From assembly GCA_030599585.1 (NCBI GenBank), contig JAUVNS010000009.1, forward strand, positions 32,001 to 96,000: a DNA stretch of 64,000 bases. The letters are read 5' to 3'. Positions within the stretch are counted from its first letter, which is position 1, and each line of letters opens with the position of its first letter. The notes beneath the pieces were generated by a model. That model worked only from the letters and a program-made list of their open reading frames with translations. It did not search any database and had not been told where the DNA came from. Below, one piece after another: positions 1-64,000 of this stretch. A program made the position numbers and the translations under genes. The DNA is from Promethearchaeota archaeon (GTDB taxonomy: Archaea > Asgardarchaeota > Lokiarchaeia > Sigyniarchaeales > SOKP01).

Positions 1-707
1 GCTAAATTAAAAATCTCTCTTACTAAACGAGCTCCTTCCCCTATAAACTTTTGTACTAATTCTGAACCTATTATTCTAATGAATGTTGCGTCTGTTTCGT
101 GTGCCACGGCTTTTGCTACTAAAGTTTTTCCAGTTCCCGGTGGACCGTAAAGTAAAACTCCTTTAGGGGGATCAATTCCTACTTTTTTAAACAATTCTGG
201 TTTTAATAGCGGCAACTCAACGGTTTCACGAACTTCCATAATTTGATCGTCCAGTCCGCCAACGTCCTCGTACGATATATCTGGGACATTATCAATAACT
301 TCCATTCCTTTCACAAAGGGATCTAACTTTGTTGGTAAGATTTCCATTATAGCAAATGTTCTCTGATTTAATGCTACTCTCATCCCAGGAGTTAAATTCT
401 CGTTTTTTACTTTCCTACTCGGATTAACGACAAAGCTAGGACCGGTAGAGCTTTTTACGATTACTTTCCCGGAATCCTCAAGTAAATCTATTACAGTAGC
501 TGATACTAAGGGTGGTTCTCTTAGCCTATCAATCTCATTTCGTAAACTGCTTAATTCCTGTTCTAATCTTAAACGCTCAGCATCTAGTAACTGTTTTTCA
601 GTTTCTAAATTTCTTAACCTTTTTTCTAGATGTCTGGTATATGTAATTAAATATTCTTCATCTTTTGTTTCTTCTTTTTTTTTTCTGCTCTCTTTGATCG
701 TTGTCAA
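1..707 (-). CDS. pan: proteasome-activating nucleotidase (PAN), 5' part; runs off the window start
   Basis: Not in the ORF track. Manual translation from TTG at 707 gives an N-terminal coiled coil, ...[11 protein letters not shown]..., and [54 protein letters not shown]. Divergent from aMBF1. Confidence 0.95.
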
Positions 708-934
708 GTAATTAATTCCCCATCTTTAACATATTTTATTCTGAAGATACTACCTAAATTAATAATAACAATGTATTCATATAAATTTAAGGTAATACGC
801 TAATATTAGATAGAACATGAGTTTTAAAAAATTTTTGGATTATAAATTATAACGAGCGTTGTCTAAAAACCAAAAATTATAAGAGTTCTCTTTCCCAATC
901 ATAATATATAGTTAAGTTCCTTGAAAACTAATGA

Positions 935-1486
935 ATGCATGGTTATTTTATGTCGAAAAAAATATTGAGTCAATTTGAGAAGGAATGCCCTATTTGTGGT
1001 GGAAAAATATGGGGGCGAGGGCAAAAAGTCTTAATAGAAGGAGCAAAAATTACTGTATGTCAAAGTTGTGCCCAGTACGGTGTTAAAATCAAAAATGTTC
1101 CTAGCGCTGGTAACAAAATCAAGCAGAGCTACGATAAACCTAAATCTTCTGCGAAGAAAAAGGCGTATAATAGACAAATTGACGGCGGATTAGAAATAGT
1201 AGCAGACTATGTTAGTAAGATTAGAAAAGCTCGCAACTCTCGAGGATTAAACCAAGATCAATTTGCTCAAAAATTAAATGAAAAACCCTCCTTACTTCGG
1301 AGAATCGAAGCGGGAAAAGTTGAACCTACTATTAAATTAGCCAAGAAAATTGAACAAGCGTATGGAATTACTCTAGTCAAAAAAGTAGACGAAATTGAGC
1401 CTAGTACCACCCAAGACAAGTATATGAAGAAATCTAGTAGTTCTTCTCTAGGAGATATTGCTATTGTGAAGAGAAGAAAAAAGTGA
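935..1486 (+). CDS. archaeal multiprotein bridging factor aMBF1
   Basis: N-terminal Zn ribbon (CPICG...IEGA...VCQSC) and C-terminal Cro/C1 HTH (IRKARNSRGLNQDQFAQKLNEKPSLLRRIEAG). Ends in SLGDI. Adjacent to PAN. Confidence 0.92.
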   Translation: MHGYFMSKKILSQFEKECPICGGKIWGRGQKVLIEGAKITVCQSCAQYGVKIKNVPSAGNKIKQSYDKPKSSAKKKAYNRQIDGGLEIVADYVSKIRKARNSRGLNQDQFAQKLNEKPSLLRRIEAGKVEPTIKLAKKIEQAYGITLVKKVDEIEPSTTQDKYMKKSSSSSLGDIAIVKRRKK

Positions 1487-1524
1487 CAATTAAATCTAGG
1501 ATTTTAAAGAAAATCTAACTATAT

Positions 1525-2106
1525 CTAATTGATTGATAAATCAAGTTTTTCAATTACTACAATTTTTTCTTTTAGAAATTGAATCATTTCTTGATTATCT
1601 TGAGCTTCTAATGGACCACTACAATTGGGGCACTTGAAATTTAATTCAAAAGCGGAGTCAAAGTTAAATTTTAAGGTCGAATCTGGGCAATTCTTACATA
1701 CAAAAAAGTAATTATTTTCCTCGAACTTTAACCGTTCCCTTAGTTTTGTCTCAACTGTTCTCTTTTTTTCCATTAGGATTTCTTCGAATAAGTCAAATTC
1801 ATGCCACCAATAATATATAAACCAACCCGTAGATTTATCGCGTATCCTCCTAAATTGAGCTAATTTCCCACTATACAACTTGTAGAGCGTTTTGCGAACA
1901 GTATTTAATTTTAACACTTCAACACCGTTTTCTTCAAAAAATAATTCTGGATTTAACTCTTTCATGCGTGCTTTAATTTTTTCCGTTATTCCCTCATCTG
2001 TGATATCTTCTTCTTCAGAATTTAATAATTCTATCCCGACTTCGATAGCAATATCTCCGGCTATAACGAATAAAAAGGTCCTTAGTAATGGGCTTAACTC
2101 CTTCAT
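1525..2106 (-). CDS. tfe: transcription factor E alpha subunit
   Basis: Winged helix (LNTVRKTLYKLY...RDKSTGWFIYYW) and Zn ribbon (FVCKNC...FKCPNCSGPL). Confidence 0.95.
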   Translation of the reverse strand: MKELSPLLRTFLFVIAGDIAIEVGIELLNSEEEDITDEGITEKIKARMKELNPELFFEENGVEVLKLNTVRKTLYKLYSGKLAQFRRIRDKSTGWFIYYWWHEFDLFEEILMEKKRTVETKLRERLKFEENNYFFVCKNCPDSTLKFNFDSAFELNFKCPNCSGPLEAQDNQEMIQFLKEKIVVIEKLDLSIN

Positions 2107-2209
2107 TATGTTCTGTCTCTTATGATTTCACTATTTAGTATAAATTTTAATCTATTATAAAAGTTAAATTTTGTGAATTGTGTTAAAAAGGACCTAAGGG
2201 TCCAGTTCA

Positions 2210-2992
2210 TTATACTACTATAGAATACTGTTTTTCGATAAGGTCGCCATCAATCTCAACTGACCGAGTCATCTTACCTTTTCTTATAGCCATAATCCTT
2301 AACATTCGAGTATCTTTTACGTTTGTTGGAATCTCGATTTGTTTTATAGTATAATTGTTAAGAATTGTAAGTGATTTCCAATTATTCGGAAGTTCTGATT
2401 TAAAATCAGGGGCTGCTAAATCTAACAGCATTTCGAGATTAGCGTCTGTATTATTGAGCATTCCAACACAAAATTGTATTCGTTTGCTTACGTCGTCGTC
2501 TTCTACCTTTTTTTTCGATGGTTGAGGTATATTTTTTTTCGTGGTAACTTTGCAAGTTGCATTTCTATTATACGACAAAAGTAAATAACTACTTTCTCGA
2601 AATACACCAATAGCTTTGAGCAACAAACCTTTATTAATTTGATCGACGATTTCTGCTTTGTAATTTTTTGTTTTACCCGTGGATTTTTTCAAAACCCAGT
2701 TTAAGCCTATTTCTGATATATTATTTGCTATATCGCTACTAGCTATCAATTTCCCCTTAATCTCGAAATTCTCCTGAGAATTAGAAATTGTTTTTGTTAC
2801 TGCTTCTAAAATTAAATCTTCGTATTCATGGGCACCTTTCAAAGTGAATTTTGCCTTAGTTTTGGTGATTTTTAAAGCAGGGCCAATAAACACTCCCTTA
2901 GAATACCGGTAAAAATGGCGATGGATGTTCAGGTGCTGCTCAAAAGGATCTTCCAAAATTGGTTTTTTAACTAGTTCGCTCAAAAAATGCAT
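2210..2992 (-). CDS. hypothetical protein
   Basis: 260-aa ORF co-oriented with tfe; no function recognised. Confidence 0.7.
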   Translation of the reverse strand: MHFLSELVKKPILEDPFEQHLNIHRHFYRYSKGVFIGPALKITKTKAKFTLKGAHEYEDLILEAVTKTISNSQENFEIKGKLIASSDIANNISEIGLNWVLKKSTGKTKNYKAEIVDQINKGLLLKAIGVFRESSYLLLSYNRNATCKVTTKKNIPQPSKKKVEDDDVSKRIQFCVGMLNNTDANLEMLLDLAAPDFKSELPNNWKSLTILNNYTIKQIEIPTNVKDTRMLRIMAIRKGKMTRSVEIDGDLIEKQYSIVV

Positions 2993-3085
2993 TTTTCATA
3001 TACCGTTTATTTTTTTATTAATATAAATCTAAATATGATATTATAATTAGAATATATCTTTAAATTTTAATTTATACAATAAGTA

Positions 3086-3973
3086 GTGAATAAAATCAAA
3101 GAAGTAGACAACATAACTTCAAATATCATTAAATATTTACAGACAAATTTAAAAGGCAATATAATTAGCATCTTTGGTATTGGCAGTTATTTTGATAAAA
3201 ATCTTCCGTCCGGTTGGAGAAATACTGATATAGATGTAATTGTAATTGTTTCTACTTTGGACAAAATTACTAAACTCGATTGGACCGATGTTCGATACGA
3301 AGTTAGAAAAATTGATAACCATTATGTATGGATAGGATATAACACTATTCAAGGACTAAAAACAAAAAAGCTTTTCGTTCAAGAATCCTTCGCAAATTAT
3401 GAATGGAGCCTAATGGATTTAAAATTTAAAGAAAATTCTCATCTTTTATATGGAAAAGATATTAGAGAGCAAGTTCCAGACCCTTTTAGTTTTGTTTTTG
3501 ATTATAACGATATTTTAGCTAGATGCCTTTATCATTTGGATAAAAGCTTAAAAGAGAGCAAAATTCGGGAGAATTCTGTACAAGCTATGACCGAATTTAC
3601 TAAAGCGGTATTTAAATTTGGATTCTACATGTGCCTTTACTTCAGCGAAAAGTATTTTCTTACTTCTGTTCAAAGCATTTCGTTACAACTTAATAAACTG
3701 TTATTGGATAACGATATAAAGAACTCCATGCTTAATTTCATGACTGAATCTATAATTTATAGGAGAACAAATAAATTTTCTAAAAAATTCGAACTCTTAA
3801 GAAAAAATTACGTGTTATTTACGCTTTCTCTACTAAGAAGTGGAATTCTTCATCGGAAGTACGAGTTTCAAGAGTTGTTGATATTTCTTAAAAATAAATT
3901 TAATGGTATGCCTTATCTTATTTCTTACCTCAAAAAAGCAAAAAACATATTTTATTCTACTAAAACAAATTAA
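3086..3973 (+). CDS. Pol-beta-like nucleotidyltransferase domain protein with helical C-terminal domain
   Basis: hGS...DhDh motif (FGIGSYF...TDIDVIVIV). Confidence 0.7.
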   Translation: MNKIKEVDNITSNIIKYLQTNLKGNIISIFGIGSYFDKNLPSGWRNTDIDVIVIVSTLDKITKLDWTDVRYEVRKIDNHYVWIGYNTIQGLKTKKLFVQESFANYEWSLMDLKFKENSHLLYGKDIREQVPDPFSFVFDYNDILARCLYHLDKSLKESKIRENSVQAMTEFTKAVFKFGFYMCLYFSEKYFLTSVQSISLQLNKLLLDNDIKNSMLNFMTESIIYRRTNKFSKKFELLRKNYVLFTLSLLRSGILHRKYEFQELLIFLKNKFNGMPYLISYLKKAKNIFYSTKTN

Positions 3974-4082
3974 TTATGTTTTTATCTTCCATTTGTTGAC
4001 ATGTTTAAATTCAGATTGATAAAGTTAAAAAAAAATAAATTATAAGATCTTATTCAACCTACAAAAATATAATACGATTTTA

Positions 4083-4310
4083 ATGTTACTTATATTACTA
4101 CAAATCAACGGGTTTCAAGTTCCCTCATTAACTATTTGGATATTAGCGTGGATTTTTCTCGTAATTGGATTAGTAGCTTTGATTACTTTAGTTGTTTATA
4201 CTAGATACGGCAGAGAAATATCCATTAAACTCTCTATTATTTCAATCGGAATTTCTGCCGTATTGTTGGGTTTTTCTTTCCACTTCTTCCTAATTACATT
4301 TGGAATATAA
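4083..4310 (+). CDS. small membrane protein (2 TM)
   Basis: Two hydrophobic segments separated by TRYGRE. Confidence 0.6.
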   Translation: MLLILLQINGFQVPSLTIWILAWIFLVIGLVALITLVVYTRYGREISIKLSIISIGISAVLLGFSFHFFLITFGI

Positions 4311-4496
4311 TTCTGCTTGGAATTATTGAGGATTGACCTTCTTTTAATACAACTACGCTTAAAAATATTGTTACGAGTTAGCTCCTATCTCTTAAAAATC
4401 AATATTTTATTTAATAAATATTTATAAAAGAAGGAGAATATGTTTTTCTTAATTTAAAAAATAAACATACTTAAATATATAGGTGGAACGTCAAAA

Positions 4497-4916
4497 ATGT
4501 TATTTCAACTAGAAAATACTTTATTGTTTATTCTATGGTTAATTTTGGCTACTGTCATTGTCGCAATAATCCTTTACATTTCGGTATTACTTATTGCATC
4601 AAAAACTAAAGCTTCAGATAAAAAATTCGTTATAGTCATCTTAGCTTTTATCTTTGTTTTGATATTACCAATAATTTTAGGTGCAATAAATCAAGTGCTA
4701 GGCGTAATAGGTAACTTAGTAGCTTTTAGTGGTTCAAACTATTTAACTCAGTTAACACCAATCATTGGATTTCTAATAATTATGGTATTAACTAAATTTT
4801 TCCTCAGTATTCCGTGGGATCAGGACGTATGGATATCTCTATTAACACTATTTTTCCTGTTCCTTCTCTACACTATGATACCAGAGCTTTATAGTTTCTT
4901 AGGGTTTGGACTTTAA
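4497..4916 (+). CDS. membrane protein (about 4 TM)
   Basis: Highly hydrophobic; upstream AGGTGG SD-like motif; followed by a poly-T tract. Confidence 0.7.
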   Translation: MLFQLENTLLFILWLILATVIVAIILYISVLLIASKTKASDKKFVIVILAFIFVLILPIILGAINQVLGVIGNLVAFSGSNYLTQLTPIIGFLIIMVLTKFFLSIPWDQDVWISLLTLFFLFLLYTMIPELYSFLGFGL

Positions 4917-4928
4917 TTTTTTTTTTTT
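4917..4928 (+). terminator. oligo-T archaeal terminator-like tract
   Basis: Run of 12 T directly after the stop codon of 4497-4916. Confidence 0.4.
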
Positions 4929-4991
4929 AATAAAATCATAATTAAAGCTTCTTTGTTCAACCAATAAAATAGAGTAAAAAAAGATAATTAC

Positions 4992-7900
4992 TTAAATTTT
5001 TTCTTTCAACTTGAGCCTAGGAGCTAATCCAAGAGACATCATTTCTTGGAGAAGAAGTTTGAACGCATACGAGCATACGACCTTAGATATGATCGTTCCT
5101 TCCCCACATACTGGACAATATCTCTTATCTCTATTTCTATCATAAACTGCAAGAAGCCCACACTTCTCGCAAACTAAGACAACAGTTCTGTCGGATTCAT
5201 CAAGAAGTCTCTCCTTTAACAACAAAGCGGATCCGTGTCCTACTAAGCAATCTCTTTCCATCTCACCAAATCGTAACCCACCTTCTCTTGCTCTACCTTC
5301 TGTAGGTTGTCTTGTTAAGATTTGAACCGGACCTCTCGCCCTAGCGTGGAGTTTATCAGCAACAAGGTGGTACAATTTCTGATAATAAATCGGGGCGCAG
5401 TAGATACCCGCTTCATATTTTTTACCCGTAATACCGTTATACATTACTTCTCTACCGTTAAATTCAAATCCCGCATCAACCAGTTGCTCTTGGAGTTTGG
5501 TGATATCTTTCCACTCGAAGGCAGTTGCGTCACCTAAAATACCCGTTGAGCAAGCTATCTTACCACTAATACCTTCAAAAAGCTGTCCAAGAGTCATTCT
5601 CGAAGGCATTGCGTGAGGATTTACAATAATATCTGGAATAACGCCATTGGATGTGAAGGGCATATCTTCAGCTGGCTGAACTAATCCAAGCACTCCTTTC
5701 TGCCCATGCCTTGAAGAAAATTTATCTCCTAATTCTGGAATCCGTAAATCTCTGACTTTAATTTTTACTAATTTATTTCCATCAACAGTTTCTGAAATTA
5801 TGACCGTGTCAACAATGCCTTTTTCGTTATGGCGCATGTTTTTTGATGTTTCCCGCCTGTTAGGCTGCATCAGTTCAAATTCTTCGTAAGATTTAATGAA
5901 TCGTGGAGGGGAAGTTCTACCGATAAGGACATCACCGCCATTAACCGTAGTTTCAGGTTCGATAATACCATCTTCTTCAGATAGTAATCTATAAGATTCA
6001 GCGGATTTAAACCCTCTAACGCCCCTCTCTGGTATCTCAAATTTATCTAATTCTCCTCCCGGATATTTCCTTTCTTCGGCGTCGTAAGTTCTAAAGAAGT
6101 GACTCCGCGCTAATCCTCGCTCAATGGAGGCTTTGTTAATTACTATAGCGTCTTCAATGTTGTAACCCTCAAAACTCATCATCCCGATTATGAAATTTTG
6201 TCCAGCAGGTCTACGATTAATGCCTATTATTTTCATAGGGCTGGTTATAACGAGTGGTGTTTGGGGGTAATGAAGCGTATGACCCCGCGTATCAAGCCGT
6301 AGATGCATGTTTGCCGTGAATAGCCCTAAAGCTTGTTTAACCATTCCTGCTTCGTAAGTGTTTCGTGGAGACTGGTTGTGTTCAGGAAACGGAATAATAG
6401 ACGCGCAAATTCCTAATATGGCTGCCGGGGAGATTTCTAAATGCGTGTGTTCGGCCGTAATATCCTCTTCAAACATCGCAATATAAGCGTTTTCTTCTTC
6501 TTCTGCGTCTAAGTATTCTATAACGCCTTTAAGAATTAAATCTGACCAGTTATATTTACCTTGCTTGATTTTTTCAATATCTTCCTTTACTATCAATAAT
6601 TCATTATTTTTGATGATAAATAGTGGTCGCGTGGCTCGTCCAGCATCACAATTAATTTGAACCTCTTTAGAATCGTAATAATACCCAATATTGACGTGTA
6701 CACCAATTTCACCTTTCCGTCTTTTTTCCCGAAGTTGATTTGTGAATGGGTTATATTTTTGATGAATCCCAACTAGTTTGCCGTTAAGAAAAATGTTTAC
6801 TTTTTCTCCTTTTATGCTTTTTACCTCACTTATTGGAATTACTCCGAGATCAAATAGTATATTTTCTATAATTCTTTCGTCTGCACCAACGGAAATTATT
6901 GAAGCAAGCCCAAGATTTTTAACGAGTCCACAATTTGGTCCTTCCGGCGTTTCTGCAGGACAAATCTTCCCCCACTGCGTAGGATGCAAATCTCTTGCCT
7001 CAAAATGGGGTTGACTTCTGCTTAATGGAGATATAACTCTCCTTAAATGGCTTAAAGTCCCTACATGATTTGTTCGGTTTAATAACTGACTAACACCCGC
7101 TTTTCCTCCAACCCAGTTACCCGTTGCTAAAGCGTGCCTAATTCTTTCGGTAATTACGTCAGCTCTCACAGCAGTTTTAATATTAGGTGCGCGTCCTCGT
7201 ACCGCGGTACGTTCTAATTGATATTTAATATCTTTTACTAAGTTTAAAAACGCAACTCTAAAAAGAGAAGTGAACAATTCTCCCGCTAGTTTCAACCTTT
7301 TGTTAGCGTAATGGTCTTTATCATCCGGTTCTCGAAGCCCTAAGTTAAGTTCCATCACTTTTTGAGCCATTTGACCTAAATAATACGCTTTTTTGATACG
7401 GTCCTCTTCGGCATTTCCAATGTGAGGTAAAAGATACCGATCTAAAACTTGAAGCGCTCTCCGAATACGGTAGTCTTTTGTTTGACCAATTGCGACTCTT
7501 TTTCCAATGTAATCTAATGAGTTTTGTTGGGATTTTTCAGAGTCTTTTAAAACCTGGATTTCGGACGCAACGTCTATAACTGGTATTAACTCTTTTTGAA
7601 TATCTTCATTTTCCGAGATGGCTTCAAAAATTTCTCTATCCGAGTGTAATCCTAAAGCACGCATTAATATTGCGAGGGGAATCTTCCCAGGCACCGAGGG
7701 AAAAGAAACTCTTAAATTACCATCTTTCTTTCTCTCAATAGTTACTGGTGCTCGGAATCCACTTCTCGTTGAAAAAACCTTAGCTTGATGCGTGGCACTC
7801 GAGCTTCGACTTGCCTCTTCTGCCAAAATTCTATTAGGAGCCAAATCTTCTTGAGTAACCAATACGCGCTCTGTTCCATTAATGATAAAATATCCCCCTG

Positions 7901-8363
7901 GATCAAGCGGATCCTCTCCTCGATTAACTAACTCTTGTTCAGTTAGATTTTCCAAAGGGCATCGACAACTTTTTAGCATTATAGGAATCTTACCAATATA
8001 TATATCTAATGTTTCTTCTGCCTCCTCCCTTTGAGTTCGTTCGTCTATAGTTATAGGTGTCATTTCTAGGATAATATCTGCTGCATAACTTAACTCTCGT
8101 ATCCTAGCCTCAATAGGTGTGATTTCCATAGTAGCACCATCTGCCTCTCTAACTTTTGGTATTCCTACTTTGATCTTCCCAAAAGTGATTTTGAAGCCCG
8201 GAATATCTGGTATTACCTCGCCAGACTCAGTGACGATGCCTTGCATTTCGTCTTCAATAAAACTATTGTAAGAATCGAGGTGCTGGCGAACTAAACCTTT
8301 TTCGTCAAATAAGCTTTTTAGCACGACCCACTTGTCGCTATTGGATAATTTTTCAGAACTCAA
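4992..8363 (-). CDS. rpoB: DNA-directed RNA polymerase subunit B (Rpo2), unsplit
   Basis: GGYFIINGTERV, GDKFSSRHGQKG, GGLRFGEMERD and C-terminal Zn ribbon; TTG start. Confidence 0.99.
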   Translation of the reverse strand: MSSEKLSNSDKWVVLKSLFDEKGLVRQHLDSYNSFIEDEMQGIVTESGEVIPDIPGFKITFGKIKVGIPKVREADGATMEITPIEARIRELSYAADIILEMTPITIDERTQREEAEETLDIYIGKIPIMLKSCRCPLENLTEQELVNRGEDPLDPGGYFIINGTERVLVTQEDLAPNRILAEEASRSSSATHQAKVFSTRSGFRAPVTIERKKDGNLRVSFPSVPGKIPLAILMRALGLHSDREIFEAISENEDIQKELIPVIDVASEIQVLKDSEKSQQNSLDYIGKRVAIGQTKDYRIRRALQVLDRYLLPHIGNAEEDRIKKAYYLGQMAQKVMELNLGLREPDDKDHYANKRLKLAGELFTSLFRVAFLNLVKDIKYQLERTAVRGRAPNIKTAVRADVITERIRHALATGNWVGGKAGVSQLLNRTNHVGTLSHLRRVISPLSRSQPHFEARDLHPTQWGKICPAETPEGPNCGLVKNLGLASIISVGADERIIENILFDLGVIPISEVKSIKGEKVNIFLNGKLVGIHQKYNPFTNQLREKRRKGEIGVHVNIGYYYDSKEVQINCDAGRATRPLFIIKNNELLIVKEDIEKIKQGKYNWSDLILKGVIEYLDAEEEENAYIAMFEEDITAEHTHLEISPAAILGICASIIPFPEHNQSPRNTYEAGMVKQALGLFTANMHLRLDTRGHTLHYPQTPLVITSPMKIIGINRRPAGQNFIIGMMSFEGYNIEDAIVINKASIERGLARSHFFRTYDAEERKYPGGELDKFEIPERGVRGFKSAESYRLLSEEDGIIEPETTVNGGDVLIGRTSPPRFIKSYEEFELMQPNRRETSKNMRHNEKGIVDTVIISETVDGNKLVKIKVRDLRIPELGDKFSSRHGQKGVLGLVQPAEDMPFTSNGVIPDIIVNPHAMPSRMTLGQLFEGISGKIACSTGILGDATAFEWKDITKLQEQLVDAGFEFNGREVMYNGITGKKYEAGIYCAPIYYQKLYHLVADKLHARARGPVQILTRQPTEGRAREGGLRFGEMERDCLVGHGSALLLKERLLDESDRTVVLVCEKCGLLAVYDRNRDKRYCPVCGEGTIISKVVCSYAFKLLLQEMMSLGLAPRLKLKEKI

Positions 8364-8408
8364 TTTTGATTAACCTATTAAAATATTAGTTTTAAATAAA
8401 AAGTTTTT

Positions 8409-8666
8409 CTACACTTTTTCTTTCTTGACATAGCGATAATAATCTATATTTTTTACTGTTGTGTGAGATTCTCTAACAATTTTTATGATGTCCCCTTCTT
8501 TTGCGCCTATTGCTATTGAAACCGGGTCTTTATCATACATTTGGGGTAAATCAGAAATATTAATTTTGTATTTCTCTAGTAAATTCTGAGATTCTTCTTT
8601 CGTTAAAAGGTAATGTTTCGGGACTAGTTCATGAAGCAGAACATCTATTTTTCTTTTCTTTGTCAA
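8409..8666 (-). CDS. rpoH: RNA polymerase subunit H (Rpo5)
   Basis: HELVPKH...LPQM...DPV...GDIIKIVR...YRYV. Confidence 0.97.
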   Translation of the reverse strand: MTKKRKIDVLLHELVPKHYLLTKEESQNLLEKYKINISDLPQMYDKDPVSIAIGAKEGDIIKIVRESHTTVKNIDYYRYVKKEKV

Positions 8667-8808
8667 AAAAATCCTCTTTCCTCGCTAATTGTTTCAAAAA
8701 ATATTCTATTTCTAAAAAATTTTTCTATTTTTACGATTATTCTCTTAAATTTTTACAAATACTTACGGTGGTATTGGTATTTTGAAAGATGAAAACTTCA
8801 ACATTCGT

Positions 8809-9447
8809 TTAAATTGATGTTAAACTGAAAATCCAATATCCAGATCTCTTAAAAGTCACATTTATCTTTTCATATAAATCTGAAAGATTTTGGATTAAAT
8901 AATTGTAAATATAATTTGCTCCCATTTTTTTTCTCATTACAAATTGAAATTGTCCATTTCTTTTCAGAAACGATGGGATTTCTTTGCACAATGCGAGAAA
9001 TTCTTTTCTACCGTTTCTTATTGGAGGATTCATGTAGATCGCGTCAAATTGGATATTTTTGTTTTGTAAAGGTTTAAAATAACTACCATTCAAAACTATT
9101 ATTTTGCCTGATCTTTCGGGTAAATTATACTTTATATTCTCCCTAGTGCACCAGAGTGCTCTTTTATTTGTATCAATTAAATGAACAGAGCTTTGTGGAC
9201 TCAAGTACGCTAGAACTATCCCAATGGGCCCATAACCACATCCTAAATCAAGTAAATGTCCTCCATTTTTAGGAATTGTCATATGTTCAATAAACACTTG
9301 TGTACCCAAATCTAACTTTTTATAGGAAAATATCCCCGTGATTGTTTTAAACAAGTATAGATGGCGTCGTAGGCTAACTGGAACAGTAAAGACTTTAACT
9401 CTAACATCAGGAAATTGTGAGGAATAATGTTGGTTTTTTCTCTCCAT
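8809..9447 (-). CDS. class I SAM-dependent methyltransferase (RsmC/MTS family)
   Basis: GIFS...LDLG, LDLGCGYGPIG and NPPIRNG motifs. Confidence 0.88.
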   Translation of the reverse strand: MERKNQHYSSQFPDVRVKVFTVPVSLRRHLYLFKTITGIFSYKKLDLGTQVFIEHMTIPKNGGHLLDLGCGYGPIGIVLAYLSPQSSVHLIDTNKRALWCTRENIKYNLPERSGKIIVLNGSYFKPLQNKNIQFDAIYMNPPIRNGRKEFLALCKEIPSFLKRNGQFQFVMRKKMGANYIYNYLIQNLSDLYEKINVTFKRSGYWIFSLTSI

Positions 9448-9462
9448 GTCGTCGATCTTTTC

Positions 9463-10473
9463 CTATTTGGTTTTAATCTCGTTCCACCTTGGATATATGC
9501 CACGTTCCATAAAAATTTTATTCGTTTCAGCAATAATTCCCGATTTTGCTTTGTAGATTTTCATGGCATCCATGTTAGCTGTACCAAAACCTATTAATTC
9601 TTTTTTGAGGGTCATATACACAATCTGCATGCCAGTTTGAATTCTAGCATCAACATAACACACTCCGGCAGAAGCTAGATCCGCTCCATGGCATAACGCA
9701 TCAACGGCAGTATCTCTCACATAAATTTTAGGGAGGTGGGATACGATTTTCTCCATAGGAAAAATTACTTTTCTTAAATAAGAATCGTCACTTTCATTTC
9801 TATAAATAGTGTAAGCATCTTTTAGATTTTGCAGAGTTATCAAACTTTCATCTTCTCTGAAATGGCCCACCCTCGTCCGCCTTAGCTCTAACATATGAGC
9901 TCCCGAGCATAAAGCTTCACCAATATCAAAACAAAATTTTCGAATATACGTACCTGCTTCACATCCAACTTTAAACAAGATGTGGTTATTATTTATTTCT
10001 AGGACTTTCGCGTAGTAAATCTCTCTTACTCTTAATCTTCTCACAACTGAGGATTTAATTGGAGGTGTCTGATAAATTTTGCCAGTAAAAATTTTGAATA
10101 CTTTTTCAATTTTTTTTAAATTTTCGGGTGCATGTAATAGCATAACTCCTACATATTCTTTCCCCGCATACAATAATGCCGATAGAACTCGAGTAGCTTT
10201 ACCAAGTGCACATGGTAATATTCCAGTAACTTTTGGATCTAACGTGCCCCCATGTCCTGCGTTATCAGTTTCTATGATTTTACGAGCCCACGAAACTACT
10301 TCATGACTTGTGGGACCACTCGGTTTATCTAAATTTATAACTCCATATTTTAATAAGTCCTCAACCTTTCTCTTGTAAGGTTCACATCCATATTTTTCAT
10401 TAGTAACATCTTGGGATTTTACGAGTAATTGTTCTGATTCGTCAGAAGGCAACCTAAATTCTGAATTTTGCAT
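9463..10473 (-). CDS. cbf5: H/ACA RNA-guided pseudouridine synthase Cbf5 (TruB family)
   Basis: LDKPSGPTSH, GHGGTLDPKVTG, GTYIR and C-terminal PUA domain. Confidence 0.97.
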   Translation of the reverse strand: MQNSEFRLPSDESEQLLVKSQDVTNEKYGCEPYKRKVEDLLKYGVINLDKPSGPTSHEVVSWARKIIETDNAGHGGTLDPKVTGILPCALGKATRVLSALLYAGKEYVGVMLLHAPENLKKIEKVFKIFTGKIYQTPPIKSSVVRRLRVREIYYAKVLEINNNHILFKVGCEAGTYIRKFCFDIGEALCSGAHMLELRRTRVGHFREDESLITLQNLKDAYTIYRNESDDSYLRKVIFPMEKIVSHLPKIYVRDTAVDALCHGADLASAGVCYVDARIQTGMQIVYMTLKKELIGFGTANMDAMKIYKAKSGIIAETNKIFMERGIYPRWNEIKTK

Positions 10474-10619
10474 GCGGATTAACTGTAAAGAGAAATAATT
10501 ACGAATAATAATTCTTGGTGAAATTAATGTTTATCGATTGTTGGATTTAAGCTAGAGAACAAAAAACGAACACACATTTTTGATTTAAACTTTTTGTACT
10601 ACGCAATTATAGAGATTTG

Positions 10620-10723
10620 CGGGCCATGTGGGAATTTCGCGTTTGTACTATGCGGACAAACATATCGAACCCACGACCTTCAGGTTAAAAGCCTGCTGCG
10701 CTACCTGCCTGCGCTAATGGCCC
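10620..10723 (-). tRNA. tRNA-Lys(TTT) with a 30-nt intron at non-canonical position 59/60 (intron 10634-10663)
   Basis: Acceptor GGGCCAT/ATGGCCC, D stem GCGC/GCGC, anticodon loop CTTTTAA, T stem GTGGG/CCCAC. The T loop is interrupted by a perfect BHB: central helix TTCG/CGAA, bulges ATA and ATT. Confidence 0.93.
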
Positions 10724-10848
10724 AATTTTTAAGGCTAGTATAAAATACTATTTAAATAAAAATGTAATAGATTAAATCTATAATAATTTATAACTTTTTC
10801 TGTAATCATCTATGTAGTACCTTCTATGAATGATTACCCTAAGTTACC

Positions 10849-11865
10849 CTATTTAAAATGTTCATAGCCTTGATTTTTTAATACAAACCTTTTACCCCTC
10901 TTTAGAAAATAGATTTTCTCGTCAGAAATTGCCTTTCCCACTTTAAATAGCCTCCCTCCTTTAGAGTTAACTAACCGTTGAGCTTTAACATAGTCGTCGG
11001 GATCAATTGCAAATAGATGAATGAATTCCTCTCCCCCTTCAAATATCAATTTTTCTAACGATTTAGAAAATTCTTTTGAGTATTCCATAGCTTTTCGGTG
11101 GATTAAATTATCATTGAAATCAATTTCAAAACCCAAATTAGGATTAGATAAAGCTAAATCTTTCAGAGTTTTTGATAAGCCATCAGAAGAGTCTATACTG
11201 GCCGTAGCTAAATTATTATTTGCTAGAATATAAGCTTCTTTTCCCAAATCGTTTGGTTCCAGAACACTATTTATTGCCACGCGATACTTTAAGAAATCTT
11301 TAACATTCGTATCTTTTTGTAAGAGGATATCAAAACCTACGCCTGTTAGGCCAAATTTGTTGTTTATTGCTAGTATATCCCCTGATTTTATACCTTTTCG
11401 ATAAATTATCTCCTTAGGATTCTTAAAACCAAACACAGTTGGATTTATAATAATCTCTTTAGACGAGTTAAGATCGCCCCCAAGATAATTAAGATTCCAT
11501 TTGTTCGAGTAGTCAACAATGCCCTTTATTAATCGTTTAAAATCCACAACAAGTAAATCATTAGGAAGCCCTAATGAAATTATAATACCTTTAGGTTTTA
11601 CTCCCTTAACAACAAGATCGCTAAGGTTCATGAGAACAGACTTAAGTCCCATCTGGTAGAAATTCATTTGTTTTGGAGCGTCAGTTGTAGCGTTAAACAT
11701 GTCTGAGTTAAGAACAAGACATTCTCCTTCTTTTTGGTATTTATATTTAAAAAAAAAAGAATCGTCTCTTCGTAACCTTTTACCTGTTTTACCGTAAATT
11801 GCATCATCTATTAATTCTATTAGCCCAGTTTCACCATAAAAACTAATATTTTCGTTCTGTTTCAT
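10849..11865 (-). CDS. thiL: thiamine-monophosphate kinase
   Basis: GE..LI, DD, NLSDL..KG, GGD, DSSDGL, GGEEF and terminal GYEHF. Confidence 0.92.
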   Translation of the reverse strand: MKQNENISFYGETGLIELIDDAIYGKTGKRLRRDDSFFFKYKYQKEGECLVLNSDMFNATTDAPKQMNFYQMGLKSVLMNLSDLVVKGVKPKGIIISLGLPNDLLVVDFKRLIKGIVDYSNKWNLNYLGGDLNSSKEIIINPTVFGFKNPKEIIYRKGIKSGDILAINNKFGLTGVGFDILLQKDTNVKDFLKYRVAINSVLEPNDLGKEAYILANNNLATASIDSSDGLSKTLKDLALSNPNLGFEIDFNDNLIHRKAMEYSKEFSKSLEKLIFEGGEEFIHLFAIDPDDYVKAQRLVNSKGGRLFKVGKAISDEKIYFLKRGKRFVLKNQGYEHFK

Positions 11866-11926
11866 TAGTAAAATTTTATAATTTTCTAAAATTTATAATT
11901 TTTATAATCTATATATTAATTAGTTT

Positions 11927-12016
11927 GCCTTTGTGGCTTAGTCGTAGAGCGACTGATTCGTAAAATCTTTGATTCGAATCATCAGTAGGCCGGGGGTTCA
12001 ACTCCCCCCAAAGGCT
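11927..12016 (+). tRNA. tRNA-Thr(CGT) with an 18-nt canonical 37/38 intron (11963-11980)
   Basis: Acceptor GCCTTTG/CAAAGGC, anticodon stem ACTGA/TCAGT, CGT at 11959-11961. BHB with central helix TTCG/CGAA and bulges TAA and TCA. T arm GGGGG-TTCAACT-CCCCC. Confidence 0.95.
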
Positions 12017-12020
12017 CTAG

Positions 12021-13037
12021 TTAAAAGTCTTGAGTTTCTATAAATTTTTTAATTATTTGTAAAGCAAGCATTTTAAAGGCATCGTCTATATTTTCTCCTG
12101 TTTTAGCAGAGGTTTCGACGTAAGTCAATGCCAAATTTTGCGCCAACGCCTCTCCCTCGTCGCGAGACACTACTCTCTTAGACTCTAAGTCTATTTTATT
12201 TCCCACTAAAATTAGTACAATATCAGGGGAAGCTTTTTTAATTTCACGATACCAATTTTTATCAATATTTTCAAAACTTGATCGATTAGTTACATCGTAG
12301 ACTAAAATACCCGCTTCGGCGTTAGCTAAATACGACTGTCTAACGCGTTTAAACTGCGCTTGGCCCGCTAAATCCCATATTATGAATCTTACTGTACTTT
12401 CAAGTTCTTTAAACTTACACTCCTTCTTCATAATAGAAGTCCCAATAGTAGATTTATAATCAGTCTCAAACTCATTTTCGACGTACCTATGCACCATACT
12501 CGTTTTACCTACTGCGCCGTCACCTCCTAAAATTAACTTAAAGGCATACTCTCCTGATTTTATGTTAACTTTTTGAAGTTTATCAAGTTTTCGCTGAACA
12601 TTGTTGCCGCCACTCTCTGCAACTAATTTAGGTATAACGGGGCTTACAGTTCTACCGTCAAAAATCCTCGCGATCTTTTCAGCAGCCAAATATGCGTAAG
12701 GGAAAACAGAATCAACCCCGGCTATAGCATCCAGAACAGTAACTAAAACTGCTTCAGGACCAGATTCGCAAAAAATGAATCTATAATCTTCTGTATCGAA
12801 AGTTCCCGTTCCAAAGGATCCTGAACTAAATTCTTCAGTAATTCTAGTTAAAACTGGCTCTACTAAAGCACTAATTCCACTGATAATTTCATCGTTAAGC
12901 GATCTTTCTGAAGATCCTCCTAAGGAATCCATGATCAATCCGTCTCTATTTACAATAAGCGCAGCAACTAAATTATCACCAAGACTCTGCTTATACCACT
13001 GTAGTAACGCAGCTAATTTTTTTGTATCGACTGACAA
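12021..13037 (-). CDS. roadblock/LC7 domain fused to Rab-like small GTPase
   Basis: N-terminal roadblock signature (AALIVNRDGLIM). C-terminal G1-G5 motifs GDGAVGKT, TIG, WDLAGQ, NKID and ETSAK. Confidence 0.9.
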   Translation of the reverse strand: MSVDTKKLAALLQWYKQSLGDNLVAALIVNRDGLIMDSLGGSSERSLNDEIISGISALVEPVLTRITEEFSSGSFGTGTFDTEDYRFIFCESGPEAVLVTVLDAIAGVDSVFPYAYLAAEKIARIFDGRTVSPVIPKLVAESGGNNVQRKLDKLQKVNIKSGEYAFKLILGGDGAVGKTSMVHRYVENEFETDYKSTIGTSIMKKECKFKELESTVRFIIWDLAGQAQFKRVRQSYLANAEAGILVYDVTNRSSFENIDKNWYREIKKASPDIVLILVGNKIDLESKRVVSRDEGEALAQNLALTYVETSAKTGENIDDAFKMLALQIIKKFIETQDF

Positions 13038-13178
13038 TTTTTTATACTATCTTTTTTTAAGAATTAAATAGCACTACGATATTAATATGTAGATGGTCTT
13101 GCATAAAAATTTTTTTACTAAAAAAAGTTGGGTTTAACTGGTTAAACGATAATATCAACGAGGATAACACCGGGAGGT

Positions 13179-13985
13179 TCATTTACCCTTAAACTTTGGT
13201 TTTCTCTTTTCTAAGAAAGCGTTAATACCTTCTTGAAAATCTCTAGTCCCAGCACAAATCTTTATCTTTTCAGATTCGCTTTTTAAATGCGAGATTAGAT
13301 CGTTTTTATAGGAATGATTTAACAGATCTTTTATGTGTTGATAAGCGATTGTAGGACCTTGGCTTATTTTCAACGCAATTTTTTTTACTTCGCTTAGGAA
13401 ATCTTTATCGTCTGAAATAGTCATTGATACCAACCCAAAAGTCTTTGCTTCTTTTGCTGTAATTGTTCGATTTAACAGAATCATATCTGTTGCAAGGGAT
13501 AAACCTACTAATTTTGGCAAGTGATAAGATGTTGAAGAATCAGGTGACAATCCAATCCCCGAGAATGCGGCTCCAAAATTTGCGTTATCGCTGCAGATTC
13601 TTATATCACAGCTACAAGCGTAACCGAGAGACGCACCAAAACATAAACCATTGATAGCCGCTAAAGAGGGGACCCTCAAAGTCTTCAATAATTTTATCCC
13701 CTCGTGTAATTTATCTGCTAATTTACCCATAAACTCTTGGGGTGCCTTGGCTTCTTTAAATTCCTTTATATCGCCCCCCACCGAAAAGCACCCTCCCATT
13801 CCCGTAATAATCAGGCATTTTAACGATTTTATCGATTTCAAATCTTTAATAGCTAAGCAAAATTCACTTACAAGTTTAAAATTGAAAGCATTCAGTGATT
13901 TCGGGCGATTAAAATAAAGGATTACAATACCATTGGATTCGTTTAACGTAACTTTTATATTTTCGTAATTAAACATAAGAATCAA
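13179..13985 (-). CDS. enoyl-CoA hydratase/isomerase (crotonase family)
   Basis: NRPKSLNAF, FSVGGDI, AAINGLCFGA, DFQEGINAFLEKRKPKFKG. Confidence 0.93.
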   Translation of the reverse strand: MILMFNYENIKVTLNESNGIVILYFNRPKSLNAFNFKLVSEFCLAIKDLKSIKSLKCLIITGMGGCFSVGGDIKEFKEAKAPQEFMGKLADKLHEGIKLLKTLRVPSLAAINGLCFGASLGYACSCDIRICSDNANFGAAFSGIGLSPDSSTSYHLPKLVGLSLATDMILLNRTITAKEAKTFGLVSMTISDDKDFLSEVKKIALKISQGPTIAYQHIKDLLNHSYKNDLISHLKSESEKIKICAGTRDFQEGINAFLEKRKPKFKGK

Positions 13986-14124
13986 TTCAAAAAAATACTT
14001 AAATGATAAAAGAATCTAAACAAATAAAATTTTTAACATTTCATTAATTTAGTTCGATTAAAACAAGTTTTATTTGTATTTAAACCTTATAAAGAAATAA
14101 AACACTTTCTACTCGTAATATCAA

Positions 14125-14209
14125 GCAGGAGTTGCCAAGCCTGGTCAACGGTGCTAGACCGAGGCTCTAGTCTCATAGGAGTTCGAGGGTTCGAATCCCT
14201 CCTCCTGCA
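14125..14209 (+). tRNA. tRNA-Leu(GAG)
   Basis: Acceptor GCAGGAG/CTCCTGC, discriminator A, Leu-type D loop, long variable arm, anticodon stem CTAGA/TCTAG with loop CC-GAG-GC. Confidence 0.9.
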
Positions 14210-14284
14210 CTTCTTATTAAATTTTAATCTGCATAGAACTTAAATTAACATAGACAAATAAAAGTTAAAAGATATATTAAAAAG

Positions 14285-15511
14285 TTGACATGTATTGAGA
14301 AATTTATGAATACTATTTTAAGCTTAGATCTAAATCATTTAGATGCTTCAATGGATCATGTTAAAGCCTTAGCTTTTACTCGTTCGCTTTCATCCACCGG
14401 AGAAACTAAAGCAGCTCTCTATATCAAAAATGAGATGGATGAGGAGAACATTGATTGTTTGATTGATTATTTTGCCTTTACAGGAGCTAAAAGGCTTTTT
14501 ATGAGGTTGACTTATATCATTTTATTTACTTATCTGATCGTTTTTCGTTTGTTATTAATTATATTTGCTTATTTTTCTCTCAAGTATCTTTTTCCACGCA
14601 TTCGAAATTACTCCTTAGTAGGAAAGGAGGGATCAAAAAATGTAATTGCAAAAATTAAAGCCGCTAAAAAGCAGAAGAAACGCTCAGTAGTAATATTGTC
14701 CGCTCATTACGATACATTTTCCACAAACCTTCCGTATGGGATACAAAAGATTTTCTTCTTTTTATTTAGAATTATTCTTATCCCTTATGTTATATTCGCC
14801 GTGGTCATTGCAAATTTCTTTTTTATTGCTGAAAGCTCGACAGAATCAACTCAGTTGATACTTTATTTTACGTTAATTGAATTTGCTATGACAACAATCA
14901 TCTTTTTACTTATATACGACAATAACCGCTCTATGGGATCTGTTGATAACGCTAGTGGAGTTGCCATTTTAATTGAACTAGCAAAATCATTAAAGAGGAA
15001 TCCCCTTGAAAACTACGATGTAATCCTATTATGGAGTGGAGGTGAAGAATGGGGCTTAAAAGGATCAAAAGCATTTTGTAATAAGTACCGAAATTACTTA
15101 GAAGAAAAATATGATTTACATAGTTCTTTCAATATAAATATAGATATGGTTGGTTCATATGTAGGACTTGAAACCCACAGCTCATTACATTTAAGGCGAC
15201 GGATAAAAAAGTTTGACTTAAATAAAAAACTTGAAGAAACCGCAAATGAATTGAATATTCCAATAACTGTATATGATAAAATCTTTGAAACTAAAACAGA
15301 TCACAAATCTTTTCAAACATTTGCAAAAAAAACTAAATCATCATTTCAAGTGGCTAACTTTCATTCCGCAAAGGATTCTAAATTCATCCATTCCTCTAGA
15401 GATACTCCCGATAAATGCTACCCTGAAATTTTGAATGGGTGTTTGGAAATCTGTTATGAAACTTTAAAATCTATTGATTCAACTACTTTTACTTCAAAAG
15501 AAATTAGATAA
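14285..15511 (+). CDS. M28 family metallopeptidase with membrane segments
   Basis: SAHYD, DNASG, GEEWGLKGS, NIDMVG, TDH and IHS motifs interleaved with hydrophobic helices. Confidence 0.88.
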   Translation: MTCIEKFMNTILSLDLNHLDASMDHVKALAFTRSLSSTGETKAALYIKNEMDEENIDCLIDYFAFTGAKRLFMRLTYIILFTYLIVFRLLLIIFAYFSLKYLFPRIRNYSLVGKEGSKNVIAKIKAAKKQKKRSVVILSAHYDTFSTNLPYGIQKIFFFLFRIILIPYVIFAVVIANFFFIAESSTESTQLILYFTLIEFAMTTIIFLLIYDNNRSMGSVDNASGVAILIELAKSLKRNPLENYDVILLWSGGEEWGLKGSKAFCNKYRNYLEEKYDLHSSFNINIDMVGSYVGLETHSSLHLRRRIKKFDLNKKLEETANELNIPITVYDKIFETKTDHKSFQTFAKKTKSSFQVANFHSAKDSKFIHSSRDTPDKCYPEILNGCLEICYETLKSIDSTTFTSKEIR

Positions 15512-18500
15512 CTTCTGTTGTTTTATCTTAGGATTATTCGTGAGACTTTCAACGTATTCTTTTATTAGTTCCATCCGTTGTATAGCATAGGCGTCTAAAT
15601 TAAAATCTCTGCTAAGCTTTAGAGCTTTTGGGATATATTTTTCAATTCCACCACGATTAACCGTCAATATAACATTACCTCCACATTTTGGGCACTTTCC
15701 AGCATTCGAGAGAGGGGGGCGTCTGTATTTCTCGTTACATTTCACGCACCTAAAAGTCTGTAAGGCATATTTTCTTAGGTTTCCCATTATATCGGGATTA
15801 AAGTGTGTTGTTAAAATCTTCTCAGCAACTTTTTTATCGTTAACTGCTTTTATAATTTTAGCTAGGTGCAGTTGTGCGTTTATCTTATCTTCCATGCTTG
15901 CATAGGTCTTATATGCTGTAGTTGTAGGACCGTTGTTAATATCGCTAGTTGGTATGTTGAAACCCAGATTTTCGTATTGCGCTGATGTTCCTAACCGACT
16001 TTTCACTAAATTCATTTTCTTTTCTAATTCAAATGGCATAAGATATTCTTGTGTTGCAATATAAAACTCTAGAGGATATTTAAACAATGTATCAATATTA
16101 TGAGCTTCACTATCGACTTCATTAGGGTCTAATAAAGAGGATATCACTAAAGTAGCGTCCATTCTACCTCCTATTTTGCTTGGTAAATAATACCTCGAGA
16201 AATTTAACAATGGATCTAAAAGAAGCATAATCCCATCCTCATCTCCATCGCAGTTTCTACGTTTCGCTGCGTGCCAAAAAGGGTGAGCGTAAATCGATCG
16301 CGCAGGCGAAAAACCAATGATTCTTCCGATAATTCCCGCGCTAGTATGAGGGGCAAGTCCTACAGCTAAATGACCAATCAAATCTTCTCTCTTAGTAAAA
16401 TTGTAAAATTTGTCTAGATTATAGAACAATTCTAATTCATCGTCTATAAAGTTAGCAATTTTAATAAAATACTGAGCACAATCGTCTGAAAGGATGACAT
16501 CCTGCACTTTAAGTTCTAAGATCTGATTTTCGTTATTTAATTCGTTAGCTTTATAGTCTAAATCATATCCCAATTCGATTAATCTACTTACAGAAGTTGC
16601 AATTTCTTTGGGTTTGAAATGAGTTAATGGAATATCAGTGGCGTCGTATCGAATTTCCGCAGTTTTATACACCATTAACCCATTTTTGGCTCGAAGTATT
16701 CCCTTCATTAGCGGTTCTGGAACTTTAAATTTATTTGTCAATCCTAGAATTCCTTTAAATTTGTCCGGGATAGACATATTTAATGAGTTGAGTATTGTTT
16801 TTGAATAATTTTCTATATTAAAAGAAGCCTCCTTAGAGAAGTTTAAAAAGCCTCCGCATTGCTGGCATTTTTCTTCATTTTTAGTGTAATATTTGTTACA
16901 TTTTAGACAGATTTTCTGAAATTCGGTATGATATCCACATTTAGGGCACAGATTAAATGGAGTTATGGACGAACAATTCGGGCATTTCTTTCTACATATA
17001 TCAATTTTTATTCTTCCCAGCTTAATCGCCTTCTGTACCAATCTTGTATTTCCAATTTTATCACTGAGAGGAAATAAGCTTTGAACACCCTTCATACTTT
17101 TTCTTTCAGACTTCTCAGGGCGTCCCATGCGAGTCCCCATATAATATGGGGCTTTATTTCTAATTTCGATGGGAGAAATGGTCGAAAAATAATTGAAGAC
17201 ATTGTCTTCATTTTTTATATCAACAAATTCCTTTTGGTTTAAATTGAATATCGTTTCGTATATTTCCGTTGTTGACTCATCAAGAATTAAGCAACCATCA
17301 TTAAGTTCATGGGGAACAAATGCTCTTTCTAGAATTTCCTTAATGGTAGTTCTATTTTTTAAATATATTTTCTTAGTCTTATCATCATAGCCCGAAGTCA
17401 AAGCTTCTCTTAAAGTGCTCAAATCACTTACGGAAATGTTTCCCCAATAATCGGTGTATTTAGGATGCAAGGGCACGGCAAATTTTTTTGCTAAATTGAT
17501 CGCCTCTTTTGCCGAGGGAATGTTATTAAAAGGATCTTCGATAAATTTTTGAGATTCGTTGTTTGATCCTAGTTCACTTTTTAGCGCTTCCTCTAACTCT
17601 AAAGCCCACCATTCTTCAACATAACCAGATGGGACCAGTTTGTGGTTATTTTCAGAAAACTCCCCAAATCCAAAGAGAATATCTCCCAGAAAAAGAATTT
17701 CTTTTATATCATGAAAGAGTTCTTTTGCCTTTTTTCTGCTCGAAATCCTTACTACACTTCCGTTTTTCAGTTTTACAATTGGTGGTTCTATCGAGTTCAC
17801 AGGACAAATACTGGTGCTTTTTCCAGGTCTTTCAATTCTCAATTGTGTTCCAATTGCTATAAAATTGTCTAAAACTGCCATAGTAGCAGGATGCAATCCT
17901 CCCGCAGCTAATCCGGTATTACGCGATCTTCCATAACGCATTCTATGCCCACCAATTTTGGAAGGGTGGCTAAAAACGGGTCTACCTGCGATAATGTCAG
18001 AAACATATTTAGAGTTAGGAGTGATTTTAATAGTAGATTTGCTCTCTAAATCGTCATTTTTGATTACTTTCTCATCCTTTTGTGCTATCTCTTTTAGCTT
18101 TCCTAGCCAATCCCAACCTTCTAATTTCATATTTTGAGCAATCTTAAGAAGTTTTGGCGCTTTAAGTAATATCCCATCGTTTAATACTAAACAAGCACCG
18201 CCTCTAATTTTATTTGTTTTGATTCTAGGTAATCCCCTAAATGCTGATACTTCTTCATCTTCAGTAGAGTCTCCATTTATCTCAACAGGTAGATGCTCTA
18301 CGGCGTATCGAATCTCGTCGTTAGAAGAGGGATATTGTAAGTGAACTCTCCGATCGTATAATTTGACTTCTTCAACGAATCGTCCTATCTCACCCTCAGT
18401 CGCCTCATATTTTGGAATATTTGATCGTTTTCTAACATAATCCGCAATCAGAACGCATAAAGCGGCTGTGGTACCTCCAGCAGCCCTAATCGGACCTGCA

Positions 18501-18928
18501 AAATATAATGATAAGTATTTTTTGTTGTGCTGATCTTCTCGTATTAATATTTTTGATATTCCTTCAAGAGGGGCGCTAACGACACCCATGGTTTTAATAG
18601 CAAGACCCACCCTGATAGCCCTTTCGACCCTTTCCTCTAAAGAGTCAATATTTACGATTTTTTGGCTTAAAATGTCAGAAACTACTTGAAACACAATCTC
18701 ATCTTCGCTTTTTCCTTGTTGTTTTAAAACTCTTATCACATCAGCGACGCCCTTTGGTCCTATAAGTTTTTCTACTCTTCCTGCTAAATCTTTAGCTTGA
18801 GGAGATTCTACAAAAGTTTCAGGATCAAGTCCTTTTTGGCGTGCTTTTTCTGCGATTTCGTAGCAAATATCAACATCTTTTTGTAACAGAGAAAAGTAGT
18901 CTTCCATTTTTTTACTCATTTCTACCAT
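15494..18928 (-). CDS. polC: DNA polymerase D large subunit DP2
   Basis: GPIRAAGGT, RYGRSRNTGLA, AAKRRNCDGDED, Zn fingers and C-terminal PIP box QQKLSNFF. Confidence 0.99.
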   Translation of the reverse strand: MVEMSKKMEDYFSLLQKDVDICYEIAEKARQKGLDPETFVESPQAKDLAGRVEKLIGPKGVADVIRVLKQQGKSEDEIVFQVVSDILSQKIVNIDSLEERVERAIRVGLAIKTMGVVSAPLEGISKILIREDQHNKKYLSLYFAGPIRAAGGTTAALCVLIADYVRKRSNIPKYEATEGEIGRFVEEVKLYDRRVHLQYPSSNDEIRYAVEHLPVEINGDSTEDEEVSAFRGLPRIKTNKIRGGACLVLNDGILLKAPKLLKIAQNMKLEGWDWLGKLKEIAQKDEKVIKNDDLESKSTIKITPNSKYVSDIIAGRPVFSHPSKIGGHRMRYGRSRNTGLAAGGLHPATMAVLDNFIAIGTQLRIERPGKSTSICPVNSIEPPIVKLKNGSVVRISSRKKAKELFHDIKEILFLGDILFGFGEFSENNHKLVPSGYVEEWWALELEEALKSELGSNNESQKFIEDPFNNIPSAKEAINLAKKFAVPLHPKYTDYWGNISVSDLSTLREALTSGYDDKTKKIYLKNRTTIKEILERAFVPHELNDGCLILDESTTEIYETIFNLNQKEFVDIKNEDNVFNYFSTISPIEIRNKAPYYMGTRMGRPEKSERKSMKGVQSLFPLSDKIGNTRLVQKAIKLGRIKIDICRKKCPNCSSITPFNLCPKCGYHTEFQKICLKCNKYYTKNEEKCQQCGGFLNFSKEASFNIENYSKTILNSLNMSIPDKFKGILGLTNKFKVPEPLMKGILRAKNGLMVYKTAEIRYDATDIPLTHFKPKEIATSVSRLIELGYDLDYKANELNNENQILELKVQDVILSDDCAQYFIKIANFIDDELELFYNLDKFYNFTKREDLIGHLAVGLAPHTSAGIIGRIIGFSPARSIYAHPFWHAAKRRNCDGDEDGIMLLLDPLLNFSRYYLPSKIGGRMDATLVISSLLDPNEVDSEAHNIDTLFKYPLEFYIATQEYLMPFELEKKMNLVKSRLGTSAQYENLGFNIPTSDINNGPTTTAYKTYASMEDKINAQLHLAKIIKAVNDKKVAEKILTTHFNPDIMGNLRKYALQTFRCVKCNEKYRRPPLSNAGKCPKCGGNVILTVNRGGIEKYIPKALKLSRDFNLDAYAIQRMELIKEYVESLTNNPKIKQQKLSNFF

Positions 18929-19196
18929 AATTGTGTCAGCACATTGATAGGATAATTAATCTTATTGTTAAAAATTAGGTTACATAATGTTAAATTTCTA
19001 GGTTCAAAATAAAATATTTTATTAATAGGTTAGTTGAATCGAACTATTTGAATTTGAGGAGTTTTAAAGTTTTTGATAAAAGTATGAGAATTAGCATGCC
19101 CTCCTAATAATTATAAACATTGTTTAATCTTTAATAGTAAATAATTTATCTTTATTTTTTTATAGATATAATAATTCTATCAAGGGAGAACCAGAC

Positions 19197-20972
19197 TTGG
19201 AAAGCAGAATCACAGAGCAGAAGAAGGTTATTCTAAATAAACTAATAAATTCAGGAATAAATATTTCTCCTACAATGCTAGACAATATTCTAAACATAAA
19301 TAATCCCCTGAAAAACTTAAATCTCCTTATTAAGGAAACAAGTTTTATACCTTCATTTAAGAGTCACTTAACGGAAACTGTAATAAAAGATATTTCAGAC
19401 GAAAAACTTCAAAGAGTACTGAAACGTAACCTATCTAAAACCAATCATCTGCTATTACAAGAAGAAACCACTACCTCCGAACATTCCAATCTTCAAAAAG
19501 AAGTAGTTACGAGCACCTTAATTGATAAAAATCTCCCAGCAGAATTTTCACCCGTTATTGAAAGCTCTAAAACAGAGTATAAAAGTCAAGAAACTTCCCC
19601 TTCAGATATCTTGCCCAAGCGAATTACTAAAAAGAAAACTACAAAAAGAACTCCAAGGTTCGAATCCACTAAATCTATTTTTACATTTAATCCTATTGCC
19701 AAAGAATACAAATCTAACTACGAAGTTATTCAAGATCCAACAAATAAATTATTTACTAACGGAAAATATGATGATTTTTACGAATTAACGCTTGACAAAT
19801 ATAATAAGCTTAAAACTCTCATCAGAAAAAGACCAGAAGTAAGTTCGGCTACTAACATCAATAACATATTTAGGATATCTAATAGTATTGAAATATCAAC
19901 ATTAGGTTTAGTAGATAAAATTCGCCAAACAAAAAAAGGAAATTATCTCTTTACTTTGGAGGATTTAACTGGCAAAATTAGCGTATTAATTCAAAATAAT
20001 TCGGAGAACTTAGATTTCGTCAAAATTATAGAAAGAACTCTTAACGATCAGATGGTGTTCGTTAAGGGATTCTATAATCCTGGTGAACACGGGAGAAAAG
20101 GAATAATTTTTGCCTCCTACATCTCAAAAATAGATATTCCAACAAATTTTCAGCCTAATTTTTCACCCGATCCTCTCTCAATCGCTTTAATTTCTGACAT
20201 TCACATTGGAAGTAAAGAGTTTGAGGAAGGTTTATTTACTAAATTTATTAATTTTTTAAATGGCAAAAGTAATAATAAACTTCTAAGAGAAAAAGCTGGA
20301 AGAATAAAGTATTTAGTCATTAATGGCGATCTAATTGACGGAATAGGAATATACCCCAATCAACAAGAAGATCTCGTCATCACAGACATTTATAAGCAAT
20401 TTAAAAAAGCTTCAGATATTCTTTTAGAAATTCCGGATTATATTAAAATATTTTTTGTATCTGGAAATCACGAACCAGTAAGAAATGCAATACCCCGACC
20501 CGCAGTACCAAAGAAATATTGCGAAGATTTAGTTAACATGGGGATCAAATGCTTAGGCAACCCTTCTTTAATTAAAACTCATAATGTCAACACACTTATA
20601 TATCATGGGGAGAGCATGCACGATATAACTAGAATAATTCACGATTTAGACATAAATAAACCGATCGAGACCATGAAAGAATTTCTAATAGGTAGACATC
20701 TTGCTCCAACATTTGGAGGAAAAACACAAATTGCTCCTGTAAACACTGATCATCTAATAGTAGAAAAGATTCCTGACATCTTTCATACAGGACACGTACA
20801 TATAAACGGAATAGGAAAATACAGGAACGTAACCCTCGTAAATTCGGGATGTTTTCAAGCTCAAACTGACTTTATGAAAAGTTTTGGGATAATGCCTACT
20901 CCCGGTATAGTACCAGTAATTGAATTGGATTCTTTAGATTTTTTAACACTCGATTTTAAAAAAATTAATTAA
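19197..20972 (+). CDS. polB: DNA polymerase D small subunit DP1 (proofreading exonuclease)
   Basis: OB fold; calcineurin-like motifs SDIHIGS, GDLIDG, GNHE, YHG, HLAP and GHVH; TPG. Confidence 0.97.
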   Translation: MESRITEQKKVILNKLINSGINISPTMLDNILNINNPLKNLNLLIKETSFIPSFKSHLTETVIKDISDEKLQRVLKRNLSKTNHLLLQEETTTSEHSNLQKEVVTSTLIDKNLPAEFSPVIESSKTEYKSQETSPSDILPKRITKKKTTKRTPRFESTKSIFTFNPIAKEYKSNYEVIQDPTNKLFTNGKYDDFYELTLDKYNKLKTLIRKRPEVSSATNINNIFRISNSIEISTLGLVDKIRQTKKGNYLFTLEDLTGKISVLIQNNSENLDFVKIIERTLNDQMVFVKGFYNPGEHGRKGIIFASYISKIDIPTNFQPNFSPDPLSIALISDIHIGSKEFEEGLFTKFINFLNGKSNNKLLREKAGRIKYLVINGDLIDGIGIYPNQQEDLVITDIYKQFKKASDILLEIPDYIKIFFVSGNHEPVRNAIPRPAVPKKYCEDLVNMGIKCLGNPSLIKTHNVNTLIYHGESMHDITRIIHDLDINKPIETMKEFLIGRHLAPTFGGKTQIAPVNTDHLIVEKIPDIFHTGHVHINGIGKYRNVTLVNSGCFQAQTDFMKSFGIMPTPGIVPVIELDSLDFLTLDFKKIN

Positions 20973-21006
20973 ATTCTTCTACTTTTAATAGTAATAGGTG
21001 CTTTAA

Positions 21007-21690
21007 GTGAACTTTTCGATTCCGCGTGGCAATACTTCGGAGATGGTGTTACATATTTGGAAAATTATTGAACTTCCAAGCATTCAACAAGATGATTTTT
21101 TACATATCATTTCTTTTGAATTGTTTCTATTCTCGCCCAAAGAGGCAAAGGAATTCATCAATGGGGCCATTCATAAAGGATATCTAATTCCAGATGGAGA
21201 TGAGCAAATTAAATTATCAGAATCTTTAGCTCTCGAGTTAAACAAATGGCATGAAAAGAGAAAAATTCACATTTCAGGAAAAATTAAAGATGTCAATGAT
21301 TTCAACGATTTCAGCAACGAATCTAAAAATAGCGACGCAAATAAGTTCAAAATTTTATTAAAAGCTTTACTTGATAAAGGAACTATAAATAGAGCGGTAG
21401 CAGAGTCTGATAGCGCATATAAATTTAGCTTTCTAGATTCTGCTCAAAAAATTATTAAAGCTGAAGTTCAAGGTTCTCAGAAGATTCCGTATACCATTGA
21501 AATAAACATACTTGAAAAAATGATAAAACATAATTGCCATGATTTTCGGGCTAAAAGAGCAGAAAACAAAAAATTCTGTAAGCACTTAGCGAAATTATTT
21601 CTCCTATTAAAAATACAAAACGCAGATTTAGCATCGTACTTCCTCGAGAGTATTACAAAAGAGATTAATAATTGGAATTTTCAAGCTTAA
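21007..21690 (+). CDS. SWIM zinc-finger domain protein
   Basis: Y.I.I...HNCHDF...KKFCKHL SWIM-like motif; probable N-terminal winged-helix-like region. Confidence 0.7.
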   Translation: MNFSIPRGNTSEMVLHIWKIIELPSIQQDDFLHIISFELFLFSPKEAKEFINGAIHKGYLIPDGDEQIKLSESLALELNKWHEKRKIHISGKIKDVNDFNDFSNESKNSDANKFKILLKALLDKGTINRAVAESDSAYKFSFLDSAQKIIKAEVQGSQKIPYTIEINILEKMIKHNCHDFRAKRAENKKFCKHLAKLFLLLKIQNADLASYFLESITKEINNWNFQA

Positions 21691-23012
21691 ATTAGCTTTT
21701 TAAACACCATATTCTTTATCTTAACTTTATCGTTTTGAAGTATTATCGGTTTATAATCCATTAATCGATACTCTTTTATTTTTTTAACCTGAGATAAAAC
21801 ACGTTCTATTAGGTTAAATTCGAGATCAAGTTTTACAATTTTCGTTCGACCATAATGACCCATCGATTTCGTCACTGCTGTTATTAATCCTGACAACGCT
21901 AATTCATTAATATAATCGCTAATTCTTCTATGCGTCAATTGTTTCACATTTGGAATGATTTGCGCCAATTCCGAATGAACTTCATAAATATCACCTGACG
22001 TAATTATTATGTGTTCTTTAGTGTATTTTGACAATAAAAAGATGGCCGTCAAAGTTAGTTTTGCTTGAAGAGGCATCGAAAAGATATATTCAACGATGTG
22101 ATCTTTATCTATATCTTTTTGAGCTTTTTCTACGTGATTTTCCATTATTTTTTTAGTTTGGTTGCGCTCAGCGATTTCTCCAGCTTTTCTTAATAGTTGC
22201 AGAGCTTTTCTCGCATCTCCATGCTCTTTTGCTGCTAGACCAGCACATAGCTTTATAACTCCATCGTCAATAACGGCTTCCTTAAAAGCTACTTCTGCTC
22301 TTAGTTTAAGAATATCGTAGAGTTGGTTAGCGTCATAAGGATGAAAGACTATTGGTTCTTCTTCCCCTAAATTAGATGTAACTCTCGCATCGAGGAATTC
22401 CATGAATTTTAGTTTATTAGATATCCCGATAACACTCGTTCTACATTGATCTAAGTTCTCATTTAACCTCGTTAAGTTATACAAGATTTCGTTTCCTCCT
22501 TTTTTTTCAATTAAAATATCTATTTCATCTAAAACAAGAAAGCATATGCTATCCTTGATATGTTGGTCAAATAAGCCTAGCAATTTCTTGAGGATTACAT
22601 CTTTAGGTAAACCCGTAGATGGGATTTTTTCTTTACCAACTATCGTATTGTAGATATGAGCTAAGATTCTATAAGGTGTAGATACTACTGTACAATTAAT
22701 ATATACCCACCAAGGAGGTTTATTAGAGCAATGTTGCGCAAGTTTTTGTGAGATATACCTTACAGTAGCCGTTTTACCCGTACCAGTCATCCCATAACAC
22801 AAGAAATTAGGAGGAACGTCACCTTTTAAGGCACAAGCAGTTATACCCGCTATTTTCTCGATCTCGGAATTTCTGTGAGGTAATTTATCAGGTATAAACG
22901 ACGGTTCGAGAGCTTCTCGGTTCTTAAAAAGTTTCGGACCTTTTAAGTATTTCCGGTAAAATCTATCGATATTGAATGAATACATTCCTTTTTCATTATG
23001 GTTAGTCAACAC
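21687..23012 (-). CDS. cdc6: Orc1/Cdc6 replication initiator
   Basis: P..LPHR, Walker A GMTGTGKT, Walker B VLDEID, HGDARKAL and C-terminal wH with GRT. Confidence 0.97.
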   Translation of the reverse strand: MLTNHNEKGMYSFNIDRFYRKYLKGPKLFKNREALEPSFIPDKLPHRNSEIEKIAGITACALKGDVPPNFLCYGMTGTGKTATVRYISQKLAQHCSNKPPWWVYINCTVVSTPYRILAHIYNTIVGKEKIPSTGLPKDVILKKLLGLFDQHIKDSICFLVLDEIDILIEKKGGNEILYNLTRLNENLDQCRTSVIGISNKLKFMEFLDARVTSNLGEEEPIVFHPYDANQLYDILKLRAEVAFKEAVIDDGVIKLCAGLAAKEHGDARKALQLLRKAGEIAERNQTKKIMENHVEKAQKDIDKDHIVEYIFSMPLQAKLTLTAIFLLSKYTKEHIIITSGDIYEVHSELAQIIPNVKQLTHRRISDYINELALSGLITAVTKSMGHYGRTKIVKLDLEFNLIERVLSQVKKIKEYRLMDYKPIILQNDKVKIKNMVFKKLI

Positions 23013-23034
23013 TCATTTCCACCATATAAACATT

Positions 23035-23047
23035 TTCCACTTGAAAT
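23035..23047 (+). promoter_or_regulatory. mini-ORB-like Orc1/Cdc6 binding motif (TTCCACTTGAAAT)
   Basis: Resembles the archaeal ORB core TTCCAnTTGAAA; lies 22 nt upstream of the cdc6 start, beside an AT-rich intergenic region. Confidence 0.5.
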
Positions 23048-23314
23048 AATTCTAATATTTGATATTTCGATTCCGCGCTATTTAAATTTATTTATTAATC
23101 GAAAAAGTAGGAATAATATATTAAAGCTTTAATATGCTAATTTTTTGATTTGCAGCGATTACATCGATAATTTATAATATTATTGTCGGAACTTTAAAAG
23201 ATAATTATTTAGGAAGCAATATTATTAAGGGTTTAGTATAACCTATTTTATTTACCAAAATTTAATTTTAATTATAAATTACAGAACACATTCATTTAAA
23301 ATGCGGGAATTTTT

Positions 23315-24085
23315 ATGTCTAAAAATGATAAGGGAGATATTAACAGAAGAAATGTAAGGCTAGCTATTATATTAACTTTGACGTTTATCGGTTTACTCTT
23401 CTTTAACTTTCTGGTTATATCCATCGTGTTCACATGGGCCGATTGGCTAGCAACACTTATTTTTAGCGTTCTTTTTATCGTTCCCGCGTATTTTTCAAAC
23501 GCTGGAATGGTTATTGTTGGTGGCGGTAAACCTTTAGATAAGGGGAAATTTTGGCGTGATGGTCGCAGAATTTTAGGAGATCACAAAACTATTTCTGGAC
23601 TTATCAAAGGACCATTGTACATAGGTATTCCATTAAGTTGCGCGTTATTTTTATTGTTTTTATTATTATGGCCCGTCATACAACAGATTCCAATAGAAGG
23701 AGCTACAATTGGAGTGTATAAATTATACTCTGATATTTTTTACTATCAATATTATTTTATCGGAGGTCCTATTCCAATTGGAATCTTGATGCTTATGTTT
23801 AGAATAGTATTTTGTTCATACGGAGCTGCATTTGGAGATTTAGCAGGCTCATTTCTTAAAAGAAGATTTAACATTAAAAGTGGGGCACCTTTTTGGGTTG
23901 TAGATCAACTAGATTTTGCTGTAGGGGCTCTAATTTTTGCCTTCATCCCTGCCATCTTTTTTCCAGGGTTGTACTTGATCCCCGACTTAAACATTGTTAT
24001 ATTGCTTCTCATATTAACCCCCTCTGTGAGCCTTATAGCTAATACAATCGCGTATCTAATTAATTTAAAAGATGTACCTTGGTAG
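23315..24085 (+). CDS. carS: CDP-archaeol synthase
   Basis: PAYFSN, P.D.GK..DGRRILGDHKT, GDLAGSFLKRR, DQLDF and terminal KDVPW. Confidence 0.93.
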   Translation: MSKNDKGDINRRNVRLAIILTLTFIGLLFFNFLVISIVFTWADWLATLIFSVLFIVPAYFSNAGMVIVGGGKPLDKGKFWRDGRRILGDHKTISGLIKGPLYIGIPLSCALFLLFLLLWPVIQQIPIEGATIGVYKLYSDIFYYQYYFIGGPIPIGILMLMFRIVFCSYGAAFGDLAGSFLKRRFNIKSGAPFWVVDQLDFAVGALIFAFIPAIFFPGLYLIPDLNIVILLLILTPSVSLIANTIAYLINLKDVPW

Positions 24086-24094
24086 TAAAAATAC

Positions 24095-24613
24095 TCATAG
24101 TTTAACTACATCGCATTTAATTCTAACACGGAATCCTTCGTTATCAATAAATGTAACATATCGTTCGAAAATCTCGTTAACGGCTTTTATGTAATTTCCT
24201 TTGCATCCTACGGCTATTCCTCGATCCTCGTAAGAGAGAAATCCTATGATTACCTCAGCTTTACCAGAATAAAAATTTCTTTCGATTTTTATTGTATGAA
24301 TATAAGGATCTGGAAAAAAACCATACACTAAATTAACAAGTACGTCTTCTTCCCGAACAATTACGATTTTTCTACACCGAAATTTCTTTCTAAGATAAGA
24401 TAATTTTTTGGATGTTGCATAGAAATAATTTTCGTTATTAAGGAAAAAAAATACAAATTCATTTACTATAATCAAATTTTGAGGAAAGACTTGCGTAATT
24501 TCTTGAAAGAAGTGATAAAGTAGAAGTTCTTCATTTGAAAAAATCTTTTTTACAGTTAACTTTTGATAAAAAAGCAAATTATTGATAAATGAGTTAGAAA
24601 CTGTCCTCAACAT
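24095..24613 (-). CDS. archaeal NusA-like KH-domain protein (divergent)
   Basis: RKIVIV...FFP and DRGIAVGCKGNYIKAV resemble the second KH domain of archaeal NusA. Confidence 0.6.
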   Translation of the reverse strand: MLRTVSNSFINNLLFYQKLTVKKIFSNEELLLYHFFQEITQVFPQNLIIVNEFVFFFLNNENYFYATSKKLSYLRKKFRCRKIVIVREEDVLVNLVYGFFPDPYIHTIKIERNFYSGKAEVIIGFLSYEDRGIAVGCKGNYIKAVNEIFERYVTFIDNEGFRVRIKCDVVKL

Positions 24614-24734
24614 ATAATTACATTTTCAGACCTATGATTTTAAACTCCTAGAAAAAATAAAGTAAACAACAAAAGGTTTAATTTTAAACGAGACTATTCA
24701 TAGTAAATCTATACTGAAAATAATAACATTTCAC

Positions 24735-25172
24735 ATGAAAAAAGCAGGATTTGAGTTTAGAGATCATACTGCCGACGTTCAGGTACGAAGTTGGGGATCG
24801 TCATTAGAAGAAGCTTTTTCGCAAACCGCTTATAGTTTAATGGCGACAATAACGCCAAACTTAAAAAAAATAACTCCTATAGTCGAAAGAGAAATAATTA
24901 TCGAGGCTGAGGATAAGGAAGCCCTATTATTTGATTTCCTTTCTGAATTTTTATATATTTTTGATGTTGATGAGCTTGTTTTTAACCAAATCTATGTGCG
25001 TTCAATTGAAAAATTTAAAGATAAGTATAAGTTGCGTGCTACTCTAAAAGGTGAAAAATTCGACTTAGATAAGCACGAAATAGGAATTGAAGTTAAAGCT
25101 ATAACATATTCTTTCTTAAATATAGAAGAAAAACACGAAAGTATCGTGATAGATATAGTGTTTGATATTTAA
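24735..25172 (+). CDS. archease (RtcB cofactor)
   Basis: DHTAD, EVKAITY and terminal FDI. Confidence 0.96.
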   Translation: MKKAGFEFRDHTADVQVRSWGSSLEEAFSQTAYSLMATITPNLKKITPIVEREIIIEAEDKEALLFDFLSEFLYIFDVDELVFNQIYVRSIEKFKDKYKLRATLKGEKFDLDKHEIGIEVKAITYSFLNIEEKHESIVIDIVFDI

Positions 25173-25323
25173 CTTCGAATTTATTTTTGGATAATGATAT
25201 CATTCAAAATTTTATGGTATTTATATTGATATCCTATTCATGTTTCTGAGTTTATAGTGAAATCATAAAAAAGATATTACTTCTTTAAAAAACCTAAATT
25301 AAATAATAATAATAAGTAAATAA

Positions 25324-26796
25324 TTATCCTTTTACAACACCTATTGGAACTAACCTTACAATTTTTTCCACAATGCCGAGATCTTGGCTGACTTGTACAA
25401 CTTGATCTATGTCTTTATATGCTCCAGGAGCTTCTTCAGCAATCACTTTAGGAGACGCTGCTCTTATTGTAATTCCTTTTTTTCTAAGATCTTCCCTGAT
25501 ATTAGCACCCCAATATTGTTTCGTTGCCTTGGATCTTGACATAACACGACCAGATCCATGAGCCGTAGAACCAAAAGAGAGGTCCATTGCTTTTGGTCTC
25601 CCCACACATAAATACGAAGCAGTTCCCATAGTTCCAGGAATTAAAGCTGGTTGACCTATACTTTTATAATCACGGGGTATATCTGGATGTTCTGGTGGGA
25701 AGGCTCTAGTTGCGCCTTTTCTGTGGACATTTAATTTCATTTTTTTCCCGTCAACATCATGTTCCTCTATCTTTAAAATATTATGACAAACTCCATAAAT
25801 CAATTTAAAATCCAGATCGTCCAAACTCCTTTTAAAATGTTTCTGGAACGTTTCTCTTAGCCAATGCGTTATTAATTGGCGATTAGTAAACCCAAAATTT
25901 GCAGCACACGCCATAGTTTTCAAGTATTGCATTGCCTCTGGAGTATCGGCTGGTACACACGCTAATTCGCGATCTGGTACTTTTATTTTGTATTTTCTCA
26001 TTGCTTGCTCGATATTTCTAAGTGAATCGGTGCACACTTGATGACCAAGAGCTCGAGAACCAGTATGAACCATGATAGTTATTTGATCTTTACCAAAGAT
26101 TCCCAATTTCTTTGCCACTGACTCATTATAAATCTTGTCAACCTTTTGTATTTCAAGAAAATGGTTACCACTCCCTAAAGAACCAAGTTGTTTTATTCCT
26201 CTTTGCTTTGCTTTTTGTGATACTAATTTTGAATCAGCGTTTTTCAAAAAACCGTTTTCTTCGCAGTGTTCTAAATCCTCTTTTATAGCATAATCATTAT
26301 CTAAAGCCCAATTTAAACCGTTATCTAAAACATCATTTAATTCCGAGGAGTTGATGCTTAATTTTCCTTTACTTCCTAATCCGGATGGTATATTCTTAAA
26401 AATAGTGTCTAGCAAGTTAGGAATTGAACTTTCAATATCTTTAAGGTGAAGATTTGTTCTTAGGATTCTCACACCACAGTTTATATCGTACCCTACACCA
26501 CCTGGGGAAATCATTCCAGAATAAGCGTCTGTTCCTGCCACACCCCCAATACAAAACCCATAACCTTGGTGTGCATCAGAGAGAACAATAGCGTGCTTTT
26601 GTATACCAGGGAGACAAGCTACATTACTAATTTGATCCAGAGTTCTATCGTTTTTAATTTTTTCTAAAATGTAATCGTTAGCATAAATATGGACAGGTAC
26701 TCTCATTTGAAATTTTGCGATCTTTCCTTCCACTCTAGCCATTAAAGTTTTTTGAGGGATTTCGTAGATGTTTTCATCTATTTTATTCACATTCAT
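25324..26796 (-). CDS. rtcB: tRNA-splicing RNA ligase RtcB
   Basis: DAHQGYG, GYDINCG, GSGNHFLE, HTGSR, HN, HRKGAT, HGSGR and EEAPGAYK. Confidence 0.98.
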   Translation of the reverse strand: MNVNKIDENIYEIPQKTLMARVEGKIAKFQMRVPVHIYANDYILEKIKNDRTLDQISNVACLPGIQKHAIVLSDAHQGYGFCIGGVAGTDAYSGMISPGGVGYDINCGVRILRTNLHLKDIESSIPNLLDTIFKNIPSGLGSKGKLSINSSELNDVLDNGLNWALDNDYAIKEDLEHCEENGFLKNADSKLVSQKAKQRGIKQLGSLGSGNHFLEIQKVDKIYNESVAKKLGIFGKDQITIMVHTGSRALGHQVCTDSLRNIEQAMRKYKIKVPDRELACVPADTPEAMQYLKTMACAANFGFTNRQLITHWLRETFQKHFKRSLDDLDFKLIYGVCHNILKIEEHDVDGKKMKLNVHRKGATRAFPPEHPDIPRDYKSIGQPALIPGTMGTASYLCVGRPKAMDLSFGSTAHGSGRVMSRSKATKQYWGANIREDLRKKGITIRAASPKVIAEEAPGAYKDIDQVVQVSQDLGIVEKIVRLVPIGVVKG

Positions 26797-26940
26797 ACTA
26801 ATTAGACTAGTGATATTTTTTTCATAAATTTTATGTTTACCAGGACAAGCTTATTTAAGTTAATAAAAATAGAAAAATAAACCTACTCAGATTTAAGAAA
26901 TTATAAAATGTATGTTATAGGTTATATGAAAAAAGTTATG

Positions 26941-27675
26941 TTATTTTACATCAATAAACTTGAGCAAGCCAAGATCATCTAAATCGTCAATCATTACGTC
27001 AATCTCCGCCTTTGGAACGCCAGCTTCCTCTGCTATATCTGCTACAGTGTGAAAACCATCAGCCAAATGAGCAATCCTATACTGTTCCTTGTTTAAAAAA
27101 CCCTGAACGATTACTTGGGTAGGAAGACGTTTTGAAGCCCATGCGGGTTTCTGGTCTCGAACTTTCCGTAAATCTTCTTCCGAAAGCACCATACCCTTTT
27201 TAGATAGTAGTTTCTGAGATTTTGCAAAGTCTTTTTCAAAGATTTTTAAGATAGGAATCTTTATTTGGATTTCTGCTATGTGACCGTTTTTTAGCATGTC
27301 ATCCATAACATTTTCAAATCCTTGGAACAACCTAACATCTCCTGACCAATCCTTCATTAGGGTTCCAAACTTATCCAAGAATTTATCAATTATATCGCTT
27401 AAAACTTTGTGTGTTATTTTTGCATCGTCATTCTTGTCAGCAGCTGCTGTACACAGTATCCCTTCCTTAAAAACAAGAAGGAGATAAAATATTTGCATAT
27501 CTATGATTTTTAATTCTCCTGATCCTTTCGAAAACTCCACTGAAAAATCTTTTAAAGCTGTTAAAAAACCAGATACTAAATCCTGATTAAATTCTATAGT
27601 CCCATACTTCCTATGGATTAAACAAATGCCCGTAAAGTTTGATATTAGGTATACATTGTGAAGGATTACAATCAA
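26941..27675 (-). CDS. longin/roadblock-like domain protein with C-terminal winged helix
   Basis: N-terminal YLI..TGICL...DLVSGFLTAL..F pattern typical of Asgard longin-like domains. C-terminal DG.HTVADIAEEAG...LDDLGLL HTH. Confidence 0.7.
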   Translation of the reverse strand: MIVILHNVYLISNFTGICLIHRKYGTIEFNQDLVSGFLTALKDFSVEFSKGSGELKIIDMQIFYLLLVFKEGILCTAAADKNDDAKITHKVLSDIIDKFLDKFGTLMKDWSGDVRLFQGFENVMDDMLKNGHIAEIQIKIPILKIFEKDFAKSQKLLSKKGMVLSEEDLRKVRDQKPAWASKRLPTQVIVQGFLNKEQYRIAHLADGFHTVADIAEEAGVPKAEIDVMIDDLDDLGLLKFIDVK

Positions 27676-27950
27676 CTCCTTAAAGCATAATTACATTTTT
27701 TTATTAATAATATAAGTTCTACTATTTATAATTTCATTTAAGTAAAAATAGCATTTCTGAGATATAAAAACATAGAAGAAATAAAAAATTGATATCTGTT
27801 TTTTCTCACTTCTCCAAAAATGGTATATAAATAAATTATAATTAAACCTATTTAGCTTAATTCTTTTTGTTTATGAATTGTTTCTATCGTAATTAGATTG
27901 AAATTGATCTGTACATTATTAGAATCAGATATTATACCAAAGGGAAAAAG

Positions 27951-28265
27951 ATGGATTATTACACATTTTTCGTCACTGTACCTAATTTAGAAGAGGGTAA
28001 GAAAATTGGAAACTTATTAATAGAAAATAAATTAGCAGCCTGCGTAAATATCATACCTGATTTATTTTCAATATATTGGTGGGAAGGAAAAATAGAAAGA
28101 GATAACGAATTACTATTAATAATTAAAACTACTGAAAAAAATTGCGATTTAATAATTCAAAAAATCGGAGAAGTTCATAGCTATTCGAACCCCGAATGCG
28201 TTGGTTTCAAAATCGAGAAGGGATCTCAGAAATTTTTGGATTGGATTGACGACGTTGTAGATTAA
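27951..28265 (+). CDS. cutA: divalent-cation tolerance protein CutA
   Basis: KLAACVN, SIYWWEG, E.LL.IKT and HSY.NPE. Confidence 0.95.
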   Translation: MDYYTFFVTVPNLEEGKKIGNLLIENKLAACVNIIPDLFSIYWWEGKIERDNELLLIIKTTEKNCDLIIQKIGEVHSYSNPECVGFKIEKGSQKFLDWIDDVVD

Positions 28266-28289
28266 TATAAATAAGGCATTGTAAATATT

Positions 28290-29102
28290 ATGACATTTGA
28301 CATCTTTCAAGTTGATTGGATTACAGTTGATATTATTATAATTGTACTCTTAATCCTGCTTTTAATCGGTGTAAAGGTACTTAAAGAAATATATAGATGG
28401 CGATTTTTCTTTTCAAACATTTCAACGATTAGGAAAGTTGATAACTTTCTGTATATTAACAATAAAGTCTCGTCTATTTCTATAAAAAAGAGCAATTTGA
28501 CTACATCTAGCGTTTTTCAGCAAGAAGATTTAATAAAACCGACACTAGTCATAATAAAAGGGTATCGAAAACTGATGTTGTTGAAAGCACTCACAGAAGC
28601 ATTTTGTACATCTGGATATAATGTGATAAGCCTACGACTTAAAATAGCAAATAAAAACATATCAGAACGATTGAAATCTAATATAAAAAAAGAGTTACAA
28701 CAAACTTTTCCTAACATTATAATGTTTTACAATCAAGATGTCAACTTATTAAGCCAGAATTATATTGTTATTGATTTTACTAAAAAAGTGTTACCTTTGA
28801 ACCTTCTTTTGAGTGATATTTATTGTAGGAACATAATTTTGATTAATCCCCGCTTAAAATTTTACAATCTGGAAGTGTATTTAAATTTATTAAGTGATTT
28901 AAATCAAAATTCTAAATTTATTACGATATTTAGTGAGAAATTAAATCCATTTTTTAAAAATAAGAAAGTAAAAAAGATACTACACTATAAAGAAACATTT
29001 AAATACACCAACTATACTATTATCCAAAAAACTAAAAGCACATTCAAGTATTACGAAACATTACTTTTAAGCGAAATAATTAGATATATAGAGAAACAGT
29101 AA
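28290..29102 (+). CDS. membrane-anchored protein, possibly degenerate alpha/beta-hydrolase fold
   Basis: N-terminal TM helix; KPTLVIIKGY...GYNVI...IILINP pattern without GxSxG. Confidence 0.5.
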   Translation: MTFDIFQVDWITVDIIIIVLLILLLIGVKVLKEIYRWRFFFSNISTIRKVDNFLYINNKVSSISIKKSNLTTSSVFQQEDLIKPTLVIIKGYRKLMLLKALTEAFCTSGYNVISLRLKIANKNISERLKSNIKKELQQTFPNIIMFYNQDVNLLSQNYIVIDFTKKVLPLNLLLSDIYCRNIILINPRLKFYNLEVYLNLLSDLNQNSKFITIFSEKLNPFFKNKKVKKILHYKETFKYTNYTIIQKTKSTFKYYETLLLSEIIRYIEKQ

Positions 29103-29127
29103 TAAAGATAAAAGCGATTAAATTCTA

Positions 29128-29835
29128 ATGAAAGGACCTAAAATTCTAAGAGATCATTTTGATAGCGTTACATACTCTGAAAATCACTTGAAACTATTAC
29201 AACAAAAAAGAGAACGATCTAAAACGTTGCTGGAGATGTTCGTTAAAGAGGGTTTGAATCCATTTATTTATGGTAGTATTGCTCGAGGTGATATTCATAA
29301 CGATAGCGATATCGACATGGTTTTAATACAATCAATCGCACCGTATCAAATAGAAATAATACTTGAAAAAAATGGTTTTAAAAATTACTTCCGAGAAATT
29401 ATTATGGCAACTCCCGCTGACACTTTGAAACTCTACATTTATTTGAACGAATTAGAAAGCATAACAATTCCATTATCTAAGTTCAATAAAAAATCAAGCG
29501 AATTTTACGATTTTGGAGGAAAAATTAATCTAAACCAAATTTTAAATAGTATTCGAGTGCCTGGAATCAATAAAAGGTTAGTTTTTATTCAACCTACTTC
29601 TGATGGTCATGAAGAATATTCGATTATTGGAAATGAAAATTTAGCTGCAAAGCAGTTGAGTGTTGGAATTAATTTGATTAATGAAAGAAAGAGAGTTCTT
29701 TTAAGAAGAGAGAAATTTGGAAAAACAGGCGTATTTTTAAAGAGATCAATAGGGGTGGGAGAGACAACAGAGCTCGTTTTAAAAAAATTAAGCAATAAAA
29801 ACACCATTGTAAGAAAAAAACTATTACAAAGATGA
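29128..29835 (+). CDS. archaeal nucleotidyltransferase (COG2413-like)
   Basis: YGSIARGD...SDID, TP, FYDFGG, RVPGINKRL and GKTGVF. Confidence 0.85.
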   Translation: MKGPKILRDHFDSVTYSENHLKLLQQKRERSKTLLEMFVKEGLNPFIYGSIARGDIHNDSDIDMVLIQSIAPYQIEIILEKNGFKNYFREIIMATPADTLKLYIYLNELESITIPLSKFNKKSSEFYDFGGKINLNQILNSIRVPGINKRLVFIQPTSDGHEEYSIIGNENLAAKQLSVGINLINERKRVLLRREKFGKTGVFLKRSIGVGETTELVLKKLSNKNTIVRKKLLQR

Positions 29836-30983
29836 GAGATCTAGAGATTTTAGAATCCAAAGCACAGACCTTTTACGTAAAGAAAGAAGGAATTCCTAAA
29901 GGATGCCAACAATGTTTAAAAGGTACTAAAGCAGTATTATTTCTTAATGGAATCTGTCAGAACCCAAAACACTGTTGGTGGTATTGTCCAATTTCTGAAA
30001 AACGAAAAGGTAAGAAAGATACATATATAAATGAGATTCAAATATCTTCTAAAGAGCAGATACTGCACGAACTTAAAGCTATTAATGCGAAAGGTATGAG
30101 CATTACGGGGGGAGACCCATTATATGAACCCAACTTAAAAAAAACGCTTGAATATATTAAATTCATCAAAAAAATTAAAGGAAAAAAGTTTCATATTCAT
30201 CTTTATACCAACGGTCTTAATTTTAGCGAAGAAATTGCGATAAAACTCGCACGAGCAGGGTTAGACGAAATTAGATTCAACCCATCAAAAGATAATTGGA
30301 ATGTGATGAAATACGCATTAAATAAGGGTATGTCTGTAGGAGCTGAAGTACCTGTGATTCCAGAAGTGGAGTATATAGAAAATTTGAAAAAATTCATTTT
30401 TTATTTAAACAAAATAGGCGCAGACTTTATCAATTTGAATGAATTTGAGTATAGTTTACCCAATAGCCAAAATTTACTAGAACGTAATTTCAAATTGGAA
30501 GCAGGTACAATAGCTTCTGTAAAGAATAGTAAAGAGTGTGCAATGAAGCTCATACATGATATCGTTCCAAAAGTTACAATAAAAATTCATTTTTGTACGA
30601 TTATAGCTAAGGATTATTGGCAATTGAGAGAAAGGTACTTGAGACGCGCAAAAACTGTTAAATTAAAATACGAAGAAATCACGAGAGAAGGGTTGCTATT
30701 ATACGCTCTAATAGAAGGCAAGGAGAAGGATATTAAAGAGTTTTGTAATCTTTTATTAAATGAACTAAAAGTCCCTCAAAACTTCTTATCTTGCGAAGCA
30801 ACTTATCTTAAATTACCCATAAAGTTTGCTATGGAAGAAAGATTATTGGATTTACTGAATCAACATAATTTACAAGGATACATAATAGAAATGACACCCT
30901 TTCGAGAAGAAAAATATCAACAAATAACGGAAAAAACACCTATCAAGTTATTCAAAGAAGAGATGCGACTTAATGATTATTGA
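29832..30983 (+). CDS. radical SAM protein (COG2108-like)
   Basis: PKGCQQC..G.K.VLF, Cys cluster, ITGGDP, HLYT, GLDEIRF and NLNEFE. Confidence 0.85.
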   Translation: MRDLEILESKAQTFYVKKEGIPKGCQQCLKGTKAVLFLNGICQNPKHCWWYCPISEKRKGKKDTYINEIQISSKEQILHELKAINAKGMSITGGDPLYEPNLKKTLEYIKFIKKIKGKKFHIHLYTNGLNFSEEIAIKLARAGLDEIRFNPSKDNWNVMKYALNKGMSVGAEVPVIPEVEYIENLKKFIFYLNKIGADFINLNEFEYSLPNSQNLLERNFKLEAGTIASVKNSKECAMKLIHDIVPKVTIKIHFCTIIAKDYWQLRERYLRRAKTVKLKYEEITREGLLLYALIEGKEKDIKEFCNLLLNELKVPQNFLSCEATYLKLPIKFAMEERLLDLLNQHNLQGYIIEMTPFREEKYQQITEKTPIKLFKEEMRLNDY

Positions 30984-31419
30984 TACCGTCACTCTTAAGG
31001 ATTTAGACGAAATCTACAATTTAGAAAGAAGATCTTTTAAGAAAGACTCATTTTCTAAAGAATTAATTCTTAATTTGATAATAAAGAACACATGTTTTTT
31101 TAAGCTCATTGATGACGAATCATCGAATAGTATTATTGGGTTCATCATTATTATTCAAGATCGAGAAGAAAGAGTAAACTTAATTAACTTTTTAATTAAA
31201 AAAGGGGAAAGAAAAAGAGGTTATGGGAGTTTTCTCTTAAGACACACCCTGAAAAAAGTAAAAACTATAGATAAGATTAAAACAATTGTATTGAATGTAA
31301 ACTCCAAAAATAAAGCTGCTATTAGTTTGTATCAAAAATTTGATTTTCGAATTGCCCAAAGAATAGAAAATTATTATCGGGACAAGCAAAGCGCTTACTT
31401 AATGATATTGGACATTTAA
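30973..31419 (+). CDS. rimI: RimI/Ard1-like GNAT N-acetyltransferase
   Basis: RKRGYGS, L.V...N..AI.LYQKF.F and YY..A..M motifs. Confidence 0.85.
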   Translation: MIIDTVTLKDLDEIYNLERRSFKKDSFSKELILNLIIKNTCFFKLIDDESSNSIIGFIIIIQDREERVNLINFLIKKGERKRGYGSFLLRHTLKKVKTIDKIKTIVLNVNSKNKAAISLYQKFDFRIAQRIENYYRDKQSAYLMILDI

Positions 31420-31528
31420 TCATTTTCTAAAAACCAAGACTTATAAATAAATTCTATTACAAATTGTGTATAGAACGCATTGATAATGTGCTCATAAAAG
31501 GAAACTAAACAAAAAGGTTTGAATTATT

Positions 31529-31681
31529 ATGTCGTTAGGAAACGAATTAAAAGACGAAATTAAAAAAGGTGTTGCTCTCCAAAAGGTTGACGATGAAGAA
31601 ATGAAAAAACGCGAAGAAGAGAAGAAGAAACGAATGGAAGAATTAGAAAAAGTCAAACAAGCCTTAGGAGCAACAGATTAA
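31529..31681 (+). CDS. 50-aa microprotein with WH2-like motif (not in ORF track)
   Basis: MSLGNELKDEIKKGVALQKVDDEEMKKREEEKKKRMEELEKVKQALGATD*. Upstream AAGGT and a TATA-like TTATAAATAA; T-rich tract downstream. Confidence 0.75.
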   Translation: MSLGNELKDEIKKGVALQKVDDEEMKKREEEKKKRMEELEKVKQALGATD

Positions 31682-31769
31682 CACACACAACAGTGTTTTT
31701 TGTATTTTTATATTTTTTTTCTTTATTCTTAGTTAACTCACAAAAACCCAAGCAAGATGCAATTTAAGT

Positions 31770-32906
31770 GTGTTAAACTTAATTGTTAGGGTTAATTATA
31801 ACAATTTAGGAATTTTGAGTTTGAAGTGTCTAATGAAAATTCTGGATATTGATAAGAAGGAGGAAACAGTTTCATTAAGAATCGAAGATTTAAACGATCT
31901 ATGGACGCTCTATAATATTATTGCCAAAAATGACCAAGTAACTTCACGAACAAACCGTAGAATAGTTTTAAAAGAGGGTTCTAAAGGAGAAAGAAAACAA
32001 ATGAAATTGAAACTAAAAGTCGATTCCATCGCATTCCACGAGTTTTCAAATCGGCTAAGAGTGAAAGGAACTATCTTAGAAGGCCCAGAAGATTTTGTTT
32101 CGTATGGGACATATCATACGTTTAATATAGAACCAGGGCAAACATTGACAATTGAAAAACCTAAGTGGTTAAAAAGCGAGATTAAACGTCTTAGGAAATC
32201 ACCTAGATTTCAAACTGATTTTGTCATGCTAATGGTAGCGATCGAAACAGGGTTGGCAACAATCGCGCTCATTACAAATTATAGTCATAATAGAATAGCT
32301 ACAGTAAAAAAAAACATCCCCGGCAAAAGATACGAGCAGTCACATCGAAATAAAGCGTACGAAGAATTCTATAGAGATATTAGTAGCATAATTAAAGAAA
32401 AAACAGAACGTGTAGACTTAAAAATCATTATAATATGTGGTCCTGGGAGCACTAAGGATCACTTAAAACAATTTATTAAAGAAAAATCCCATATAACGAG
32501 GTTACCGAAAATCGTAAGCATTCAAGCTGGCTCTGGAACTGAAAGCGCTATTCTAGAAACTCTTAAATCAAAAGAACTCAAAATCCTACTAAAAAATGTT
32601 AAAATTTTCCTTGAAACTGAGAAAATTGAGGAAATTTTTCAGTTATTCAGTACCAATTCAGATTTAATTGCAATTGGATTCGATGAAATCTCGAACGCTA
32701 TTGAAAAAAGGGCAGTAAAAGAACTTTTTTGTGCAGATATTCTTATACGAGGTGCATCAAAGAAACAGAAATTAAGAATAGAACAAATATTAAACGATGT
32801 AGAATCTTTAGGGGGAGAAATTCATATTTTAAGCAGCGAACATCCAACAGGGCAACAAATAATTGATTTAGGATCTATCGTCGCTATATTAAGATTTAAA
32901 ATTTAA
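31770..32906 (+). CDS. pelA: mRNA surveillance protein pelota (probable start ATG at 31833)
   Basis: DLWTLYNII, RLRVKG.I, YHT, PGKRY, GPG and LG.IVAILRF. Confidence 0.95.
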   Translation: MLNLIVRVNYNNLGILSLKCLMKILDIDKKEETVSLRIEDLNDLWTLYNIIAKNDQVTSRTNRRIVLKEGSKGERKQMKLKLKVDSIAFHEFSNRLRVKGTILEGPEDFVSYGTYHTFNIEPGQTLTIEKPKWLKSEIKRLRKSPRFQTDFVMLMVAIETGLATIALITNYSHNRIATVKKNIPGKRYEQSHRNKAYEEFYRDISSIIKEKTERVDLKIIIICGPGSTKDHLKQFIKEKSHITRLPKIVSIQAGSGTESAILETLKSKELKILLKNVKIFLETEKIEEIFQLFSTNSDLIAIGFDEISNAIEKRAVKELFCADILIRGASKKQKLRIEQILNDVESLGGEIHILSSEHPTGQQIIDLGSIVAILRFKI

Positions 32907-32909
32907 GAA

Positions 32910-33977
32910 TTGCAAAATTATAACATTTATTCTAACATGAATGATAAAATACAATATGTTGATAAAACCTCTAATATCCCTCTAATGGGAGTAGATTTTT
33001 TAGGGATCATTGATAGAGGGACAAATGTAATAGAATTTAAACCAATTACTCTTTGTAACCTCAAATGCAAGTACTGCTTTGTAAATTCTGGTAATTACGA
33101 CACAAACTTCATCGTAGATTCCAACTACTTAATCGAAAAAGTTTTAGATATTGTCAGAATAAAGGGAGCCTACAATCTTGAAATTCACTTTTCGCCTTAT
33201 GGAGAGATATTACTTTACAAAGAACTTGAAAATCTGTTAAAAAAGCTCTCAGATATCAAAGGAATCTCTGTTATATCGACGCAATCTAATGGTTTATTAC
33301 TTTCGAAACCAGTTATTAAAAAATTAAAAAAATCGAACCTCACTCGGATTAACATAAGCCTAAATAGTTTAAAAGAGGAGACGGATTGTTATCTTTGTAA
33401 CTGTACTCAGTATGACGTCGATAAGCTTATTAAAAATATTTATTCGCTGATGAACTCCAACATACAGGTATTGATCGCGCCGGTATGGTTTCCCGGAGAA
33501 AACGACAAGGATATAGAAGAAATTATAGAATTTGTTCTTAACGCGAGGAATGAGGGATATTCAAAGAGTCAATTACAAATAGGTATCCAGAAATATTTGA
33601 TTTACAAGACTGGTAGAACCCTTAAAAAAGTACAATCAAAATCTTGGGGGTATTTTTATTTATATTTATCCAAGTTAGAGAAAAAATTCAAGATTAAATT
33701 AAAACTGGGACCTCACGATTTTGGAATTCATAAACGTAAACGCGTATCAACCTTGAATCTTCAGAAAAATGACTTACTTAAAATAGAAATAGTATCTAGG
33801 GGAAGGTGGGAAAATGAGTGCATTGGCAAAATCAATAATTCTCTTGGAATAAAAGTATTATTGAAAAAGCCACTTGTTTTTTCTGAAGAACTAATTGGAA
33901 AAATTATTGAGGTTAAAGTAATAAAAGCAAACTATAAAGATAATATACTCACTGCCTTATTTCCTCATAAATTGTAA
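32910..33977 (+). CDS. radical SAM protein with C-terminal TRAM-like domain (COG2100-like)
   Basis: IPLMG..FLGIIDRGTNVIE.KP, CNLKCKYC and LIAPV. Confidence 0.88.
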   Translation: MQNYNIYSNMNDKIQYVDKTSNIPLMGVDFLGIIDRGTNVIEFKPITLCNLKCKYCFVNSGNYDTNFIVDSNYLIEKVLDIVRIKGAYNLEIHFSPYGEILLYKELENLLKKLSDIKGISVISTQSNGLLLSKPVIKKLKKSNLTRINISLNSLKEETDCYLCNCTQYDVDKLIKNIYSLMNSNIQVLIAPVWFPGENDKDIEEIIEFVLNARNEGYSKSQLQIGIQKYLIYKTGRTLKKVQSKSWGYFYLYLSKLEKKFKIKLKLGPHDFGIHKRKRVSTLNLQKNDLLKIEIVSRGRWENECIGKINNSLGIKVLLKKPLVFSEELIGKIIEVKVIKANYKDNILTALFPHKL

Positions 33978-34060
33978 CTTAATAAAAAGACTAAAAATTA
34001 TAATTACGAATTTACATTAGAATAGTATCGCAATAAAACATTAATCAATATTTTTTAAGT

Positions 34061-34693
34061 TTGATTATAATGACTCCAATTATAACGCATGAAGATGAAC
34101 TTGAACTATCAAGTCTGGAAAAAGAATTAGTATCCCAAATAAAGAAACTAGCAAAGGCTCAGAGCACATTAATTGATTCTCAAAAAAAGTACGCCGATAA
34201 TTTAAAAAAAGCAACACTCACTCGAGAAACACTCAACAGAACATTTAGAGATGTATTGAAACACATGCAGACTCTAGTACGAGAGAAAAGATCAAATATT
34301 AAAGACGAAGAAGTGAAATTATTCCAAGATATTATTCACAAAAACGATGAATACATAGAAGTAAACAACAAGTATATTGATTCGATTAAGGATATTGCCG
34401 TAAAAAAAGACTACTTAGTCGAAAAAAAATACGAATTTGCTTCGGCTTTAAGCGAAGTAGCAAACAAAAGAAGCGTAGTCATCAAAAAAGCATTATCTGT
34501 TGAGAAAAAAAAAAACGATCTAATCGAAGGAGAAAAAATGAAACTTTTAGAGTCTGAATTGAACGATTTGCAAAGAGACTTTGATCGCGCTCGAGATATT
34601 TTAATAAAAAAAATAGACCAATTTTTACAGGTTAAGAACGAAGTAGATGAATTGTGGGTAAATTTAAAAAATAATGTCAACAAAGCTAGCTGA
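34061..34693 (+). CDS. all-helical coiled-coil protein (BAR-like candidate)
   Basis: About 205 aa of long amphipathic helices, with almost no Pro or Gly. Confidence 0.65.
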   Translation: MIIMTPIITHEDELELSSLEKELVSQIKKLAKAQSTLIDSQKKYADNLKKATLTRETLNRTFRDVLKHMQTLVREKRSNIKDEEVKLFQDIIHKNDEYIEVNNKYIDSIKDIAVKKDYLVEKKYEFASALSEVANKRSVVIKKALSVEKKKNDLIEGEKMKLLESELNDLQRDFDRARDILIKKIDQFLQVKNEVDELWVNLKNNVNKAS

Positions 34694-34823
34694 CTTTAAA
34701 CTTTTTTTATTTTATTTTTATACAATTATCACATATGAACTTAAATTTATTAAATAGTTCAGATATATAATTATTAGAAAAAATACTTGGATAAATCGTT
34801 ATTATTAAATTCGAGAGAATAAA

Positions 34824-35258
34824 ATGGCAGAAGAATTCGCAAATTTCATGCAAGAAACAAAAAAGGCTCCTTTAGAAGAAAAACTAAACGCCTTTGGAGA
34901 CATCGTTGAAAGAATGATGTTTGTAATTTTAAAAATACCCGACTTAGTAGATCAGTCTTTAGCTACTGTAAATCAAAAAATATCCACATTGGAATCACGA
35001 TTCAATACGATTAACAATGAGGTATCATCATTAAGGACCAAAGGCGTTGGGACATCCCCAGTAATCGCTTCACCTACCTCCCCAAGCAGCGCACCACCGC
35101 CTTCTGGAGGCCCGCCTGGAGGTCCACCTGGAGGTCCACCTGGAGGTCCACCACCACCTGGAGGACCCGGAGCCGCTCGTCCAGCAAGTCCGGTGAGCTT
35201 AAGAGGTGCCATAATGGGCGAATTAAAGCAACTTTTTTCTAAGAGAAACCAATCGTGA
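34824..35258 (+). CDS. coiled-coil / polyproline / C-terminal amphipathic helix protein
   Basis: Coiled coil, then PPPSGGPPGGPPGGPPGGPPPPGGPG, then SLRGAIMGELKQLFSKR. Confidence 0.8.
   Translation: MAEEFANFMQETKKAPLEEKLNAFGDIVERMMFVILKIPDLVDQSLATVNQKISTLESRFNTINNEVSSLRTKGVGTSPVIASPTSPSSAPPPSGGPPGGPPGGPPGGPPPPGGPGAARPASPVSLRGAIMGELKQLFSKRNQS
35103..35168 (+). repeat. 12-bp tandem repeat CCTGGAGGTCCA (3 perfect copies at 35115-35150 plus 2 degenerate) encoding (PGGP)n
   Basis: Read directly from the sequence. Confidence 0.9.
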
Positions 35259-35559
35259 TAGTTACTTTATGAATTATTTTTGCAAAGTAAATTCGCTCCA
35301 AACCTTCGCGATTGAAGAAATTTTTTCGCTATTATTTACATGCAGTTTAACTTGAGACGATTTATTTTCAGTCGTTCATTATTAAGTATAATCTAAGTGT
35401 TTTTAAAATCAATTAAAATTAAAACTAAAAAAAAAATATATTACCATAAGAAGTATTCTGTTTTGATTTGATTTCTTTGGTGTAAGAATTATCAGTAATG
35501 GTTCAGAAGTTAACAGGGTAAATGTTGCTCACGATTTACAAAGACAAATCCTAGAAATT

Positions 35560-37215
35560 ATGTCCCTCGTGAGGGTTATAAATAATTATTATTATAAAAA
35601 AGCAAAGATAGAAAAAAAACCAAAACCTCTCACACGAAAAGGGTTAAAAGACGAGTTAAAAAATATAGAACGAGATGGAGATTGGCTTCACACCGTTCCG
35701 TTAGCTATAAACTCGTTAAGTGACGATTTAAATATTAAGAAAGATTCCTTCAAATTTCCCGATAGCATAATTTTATTTGAGGCGTGGATGAATTTAGGTT
35801 TTGGAGCCCTTTTTCCTAGATTAGTGCTTCATTACAAATTTCCTGGATTTTTAAAAGGCGAAAAAACGAGGAATGTTTTCCAATTCACATATTCAACTTC
35901 TAGAGGATTCGGATTTCCCATATACTTTGGTCCAGAATTCTATGGGTATATGTTAACGATAGGTAAAATTTTAGAACCTTTGTTTAAATGGAGCCACACT
36001 ATCTGTCACAGAGCAAATCAAGTGATTTATCTTGTTGGAAAAAAATATGAGATAAAAAGACATCACCCTGGAGAATTTGAATCTGTAATTATATCAGAGT
36101 ATAATAACAAAGTGTTTAAAGTAATTGACACACTTTTACACGGATATTATACGCAAGACCCAAAAACACTTGGTGTGTTCTCAAGTTTAGAAAATGCGTT
36201 AGATAATGTTACATTTTCTTATTCTGTAGGAGATCACGCTATGTCTGCTGAAAGAGAAAAATCAAAGAAAACAATTAGCGTATCATTAATTACGCACGAC
36301 ACTATCGTTCGAAAATACAATGTAAATTTTTACGACTATTTAAATGATTTAATAGCAACAGAAAAGTTGATAAAAAGAAAGATCATCCACTTTAAACAGT
36401 TAAGGAAAGAGTTTATTAGTAATCTAAAGAGAATTGATAGAATTAAATTTAGAATCGATCAATCTAAATCATTTTCAATTCCAAGTTTGAAAATTTCTCA
36501 AAAATTTTCTCAAATTCAAGAATGTTCCCTTCATGTTCGACTTATGGAAATAATTATGAAAATGCTATGGACAACCCCCCTTTATACCCATACGATTCAT
36601 AAAACTATCGACGACGAATTCAATCTTCAAAAGCAGAAACGAAATGAATTTATAACTGATTTTAGTAATACATCAATAGATTCAATTTTTTTACTCTTCA
36701 TAAAGAAATTCGAAGAAAGAAACTCGTTTTCTTTCAAAGAAAAGGATGTTATCAATGAATTAGTTAATCTTAAGGATAAAATTGGACCTATGTGGCTTAA
36801 CTTTAAGGAGGAACATTTCAATTTTGCTTTGAAAAAACTAAGCGATCTTTCTACTTTATCGTTGAATGATGTTAGTTATAGGAAGGTTGTAAACGAATAC
36901 ATAGACAACCTTATTCCAATTTTTTCAATTTATGAAATTTTTAATAGAGCTCTTTCAGAATCCGTTTATCCCGAATCAGTTCCTCAAATAAAACGGTTGG
37001 GAGGATATTTTGCTAGTATATTAACCTCAAGGTTTAATCCTTTCGGAGTAAACCTAATGAATCTTTTTAATAAATTAGCGTTTAATAACTGGAGCTATCT
37101 AATAATAAATAGAAAATTAAATCGAAAACAATTTTTCAAATTGATAATGAAACTTCCTATTTGGAAAAATATTCCTAGGACTATTAAAAAGGAAATACTT
37201 AGCTCAGATTTTTAA
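35560..37215 (+). CDS. hypothetical protein
   Basis: 551-aa ORF; the frame is open upstream to 35467; no motif recognised. Confidence 0.7.
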   Translation: MSLVRVINNYYYKKAKIEKKPKPLTRKGLKDELKNIERDGDWLHTVPLAINSLSDDLNIKKDSFKFPDSIILFEAWMNLGFGALFPRLVLHYKFPGFLKGEKTRNVFQFTYSTSRGFGFPIYFGPEFYGYMLTIGKILEPLFKWSHTICHRANQVIYLVGKKYEIKRHHPGEFESVIISEYNNKVFKVIDTLLHGYYTQDPKTLGVFSSLENALDNVTFSYSVGDHAMSAEREKSKKTISVSLITHDTIVRKYNVNFYDYLNDLIATEKLIKRKIIHFKQLRKEFISNLKRIDRIKFRIDQSKSFSIPSLKISQKFSQIQECSLHVRLMEIIMKMLWTTPLYTHTIHKTIDDEFNLQKQKRNEFITDFSNTSIDSIFLLFIKKFEERNSFSFKEKDVINELVNLKDKIGPMWLNFKEEHFNFALKKLSDLSTLSLNDVSYRKVVNEYIDNLIPIFSIYEIFNRALSESVYPESVPQIKRLGGYFASILTSRFNPFGVNLMNLFNKLAFNNWSYLIINRKLNRKQFFKLIMKLPIWKNIPRTIKKEILSSDF

Positions 37216-37245
37216 CTGTTCATGTAGGAGCTGATTTTAACGAGG

Positions 37246-37857
37246 TTAGAATTCAAGAAAGCCTGGATCGTCAAAAATATCTTCGATTTTTTTTGCTTTC
37301 TTCATGTCGCTTTCGTCGTGCTCTGTAAATAAAGACTCGTCATCTGTTTTTATTCCTTTCTCTAACTCAAGGGAGTCTAGTTGAAGTAATGCATCCTTTT
37401 CTAATCTATTATATTCTTCCGATCTAATTTTCCATTTATTAACTACATCAAGGTTAATATTATCTTCATCTTCTAAAGCCTCAGCAGCTTTAGCTTTGCA
37501 AATATCCGATAAAATAGAATAAATTAGAACCAATTCCCCCCATTCATTTTTCGGTTTAAGTTTCTCTAAGCGTTTTTCTAATCTCTGAAGTTCTTGATCA
37601 GCGTAATGAATATCGATAAAATCTCCAAAGGCATCAACGGGTTCTGAGATTGAATTAACTAAAACTTCCTTTGTTAAACCACAATGACCACACTTCACTG
37701 TAGCAATTGCGCTTTTCCGAATATTCTTAACCTTGATAGATTTTTCACCGCAATCCATATTAAATGGGATATCCATTTAGTTATTTGGGCATGTGAAAAT
37801 CTTTGGAACTCTCTTAACTCTTTTATATGATTGTTGTTTACGTTTCCTTCTTCCCAT
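37246..37857 (-). CDS. elf1: transcription elongation factor Elf1 with C-terminal extension; join(37857..37783, 37752..37246), 193 aa if spliced
   Basis: Exon 1 MGRRKRKQQSYKRVKRVPKIFTCPN plus exon 2 CGEKSIKV...KCGHCGL...EPVDAFGDFID gives the Elf1 basic N-terminus, the C2-C2 Zn ribbon and the EPVD motif. Confidence 0.88.
37753..37782 (-). other. putative BHB-type mRNA intron in elf1 (AACTAAATGGATATCCCATTTAATATGGAT)
   Basis: Contains an in-frame TAA. Inner hairpin TAAATGG/CCATTTA, exon-exon stem TTTTCAC-TGC/GCG-GTGAAAA and 3-nt bulges ATA/ATT. Excision restores CPNC. Confidence 0.8.
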
Positions 37858-38228
37858 TATTCAAACACTAATTATTGTATATACTATATAAGAAAAACAT
37901 ACCAAAAAAGTTTTGTTACAATAATTTATAGTAATCATAAAAAACATTTTAATTCCCTGAGTTCATAAATTGAGCTTTAATTTGTTTATAGGTCTTATGG
38001 TTTAATGAGTCCTTAATAGGATTAATATTTTTAAAATTCATTTTTCGCCAGTAAACTTATTCTCTATGTTATTATTTAAAAGAAAAAAGAGTTCTAAGAA
38101 TTTTAAAAACAGATTAGAGCCGAGTTTTAGTTTAAATCGAAAATTTTTTTAGGAATGATACTTTACTGTAATTACTCTTTTTCACAGAATTGTCTTAGCA
38201 GTTTAAAAAAAATGAGTGGAATTTAGGT

Positions 38229-39329
38229 ATGGAACATACGAATTTGTCATTAGAATATGATAAGAGCCTGATAGAAAGGGTTCTGGACGATCTAGATATG
38301 AGATACATTATCATGTTTTTGTATATTATCAGAAATGACTTGTTTAAAGACTTAAAGGATCCAAAAATTATAGAGTCTTATGAGAGAGTCATCATTTTAG
38401 ACGAAATATTTAAAAATAACATACTCAACTTTTGGGAAGAAAATTTTATTGAAATAGCTACCGATCTGGGCTTGTTTAAAAATATTCGTAGCATTAGAGA
38501 ATTTAATCATAAAGATGGGGATTTCACAATACGATTAGGAGAAGAGACAATTACAATCGAGAACGACAAAGTATCCGTGCCAGATCATACTCTTTTCTTA
38601 ATGATAAATAAAAAATTTAAGTTTCTTACAAAAAGGAATTATAATTTAGCCTTGATTAAATTAAAAGGAGTAAAATGTCAGAATAGTAATCTGATTCATA
38701 ATTTTATCTCTCAAATGGGAGAAAACGATTTTGCAATATCTGATGACATATACTACATATTAGATCAATTTGGTAATGTTTATCAGGCAATAAAAATTGA
38801 GATCACAATCGAAGGGGTTCACCAGAAATACTTAGATATGAAAGAAAAAATTAACGAGTATATAGATATCTTTGAACCAAAATTGAGGAGTAAATCCGTG
38901 TTAAAAAAAATATTTAAAGCGATTGAGAATGAGAAAGATGTTTTTAAATATCTGAGGGATGAAAAAATTGAACTTCCTGATAAGTTCAACATTGACGAAG
39001 ATTCAGAGAGAAATGAAATTGGCAATGACTGGTATTTAAGAGTGATGGCATTATTGAACACTAGGTTTAAGATGGAACAACTCGACGAGAAAATATTAGA
39101 AACCAAAAAATATTATTCTGGAAAAGATAAAATGTTTAATTATCTTGAATTTATAGAAAAAGTGTCTTTTAACGAAGATAGCATAGTAAATAAAATTCAA
39201 AACATTCTACTTAAACTCAGAGAGGATTTAATAAAAATTAATAAAGAACTTGGAGTATTAACGAAAAAAGAATTAAAATTATTAAATTTAGATTATGAAC
39301 GGTATTTAATTACAAGAAGTGATGATTAA
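38229..39329 (+). CDS. hypothetical protein, probable winged helix plus helical bundle (first gene of 8-gene operon)
   Basis: Helix-helix-wing-like segment near residues 118-180 followed by long helices. Confidence 0.65.
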   Translation: MEHTNLSLEYDKSLIERVLDDLDMRYIIMFLYIIRNDLFKDLKDPKIIESYERVIILDEIFKNNILNFWEENFIEIATDLGLFKNIRSIREFNHKDGDFTIRLGEETITIENDKVSVPDHTLFLMINKKFKFLTKRNYNLALIKLKGVKCQNSNLIHNFISQMGENDFAISDDIYYILDQFGNVYQAIKIEITIEGVHQKYLDMKEKINEYIDIFEPKLRSKSVLKKIFKAIENEKDVFKYLRDEKIELPDKFNIDEDSERNEIGNDWYLRVMALLNTRFKMEQLDEKILETKKYYSGKDKMFNYLEFIEKVSFNEDSIVNKIQNILLKLREDLIKINKELGVLTKKELKLLNLDYERYLITRSDD

Positions 39330-39331
39330 AT

Positions 39332-40288
39332 TTGAAGTGTTCAGCATGTAACATCGAAATGGAACCTTTGGTTTCTGGAATTTACCAATGTCCTCAATGT
39401 AGAAGAATTGTGAAGCAGAAAGACGAAAAAGCTGAAGCTGAAGCTATGAAAGAGGTAGAAAAAGGAGAATTTCTCGAAGGAGAATATTTTCACAATAATC
39501 TAAGTCTAAACAAAAAATACGAAGAGTGCGAACAAGGAATTATTATAAATAAGACCGAATCTCGTTTATTTGCTGTGTTAATCTGTCATAGCGCTTATCT
39601 AAGAGACGAAAAATATGTGAGACTCTCATGGTGGAAAAGTTTTCAGCATGCTGGTATGTTTAAAATCTATGAAAAAGCCGTTCTAAATAATACTATTATC
39701 ACATTAGAAAAATTTAATAAAAATTTTGACGATATTTGGACTTGGGGTGGAAAATACGGAGAAAAAGAACCTAAAACCAAAGATGCAAAAGAGAAAGAAA
39801 AATATTTAGACCTAATTAAATTCAGGATTTTAGAACACCGAACTTGCCCAAAATGTCAAAAAAAAATGTCAAAAAAGAAATCTCATTACGAATGCCAACA
39901 TTGTGGTGAAATAGTTATACTGGAGGGGTATAATCAACCAATTTTTAACATACAATCATCAGAATTGGATTTAGATTTTCAATCCAATTTCCCCATCAAT
40001 TATTACTTGCCAGTAAGCGGTATAACTGTGAAGTGGTTAATGGGAGAGTGGAAAGCACTAGCAGTTATTCACGATAAAGATAATCCTAATAAACAATGGC
40101 TAAGATTTTATTGGTGGATGCGTGACTTAAGCAGTTTATTAAAATACGGAAGGAGAGAAATAGGTGAAGGAATCCAAATGGGCTGGAAAGCCCAAAGAGG
40201 AGTTGCGTCCCCTAACATCTACGATAAAAAACTTATCACGCCTTTAATCAAAGCATTAAAGAGAATAAAACAAGAGTTAGATTGGTGA
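39332..40288 (+). CDS. double Zn-ribbon protein with internally duplicated domain
   Basis: CSAC..CPQC and CPKC..CQHC; repeated YVRLSWW / WLRFYWW segments. Confidence 0.7.
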   Translation: MKCSACNIEMEPLVSGIYQCPQCRRIVKQKDEKAEAEAMKEVEKGEFLEGEYFHNNLSLNKKYEECEQGIIINKTESRLFAVLICHSAYLRDEKYVRLSWWKSFQHAGMFKIYEKAVLNNTIITLEKFNKNFDDIWTWGGKYGEKEPKTKDAKEKEKYLDLIKFRILEHRTCPKCQKKMSKKKSHYECQHCGEIVILEGYNQPIFNIQSSELDLDFQSNFPINYYLPVSGITVKWLMGEWKALAVIHDKDNPNKQWLRFYWWMRDLSSLLKYGRREIGEGIQMGWKAQRGVASPNIYDKKLITPLIKALKRIKQELDW

Positions 40289-40313
40289 AATTGAAAGAAG
40301 ACATACAATTTAG

Positions 40314-41462
40314 GTGAACAAAATGGAAAGTAATCAAGAGGGCACTTGGCACGAACTTCTTCAAGACTTCGAGAAGGGTTTAGATAAAGCTATGGATGAG
40401 CTCGAAAAACGGGATGTGGAAAACATACCAGGTGCTAAGGAAGCTTTAAAACAGAGGTTAAAGAATATGAGGCTTCATTTTGCTAAAAATAATGGTGAAA
40501 TTTTTTTAAAATCCATTGATGATAAAATTCAAAATGCGTTTTTCCCTAACACAAAAAATTTTTCTGATGCATTTCAAAAAATAATAAAATCTCGTACTCA
40601 CGAACAAGATTTTATCATAAACGAACTGTTAAACGGATTCGTGGCTTCAAAAGCTAAAGCTGTTGCTACGGGAACTCAAGGACCCGTAATTGATAGAATG
40701 GTCGAAGCTTTTAGTAAAAGAAATGATTTTCATATTATTGATCATCAATTTTATGCTATGTTTGGCGACCCTAATAAACCTCGACACTATATTAAAAGTC
40801 AACTTGAAGAGTTGGTTAAATTATTTGGTCTCGTGTCAAAAGAATTAATTATAGAAAAGGATGTTAGAAAAAGCGAAGAAAAAATATTCACTTTTTATAC
40901 TTTTCCGGAAAAGATTATTAAAATACTAGAAGAGAAATATTTAATACTCGACGAAAAATTAGGATATACATATGTTTCTGAAGCATTTGATAGAAATGTA
41001 TTCATATGTATGTTCTTAGCAAATGTGGCCATTAATAGAGATGATTTAGATAAGATTGGTGGATATTATACTTTAAATGGTATCTCGGCCATTTTTGCGT
41101 TAATTCTGCTGTTAAGTTTTTTACCTAAATTATCAATAGATGAAACAAACCCCATCCTTAACGATCCTAATTACGATACAGATACTATGAGTGTTATTCC
41201 TAAATCTTGGATGATGAAACAAGTTTTAGAACCATTGTTCGAACCTTTAATTAAAATCATTGCTTACAGATTAGGGGGTGGTTTATGGTTGTCTAAAATA
41301 ATTGCTTCAGATATTAATAAAAAAATCCATAATCAAATACGTTTTTTGATTAAAGACGTCAATAAATGGGTTCTCGGTCAACTCGTAAGAGTAGAAATAC
41401 CAATCTTCGTAGAAATTTCGAATATTTTCACAGAAATCGTAGTGGGCTACGATGAAAGTTAA
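40314..41462 (+). CDS. hypothetical protein (operon)
   Basis: 382-aa ORF, tightly spaced within the operon. Confidence 0.7.
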   Translation: MNKMESNQEGTWHELLQDFEKGLDKAMDELEKRDVENIPGAKEALKQRLKNMRLHFAKNNGEIFLKSIDDKIQNAFFPNTKNFSDAFQKIIKSRTHEQDFIINELLNGFVASKAKAVATGTQGPVIDRMVEAFSKRNDFHIIDHQFYAMFGDPNKPRHYIKSQLEELVKLFGLVSKELIIEKDVRKSEEKIFTFYTFPEKIIKILEEKYLILDEKLGYTYVSEAFDRNVFICMFLANVAINRDDLDKIGGYYTLNGISAIFALILLLSFLPKLSIDETNPILNDPNYDTDTMSVIPKSWMMKQVLEPLFEPLIKIIAYRLGGGLWLSKIIASDINKKIHNQIRFLIKDVNKWVLGQLVRVEIPIFVEISNIFTEIVVGYDES

Positions 41463-41479
41463 TAGCAATGATAAATTGA

Positions 41480-42796
41480 GTGAGAATTATGAGTTATAAA
41501 AGAAAAACAACAAGGAATGTTAGGCCTGGGAGAAAAAGGGAGAAGTGGACAGATATCTTACCGAGGTACCTTACATTTTTAACTCATATGCGCCCAATAC
41601 TAAGAGAAACAAGAAGGATAATAATTGATTTGGATGCCGACCTTCTTTTAGATACAGAAATTCTAGACAAAATTCGGGAAGAAGAAGAAAAGCGAAATTT
41701 TAGAAAAGTAAGAGCTTTATCAGAATTTTCCGCAATGTACAGGTCAAATATCTATGAAATTATAAAAGATTTCTTAGTTAAATATAGGAATCAAATACCT
41801 ATCCTTGATATTAAAGATTATATTATTGAATTCTTATACGAATCAATCGGGGCTCTGAATACTTTGTCACACATCACTAACCCAGACGAAGCAAATTTAG
41901 AAAACACATATCTTTATGTTTTAGCTAAGTTCATTGAAGAACGACTCTTCTCTCGAGGTAGAAATTTAAGTATTATATATAGTACCTTATTAGGTTATTC
42001 TTCAGATTTATACGATTGTCAGAGACATATGCTCCAACCACATACTTATTATCGTGAAAAATTAGAATCCTCTGATTTATTTGAAATTCCTGGAATATCC
42101 CCTAAAGTTTACAATATTATCAATAACGTAACCTCACTTTTTAATTTGGATCCGAATTTCGGAGAATTCCCTGAACGAGAAAATCAGGAACTGCCAATGA
42201 TATTAAAACCTGAAGTATTCGATCCTTATATTGATTCTATAGCAAATGCAGAAGAAGAAGCTATCGTACAAATTTCTGAACGATTTGGACTGCGATTAAT
42301 AGACGGAATCTTCCTTGCTCCAAGAGAAGACCTAGTAGATTTACTAACAGAAAATAATTTTTTGCGAAAAAATTCACAATCAGATGGAAAAGTACGATTA
42401 ATACCTCAACTAAGCAATGAAAGCTTATTTCTCTATTATTTAGCTTTCGCATCCCAGAGAAGAGGTTTTTTATCGAAAGAATTAATAAATTGGATTTCAA
42501 TGAATTTCGCTTTTTTAATTTATATGGGTATTTTGAAGTGGAAGTTGTCAGATCAAAATATTTTCTATCCTATCTTTAAGGATTTACAGACAAATGAGAA
42601 GATTTTACCTTATTTAATGAAACTTCTCTGTTTTCCTAACTATCTAAGTATTGATAAAATGAAAATACGGGATTCTCCACAATATAGAAAAGAAATTTTT
42701 AACTTTATTGGTTCTCAAATCGATAATCTTAAAGATTTTATCTCAGAAATAGCTGAATTTTGTGAAAAGTTTGATAAAGAAAGAAAAAATAACTAA
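41480..42796 (+). CDS. hypothetical protein with basic N-terminus (operon)
   Basis: 438-aa ORF beginning YKRKTTRNVRPGRKREKW. Confidence 0.7.
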   Translation: MRIMSYKRKTTRNVRPGRKREKWTDILPRYLTFLTHMRPILRETRRIIIDLDADLLLDTEILDKIREEEEKRNFRKVRALSEFSAMYRSNIYEIIKDFLVKYRNQIPILDIKDYIIEFLYESIGALNTLSHITNPDEANLENTYLYVLAKFIEERLFSRGRNLSIIYSTLLGYSSDLYDCQRHMLQPHTYYREKLESSDLFEIPGISPKVYNIINNVTSLFNLDPNFGEFPERENQELPMILKPEVFDPYIDSIANAEEEAIVQISERFGLRLIDGIFLAPREDLVDLLTENNFLRKNSQSDGKVRLIPQLSNESLFLYYLAFASQRRGFLSKELINWISMNFAFLIYMGILKWKLSDQNIFYPIFKDLQTNEKILPYLMKLLCFPNYLSIDKMKIRDSPQYRKEIFNFIGSQIDNLKDFISEIAEFCEKFDKERKNN

Positions 42797-42812
42797 ATTA
42801 GAATAAAAAGAG

Positions 42813-43931
42813 ATGAGAAAAATGAGCAATTCAAAAGATGATGGAGACGGGAAGATAACTTTCACCGAAGACGTCATTAAAAGTAGGTTAGGTAAATATG
42901 GAGCGGTATATTTTCCTTCCGCCATACAAGAATCAATAGATGATATTCTAGGTAATGAGAATATAAAAGAAATTTTACACGATTTCTTTAAAGCTTTGAA
43001 GAAATACTATGAATTTAGTAAACGATTAAAGGGAGCAAAACTCAACCCGAGTTTAACCGTTCTCTTGTATGGCCCACCAGGTACAGGTAAAACTTCTCTA
43101 ACAAGAGGGTTTGCAAAGCATTACGATATTCCATTATGTGTAGTAGAAACTGATAGGTTAGTTTCTCCATTGCTAGGAGATACTATTAAACAAATCAGGA
43201 ATGTCGTGGATTTAGCAGCAGAGATAGCAAAGGAACGTGGTAATTTTATCCTTTTCTTTGACGAAATAGATGCTATAGGCTCCGAAAGATCTAATATTCA
43301 TGAAGTAGGTGAGATCAAACGAGCTGTTATTTCATTTTTACAAGTAATTGATAGAATAAATTATGAGGGAGTACCCTTAGCAATTTTTGGGGCTACCAAC
43401 CATCAAAATCAACTAGACTCAGCGATTTGGAGGCGGTTCACGTTTCACTTTAGCTTTGAATTCCCAGAATATCCTCTGAGAAAAAAAATAATTGAATCAT
43501 TCCTTGCTAAAGTTAAAAATGCGAAAATCGGCGTTGATAACTCAATATACACCAATTTAGCCAAAGAATACGAAATGATTCAAAAGATACATAGTAATCT
43601 TACAAGTAAACTAGGATACGAAATCTCTGAGTTTAGTGATACTCTACTTTGGGACGAAATCAATAAAATCAGCAAAAACCAAGGATTGTTAGAGCTTACA
43701 ATAGGATTTTCAGGTTCAGATATTGAAAGAGGAACGAAAGTATCGCTCTTAAAAGCTATTAATACAGAACGCTTAACTTACGATTTATTTTACAATTCTC
43801 TAAAATTAGTGGGAGGGACCGCTATACATGTTGAAAGACAAGATATTTTAACCGATTCAAAACAAAATTTTTTAAAATCTTCGAAAAATGAGCAGAAAAA
43901 ACGCTATATGAAAAGTCCTCCAGAAATCTAA
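42813..43931 (+). CDS. AAA+ ATPase (classic clade, single domain)
   Basis: Walker A GPPGTGKT, Walker B FFDEID, SRH ATNHQNQLDSAIWRRF and GFSGSDI. Confidence 0.93.
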   Translation: MRKMSNSKDDGDGKITFTEDVIKSRLGKYGAVYFPSAIQESIDDILGNENIKEILHDFFKALKKYYEFSKRLKGAKLNPSLTVLLYGPPGTGKTSLTRGFAKHYDIPLCVVETDRLVSPLLGDTIKQIRNVVDLAAEIAKERGNFILFFDEIDAIGSERSNIHEVGEIKRAVISFLQVIDRINYEGVPLAIFGATNHQNQLDSAIWRRFTFHFSFEFPEYPLRKKIIESFLAKVKNAKIGVDNSIYTNLAKEYEMIQKIHSNLTSKLGYEISEFSDTLLWDEINKISKNQGLLELTIGFSGSDIERGTKVSLLKAINTERLTYDLFYNSLKLVGGTAIHVERQDILTDSKQNFLKSSKNEQKKRYMKSPPEI

Positions 43932-43978
43932 GATATTTTTTTTTAAATACGAATAAAAAAATAAATTTACTTGAAAAA

Positions 43979-45013
43979 ATGGAAATAGAATTATTTAACC
44001 TTGAAAAGATAAAGGGATTAACCGCCCCCATTAAAGCTTTACAAGGAAGAGTCAACCAAGTATCAAATCTCGTAAAAAATATAGAACCTGACCAAAAATT
44101 AGCTTCATCTTATTACGGAAACAATTTACTTTTTAAAGAACTCGAACAATTAACAAAATATGTAGATAAAATCAATGATAATTTAAAGATTGTCTCAAAC
44201 AATAACATTAACAAATTTTTAAAATTGAAAAACTACTTAATCAATAAATACAAGCAATCAATTAAAGATAGCTTGAAAACCATTGATTTGGACAATGAAA
44301 ATTTAACACAGATTGGCCTATCATTAATTGAAAATAAATCAATTAGTAAAATAATTGAAAGAATAACGTACATTCCTTCTGTCACCATTAAACAGTGGCT
44401 TGATTTATTAGATGCTTTAAATCAGAACACGATTTTCCTAAAATCTGTTGACAATTTAAGAGAACACTATAAAACAATTTTACAGGACAAATTAAAAAAG
44501 GAACTGGCAAAAATACCCCGTAATGTAGAATCTTTCACAATCGAAGATTTTAAAAGACAATTTCATATCACACCTGAGTTAACCTATGATAAATTCATTC
44601 AATCGATTGAACATAAACTTACTGAAGAAGAATTAAAATCGAAGAAAGAGCTCTTGGAAAAAAAAAAAGAAAAACAAAAGATTGAAGACCTAAAAAAACA
44701 ACAGGAAGAGCAAACGGAATCTTATGATAGTTATTTAAAATTCTCAAATAAAGAATTCGAAAGAAGATTGCGAAAACAGAAACGCGAAAAATTGACTGAT
44801 ATTAGCGACACGGAAAACAAGAAGGACATTGAAATAACAGAAGAAATCTCCCAGAAAATCGAGATGTTTAAAAAACAAATGGATAAAAGATCACAAGACC
44901 AACACATTAATCTCGGTGATCCTAGCGCAGACCCAATAAAATTAATTAGGGAAAGAAAAAGAAAAAAAAAGGAAGAGTATGACGAGTTTAAGGATCATTT
45001 TGAAAGCGATTAA
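43979..45013 (+). CDS. coiled-coil protein with charged C-terminus (operon)
   Basis: K/E-rich helical composition. Confidence 0.7.
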   Translation: MEIELFNLEKIKGLTAPIKALQGRVNQVSNLVKNIEPDQKLASSYYGNNLLFKELEQLTKYVDKINDNLKIVSNNNINKFLKLKNYLINKYKQSIKDSLKTIDLDNENLTQIGLSLIENKSISKIIERITYIPSVTIKQWLDLLDALNQNTIFLKSVDNLREHYKTILQDKLKKELAKIPRNVESFTIEDFKRQFHITPELTYDKFIQSIEHKLTEEELKSKKELLEKKKEKQKIEDLKKQQEEQTESYDSYLKFSNKEFERRLRKQKREKLTDISDTENKKDIEITEEISQKIEMFKKQMDKRSQDQHINLGDPSADPIKLIRERKRKKKEEYDEFKDHFESD

Positions 45014-45026
45014 ATACTAAAGTGGA

Positions 45027-46649
45027 GTGAAATTACGCATTAATAAAAAAAGGACTGAGATTATTGTAGGAGAAAATAAGATCTTTATAGAAGATCGATA
45101 TACTTTAGTACAAGGGAAATTTAAGCTTAATCAATTTCATGAATATTATAATGACGATTATCTTAAGATTCAAGAAAATTTGGATTTAATTCCAGTAGAA
45201 AAATTTATCAAAGTAATTTCAAACGAATCAAATAGCTTATCAGGCTTAACAAATTTTACCAAAATACTAGATCTCTTATCTGGTTATAGTAAGATTGTTG
45301 AAAATAATCTAGAAATCTATGTAAAATTTAGCGAAAATATAGAAATTTTGCATACCCTCTTTAAATTGATCTATTTCTCAACAAAAATGAAAACCCTGTC
45401 TAAAGAGTTAGAATTATCAAAAATTCGTAATCTTTCGAGCGATATCTTAGCTACTGCAGATTTAATGAAAAGTTTGGCAGAATCTATAAACAACAACAAG
45501 GTCAAATCGTCCTACATCAAAGAAGATTATTTTCAACGGAAAAATCAAATTGACAAAATCAAGAAAGATCAAACAATTTATGAAACACTAATTCAAGATC
45601 AATCCCAAATTAAAAAAAATTGTTTTGATCAAATCAATAAAATCACTAGGCAATTAGAGGGCTCAAAAACAGAAAATGAAAATGAATCGTTTTTACGGTT
45701 AGGTATTGATACAAATTTAACAAATTCAGAGAAGATAAGAGCCCTTCAAAAAAGAGCAAAAGATACGCAATATGAAATTAACAAGATTAGGCTAAGATCA
45801 AAACAATCACAAGCAGAATTCGAAGAATTATCGCCAAATTATGAAATTTACAGAATTGATTATGAAGAAATTTTAGAAGCCATAAACGAAGACGAGAAGA
45901 AATTGAGACAAGTTCAAAAGGACTATGAAAAAAAAGTTATGGAAAATAAAGAGTTTCAATTTGGAGAGACTAAAGAGTTACTCTCACGACCTATTAGGCC
46001 ATCTTTAGAGATTGAACAAGAACTAAAAAATGTTGAAACTGAATTAGATAATTTATCGTTTCCTGTTAATTTAAATAAGAAAAACTTACCAAGTAAAATA
46101 CCTATAATAACAGAGAAGTTTAAAGAAATTGATGCTATCCTTAGAAATAACGATGATTATATAAATATTAACGCAAATGAAGAAGAAATCGAAGAATTTT
46201 TTGAAAATTTTCGTATTTTTGAGAATCTTCTTAAGAACTTTGAAAATATTGCGAATAAGTTTCTAAAAACAATTCAACTCCAAGTACAGTTTAACCTCGT
46301 TACAAACCAAATGAACACTGCTTTTTTGATAAAGACGGATTTCACAAGAAATTTTAAAATTAAAGTAAGTTTTGAGAATTTAACTACTCCTGAAAAAATT
46401 TTTTTCCTAATAAGTTTTTTTATCTCGTTTAAAGTTTTGTTAAATTCAAAAAATATTATTTTTTCAAATTTATTCATTCTTCCGGTATATAATAAAGGTG
46501 GTTCAATATATAGAACCATCAGGAAAATTATCCCTTTATTTGAAACTGACGAAAATTTATCTGATGTGAGTATTATATTGCTTATGTCAAATCTAATGTT
46601 GAAAAAAGATATCGAAAAATTGAAAATTATAAAAGTAAATGAGAGTTGA
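45027..46649 (+). CDS. SMC/Rad50-like coiled-coil protein with degenerate ABC-ATPase head
   Basis: N-terminal EIIVGENK (Walker A position), long central coiled coil, LTTPEK (signature position), IIFSN (Walker B position) and IILLMSN (H-loop position). Confidence 0.6.
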   Translation: MKLRINKKRTEIIVGENKIFIEDRYTLVQGKFKLNQFHEYYNDDYLKIQENLDLIPVEKFIKVISNESNSLSGLTNFTKILDLLSGYSKIVENNLEIYVKFSENIEILHTLFKLIYFSTKMKTLSKELELSKIRNLSSDILATADLMKSLAESINNNKVKSSYIKEDYFQRKNQIDKIKKDQTIYETLIQDQSQIKKNCFDQINKITRQLEGSKTENENESFLRLGIDTNLTNSEKIRALQKRAKDTQYEINKIRLRSKQSQAEFEELSPNYEIYRIDYEEILEAINEDEKKLRQVQKDYEKKVMENKEFQFGETKELLSRPIRPSLEIEQELKNVETELDNLSFPVNLNKKNLPSKIPIITEKFKEIDAILRNNDDYININANEEEIEEFFENFRIFENLLKNFENIANKFLKTIQLQVQFNLVTNQMNTAFLIKTDFTRNFKIKVSFENLTTPEKIFFLISFFISFKVLLNSKNIIFSNLFILPVYNKGGSIYRTIRKIIPLFETDENLSDVSIILLMSNLMLKKDIEKLKIIKVNES

Positions 46650-47170
46650 TGAGAGATCAAATGGAAACTGTGAATTTTGAAGATATTGTGAAAAATATCG
46701 CTAAAATTGTCATAACAAGCCCACAAAAAATGATTAGAGAAGAAGATCTTCTGATTTTAACTAAGAACTTGGATTTTGAACAGGTGATAAGCGCTGTTTA
46801 TTCAAATTTGAAAAATGTTGGGTTTGAATTTATCAAATCAAGGTTTTTAGATCAAAATTATTACATTTTAACTTCTGAAGGAAAAGATGATAGAGTTACT
46901 CCATCACAATACGGAACTCTAGCCCTAATCCTTGCGCTTAGCAAAGAATTGGATGAAAACTTAGACATAAATGATCTAAAAAATATTTTTAAAGAAGTAT
47001 GGAATACTGATATGAAATTTTTAATCGAAAACGATTATTTAAGGAAAATCGAAGATCAAAACATACTAAAAATAACGCCATTAGGAAAAGCACTTTTAAA
47101 AAATATAATTAAAGATATTGAATTAAAAAACTTGTTGGAAGCCTTTAAAAGAAAAAAAGAAACAGCTTAA
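46646..47170 (+). CDS. tandem winged-helix protein (ScpB/MukE/JetB KITE-like candidate)
   Basis: Two wH-like modules; TPSQYGTLALILAL...LIENDYL...ITPLGKALL; overlaps the stop of the SMC-like gene. Confidence 0.55.
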   Translation: MMRDQMETVNFEDIVKNIAKIVITSPQKMIREEDLLILTKNLDFEQVISAVYSNLKNVGFEFIKSRFLDQNYYILTSEGKDDRVTPSQYGTLALILALSKELDENLDINDLKNIFKEVWNTDMKFLIENDYLRKIEDQNILKITPLGKALLKNIIKDIELKNLLEAFKRKKETA

Positions 47171-47193
47171 AGTTAAAAAAATAATAGATTTAC

Positions 47194-47577
47194 TTAATCC
47201 TTGTCTAAATCGATATTAAATTGGTCGTAAATTTTTTTCACGCGATCAGCAGAAGGGCCAGTACCTCTCACACCGTCTTCATTTACGATAATTTTCCCAT
47301 TTAAAATTGAAATAATGTTTTGTTCTTCTATGTAATTTACATGCCCTTTAGAAAAAATTGTTGCAATTCTGTCTGCTAACGCTGCCATAGGAAACGGTTC
47401 TTCTTCAACAGTTACATAACGATAATACGAACTTCTAATCATTAGTTTTGGGAAAACTTTACCTTTTTCATTTTTAACATTTGTAAGAATGAGATTACTG
47501 TCCTCTGAAACTCCTTTGAGTTGTCCTACGAAGAATTTATCATTATCAAGATAAACTTTAACAATTTTATCAATCAA
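47194..47577 (-). CDS. Sm-like protein with C-terminal domain (SmAP3 type); true start possibly near 47613
   Basis: Sm1 (VKVYLDNDKFFVGQLKG...NLILTN) and Sm2 (LMIRSS) motifs; C-terminal I.V...GV.G.GP.A.RVKKIY. Confidence 0.85.
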   Translation of the reverse strand: MIDKIVKVYLDNDKFFVGQLKGVSEDSNLILTNVKNEKGKVFPKLMIRSSYYRYVTVEEEPFPMAALADRIATIFSKGHVNYIEEQNIISILNGKIIVNEDGVRGTGPSADRVKKIYDQFNIDLDKD

Positions 47578-47709
47578 TAAACCTAATTCGGTATTATATT
47601 GCCTTAAACTGATATTTCAACACCTTCAATAAATAATAATTTGTACTATATTATTATATTCATTTACTTTTATTTTTAATTTAATTTCTACATCATAAAT
47701 TTATGCATT

Positions 47710-48369
47710 TTAATTGGAAAATAGTTCCTTTATTAATTCGGATATATTCTCTTCTGTAATAGCACTGGTTGTAATCACTTTAATATTCGGGTTTATTTCA
47801 ATAGCATCCCTAATCATTTCATCGAGATTGACATCTATAACATCAATTAGATCTATTTTATTTATGATTGCTATATCAGAAAATTTAAACAGCATAGGGT
47901 GTTTACGAATTACCCATGGGCCTTCAGTAATTGAGACTACTACAATCCGCTTATCAGTTCCTAAAATAAAATCTGAGGGGCAAATTAGATTACCCACATT
48001 TTCTATAAAAACAACATCAAAATTATTTAAATTATAATTTTTTAATACTTGAGAGATATGATATGAATTTAAGGCACATTCTCTACCTGTGTTAATCTGA
48101 ACGGTCTTAACGCCATATTTTTCAATGCGATCAGCATCTATTCGAGTGACAACATCCCCATTAATAACTAAAACTCGCTTATTTCTTGAGATATTTTTCG
48201 AAATTGATTCCAATAAAGCAGTTTTTCCTGCACCTATAGCTCCAACAATATCAAAGGACAAAATATTATGTTTTTTGAATATTTCTTTATTTCGAGCCGC
48301 TAGATTCTCATTGTGTTCAATTAAATCCTCGTTTAATTCAATAACTTTTGATAATCCATCTTCAGGCAT
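47710..48369 (-). CDS. hypB: hydrogenase nickel incorporation GTPase HypB
   Basis: GAIGAGKT, DA.R, INTGREC, ENVGNLICP and NKIDL. Confidence 0.92.
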   Translation of the reverse strand: MPEDGLSKVIELNEDLIEHNENLAARNKEIFKKHNILSFDIVGAIGAGKTALLESISKNISRNKRVLVINGDVVTRIDADRIEKYGVKTVQINTGRECALNSYHISQVLKNYNLNNFDVVFIENVGNLICPSDFILGTDKRIVVVSITEGPWVIRKHPMLFKFSDIAIINKIDLIDVIDVNLDEMIRDAIEINPNIKVITTSAITEENISELIKELFSN

Positions 48370-48448
48370 ATTATTTTAATGATTTAATTAAATTAAGATA
48401 AAAAAAATAAGATGTAATCGTTGATATTTTTTACTAATCAAAAAAAAT

Positions 48449-49381
48449 TCACATAAACATTCTATACTTATAAACCAAATATGATCCTACCACTCCACCT
48501 AATTCAGGGAGATAGTAGAGAAAAGATAGGAATGAACCACTTAACCCAAATAGTAATCCGGGAATTAATCTAAATAGAATAATCATAAGTAAGAAACTCT
48601 TTCCACTCATCCTGATGGGAATTATTACTACGCGTGCTTTTAATCTTTGATTCATTGCAGGGAAAATTGTAAAAGTAAACAAACCGTATAACCCCCCCCA
48701 AACTAATCCAACACTATCAAAATTAGAGGGACTATCTAAAGGATAATAAAATGTTATCCCCAGCCTCAGTATAATATAAAATAATATCGAAACAAACCCA
48801 GAAAATAAGAATAATTTCACTAAGAACTTCGTTCCAAAAGCTGTTTCAAGCATTTTCCCCATTAAAAAAGCAAAATAAAAGATTATGAATATAAGAATCA
48901 TTGAAAAGATGAAGAAATCATCGAATGGATTAATTGAATAAATAAAAAGAGACGTAATAAAAGTGTGATATGTAAATTTGTAAATTATCGCATTTAAGCT
49001 TAAAAAAACATACTCTTCTATACCCAAAATTCTAAATATTATCGCTACTATTGAAAAGGAGATAATTAGTAAAAGAATTACTTTAATACCTTGAAATTGT
49101 GATCTCTTAGACGAGTATCTGCGTATTTGCTTTGCAGATTTTTTCTCCTGCCTTTCTTGTCTTCTAATATATTTACTCACATTTATTGTTCCTTTATTTG
49201 TATCACTATGGTTAAGCTTAGATTCTTTAAGAGCTGAAGTTATGATAGGAATATGTTTTGATTCAAAACTACATTGGTGATTCTCAGGTAATCGATGTTC
49301 TTTACAATAAGCTCCTCCGCAATACTTGCATTTAAATGGTAAGAATGGTATTTTTTCTCCACAATGTTCGCAAAATGTCAT
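48449..49381 (-). CDS. AN1-type zinc finger fused to rhomboid-like membrane domain (predicted inactive)
   Basis: CEHC...PFKCKYCGGAYCKEHRLPENHQC, then TFITSLF, GKMLETAFGTKF, G.VWGGLYG and ELGG. Confidence 0.8.
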   Translation of the reverse strand: MTFCEHCGEKIPFLPFKCKYCGGAYCKEHRLPENHQCSFESKHIPIITSALKESKLNHSDTNKGTINVSKYIRRQERQEKKSAKQIRRYSSKRSQFQGIKVILLLIISFSIVAIIFRILGIEEYVFLSLNAIIYKFTYHTFITSLFIYSINPFDDFFIFSMILIFIIFYFAFLMGKMLETAFGTKFLVKLFLFSGFVSILFYIILRLGITFYYPLDSPSNFDSVGLVWGGLYGLFTFTIFPAMNQRLKARVVIIPIRMSGKSFLLMIILFRLIPGLLFGLSGSFLSFLYYLPELGGVVGSYLVYKYRMFM

Positions 49382-49532
49382 GAAATATTCCTTATAGTCT
49401 ACAAATCGTATTACTAATTATCAAGTATTTCTATTTAAGTTTACTTTCTTACATTTTTAAAATTTCGATCCTTGATAATTATTCTTATAAATTTATTCGT
49501 GATTCTTCATATCCTAATCAATGTAAAGAAAA

Positions 49533-50513
49533 TTAAATGTAAAGTCCTACTGGTGAATTAATAAGAAGTAAGGTCAATATTAACATAATAACCAACGAAC
49601 TCGTTAAGCCAATATAGACTCTTTTATTCCATTTCCATATATTTTGTCCATCTAATATCCCAATAGGAATCATATTAAAAGCTCCAAGCATAAAATTGAA
49701 GTAGGATGCATAACCAATGAAAAAATTCAAAGGATAGAGTGTATTAGGTATAAGTAGAGATATAATTAATAAAATCGAACCATAAATCAAATTAACTATT
49801 GGTCCTGCTGCTTTACATAGTCCTGTCTTTCTGTTTATTTTATCTAATCCTAATACCACGACTGCACCAGGGAGAGCTAGCATTGGAAACGTACTAGATG
49901 AACTTATTAAACTAATAAAGCCCATAACAAGGCTTAAAGTCGTTAAAAGCATCCCAAATGTAAGTAAGCGAAATTTTGTTTGAAGCCCAAAACGAATCGC
50001 TACTTGACGATGGCCAAATTCGTGGAAAAGAAATGCAGTCATATAAAAGCCAGCAAGCATAAAAAGAGCCCAAATATAACCCGAATCGATAATCTGATTA
50101 TAGAATGAAATTATTCCAATCAAAAAAATTAAGCTACATCCAATTATAAAATGAAGTAATTCAGATTTATGTGCCAATAATATTCCTTTAAAATTAATGC
50201 CAGAATCAGGATCAAAAGCGTTTTCCGGTACTGCTTGCTCTTGACGATACCACGTATAAGTTCCATCAGTTGTTCCTCGCGTGGTAGTTTCTGTAAAACT
50301 ACTTTGTTCTGTAAATGACGGAGTTGTTTGTGATGGAGCTGCATATTGAGGAGTCAATTGTGATGTCGCATGAGAAGTATAATTCAAGCTCTCTACGACA
50401 ATATTACATTCGTGATCAATAGGATCTTTATGCAACGAGCAATACGATTGGCCACATTTAGAACAACCATACAATTCGGAGTTTTCGGTACCACAATGAT
50501 AGCATTTTGGCAT
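49533..50513 (-). CDS. AN1-like zinc finger fused to M50 site-2 protease
   Basis: CYHC...CSKCGQSYCSLHKDPIDHEC; HEFGH, AAGPIVN and FNMIPIGILDG. Confidence 0.9.
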   Translation of the reverse strand: MPKCYHCGTENSELYGCSKCGQSYCSLHKDPIDHECNIVVESLNYTSHATSQLTPQYAAPSQTTPSFTEQSSFTETTTRGTTDGTYTWYRQEQAVPENAFDPDSGINFKGILLAHKSELLHFIIGCSLIFLIGIISFYNQIIDSGYIWALFMLAGFYMTAFLFHEFGHRQVAIRFGLQTKFRLLTFGMLLTTLSLVMGFISLISSSSTFPMLALPGAVVVLGLDKINRKTGLCKAAGPIVNLIYGSILLIISLLIPNTLYPLNFFIGYASYFNFMLGAFNMIPIGILDGQNIWKWNKRVYIGLTSSLVIMLILTLLLINSPVGLYI

Positions 50514-50737
50514 TTTTTATTGGTTCACTTTTTTTAACTATTTAAGAAGAACTTAGATATGATATAAAATTCAACATTAATAATATTAAGTTTAGATAAT
50601 TTGGAATTCGTTTTTTAGTATATTTTAATAAACTCCAATAGATTGTTAAATTCAGTGATTTCTCCCCCGTTCTTAATTACCATAAAATAATTAAATTACA
50701 ATTTACATACTTATTTATACAAAGTAACTAAAAACAG

Positions 50738-50992
50738 TTGATTATTACGGGGAAAAAAACAGTTTATTGCCCAACATGCGAAAAAAGTGTCATTCTTAGA
50801 AGGAAGAATTTTGAACATATCTACCACGAAATACTTTGCTTCTCCGTCATCTTAACGATGGGTTTAGGCTTCATACTTTATTTAATCTTGAAATACAGCA
50901 AACCCAAAAACAGATGCCCAAATTGCGAGGCAGAATTCGATCTTAGCAATCTTTCAGATCGTAAAATTCTTGAAAAAGATGTTTCTAGTTAG
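50738..50992 (+). CDS. LITAF-like zinc ribbon membrane protein
   Basis: CPTC...hydrophobic segment...RCPNC. Confidence 0.6.
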   Translation: MIITGKKTVYCPTCEKSVILRRKNFEHIYHEILCFSVILTMGLGFILYLILKYSKPKNRCPNCEAEFDLSNLSDRKILEKDVSS

Positions 50993-50995
50993 AAT

Positions 50996-51250
50996 TTACT
51001 GAACTTTCATTTCGTTTTTGCATCGTGGACAAATACGATCTTTTTCTGATAAATCCTTTTTCACTATCGTCTTTTTGTATTTACATTTTGGTTTAGAGCA
51101 GATAAGAACAAATTTCGTTAATTTGGTTGGTGGTTTTTCACCTTTCTTTTCTATCGGCTGAGTCTTAGGTTTTCTTGTTGATCCTGCGTCTTCTTTTTTC
51201 TCAGATTTTTTCACAGTTTCTTCTGGTTTTATCCACTTATCCAATCCCAA
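50996..51250 (-). CDS. small basic zinc-finger protein
   Basis: C-terminal CSKPKC...CPRC; N-terminal MGLDKW. Confidence 0.65.
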   Translation of the reverse strand: MGLDKWIKPEETVKKSEKKEDAGSTRKPKTQPIEKKGEKPPTKLTKFVLICSKPKCKYKKTIVKKDLSEKDRICPRCKNEMKVQ

Positions 51251-51380
51251 TTCTGAGTCACTTCATCATCTTTAACTGTTAAATTTCCACTAATAAAAAT
51301 AAAGTAATTACTCACAATATATAACTCTCAGTAATTAATATAAAATAAATAAAAAAAATGTCACTAATCGACATTAAAAA

Positions 51381-52622
51381 TTAATAGGTTTGAACTTTTC
51401 CGTTAATTAAACGCTTCCGTAAGTCAATAAAATACTCCTTACTTAACATCTCTTCAGATACTTCTTTAGCTATTTTATCAATGCTCGAAAAGTTTACATT
51501 TTCAGCAGGGATCAGTTCTATCGAATTCACCCAAGGATCAGTAATAGGTCGTCCAATCTGGGAAAGTAATTTGACATGCGCTTCTAAGATGTCGCCTTCT
51601 CCTCTTTTATAGATTTCTCTACTCATTTCTGTGCCTAGAATGTTATACAATTTACCTACATGGTTTATTGGGTTTTTTCCACAAACTGCTTCCAAACTCA
51701 TAGGTCTACAAGGAGTAATTAACCCATTCGATCGATTACCTCTTCCTACTTCACCATCGTCTCCCGCTTCAGCTGAAGTTCCAGTTATTGTAAGATAAAG
51801 AATTCCTTTATCCACGTTATCTCCTACATTTACTTGGCATGTGACTTCGCGTTCGGGGATGATTTTTGCCGCCAAATCTAAAACAGCGTCTTTAATTTGA
51901 TTTGTGTAATTAACATATTCATCGGCATCATTGATGTACTTGCTAACCATAGCAGCCGCTACGGTAATTCCTACTTTATTATCGAGTCTTTCCGTCATAA
52001 CTTTAATATCTTCTCCCGAAGCTTTACATTTCTCTTTGAATTTATCTGAGTTGAGTAGTTTTTCAGCTTCTAATGTTATCTTTTCTACATCTGAATAGGG
52101 AGCATAACCTACTCCAAAACTCGTATCGTTTGAAAGTGGTATGTCATCTGTGTGGTGGGAGTCATCAAAAACTCCAGTTAAGTCTATAGATCCAGGTCGG
52201 ACGGCATAATCAAATTGGATGTCACTATTAAGGTTAAGATTCCTGAAGATATCTGCGAGAATTTTCCTTTGGGTGTCAAGGCAAATAATTGAAACTGGTA
52301 TATACTCTAATTTACTTTCAGTTCCACATTCAGTGAGGATTTGATTTATTGCTCTTCCCACTATTAAAAAATATTGTGGTTGAATTATCATTCCTCCACC
52401 AAACTCTGGTTTAGCCGTCCCCCCAACTAATGCTGCTTTATCAACATTGTGATGGTAAACCCTATCGAAGTTTTCCATATAGTACAGACAAAGCGCCCTC
52501 GAACAAGCATCGGCAACTGCGTCGCACACGGTATCCGGGTGCCCCACGCCTTTCCGCTCGCATATTTCCGGAAATTCGCTTTTTTCAATCGGTAAAAAAT
52601 TCGCTTGTGTAATTTTCAACAT
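51381..52622 (-). CDS. mat: archaeal-type S-adenosylmethionine synthetase
   Basis: [42 protein letters not shown] and [12 protein letters not shown]. Confidence 0.97.
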
Positions 52623-52768
52623 TTTACTTAGACTCTATGTGATTTATATAAATAGTTATTTTAATTATGTGGGTTAAAATTAATGGTATTTATAAATAAT
52701 TATTGATAATAATATGCATAGTTTGCATGAAATATGCGCTTAAATTATAATAATTAAACTTTACGCAT

Positions 52769-53341
52769 TTGAAAATGGATGTATTACCAGATTCTCTACA
52801 AATTAGAAGTTTACGAAAGAGTTTAAACATTAGTCAAAAAGAGTTGGGAGAGAAATTAAACATTTCTCAATCTACGATATCAAGAATAGAAAATGGGACG
52901 ATGGATCCCCCCTACTCCAAGTTCAAACAAATTTATGAATTCTTAGAAAACGAAAGAATATCACGTAAACGATCCACAAAACATGCCGTAGACATCCTTA
53001 CTCCAGAAATTATATTCATAAATCCGCAATCAACCGTGAGAGAAGCCGTGGAGCTGATGACAAAATACAATATATCACAAATACCAATTTTAGAGAACAA
53101 TTATAATTATGGGAGTATAACCTCTAAAAAAATTCAGAAGTATATAACTGATGATCCAATAATTTTGAATTTAAAGGTTACCGATGTCAAAGAATTGCCT
53201 TTTCCAGAAGTAGAAAAAAATTGGAATGTAAAAGACATCTCAAGTTTATTGTTAAATTATTCAGCCGTTTTGGTTAAAGAAGACAAAAAATATATTGGGA
53301 TAATTACAGATTCTAATTTTCTTAAACTTACGAGTAAATAA
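52769..53341 (+). CDS. XRE-HTH plus CBS-pair transcriptional regulator (COG3620-like)
   Basis: ISQKELG...SQSTISRIE.G..DP followed by two CBS repeats. Confidence 0.9.
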   Translation: MKMDVLPDSLQIRSLRKSLNISQKELGEKLNISQSTISRIENGTMDPPYSKFKQIYEFLENERISRKRSTKHAVDILTPEIIFINPQSTVREAVELMTKYNISQIPILENNYNYGSITSKKIQKYITDDPIILNLKVTDVKELPFPEVEKNWNVKDISSLLLNYSAVLVKEDKKYIGIITDSNFLKLTSK

Positions 53342-53468
53342 AAAACCCCCCGTATGTCAAACCAGAATCTACAAGTCTGTTTATAAATTAAGAAAATCAT
53401 ACCTAAATTTTATATACCCAATAAAAAAATTTTATTAAACTGTTTAGCTTTCTTAGATTTGGGAATAA

Positions 53469-54479
53469 ATGAATAGTACTATACTTGAAAAAATTGATGA
53501 TTTGCTGAAAAAAGCAAATTTTGAAACATTCATGTTAGATAATTTTTGCAATAAAAAAAACAAATTTTGCTTTGATTTGCTCGTCAAAAAGAACGATCTC
53601 ATATTTAGCGTGAAAGTTTTTAATAACATCGATAATATAAGCGCTGAAATAGTTAACGACATTAAATCATTGTCTACGCTGCTAAAATCTAAACCATTAT
53701 TAATAGGGATTAAAAATCGGTACAATGAATTAGAAGACAACACTATTTATATTAGAGACGGGCTACCCTTCATTACTTTAGCGACTTTAGAAAACATAAT
53801 TGATAAAGGGTTATATCCCTACATTCTGGCAAGAAGAGGTGGTGGTATTATGTTTTTAAACGGAAACATTATGAAATTCATTAGAGAAAAGCAGGAGATA
53901 TCACGAAAGGAATTATCGGAGTTACTTGGTGTAACAAAACGTACCGTATGTGCTTACGAAAATGAAAGTATGCGACCTTCTGAAAAAATCGCTAAAAAGT
54001 TATCAAACATCCTAGAAAATAAAGATCTCTTTCGGAAAATTAATCTTTTTGATTGGAATTTCAAATTTGAAATTGATTTGAAAGAACCTCAAGAGTACGT
54101 TGCTCTTAATCCTTTTGAAACCCACCTTCAAGCAGTTTTAGACGACATTGGAGTTTGTTCTTATTGGTACAAAAATAGTCCAATTCCGTTTAAATTATCT
54201 TTGTATTCTAAAGTTTCTGACGATAATAAGGAAAGAAATGTGTTTCCTCTTTTTTCGGGCGTTTCAGAAGAGGATAAAAAGATTAACGAACGTAGTCTCA
54301 GTTGCTTAAATATGTTCAACAAATTGTTCAAAGTAAATTCTCTCTTTATTGTAAATAACGACATCAAAATACCAGATTCGTTAAGAAAAATTAAAGTTCC
54401 TATTGTTAAAATTAGAAATTTAGAAAAGATAGATGACGAAGAGGAATTTATTGACCTCGTCCAAGAATCAGGAATTTAA
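53469..54479 (+). CDS. archaeal HTH transcriptional regulator (COG1395-like)
   Basis: FDLLVKK...VKV..NID, LED...Y.RDG, RGGG and a central XRE HTH. Confidence 0.85.
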   Translation: MNSTILEKIDDLLKKANFETFMLDNFCNKKNKFCFDLLVKKNDLIFSVKVFNNIDNISAEIVNDIKSLSTLLKSKPLLIGIKNRYNELEDNTIYIRDGLPFITLATLENIIDKGLYPYILARRGGGIMFLNGNIMKFIREKQEISRKELSELLGVTKRTVCAYENESMRPSEKIAKKLSNILENKDLFRKINLFDWNFKFEIDLKEPQEYVALNPFETHLQAVLDDIGVCSYWYKNSPIPFKLSLYSKVSDDNKERNVFPLFSGVSEEDKKINERSLSCLNMFNKLFKVNSLFIVNNDIKIPDSLRKIKVPIVKIRNLEKIDDEEEFIDLVQESGI

Positions 54480-55149
54480 CCACGATGTTATTTGTGGTAT
54501 TGACGAGGCGGGAAGAGGTCCCGTATTAGGACCAATGGTAATTTGTGGCGTGTGTTTTTTCGAAGCTGAGTTAAAATTGCTTGTTGATATAGGAGTTAAG
54601 GATTCAAAGAAATTATCGCCCAAAAAGCGGACTGAACTAGCTAAAATAATAAAGGATAAATGTATAAGTTATAAGACTATTGTCGTTACGGCTCAAGAAA
54701 TCGACGCAAGAGAAAAAAATAGAATTACTTTGAATAGACTTGAAGAAATTAAGATGGCAGAAATTATCGAAGCTTTAAAGCCCCATATTATTTATATCGA
54801 CGCTGCAGATGTGAACGAGGCAAGATTTGGGAAATCTATCCAAAAACTTCTTAAATATTCGCCTACTAAAATAATATCTAAGCATAAAGCAGATGATTTA
54901 TACCCGATCGTCTCAGCTAGCTCAATAATTGCAAAAGATGCGAGAGATAGCATTATTGAAGAATTAAAAAAGAATTACGGAGATTTTGGATCAGGATATC
55001 CCTCTGATGCGCGATCTATAAAATTTCTGAGAGAGTGGATAAAAGAGAAGAAAAAGGCTCCACTGATCGCTAGAAAATCTTGGGAAACTACGAAAAAAAT
55101 AATTAGAGAAGAAATATCTAACACTAAAATAACTGATTTTGTTAAATGA
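54433..55149 (+). CDS. rnhB: ribonuclease HII
   Basis: GIDEAGRGPVLGPMV, DSKKL, HKAD, SASSIIAK, GSGYPSD and C-terminal PIP-like TKITDF. Confidence 0.97.
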   Translation: MTKRNLLTSSKNQEFNHDVICGIDEAGRGPVLGPMVICGVCFFEAELKLLVDIGVKDSKKLSPKKRTELAKIIKDKCISYKTIVVTAQEIDAREKNRITLNRLEEIKMAEIIEALKPHIIYIDAADVNEARFGKSIQKLLKYSPTKIISKHKADDLYPIVSASSIIAKDARDSIIEELKKNYGDFGSGYPSDARSIKFLREWIKEKKKAPLIARKSWETTKKIIREEISNTKITDFVK

Positions 55150-55191
55150 GATTTACAATCACAACTATTATTATGATTTCTCTTTTTCAAA

Positions 55192-55950
55192 TTATTTTTG
55201 AACAGTTAAAATAATGTGATTTGCAGCGTATTTATGAATGTTTATGCTATCGATTATTACATATCCCGCTTTTTCTAAAATTTTTTTTTCTTGCATGTAA
55301 ATTTTTTCAGACTTTTCTACGCTGTCAATTGATTGAGATTTTATCGCGAGAATTAAAAAGCCCTTATTTTTTAGATAATAATCGCAATTTTCAATGGCTA
55401 TTTTTGCTTGATTAGGTTGAGCGATGTCTTGATAGACTAGATCGATAGGAGTAAAAATAGATTTAGCATAGCTTTCTGGAAAATTAGCGTTACCTAATAA
55501 TGGAACGATATTCTTTCTTTTATCGGTGTTTTGAATCAATTGTCTCATGCTACGTTCAGCAAATTCGACTCCGTAAATAACTCCCTCGTAAACAATGTCA
55601 GAAAGATGAGAAATTGTAGTTCCAGAGGATGCTCCTAAATACAAGCAACTTAAATCTTTCTTCAAGAATTCCAGCGAAGGCTTTTCCAATATCATCGCAG
55701 CTAATTTACTCCTAAAGGGATCCCATTCACGATATTCCTCTCCTTTAAAAGTAATTAGTCTCTCTCCATATACTTTATTGCCAGGAATTAGGTTTTTAGA
55801 ATAAAGTTTTGGATTCTGTGGTAACCCCGAGATATAAACATTAGAAAATTTTGGATGTGCTCTTATGGTAATGTTGCTCAATTTAACTTTACCTCCTTTT
55901 TTTTTTACTTGTTTGTTTTTTATTATATCTAATCTTAGTTTTGGGCTCAC
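55192..55950 (-). CDS. flpA: fibrillarin 2'-O-methyltransferase (probable start TTG at 55881)
   Basis: VYGE, YREWDPFRSKLAA, LYLGASSGTT.SH and DIAQPNQ; GGAGGT SD upstream of 55881. Confidence 0.97.
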   Translation of the reverse strand: MSPKLRLDIIKNKQVKKKGGKVKLSNITIRAHPKFSNVYISGLPQNPKLYSKNLIPGNKVYGERLITFKGEEYREWDPFRSKLAAMILEKPSLEFLKKDLSCLYLGASSGTTISHLSDIVYEGVIYGVEFAERSMRQLIQNTDKRKNIVPLLGNANFPESYAKSIFTPIDLVYQDIAQPNQAKIAIENCDYYLKNKGFLILAIKSQSIDSVEKSEKIYMQEKKILEKAGYVIIDSINIHKYAANHIILTVQK

Positions 55951-57124
55951 TTCTTTTTAGTGGAGGTTTAGGATATTTCTTCTCAATTTCCCGGATTTTT
56001 TCGTTTATCACCTTTGAAAGCACATCGGCTACAAACTCACCTCCAAAATAATCTACTTTTGCTGAAATACCAATTTTTCCAGATATAACTCGAGATATCT
56101 TCCCTCTATTCCAGGCCTTACTTCCCCGGATTAGGTTCCACTGAAAAATTAAACCGTGTTTTGGGCGTTTTTCACCGGTTTTAAGGAACCTATATAACGC
56201 CTTCTCAGCCCCCAATAATTGAACTCTTGAAGCTGGCATGAATGCTAATTTTTTTAAACTCCCCGCTTTTGCTATTAGTTTCGCCCCAATTAAACCTCCA
56301 ACTAAAGCAAGGAGATTTGGAGCAACTTGTTCCATTAATGTATCTAAATATTCCTCTAACTCTTGCGTAAAATCGTCCAAAGATAAAATTTCATCAGCGT
56401 ATTTTTTAATTATGCTAAGATCAATATCTGCTCCCATTGATTGGGATGCTAATTTCTGCAGCATTTTAATTTTTGCTTCTTTAAAACCAAACTCTTGATC
56501 GATCTTATCATAGGTGAAATTATCACGATTTCCTAAAACTGAAATGAGTCTTGCTATAAGGATATTATCTTCAATAAATTTATCAACTAATTCCGGAAAA
56601 TGTAAACCATACCATTCTCTCATGCGGCTTGAGAATAAACTTATTGATTTTTTAAGAATATCCAAAGTTTCTATGATTTGAACAATTTCTACATCTCCCT
56701 TACTCCCAAATTGACTAATTTGTTCTTTGATCAGATGTTCTTCAACTCTCTTAAAGAAAGAGAGAATTTCGTCTCGTGTTTTCGTGATACCTATTTTTTT
56801 CAATTGATCACTCAAAGTGAAGCGAAAAGTTTTAAATTCTAAAGAGAGTTTTTCAAAAGAAGTGTTATATCGTAAATTCTGCATTGTTAGGTCTTTTAGT
56901 TTTCTATTATCAAACACAAAATCATCAAAACCTGAACTATTTAATTCATTCATAAATTCTAAATACTCTTCTGAGAGAGTTTCGCTATTTAATGAATTAT
57001 AAAAATGGACTGATTTTTGAATGTCGTCTAAGAAATCTATATAATTAAGGAAATTTCCTCCATCATCAATAGCAAATATCCCTATTAAAGAATCAATAAT
57101 ATAACATCTCATTATTCTATACAC
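55889..57124 (-). CDS. nop5: box C/D sRNP subunit Nop5/Nop56
   Basis: REWYGLHFPEL, SMG, APNL, QLLGAEKAL and PKHG. Confidence 0.96.
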   Translation of the reverse strand: MYRIMRCYIIDSLIGIFAIDDGGNFLNYIDFLDDIQKSVHFYNSLNSETLSEEYLEFMNELNSSGFDDFVFDNRKLKDLTMQNLRYNTSFEKLSLEFKTFRFTLSDQLKKIGITKTRDEILSFFKRVEEHLIKEQISQFGSKGDVEIVQIIETLDILKKSISLFSSRMREWYGLHFPELVDKFIEDNILIARLISVLGNRDNFTYDKIDQEFGFKEAKIKMLQKLASQSMGADIDLSIIKKYADEILSLDDFTQELEEYLDTLMEQVAPNLLALVGGLIGAKLIAKAGSLKKLAFMPASRVQLLGAEKALYRFLKTGEKRPKHGLIFQWNLIRGSKAWNRGKISRVISGKIGISAKVDYFGGEFVADVLSKVINEKIREIEKKYPKPPLKRSEPKTKIRYNKKQTSKKKRR

Positions 57125-57182
57125 TTGCTTTAGTAAAATTTCTCAAATAATAATAATAATCATTTCTTACATAATAATAGTA

Positions 57183-58109
57183 ATGCTTGAACTAAATATT
57201 TCTGAGTTAAAATTAAACTCTCCTTTAATTTTAGCTTCCGGCATTTTAGGGGTTTCTTATTCTAGTATGAAAAGGTTAATTGACGCTGGATTAGGCGCAA
57301 TTACTACCAAATCAATTGGTCCTGTCCGAAGAAAGGGATTTAAGAACCCTTCAATCATTGAAGTACATAATGGCTCTTTTTTAAATAGTGTAGGTCTTGG
57401 AAATCCTGGAATAGATAGTTTTATTACAGAAATTAAAGAAATTAAAAAATACGGTTTCCCTTTAATTGTAAGCGTTTTCGGAGATACAACTAACTCTTAC
57501 ATTGAAGTTGCCTCAAAAGCTGAAAAGGCAGGGGCTAACGCTATTGAAATTAACATCTCTTGCCCGCATGCTGAAGTATCTAGCATAGGAATTGATAAAA
57601 ATCTAACTTATTCAGTTGTTAAAGCTATAAAAGAGAAAATAACTGTCCCTCTGTTTGTTAAACTAAATCCAAATGTAACCCATATGGGCGAAATTGCTAT
57701 AGCAGCACAGAAAGGGGGTGCCGATGGAGTAGTCGCAATTAATACTCTTGCCGCTATGAAAATTGATATTAATGTAAAAAGACCTATTTTATCGCATGGA
57801 AGTGGAGGACTTTCAGGAATTGCAATACATCCCATAGCTGTGAAAAAAATATACGATCTTTATAAAATTTTAGAGATTCCTATAATTGGATGCGGGGGGG
57901 TATCTACATATGAAGATGCGATTGAATTTTTCTTGGCAGGAGCTTCTGCTGTTCAAATTGGAACTGCTCTCTATCAAGGATATGATATTATCTCCAAAAT
58001 TAATCAGGGATTAAAAAAATATCTTAAAGAAAACGAATACAATTCAATCTCTGAAATTACGGGTTTAGCACATAATTTCAAAACGCAAGAGGTACCCGAT
58101 TTTGACTAA
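57183..58109 (+). CDS. pyrD: dihydroorotate dehydrogenase B catalytic subunit
   Basis: ASG, TKS, NSVGL.NPG, NISCPH, KL.PN, INT, GGLSG and GASAVQIGT. Confidence 0.96.
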   Translation: MLELNISELKLNSPLILASGILGVSYSSMKRLIDAGLGAITTKSIGPVRRKGFKNPSIIEVHNGSFLNSVGLGNPGIDSFITEIKEIKKYGFPLIVSVFGDTTNSYIEVASKAEKAGANAIEINISCPHAEVSSIGIDKNLTYSVVKAIKEKITVPLFVKLNPNVTHMGEIAIAAQKGGADGVVAINTLAAMKIDINVKRPILSHGSGGLSGIAIHPIAVKKIYDLYKILEIPIIGCGGVSTYEDAIEFFLAGASAVQIGTALYQGYDIISKINQGLKKYLKENEYNSISEITGLAHNFKTQEVPDFD

Positions 58110-58938
58110 AAACATGGTTAAAACAGTAAAAATAACGAAAATTATCGACGAGTGCCATGGAGTCAAAACTATCACATTTAAAAAACAGGATTTGATAAAA
58201 CCTAAACCAGGGCAGTTCCTAATGATTTGGTTACCGGGTGTTGATGAGATTCCAATGTCAATATCGTCTTATTCTGATAATGATGAGTGGTCGATAACCG
58301 TTCAAAATGTTGGAGAATGTACTAATTCGATTCACCAACTTAAAATAGGCGATTATATTGGAGTTAGAGGTCCAATCGGTAATTTTTTTACCATTCCTCT
58401 AGAAAAGAATAAGAATCTTTTTTTGATTGGGGGTGGGATCGGGGTAGCTCCACTTAAATTTCTCGCTTCAGAACTAAAAAGACTGAAGCATAATTTTAAG
58501 TTAATTATTGGTGCAAAGTTAAAAAATCAACTCGTGTTCAAGAACGACATGAATTATCACGATCAAGAAGAGTTTGAAGTTCATTTCTGCACTGACGATG
58601 GGAGTTATGGAGAAAAAGGATTTACTACAGAAATCTTTAAAAGTCTTATTAAAAGTATGAGCAGAGAGGAGTTGGAAAATAGCGTAGTTTTTACCTGTGG
58701 TCCTGAAATTATGATGTATAAGTTGCTACACATATGCCTTGAGAATAAAATTGAACTTCAAGCAAGTCTTGAAAGAATTATGAGGTGTGGTTGCGGATTG
58801 TGTGGTTTATGCGTTATCGATCCCCTTGGTTTATTAGTTTGTAATGATGGACCCATTTTTACATCAACCGTTTTAGAGAAAATGGAAGATTTTGGCAAAT
58901 ATAAGAGAGATTTTTCTGGGAAAAAAATCTCAATTTAG
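58102..58938 (+). CDS. pyrK: dihydroorotate dehydrogenase electron transfer subunit
   Basis: PGQF.M, RGP.GN, GGGIG.AP, TDDGS, CGP and M.CG.G.CG.C...C.DGP. Confidence 0.95.
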   Translation: MTKNMVKTVKITKIIDECHGVKTITFKKQDLIKPKPGQFLMIWLPGVDEIPMSISSYSDNDEWSITVQNVGECTNSIHQLKIGDYIGVRGPIGNFFTIPLEKNKNLFLIGGGIGVAPLKFLASELKRLKHNFKLIIGAKLKNQLVFKNDMNYHDQEEFEVHFCTDDGSYGEKGFTTEIFKSLIKSMSREELENSVVFTCGPEIMMYKLLHICLENKIELQASLERIMRCGCGLCGLCVIDPLGLLVCNDGPIFTSTVLEKMEDFGKYKRDFSGKKISI

Positions 58939-59046
58939 AAAATTTTTGATTTAAACCAACGAAATCTAACATTAGAAGAAAATATTGTTATTTGATCCAA
59001 AAAATACGAAATTTTTTTTCATTTACTACATAATATTCTATATAGA

Positions 59047-60675
59047 ATGAATGAGCTCACAAATTCTGAAATAGAACATAAAATCTCCAGAGAAATTATA
59101 GGGTATTTACTGAAAAATCCAGATACTCCTCGTCATAAAATTACTAACCTTAAAGGAAAATTTGGAAAGAAATATAAGTATCATAAAGTGATAAAGAACG
59201 CCCAAATCCTGCATTACGCTACTGAAGAGGAATTACGAGTTATTACACAACTCTTAAAGAGGAGAATAACAAGAACTATTTCAGGCGTGTCTGTCATTGC
59301 AATAATGACAAAACCTCTTCCTTGCCCGGGAAAATGTGTTTATTGTCCAGGGCAAGATTCCCAACCTAATCAAAAAGTAGCCCAATCTTATACGGGTCAT
59401 GAACCAGCAGCAATGAGATCTATAAATAACAATTATGATGCGTATAAGCAAGTACAAAGTAGAATTGGAGATTTAGAAGCGATTGGCCATGCTGTAGATA
59501 AGATAGATATCGTCTGTATGGGAGGTACGTTCTTATCTTCTCCTATTGATTATCAAGAAGAATTTATTAAAGGAGCATACGAAGGAGTAATTGGAAGTAG
59601 AGTTATTTCGTTAGAAGCGGCCAAAAAACTAGCGGAGAATTCAAAAAGAAGACTGATTGGGTTGACAATTGAAACTCGGCCTGACTATTGTACAGAGCCT
59701 TATGTAGACATGATGCTGAATTATGGAGCAACAAGAGTAGAAATTGGAATACAAACCGTGTTGGATGATGTGTACAAAAAAGTGAATAGAGGGCATACAA
59801 CCCAAGACAGTATTGATGCTATAAGGATTGCAAAAGACGCTGGCTTAAAAATAAATGCTCATATGATGCCTAATCTACCCGGCTCTAACTACACTAAGGA
59901 TTTAGAAATGTTTGATGTTCTTTTTTCTTCACCCGATTACCGCCCAGATATGTTGAAAATTTACCCTTGCGTGGTAATTAAAGGAACTATACTATATGAT
60001 TGGTGGAAAGAAGGCGAATTTACACCATATTCATTAGATGAATTGATTGAATTAATATCAAATGTAAAACAAAAAGTCCCTTCTTATGTGAGAATACAGA
60101 GAATTATGAGAGATATACCTGCGTTTCTAATTGAAGCAGGATGTAAAAAAAGTAATTTAAGACAATTAATTCACAAAAGATTAGAAGAACTTAATTCTAA
60201 ATGTAATTGCATAAGATGTCGAGAATATGGAATTGCTAAAAAATCTAAAATTTTTGATGAAAATATATTTGAAGATATTAAATTATATCGGCACGATTAT
60301 GAGGCTTCTAATGGACAAGAAACATTTCTATCCTACGAAAATAAAAAAGAAGATTATCTCGTAGCATACTTGAGATTAAGAAAACCTTCAGAATACGCCC
60401 ATAGGTCCGAATTGAACGATGGAAAAACAATGATAGTAAGGGAAGTTAAAGTCGTAGGCGAATTAGTTCCTAAAGATAAAAAACCACTCAGAAATACACA
60501 ACTTCAACATCGCGGATTTGGTAAACTACTAATGGAAAATGCTGAAAAAATTGCTCTTGAAGATTTTGACTGTAAAAAATTAGCTGTGATAAGTGGTATA
60601 GGTGTGAGGACTTGGTTCTATGAGCTTGGTTATACTCTTGATGGATGCTATGTCTCAAAAACCTTAAATGATTAA
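59047..60675 (+). CDS. elp3: Elp3 tRNA uridine(34) acetyltransferase (radical SAM + GNAT)
   Basis: RT.SGV, CP..C.YCP, SYTG.EP, ETRPD, KIYP, RIQR..RDIP and QHRGFG. Confidence 0.97.
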   Translation: MNELTNSEIEHKISREIIGYLLKNPDTPRHKITNLKGKFGKKYKYHKVIKNAQILHYATEEELRVITQLLKRRITRTISGVSVIAIMTKPLPCPGKCVYCPGQDSQPNQKVAQSYTGHEPAAMRSINNNYDAYKQVQSRIGDLEAIGHAVDKIDIVCMGGTFLSSPIDYQEEFIKGAYEGVIGSRVISLEAAKKLAENSKRRLIGLTIETRPDYCTEPYVDMMLNYGATRVEIGIQTVLDDVYKKVNRGHTTQDSIDAIRIAKDAGLKINAHMMPNLPGSNYTKDLEMFDVLFSSPDYRPDMLKIYPCVVIKGTILYDWWKEGEFTPYSLDELIELISNVKQKVPSYVRIQRIMRDIPAFLIEAGCKKSNLRQLIHKRLEELNSKCNCIRCREYGIAKKSKIFDENIFEDIKLYRHDYEASNGQETFLSYENKKEDYLVAYLRLRKPSEYAHRSELNDGKTMIVREVKVVGELVPKDKKPLRNTQLQHRGFGKLLMENAEKIALEDFDCKKLAVISGIGVRTWFYELGYTLDGCYVSKTLND

Positions 60676-60779
60676 TTTTTTCTATTTGATTTATTTCAAT
60701 AAGCGTTAAAGATTTATACAAAAAAAATTAAATCTTATTAAATTTATCAAATTAGCATCTTAACTATTTGTGATCTATA

Positions 60780-63107
60780 TTGGTAAGAAAATCGTTAGAA
60801 GAACTTGTTCGAGAAATTCCTCATCTTTCCTTAATAGTGCCTTCATCTTATACTAAAACACTTAAGGAGACTGCTGGAAAACCTATGATTATTAGACAAG
60901 CATTGGGTTTGAAGCATACTTTAGAAAATCTACCTATTATTATTAGACCTGACGAGTTAATCGTTGGAACTTTTGATAAAGATATTCCCGTCGCAATACC
61001 TAGAATGGAAGGAAGTGGGTTTAGAATTTTGAAAGAACTAAACGGACTTTCGAGCAGAGTTCTAAATCCGATTAAAGTTAATGACGGTGATATAAAAAAA
61101 CTAAAAGAAACAATAGCTCCATTTTATGAAAACTTTAAAATTGATACTTATGCAAGAGAAATTGCAGATGAGAGCGTATTCGAAACTTCCTTTAGTGGAT
61201 GTGCATATGTTGCAACTGAAATAGGAGGAATTTCCCATGTTGTTGTTGATTATCCCCGTCTAATTTCGATGGGTTTAAAGGCATACATAGATTTATCTAT
61301 AGAAAAATTAGCTAATTACGCGCAGTTAGAGATAAAAGATAAAATAGTTAATGAACAAATAGCCTATTATGAGGCAATGATAATAATTTGCAAAGCACTG
61401 ATTAATTTTTCTCACAAATATTCAAACCATGCAAAAACACTTTCTGAAAGCGTGAATAATGAAGAAAGAAAGAAGGAATTAAAAAAAATAGCTGAAACAT
61501 GCAATAAAATCCCAGAAGACCCACCCAAGAATCTCCAAGAAGCGATTCAATTTATTTGGTTTATCCATATGGCTCTTCATTTAGAAAATTTCGAACACGG
61601 AATTTCTTTTGGACGAATGGATCAGTATCTATTGAAATTCTATGATGGAAATGAGGATTTTGCTGTTAAATTAATTAAAAATTTGCTGCTAAAAACCAAC
61701 GAAGTTATCGCATTATATGACAGCGTTGCCACGCAATATTTTGGAGGAATGGCTACTACCCAAAATGTTCTAATTGGAGGTATTGATAAGAACGGTAAAG
61801 ATTCCACTAATGATCTTACCTATCTTTTTCTTGATGCCCTAGACCAAGCAGCTGTTCCAAGTCCAAACTTGGTAGTTAGATTAAATAAAGAAACTCCTAC
61901 TAATATAATTAAAAAAATAGCAGATATCTTAGCAAAAGGTAAAAATGTTATAGGTTTATACAACGATGAATTAATCGTACAAAGTTTAAGAAATTGCGGC
62001 ATACCATTGGAGGAAGCGCGAGATTACGGAATAGTTGGTTGCGTTGGATTATCTACATCGGGATCTTCTTACGACAACACTGGAGCCGTTTTTTTAAACT
62101 TGCCAAAAGCTTTAGAACTTGCTTTAGGAACAGATAAATCGATTGCTAGTAAATATATTGACAACAATCTCGATTTTAAAGCGTTCAAATCAATAGAGGA
62201 TATTATTGATGTTTTTGAAATCAAGCTTAAAGCGTTGATGAAAATGGCAGCTACAGCTGCTAATGCTTACCAGCAAGCACATAAAATATTAAAACCCACC
62301 CCGTTGATGTCACTTTGTATAAAAGGAAGTTTTGAGAAAGGAATTGATGTAAACGAAGGCTCAGCGAAATATAATTTTTCAGGCATTCATGTGACAGGCT
62401 TTTCAGACGTAGTGGATTCAATAGCTGCTATAAATTGGGCTGTTTTTATGGAGAAGAAAATAGAAATGGAAGATTTAATCAATGCTTTAAAGAATAATTT
62501 TAGAGGGTGTAAAGATATCCAGAGCTATCTTATTTATAAGTGCCCGAAATATGGAAGCGATGATGATAACGCAGATGTTTTCGCTAAGAAAGCTATTGAA
62601 ATACTTGCTCAATCTGTGAAGGGGTTAAAAAGTGCCCGAGGAGGCGATTATCGGGTGGGGATTCATGCAATGACCACTCATGTTGGATTTGGTATATTCA
62701 CGGGAGCTCTTCCATCTGGCAGAAAAAAGGGAAAACCGTTAAATAGGGATATTGCTCCTGGATTCACGGGCGAAAAAGGGATCACTGCCGCTATTAATAG
62801 CATAACCAAAATCAACCACGCCCTTCTTACAAATGGTGTGGCATGCACTCTTAATATTGATCCTAATATGGTATTATTAGACAATGGAAAGATTTTCGAA
62901 TCAATACTAAGAACTTATGTAAAATTAAATGGTTCTCATTTACAGTTTAACTCAATTTCTTTAGAAACACTTAACGAAGCTCAAGAGTATCCAGAAATCT
63001 ACAAAGATTTGATGGTAAGAGTATCAGGTTACAGTGCTAGGTATACCGAATTACCAAGAGCTGTCCAAGATGACATTAAAGCACGATATTGCTATTCTAA
63101 ATTCTAA
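60780..63107 (+). CDS. glycyl radical enzyme (PFL-like family, substrate unknown)
   Basis: I.PDELIVG, SFGRMDQYL, Cys loop GCVG and glycyl loop LMVRVSGYS. Confidence 0.92.
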   Translation: MVRKSLEELVREIPHLSLIVPSSYTKTLKETAGKPMIIRQALGLKHTLENLPIIIRPDELIVGTFDKDIPVAIPRMEGSGFRILKELNGLSSRVLNPIKVNDGDIKKLKETIAPFYENFKIDTYAREIADESVFETSFSGCAYVATEIGGISHVVVDYPRLISMGLKAYIDLSIEKLANYAQLEIKDKIVNEQIAYYEAMIIICKALINFSHKYSNHAKTLSESVNNEERKKELKKIAETCNKIPEDPPKNLQEAIQFIWFIHMALHLENFEHGISFGRMDQYLLKFYDGNEDFAVKLIKNLLLKTNEVIALYDSVATQYFGGMATTQNVLIGGIDKNGKDSTNDLTYLFLDALDQAAVPSPNLVVRLNKETPTNIIKKIADILAKGKNVIGLYNDELIVQSLRNCGIPLEEARDYGIVGCVGLSTSGSSYDNTGAVFLNLPKALELALGTDKSIASKYIDNNLDFKAFKSIEDIIDVFEIKLKALMKMAATAANAYQQAHKILKPTPLMSLCIKGSFEKGIDVNEGSAKYNFSGIHVTGFSDVVDSIAAINWAVFMEKKIEMEDLINALKNNFRGCKDIQSYLIYKCPKYGSDDDNADVFAKKAIEILAQSVKGLKSARGGDYRVGIHAMTTHVGFGIFTGALPSGRKKGKPLNRDIAPGFTGEKGITAAINSITKINHALLTNGVACTLNIDPNMVLLDNGKIFESILRTYVKLNGSHLQFNSISLETLNEAQEYPEIYKDLMVRVSGYSARYTELPRAVQDDIKARYCYSKF

Positions 63108-63292
63108 AATATTGCATCATTAAAGTCTTATTATAACAAATTAGCATTTTATCAATAGCAAAAAAATTATAAAAATAGACTTGATTTCTTATCTTAATGA
63201 ACTAAATTTTAGATTTTCCATACAATATATTAAAATTATAAAATGAATTAAACAGTTCATAGTAGAACGATATAAATCTCAAATGATCTAAT

Positions 63293-64000
63293 ATGTACGA
63301 TTTTGATTATGAAGAATTAGGAATGAAGTGCGGCTTGGAAATCCATCAACAACTGAACACTAAGAAAAAACTATTTTGTAGATGCCCAAGTAAACTTCTG
63401 GGTAAAAAAAGCCCTGACTTTACCATAAATCGATTAATGAGACCCGTTTTAGGTGAGATGGGAACTTTTGATAAAGCAATGCTTACTGAATATGAGAAGA
63501 ACATAAATATAGAATACGAGTGTTATAACGATGAGATTTGTACGTATGAATTAGACGAAACTCCTCCTTTTTCATGCAATAGTGAGGCGAGAAAAATCGC
63601 TTTAAAAATTGCACTGCTTTTAAATTCCAATATTATCGAAGAAATGCATGTATGCAGGAAGAATTATCTCGACGGGAGTGTTCCTTCTGGGTTTCAAAGA
63701 ACAATGATACTAGGAACAGACGGATTTATTACGTTAAAAACTGGAAAGAAAGTGAGAATAGAGATTTTAAGCTTAGAAGAAGATTCAGCAAGGAAAATAA
63801 AAACGGTTAACAAAACTAATTATTTCCGCTTAGATCGGTTAGGAATTCCTTTAGTTGAAATCACTACTAAGCCCGATATTAATAACCCTGAGGAATGTAG
63901 GGAGTGTGCTGAGCGTTTAGGATTATTATTATGGTCGACAAATGTGAAGAAAGTTCTCGGTTCAATTCGACAAGATATCAATGTTAGTATAAAAAAAGGG
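63293..64000 (+). CDS. gatE: Glu-tRNA(Gln) amidotransferase subunit E, 5' part; runs off the window end
   Basis: Not in the ORF track. Manual translation: MYDFDYEELGMKCGLEIHQQL...KLFC...DETPP...DGSVPSGFQRT...LEEDSARK...LDRLGIPLVEI...IRQDINVSI. Confidence 0.96.
   Translation, partial: MYDFDYEELGMKCGLEIHQQLNTKKKLFCRCPSKLLGKKSPDFTINRLMRPVLGEMGTFDKAMLTEYEKNINIEYECYNDEICTYELDETPPFSCNSEARKIALKIALLLNSNIIEEMHVCRKNYLDGSVPSGFQRTMILGTDGFITLKTGKKVRIEILSLEEDSARKIKTVNKTNYFRLDRLGIPLVEITTKPDINNPEECRECAERLGLLLWSTNVKKVLGSIRQDINVSIKKG

Follow-up and report, generated by a model that had tools for sequence, protein, structure and literature searches.

An eight-gene operon in the 64,000-nt stretch of Promethearchaeota archaeon DNA analyzed here (the window) may encode a domesticated, motor-dead relative of an AAA+-coupled SMC5/6-type cassette, acting as a DNA clamp or scaffold that is cycled by the AAA+ enzyme and does not extrude loops. 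We assign this reading a probability of roughly 45%, its functional part being inferred. Relatives that carry a full-length SMC are referred to below as intact, or powered, and the form in the window as dead. The operon occupies positions 38229-47170 on the + strand and consists of eight co-directional ORFs, g1 to g8:

38229..39329, + strand: g1, 366 aa; N half globular, C half helical/coiled; orthologous to the gene that opens the intact operons
39332..40288, + strand: g2, 318 aa; basic (pI 8.9); a unit of Zn-ribbon plus beta-sheet/helix, present twice
40314..41462, + strand: g3, 382 aa; a winged-helix-like domain (about 113-235) in the centre, between a helical hairpin and a C-terminal helical bundle
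41480..42796, + strand: g4, 438 aa; paralogue of g3, with a confident model
42813..43931, + strand: g5, 372 aa; AAA+ ATPase, IetA-related, without an N-domain
43979..45013, + strand: g6, 344 aa; helical protein with a charged C-terminal tail
45027..46649, + strand: g7, 540 aa; putative mini-SMC with N-lobe strands, a short coiled coil, and a C-lobe; ATPase-dead and hinge-less
46646..47170, + strand: g8, 174 aa; kite with tandem winged helices, Nse3/MAGE-like

When rechecked, the ORFs and their spacing from g1 to g8 (2, 25, 17, 16, 47, 13, and -4 nt) exactly reproduced those given in an earlier note on this DNA. The -4 nt overlap of g7 and g8 presumes TTG as the g8 start; the next codon, ATG at 46649, is an alternative start that would give TGATG and a 1-nt overlap. 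Pfam identified the flanking genes as Elf1 and Lsm/SmAP3, the core-gene setting that had been claimed. A conserved proline-rich protein is also encoded near the operon. A sigma-70 promoter scan of the locus, with a model ill-suited to archaea, gave results at chance level. Compared with two congeners, dN/dS was 0.06-0.32 across all eight genes, indicating that all are under purifying selection and that none is a decaying pseudogene; g6 and g7 evolved at two to three times the rate of g3-g5.

We next examined conservation across genomes. The gene order was the same in more than 20 loci from two Lokiarchaeal families (f1 and f2), between elf1 and SmAP3. g3 was found in 131 of 148 genomes (118/134 in f1 and 13/14 in f2), and g8 in 37 of the 39 good genomes of the order. 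Two single-contig genomes (6.035 Mb and 4.324 Mb) carry the dead form. Apparent loss of the operon from three genomes (G071, G267, and G343) was rejected because of assembly gaps at the flanks, and apparent loss of g6-g8 from a fourth (G008) was rejected because these genes were displaced by about 9 kb. In G008, a DNA-modification island inserted in the locus parts g5 from g6, so the eight genes need not all be co-transcribed; both halves were kept together across the order, even where split. Nearly all Loki-type Asgard archaea sampled hold the eight-gene set together, and the dead form is single-copy, in a fixed core position in ~90% of genomes, with a vertical tree. The earlier note had proposed synteny across Asgard genomes as a check; in the two Lokiarchaeal families, gene order was conserved. 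No description of the dead or intact form was found in a literature search whose coverage mostly excluded subscription journals, and the proposal of an undescribed, lineage-core, SMC/kite-related operon gained support.

The intact operons have the order g1-g3-g4-AAA-full SMC-wH-kleisin-kite, with g2 nearby. They are patchy among other genomes, long-branched, and neighbored by ThiF+JAB, NYN, HD, and SWIM/MoxR genes. The source genome itself has a truncated intact-type copy in an island of 24% GC (genome GC, 33%), in addition to intact condensin-type and SMC5/6-type complexes. Walker A and the signature motif were present in all seven intact SMCs, and Walker B in the six complete ones. Their profile matched Smc6/Smc5 first, with no MukB/JetC match at E <1e-15; the kleisin gave a weak Nse4_C match, and the top three PDB matches of the kite profile (g8) were Nse3/MAGE-G1 (weak, E 0.013-0.05). 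The parent is therefore SMC5/6-type, not MukBEF/Wadjet-like as suggested earlier. g1, g3, g4, the AAA, g7, and g8 each matched the gene at the same position of the intact operons.

The match of g7 to intact SMCs (hhalign 96.5%, E 9e-10) agreed with its earlier label of an SMC-like protein with a degenerate head. g7 appears to have an antiparallel coiled coil with an ABC-type head lobe at each end; alone, the lobes aligned weakly with intact SMCs (E 0.0076 and 5.6e-4, against 0.14-0.89 for shuffles), in the correct order. Walker A, signature, and Walker B were all lost in 17/17 orthologues, all of which also lacked a CxxC zinc hook. Neither g7 nor g6 matched the hinge profile, and g7 is 540 aa long compared with about 1050 in a full SMC. 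These results show an SMC shortened to half its arm length, with neither the hinge nor any of the three ATPase motifs left. g8, already described as a tandem winged-helix protein, matched the intact-operon kites (hhalign 97.7%, E 2e-12) and was the most conserved gene in the 3' half (dN/dS 0.06-0.11). g6 (dN/dS 0.26-0.32) occurred in dead-type operons only, its homologues being annotated solely as Asgard hypothetical proteins. hhalign scores of g6 against kleisin, SMC, wH, and kite were all <2%; a kleisin, expected of an SMC system, was thus not detectable in the operon by profile comparison with intact-operon kleisins, a remote one among g6/g1 being possible. The idea that g6 is the N-half of a split SMC was rejected because the two lobes are both found in g7, and g6 matches neither SMC nor hinge. 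A predicted complex of g7, g8, and g6 (residues 1-275) scored too near a control to serve as evidence.

The AAA+ assignment of g5 held up. Walker A, Walker B, sensor 1, and the Arg fingers were all intact and the motifs invariant. Its best family match was IetA (E 1e-56; 170 bits against a family cut-off of 510), and its similarity to CdvC was weak (77 bits; cut-off, 650). No S8 protease partner was present in the operon or its flanks. In a tree whose outgroups included true IetA-S8 pairs (the related-locus search with the AAA alignment was swamped by generic AAAs and served for outgroups only), g5 fell in an SMC-linked clade (99/96) apart from IetA. The AAA+ proteins of dead operons formed a single clade (98/96) following host family, which the g3 tree also recovered, and this was nested in the SMC-linked clade, whose deepest branch was the intact form. 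The AAA+ is therefore older than the loss of the SMC motor. Furthermore, it adjoined an ATP-competent SMC in every intact relative and so was not recruited as an energy source for the dead head, contrary to the earlier suggestion that it may supply the energy this head lacks.

Among the remaining proteins, g1 (dN/dS 0.11-0.15) matched intact-operon g1 (hhalign 99.3%, E 1e-20) but had no match in Pfam, PDB, or Atlas, and the winged helix once claimed for it was displayed by none of the tools used. g2 had Zn-ribbon matches in Pfam, and its halves aligned with each other (97.8%, E 8e-13), an internal repeat that bears out the double Zn-ribbon label; it is probably a nucleic-acid binder. A PC4-like fold for g2 was not confirmed, a PC4 family search giving no match. 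g3 and g4 are paralogues (hhalign 96.2%). The AF2 model of g3 (pLDDT 73) has a long N-terminal helical hairpin; its wH-type structural matches were weak (Z 5-6.6), and that to JetA (MukF/JetA kleisin) was at background level (Z 5.2-5.3). The model of g4 (pLDDT 83, pTM 0.83), searched whole over 438 aa, matched nothing significantly in the PDB, viral, and Atlas libraries, and Atlas feature searches were uninformative for both g4 and g1. For neither g3 nor g4 did Foldseek, VIA-align, or Atlas return a significant match, which is no proof of a new fold; judged from the models, the pair appears to be without a close solved fold.

Taken together, the dead operon appears to descend from a fully powered, AAA+-coupled SMC5/6-type cassette. 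The triple-wH gene and, as far as profiles show, the kleisin gene dropped out, g6 was gained, and the locus became fixed, single-copy, and vertically inherited. In one genome (G213), an intact operon lies inverted between resident g2 and a g8 remnant, beside galK/SmAP3; here the intact operon took the place of the dead form in situ. The two forms may thus be interchangeable.

An SMC without head ATPase, hinge, and kleisin cannot extrude loops, and the dead form is not expected to do so. DNA binding by its proteins is suggested by kite homology and by wH matches that are weak (Z no higher than 6.6). We envisage g7 and g8, with g6 as a linker, as a static clamp or scaffold on DNA, to which g1-g4 would contribute structural and DNA-binding subunits. 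As a hexamer, the AAA+ would pull a subunit, most likely g3/g4, to load or strip the assembly, by analogy with Pch2/TRIP13 or Vps4 on their polymers. The role may be housekeeping genome maintenance, protecting or organizing particular DNA structures beside the other SMC complexes of this genome, the intact condensin-type and SMC5/6-type ones.

Fixed surveillance against viruses or plasmids, Wadjet-like or resembling SMC5/6 restriction of circular DNA, seems unlikely. The SMC/kite would sense foreign DNA, and the AAA+ would release or activate an effector among g1-g4. Affinity to IetA, the patchy, long-branched intact relatives and their neighbors, the low-GC island copy, and the DNA-modification island in G008 are consistent with it. 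However, PADLOC, Pfam, and NCBIfam revealed no effector family among the eight proteins, be it a nuclease, an S8 protease, or another kind, and the only four invariant residues in a diverse g3 alignment are non-catalytic. The single-copy core position, vertical tree, and low dN/dS of the dead form are likewise unlike typical defense systems.

It is improbable that the operon joins two separable modules, g1-g5 as a polymer with its AAA+ remodelling unit and g6-g8 as a relic with its own structural job. Such separation is suggested by the faster evolution of g6 and g7, the G008 island, one locus (L136) where g3/g4 paralogues stand in tandem with neither an AAA nor an SMC, and another (L021) with AAA-SMC-wH-kleisin-kite without g1/g3/g4; 353-aa and 368-aa genes at L021 were rejected as g3/g1 homologues, being on the opposite strand and without a match. 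Yet in L021 and a third locus (L139) the AAA accompanies the SMC and not g3/g4, and the halves are co-retained throughout the order. That the complex has abandoned DNA biology and now works in the cytoskeleton, in division, or in membrane remodelling, as an ESCRT-III/Vps4-like assembly whose coiled-coil strut is g7, is very improbable. The weak CdvC similarity, the g3 hairpin, and the nearby proline-rich protein would fit, but fold searches gave no ESCRT-III match, the kite is the most conserved 3'-half gene, and the AAA groups with SMC-linked, IetA-related enzymes.

Returning to the motor-dead SMC5/6-type reading, a broader and more doubtful proposal is that of an undescribed SMC5/6 machine class in Asgard archaea, with its own AAA+ remodeller and a g3/g4 pair without a close solved fold. 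In Lokiarchaeales it would have become one core complex, its SMC reduced to a passive clamp without a hinge and its AAA+ left as the sole motor, with powered and dead forms interchangeable at one locus. SMC5/6, of Asgard ancestry, is the least understood eukaryotic SMC complex. The operons provide a natural series: in the mobile form both the AAA+ and the SMC are live, and in the core form only the AAA+ is; a third member, in which the SMC is live and the AAA+ dead, is conceivably the standard SMC5/6-related operon. The locus permits a test of SMC5/6-type parts without loop extrusion and of an AAA+ as loader/unloader.

Among known systems, Wadjet (JetABCD/MksBEFG) and MukBEF share with the operon an SMC plus kite cassette, and the intact form appears mobile and island-associated. 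The SMC/kite lineage of the operon is instead SMC5/6/Nse3-type with an AAA+ added, and none of the eight proteins matched the JetD TOPRIM nuclease or Jet families (PADLOC, Pfam, and NCBIfam), in agreement with the earlier note, which saw no TOPRIM nuclease. In IetAS, the IetA AAA+ is paired with the IetS S8 protease; g5 has no such protease, scores far below the IetA cut-off, and belongs to a separate SMC-linked clade, whereas S8 is present beside outgroup AAAs. The archaea-specific SMC-related proteins ClsN/Sph are short, SMC-like, and without a globular hinge but keep Walker A/B and a zinc hook (PMC9389158). g7, also a short archaeal SMC-like protein without a globular hinge, differs from ClsN/Sph and Rad50 in lacking Walker motifs and CxxC in the 17 orthologues. 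Archaeal SMC5/6-related SMC-kleisin-kite operons were described by van Hooff et al. (bioRxiv 10.1101/2024.01.07.573240), who proposed a third Asgard copy with an Nse3-related kite; an AAA partner is not mentioned in the main text. The operon in the window differs from these in its dead, hinge-less, half-length SMC, its lack of a detectable kleisin, and the extra g1-g6, whereas its intact relatives resemble them and Smc5/6-Nse1/3/4 in a full-length SMC whose closest matches are Smc6/Smc5, a kleisin, an Nse3/MAGE-like kite, and the order SMC-(wH)-kleisin-kite.

The operon comprises eight genes, g1 to g8 (window 38229-47170, + strand). All eight open reading frames proposed in the earlier note were found, with intergenic gaps of 2, 25, 17, 16, 47, 13, and -4 nt, and the core neighbors it had named were confirmed, an Elf1 gene on one side and an Lsm/SmAP3 gene on the other. 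Homologues carry the names of Promethearchaeota/Lokiarchaeota proteins. Gene order was preserved in more than 20 loci of two Lokiarchaeal families, f1 and f2. When 400 genomes were searched, g3 was present in 118/134 f1, 13/14 f2, and 1/2 f30 genomes (f30 is a further family) and absent from the remaining genomes of the phylum; g8 was present in 37 of the 39 good-quality genomes of the order. Three apparent absences open to checking proved to be assembly gaps at the flanking genes. In comparisons with two congeners, g6 and g7 had dN/dS values of 0.21-0.32 and the other six genes 0.06-0.17, indicating that all eight genes are maintained. The locus is lineage-core, not patchy, and single-copy. 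The operon is thus, as had been suspected, a genuine core locus, and no description of g1-g8 was found in the literature searched.

A conserved block upstream (window 34061-37215) encodes a 210-aa coiled-coil protein, a 144-aa protein with a poly-Pro/Gly tract, reminiscent of actin nucleation factors, and a 551-aa unknown, with no significant Pfam matches. At window 48449-50513, two neighboring genes, whose position downstream of hypB is conserved, encode membrane proteins that begin with Cys/His zinc fingers, AN1-like on visual inspection.

Several relatives carry an intact form, in which the genes downstream of the same g1-g3-g4-AAA block encode a full-length SMC of 1015-1200 aa, a ~290-aa winged-helix protein, a kleisin, and a kite (tandem winged-helix SMC partner). 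Complete intact operons were L017, L038, and L134, with L035 lacking g1; L031, L032, L036, and L043 were cut by contig ends. Intact copies neighbor ThiF+JAB, NYN, HD, and SWIM/MoxR genes. Their SMCs retain all three ATPase motifs (Walker A, signature, and Walker B), and a PDB search with the SMC profile placed Smc6 and Smc5 at the top (E 4e-53). One kleisin gave a weak Nse4_C match.

The g7 protein aligned with these SMCs (96.5%, E 9e-10). Because coiled coils can inflate whole-length scores, each lobe was also aligned separately. E was 0.0076 for the N-lobe strands as far as Walker A and 5.6e-4 for the C-lobe extending through the signature helix, compared with 0.14-0.89 when columns were shuffled. 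No match to the hinge was obtained, and no zinc hook was found. The head is degenerate, as claimed, with all three ATPase motifs lost in 17/17 g7 orthologues; we call this the dead form. The g8 protein matched the kites of intact operons (97.7%), and the best three PDB matches of the joint kite profile were to Nse3/MAGE-G1, albeit weak (E 0.013-0.05). The operon descends from SMC5/6-type complexes. The SMC relationship proposed in the earlier note thus stands, but the parent is of SMC5/6 type and not MukBEF/Wadjet-like.

The genome holding the window has further SMC systems, including a condensin-type SMC with ScpA and the following two operons:

L021:4067-15452 (contig C11, about 19-30 kb), truncated intact copy in a 24% GC region, AAA-SMC-wH-kleisin-kite-351aa, with an HD-domain gene and two unknowns in divergent orientation
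L023:3795-9769 (contig C40), standard SMC5/6-related SMC-kleisin-kite operon, SMC frame that stays open on the 5' side of the first common start codon

Contamination of this genome is 8.9%, but the contig with L021 also bears the condensin-type SMC. The 427-aa gene preceding the L023 SMC has faint AAA similarity (E 5e-4) and is possibly a pseudo-AAA. An AAA-SMC pair with intact SMC also occurs in another Asgard family, f18 (L139:2417-13107), divergent from an unknown-gene cluster that includes a kite.

Among the remaining subunits, g1 is orthologous to the gene that opens the intact operons (99.3%), and a unit of Zn-ribbon and beta-sheet occurs twice in g2, in keeping with the double Zn-ribbon claimed. 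The paralogous g3 and g4 (96%) gave models of fair to good quality with no significant match in structure searches; the g3 central domain is winged-helix-like (Z up to 6.6). Four g3/g4 paralogues lie in tandem at L136:50-6629 (359, 711, 347, and 706 aa), with AAA and SMC absent nearby. The g6 protein was seen exclusively alongside dead SMCs and matched none of kleisin, wH, kite, or SMC. Catalytic motifs of g5, the AAA+ protein, are intact.

In the AAA tree, SMC-linked enzymes formed one clade (99/96) separate from IetA-S8 pairs and other outgroups. Dead-type AAAs formed a nested clade (98/96) that tracks host family; intact-type AAAs were scattered and long-branched, and the g3 tree agreed. 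The intact form was likely ancestral, although the root is outgroup-based only and the L021 branch is long. In the single-contig genome G213, the intact operon stands in inverted orientation, with a g2 on one side and, on the other, a 58-residue dead-type g8 remnant adjoining galK. This g2 clusters with the dead-type g2 of a congener (SH-aLRT 98), to which it is 71% identical. The intact operon has thus replaced the dead form in place, and searches of G213 found neither g7 nor g1 of the dead type. The deepest dead-type operon (L045:2890-13586) is led by g2, with two g1-like paralogues and a longer dead SMC (678 aa). In G008 (L006:9891-17275, L138), an island with PAPS-reductase-like, EndoIII, C5 DNA methylase, and second elf1 genes separates a long-branched g5 from g6.

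The earlier note proposed that the AAA+ enzyme may supply the energy that the degenerate head cannot. However, the AAA already accompanies ATP-competent SMCs in intact relatives and so was not recruited to replace a lost motor, although it is now the sole ATPase of the dead form. Loop extrusion depends on a hinge and a kleisin as well as on ATPase activity of the head, and the dead form is therefore not expected to perform it. We favor, at a probability of about 45%, a complex in which g7 and g8, perhaps with g6, would form a static clamp or scaffold on DNA, g1-g4 would be DNA-binding and structural subunits, and a putative AAA+ hexamer would load or strip the clamp for genome maintenance. That the operon is instead a fixed defense system is unlikely, that it comprises two separate modules is less probable again, and a remodeling machine not acting on DNA is the most doubtful.

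Archaeal operons related to condensin and to SMC5/6 were described by van Hooff et al. (bioRxiv 10.1101/2024.01.07.573240), together with a possible third complex in Asgard archaea whose kite is related to Nse3; AAA is not mentioned in their main text. Walker motifs are obligatory in ASRPs, most of which also have a zinc hook (PMC9389158), whereas g7 has neither. The g5 protein is nearest to IetA, yet scores far below the family cut-off, and no S8 protease partner was found. IetA-related AAAs also occur in Methanomicrobial loci (L057-L059), in L058 between two M24 peptidase genes and a metallo-beta-lactamase gene. The operon shares its descent with SMC5/6-type complexes but does not qualify as one of them, its SMC having lost ATPase and hinge.
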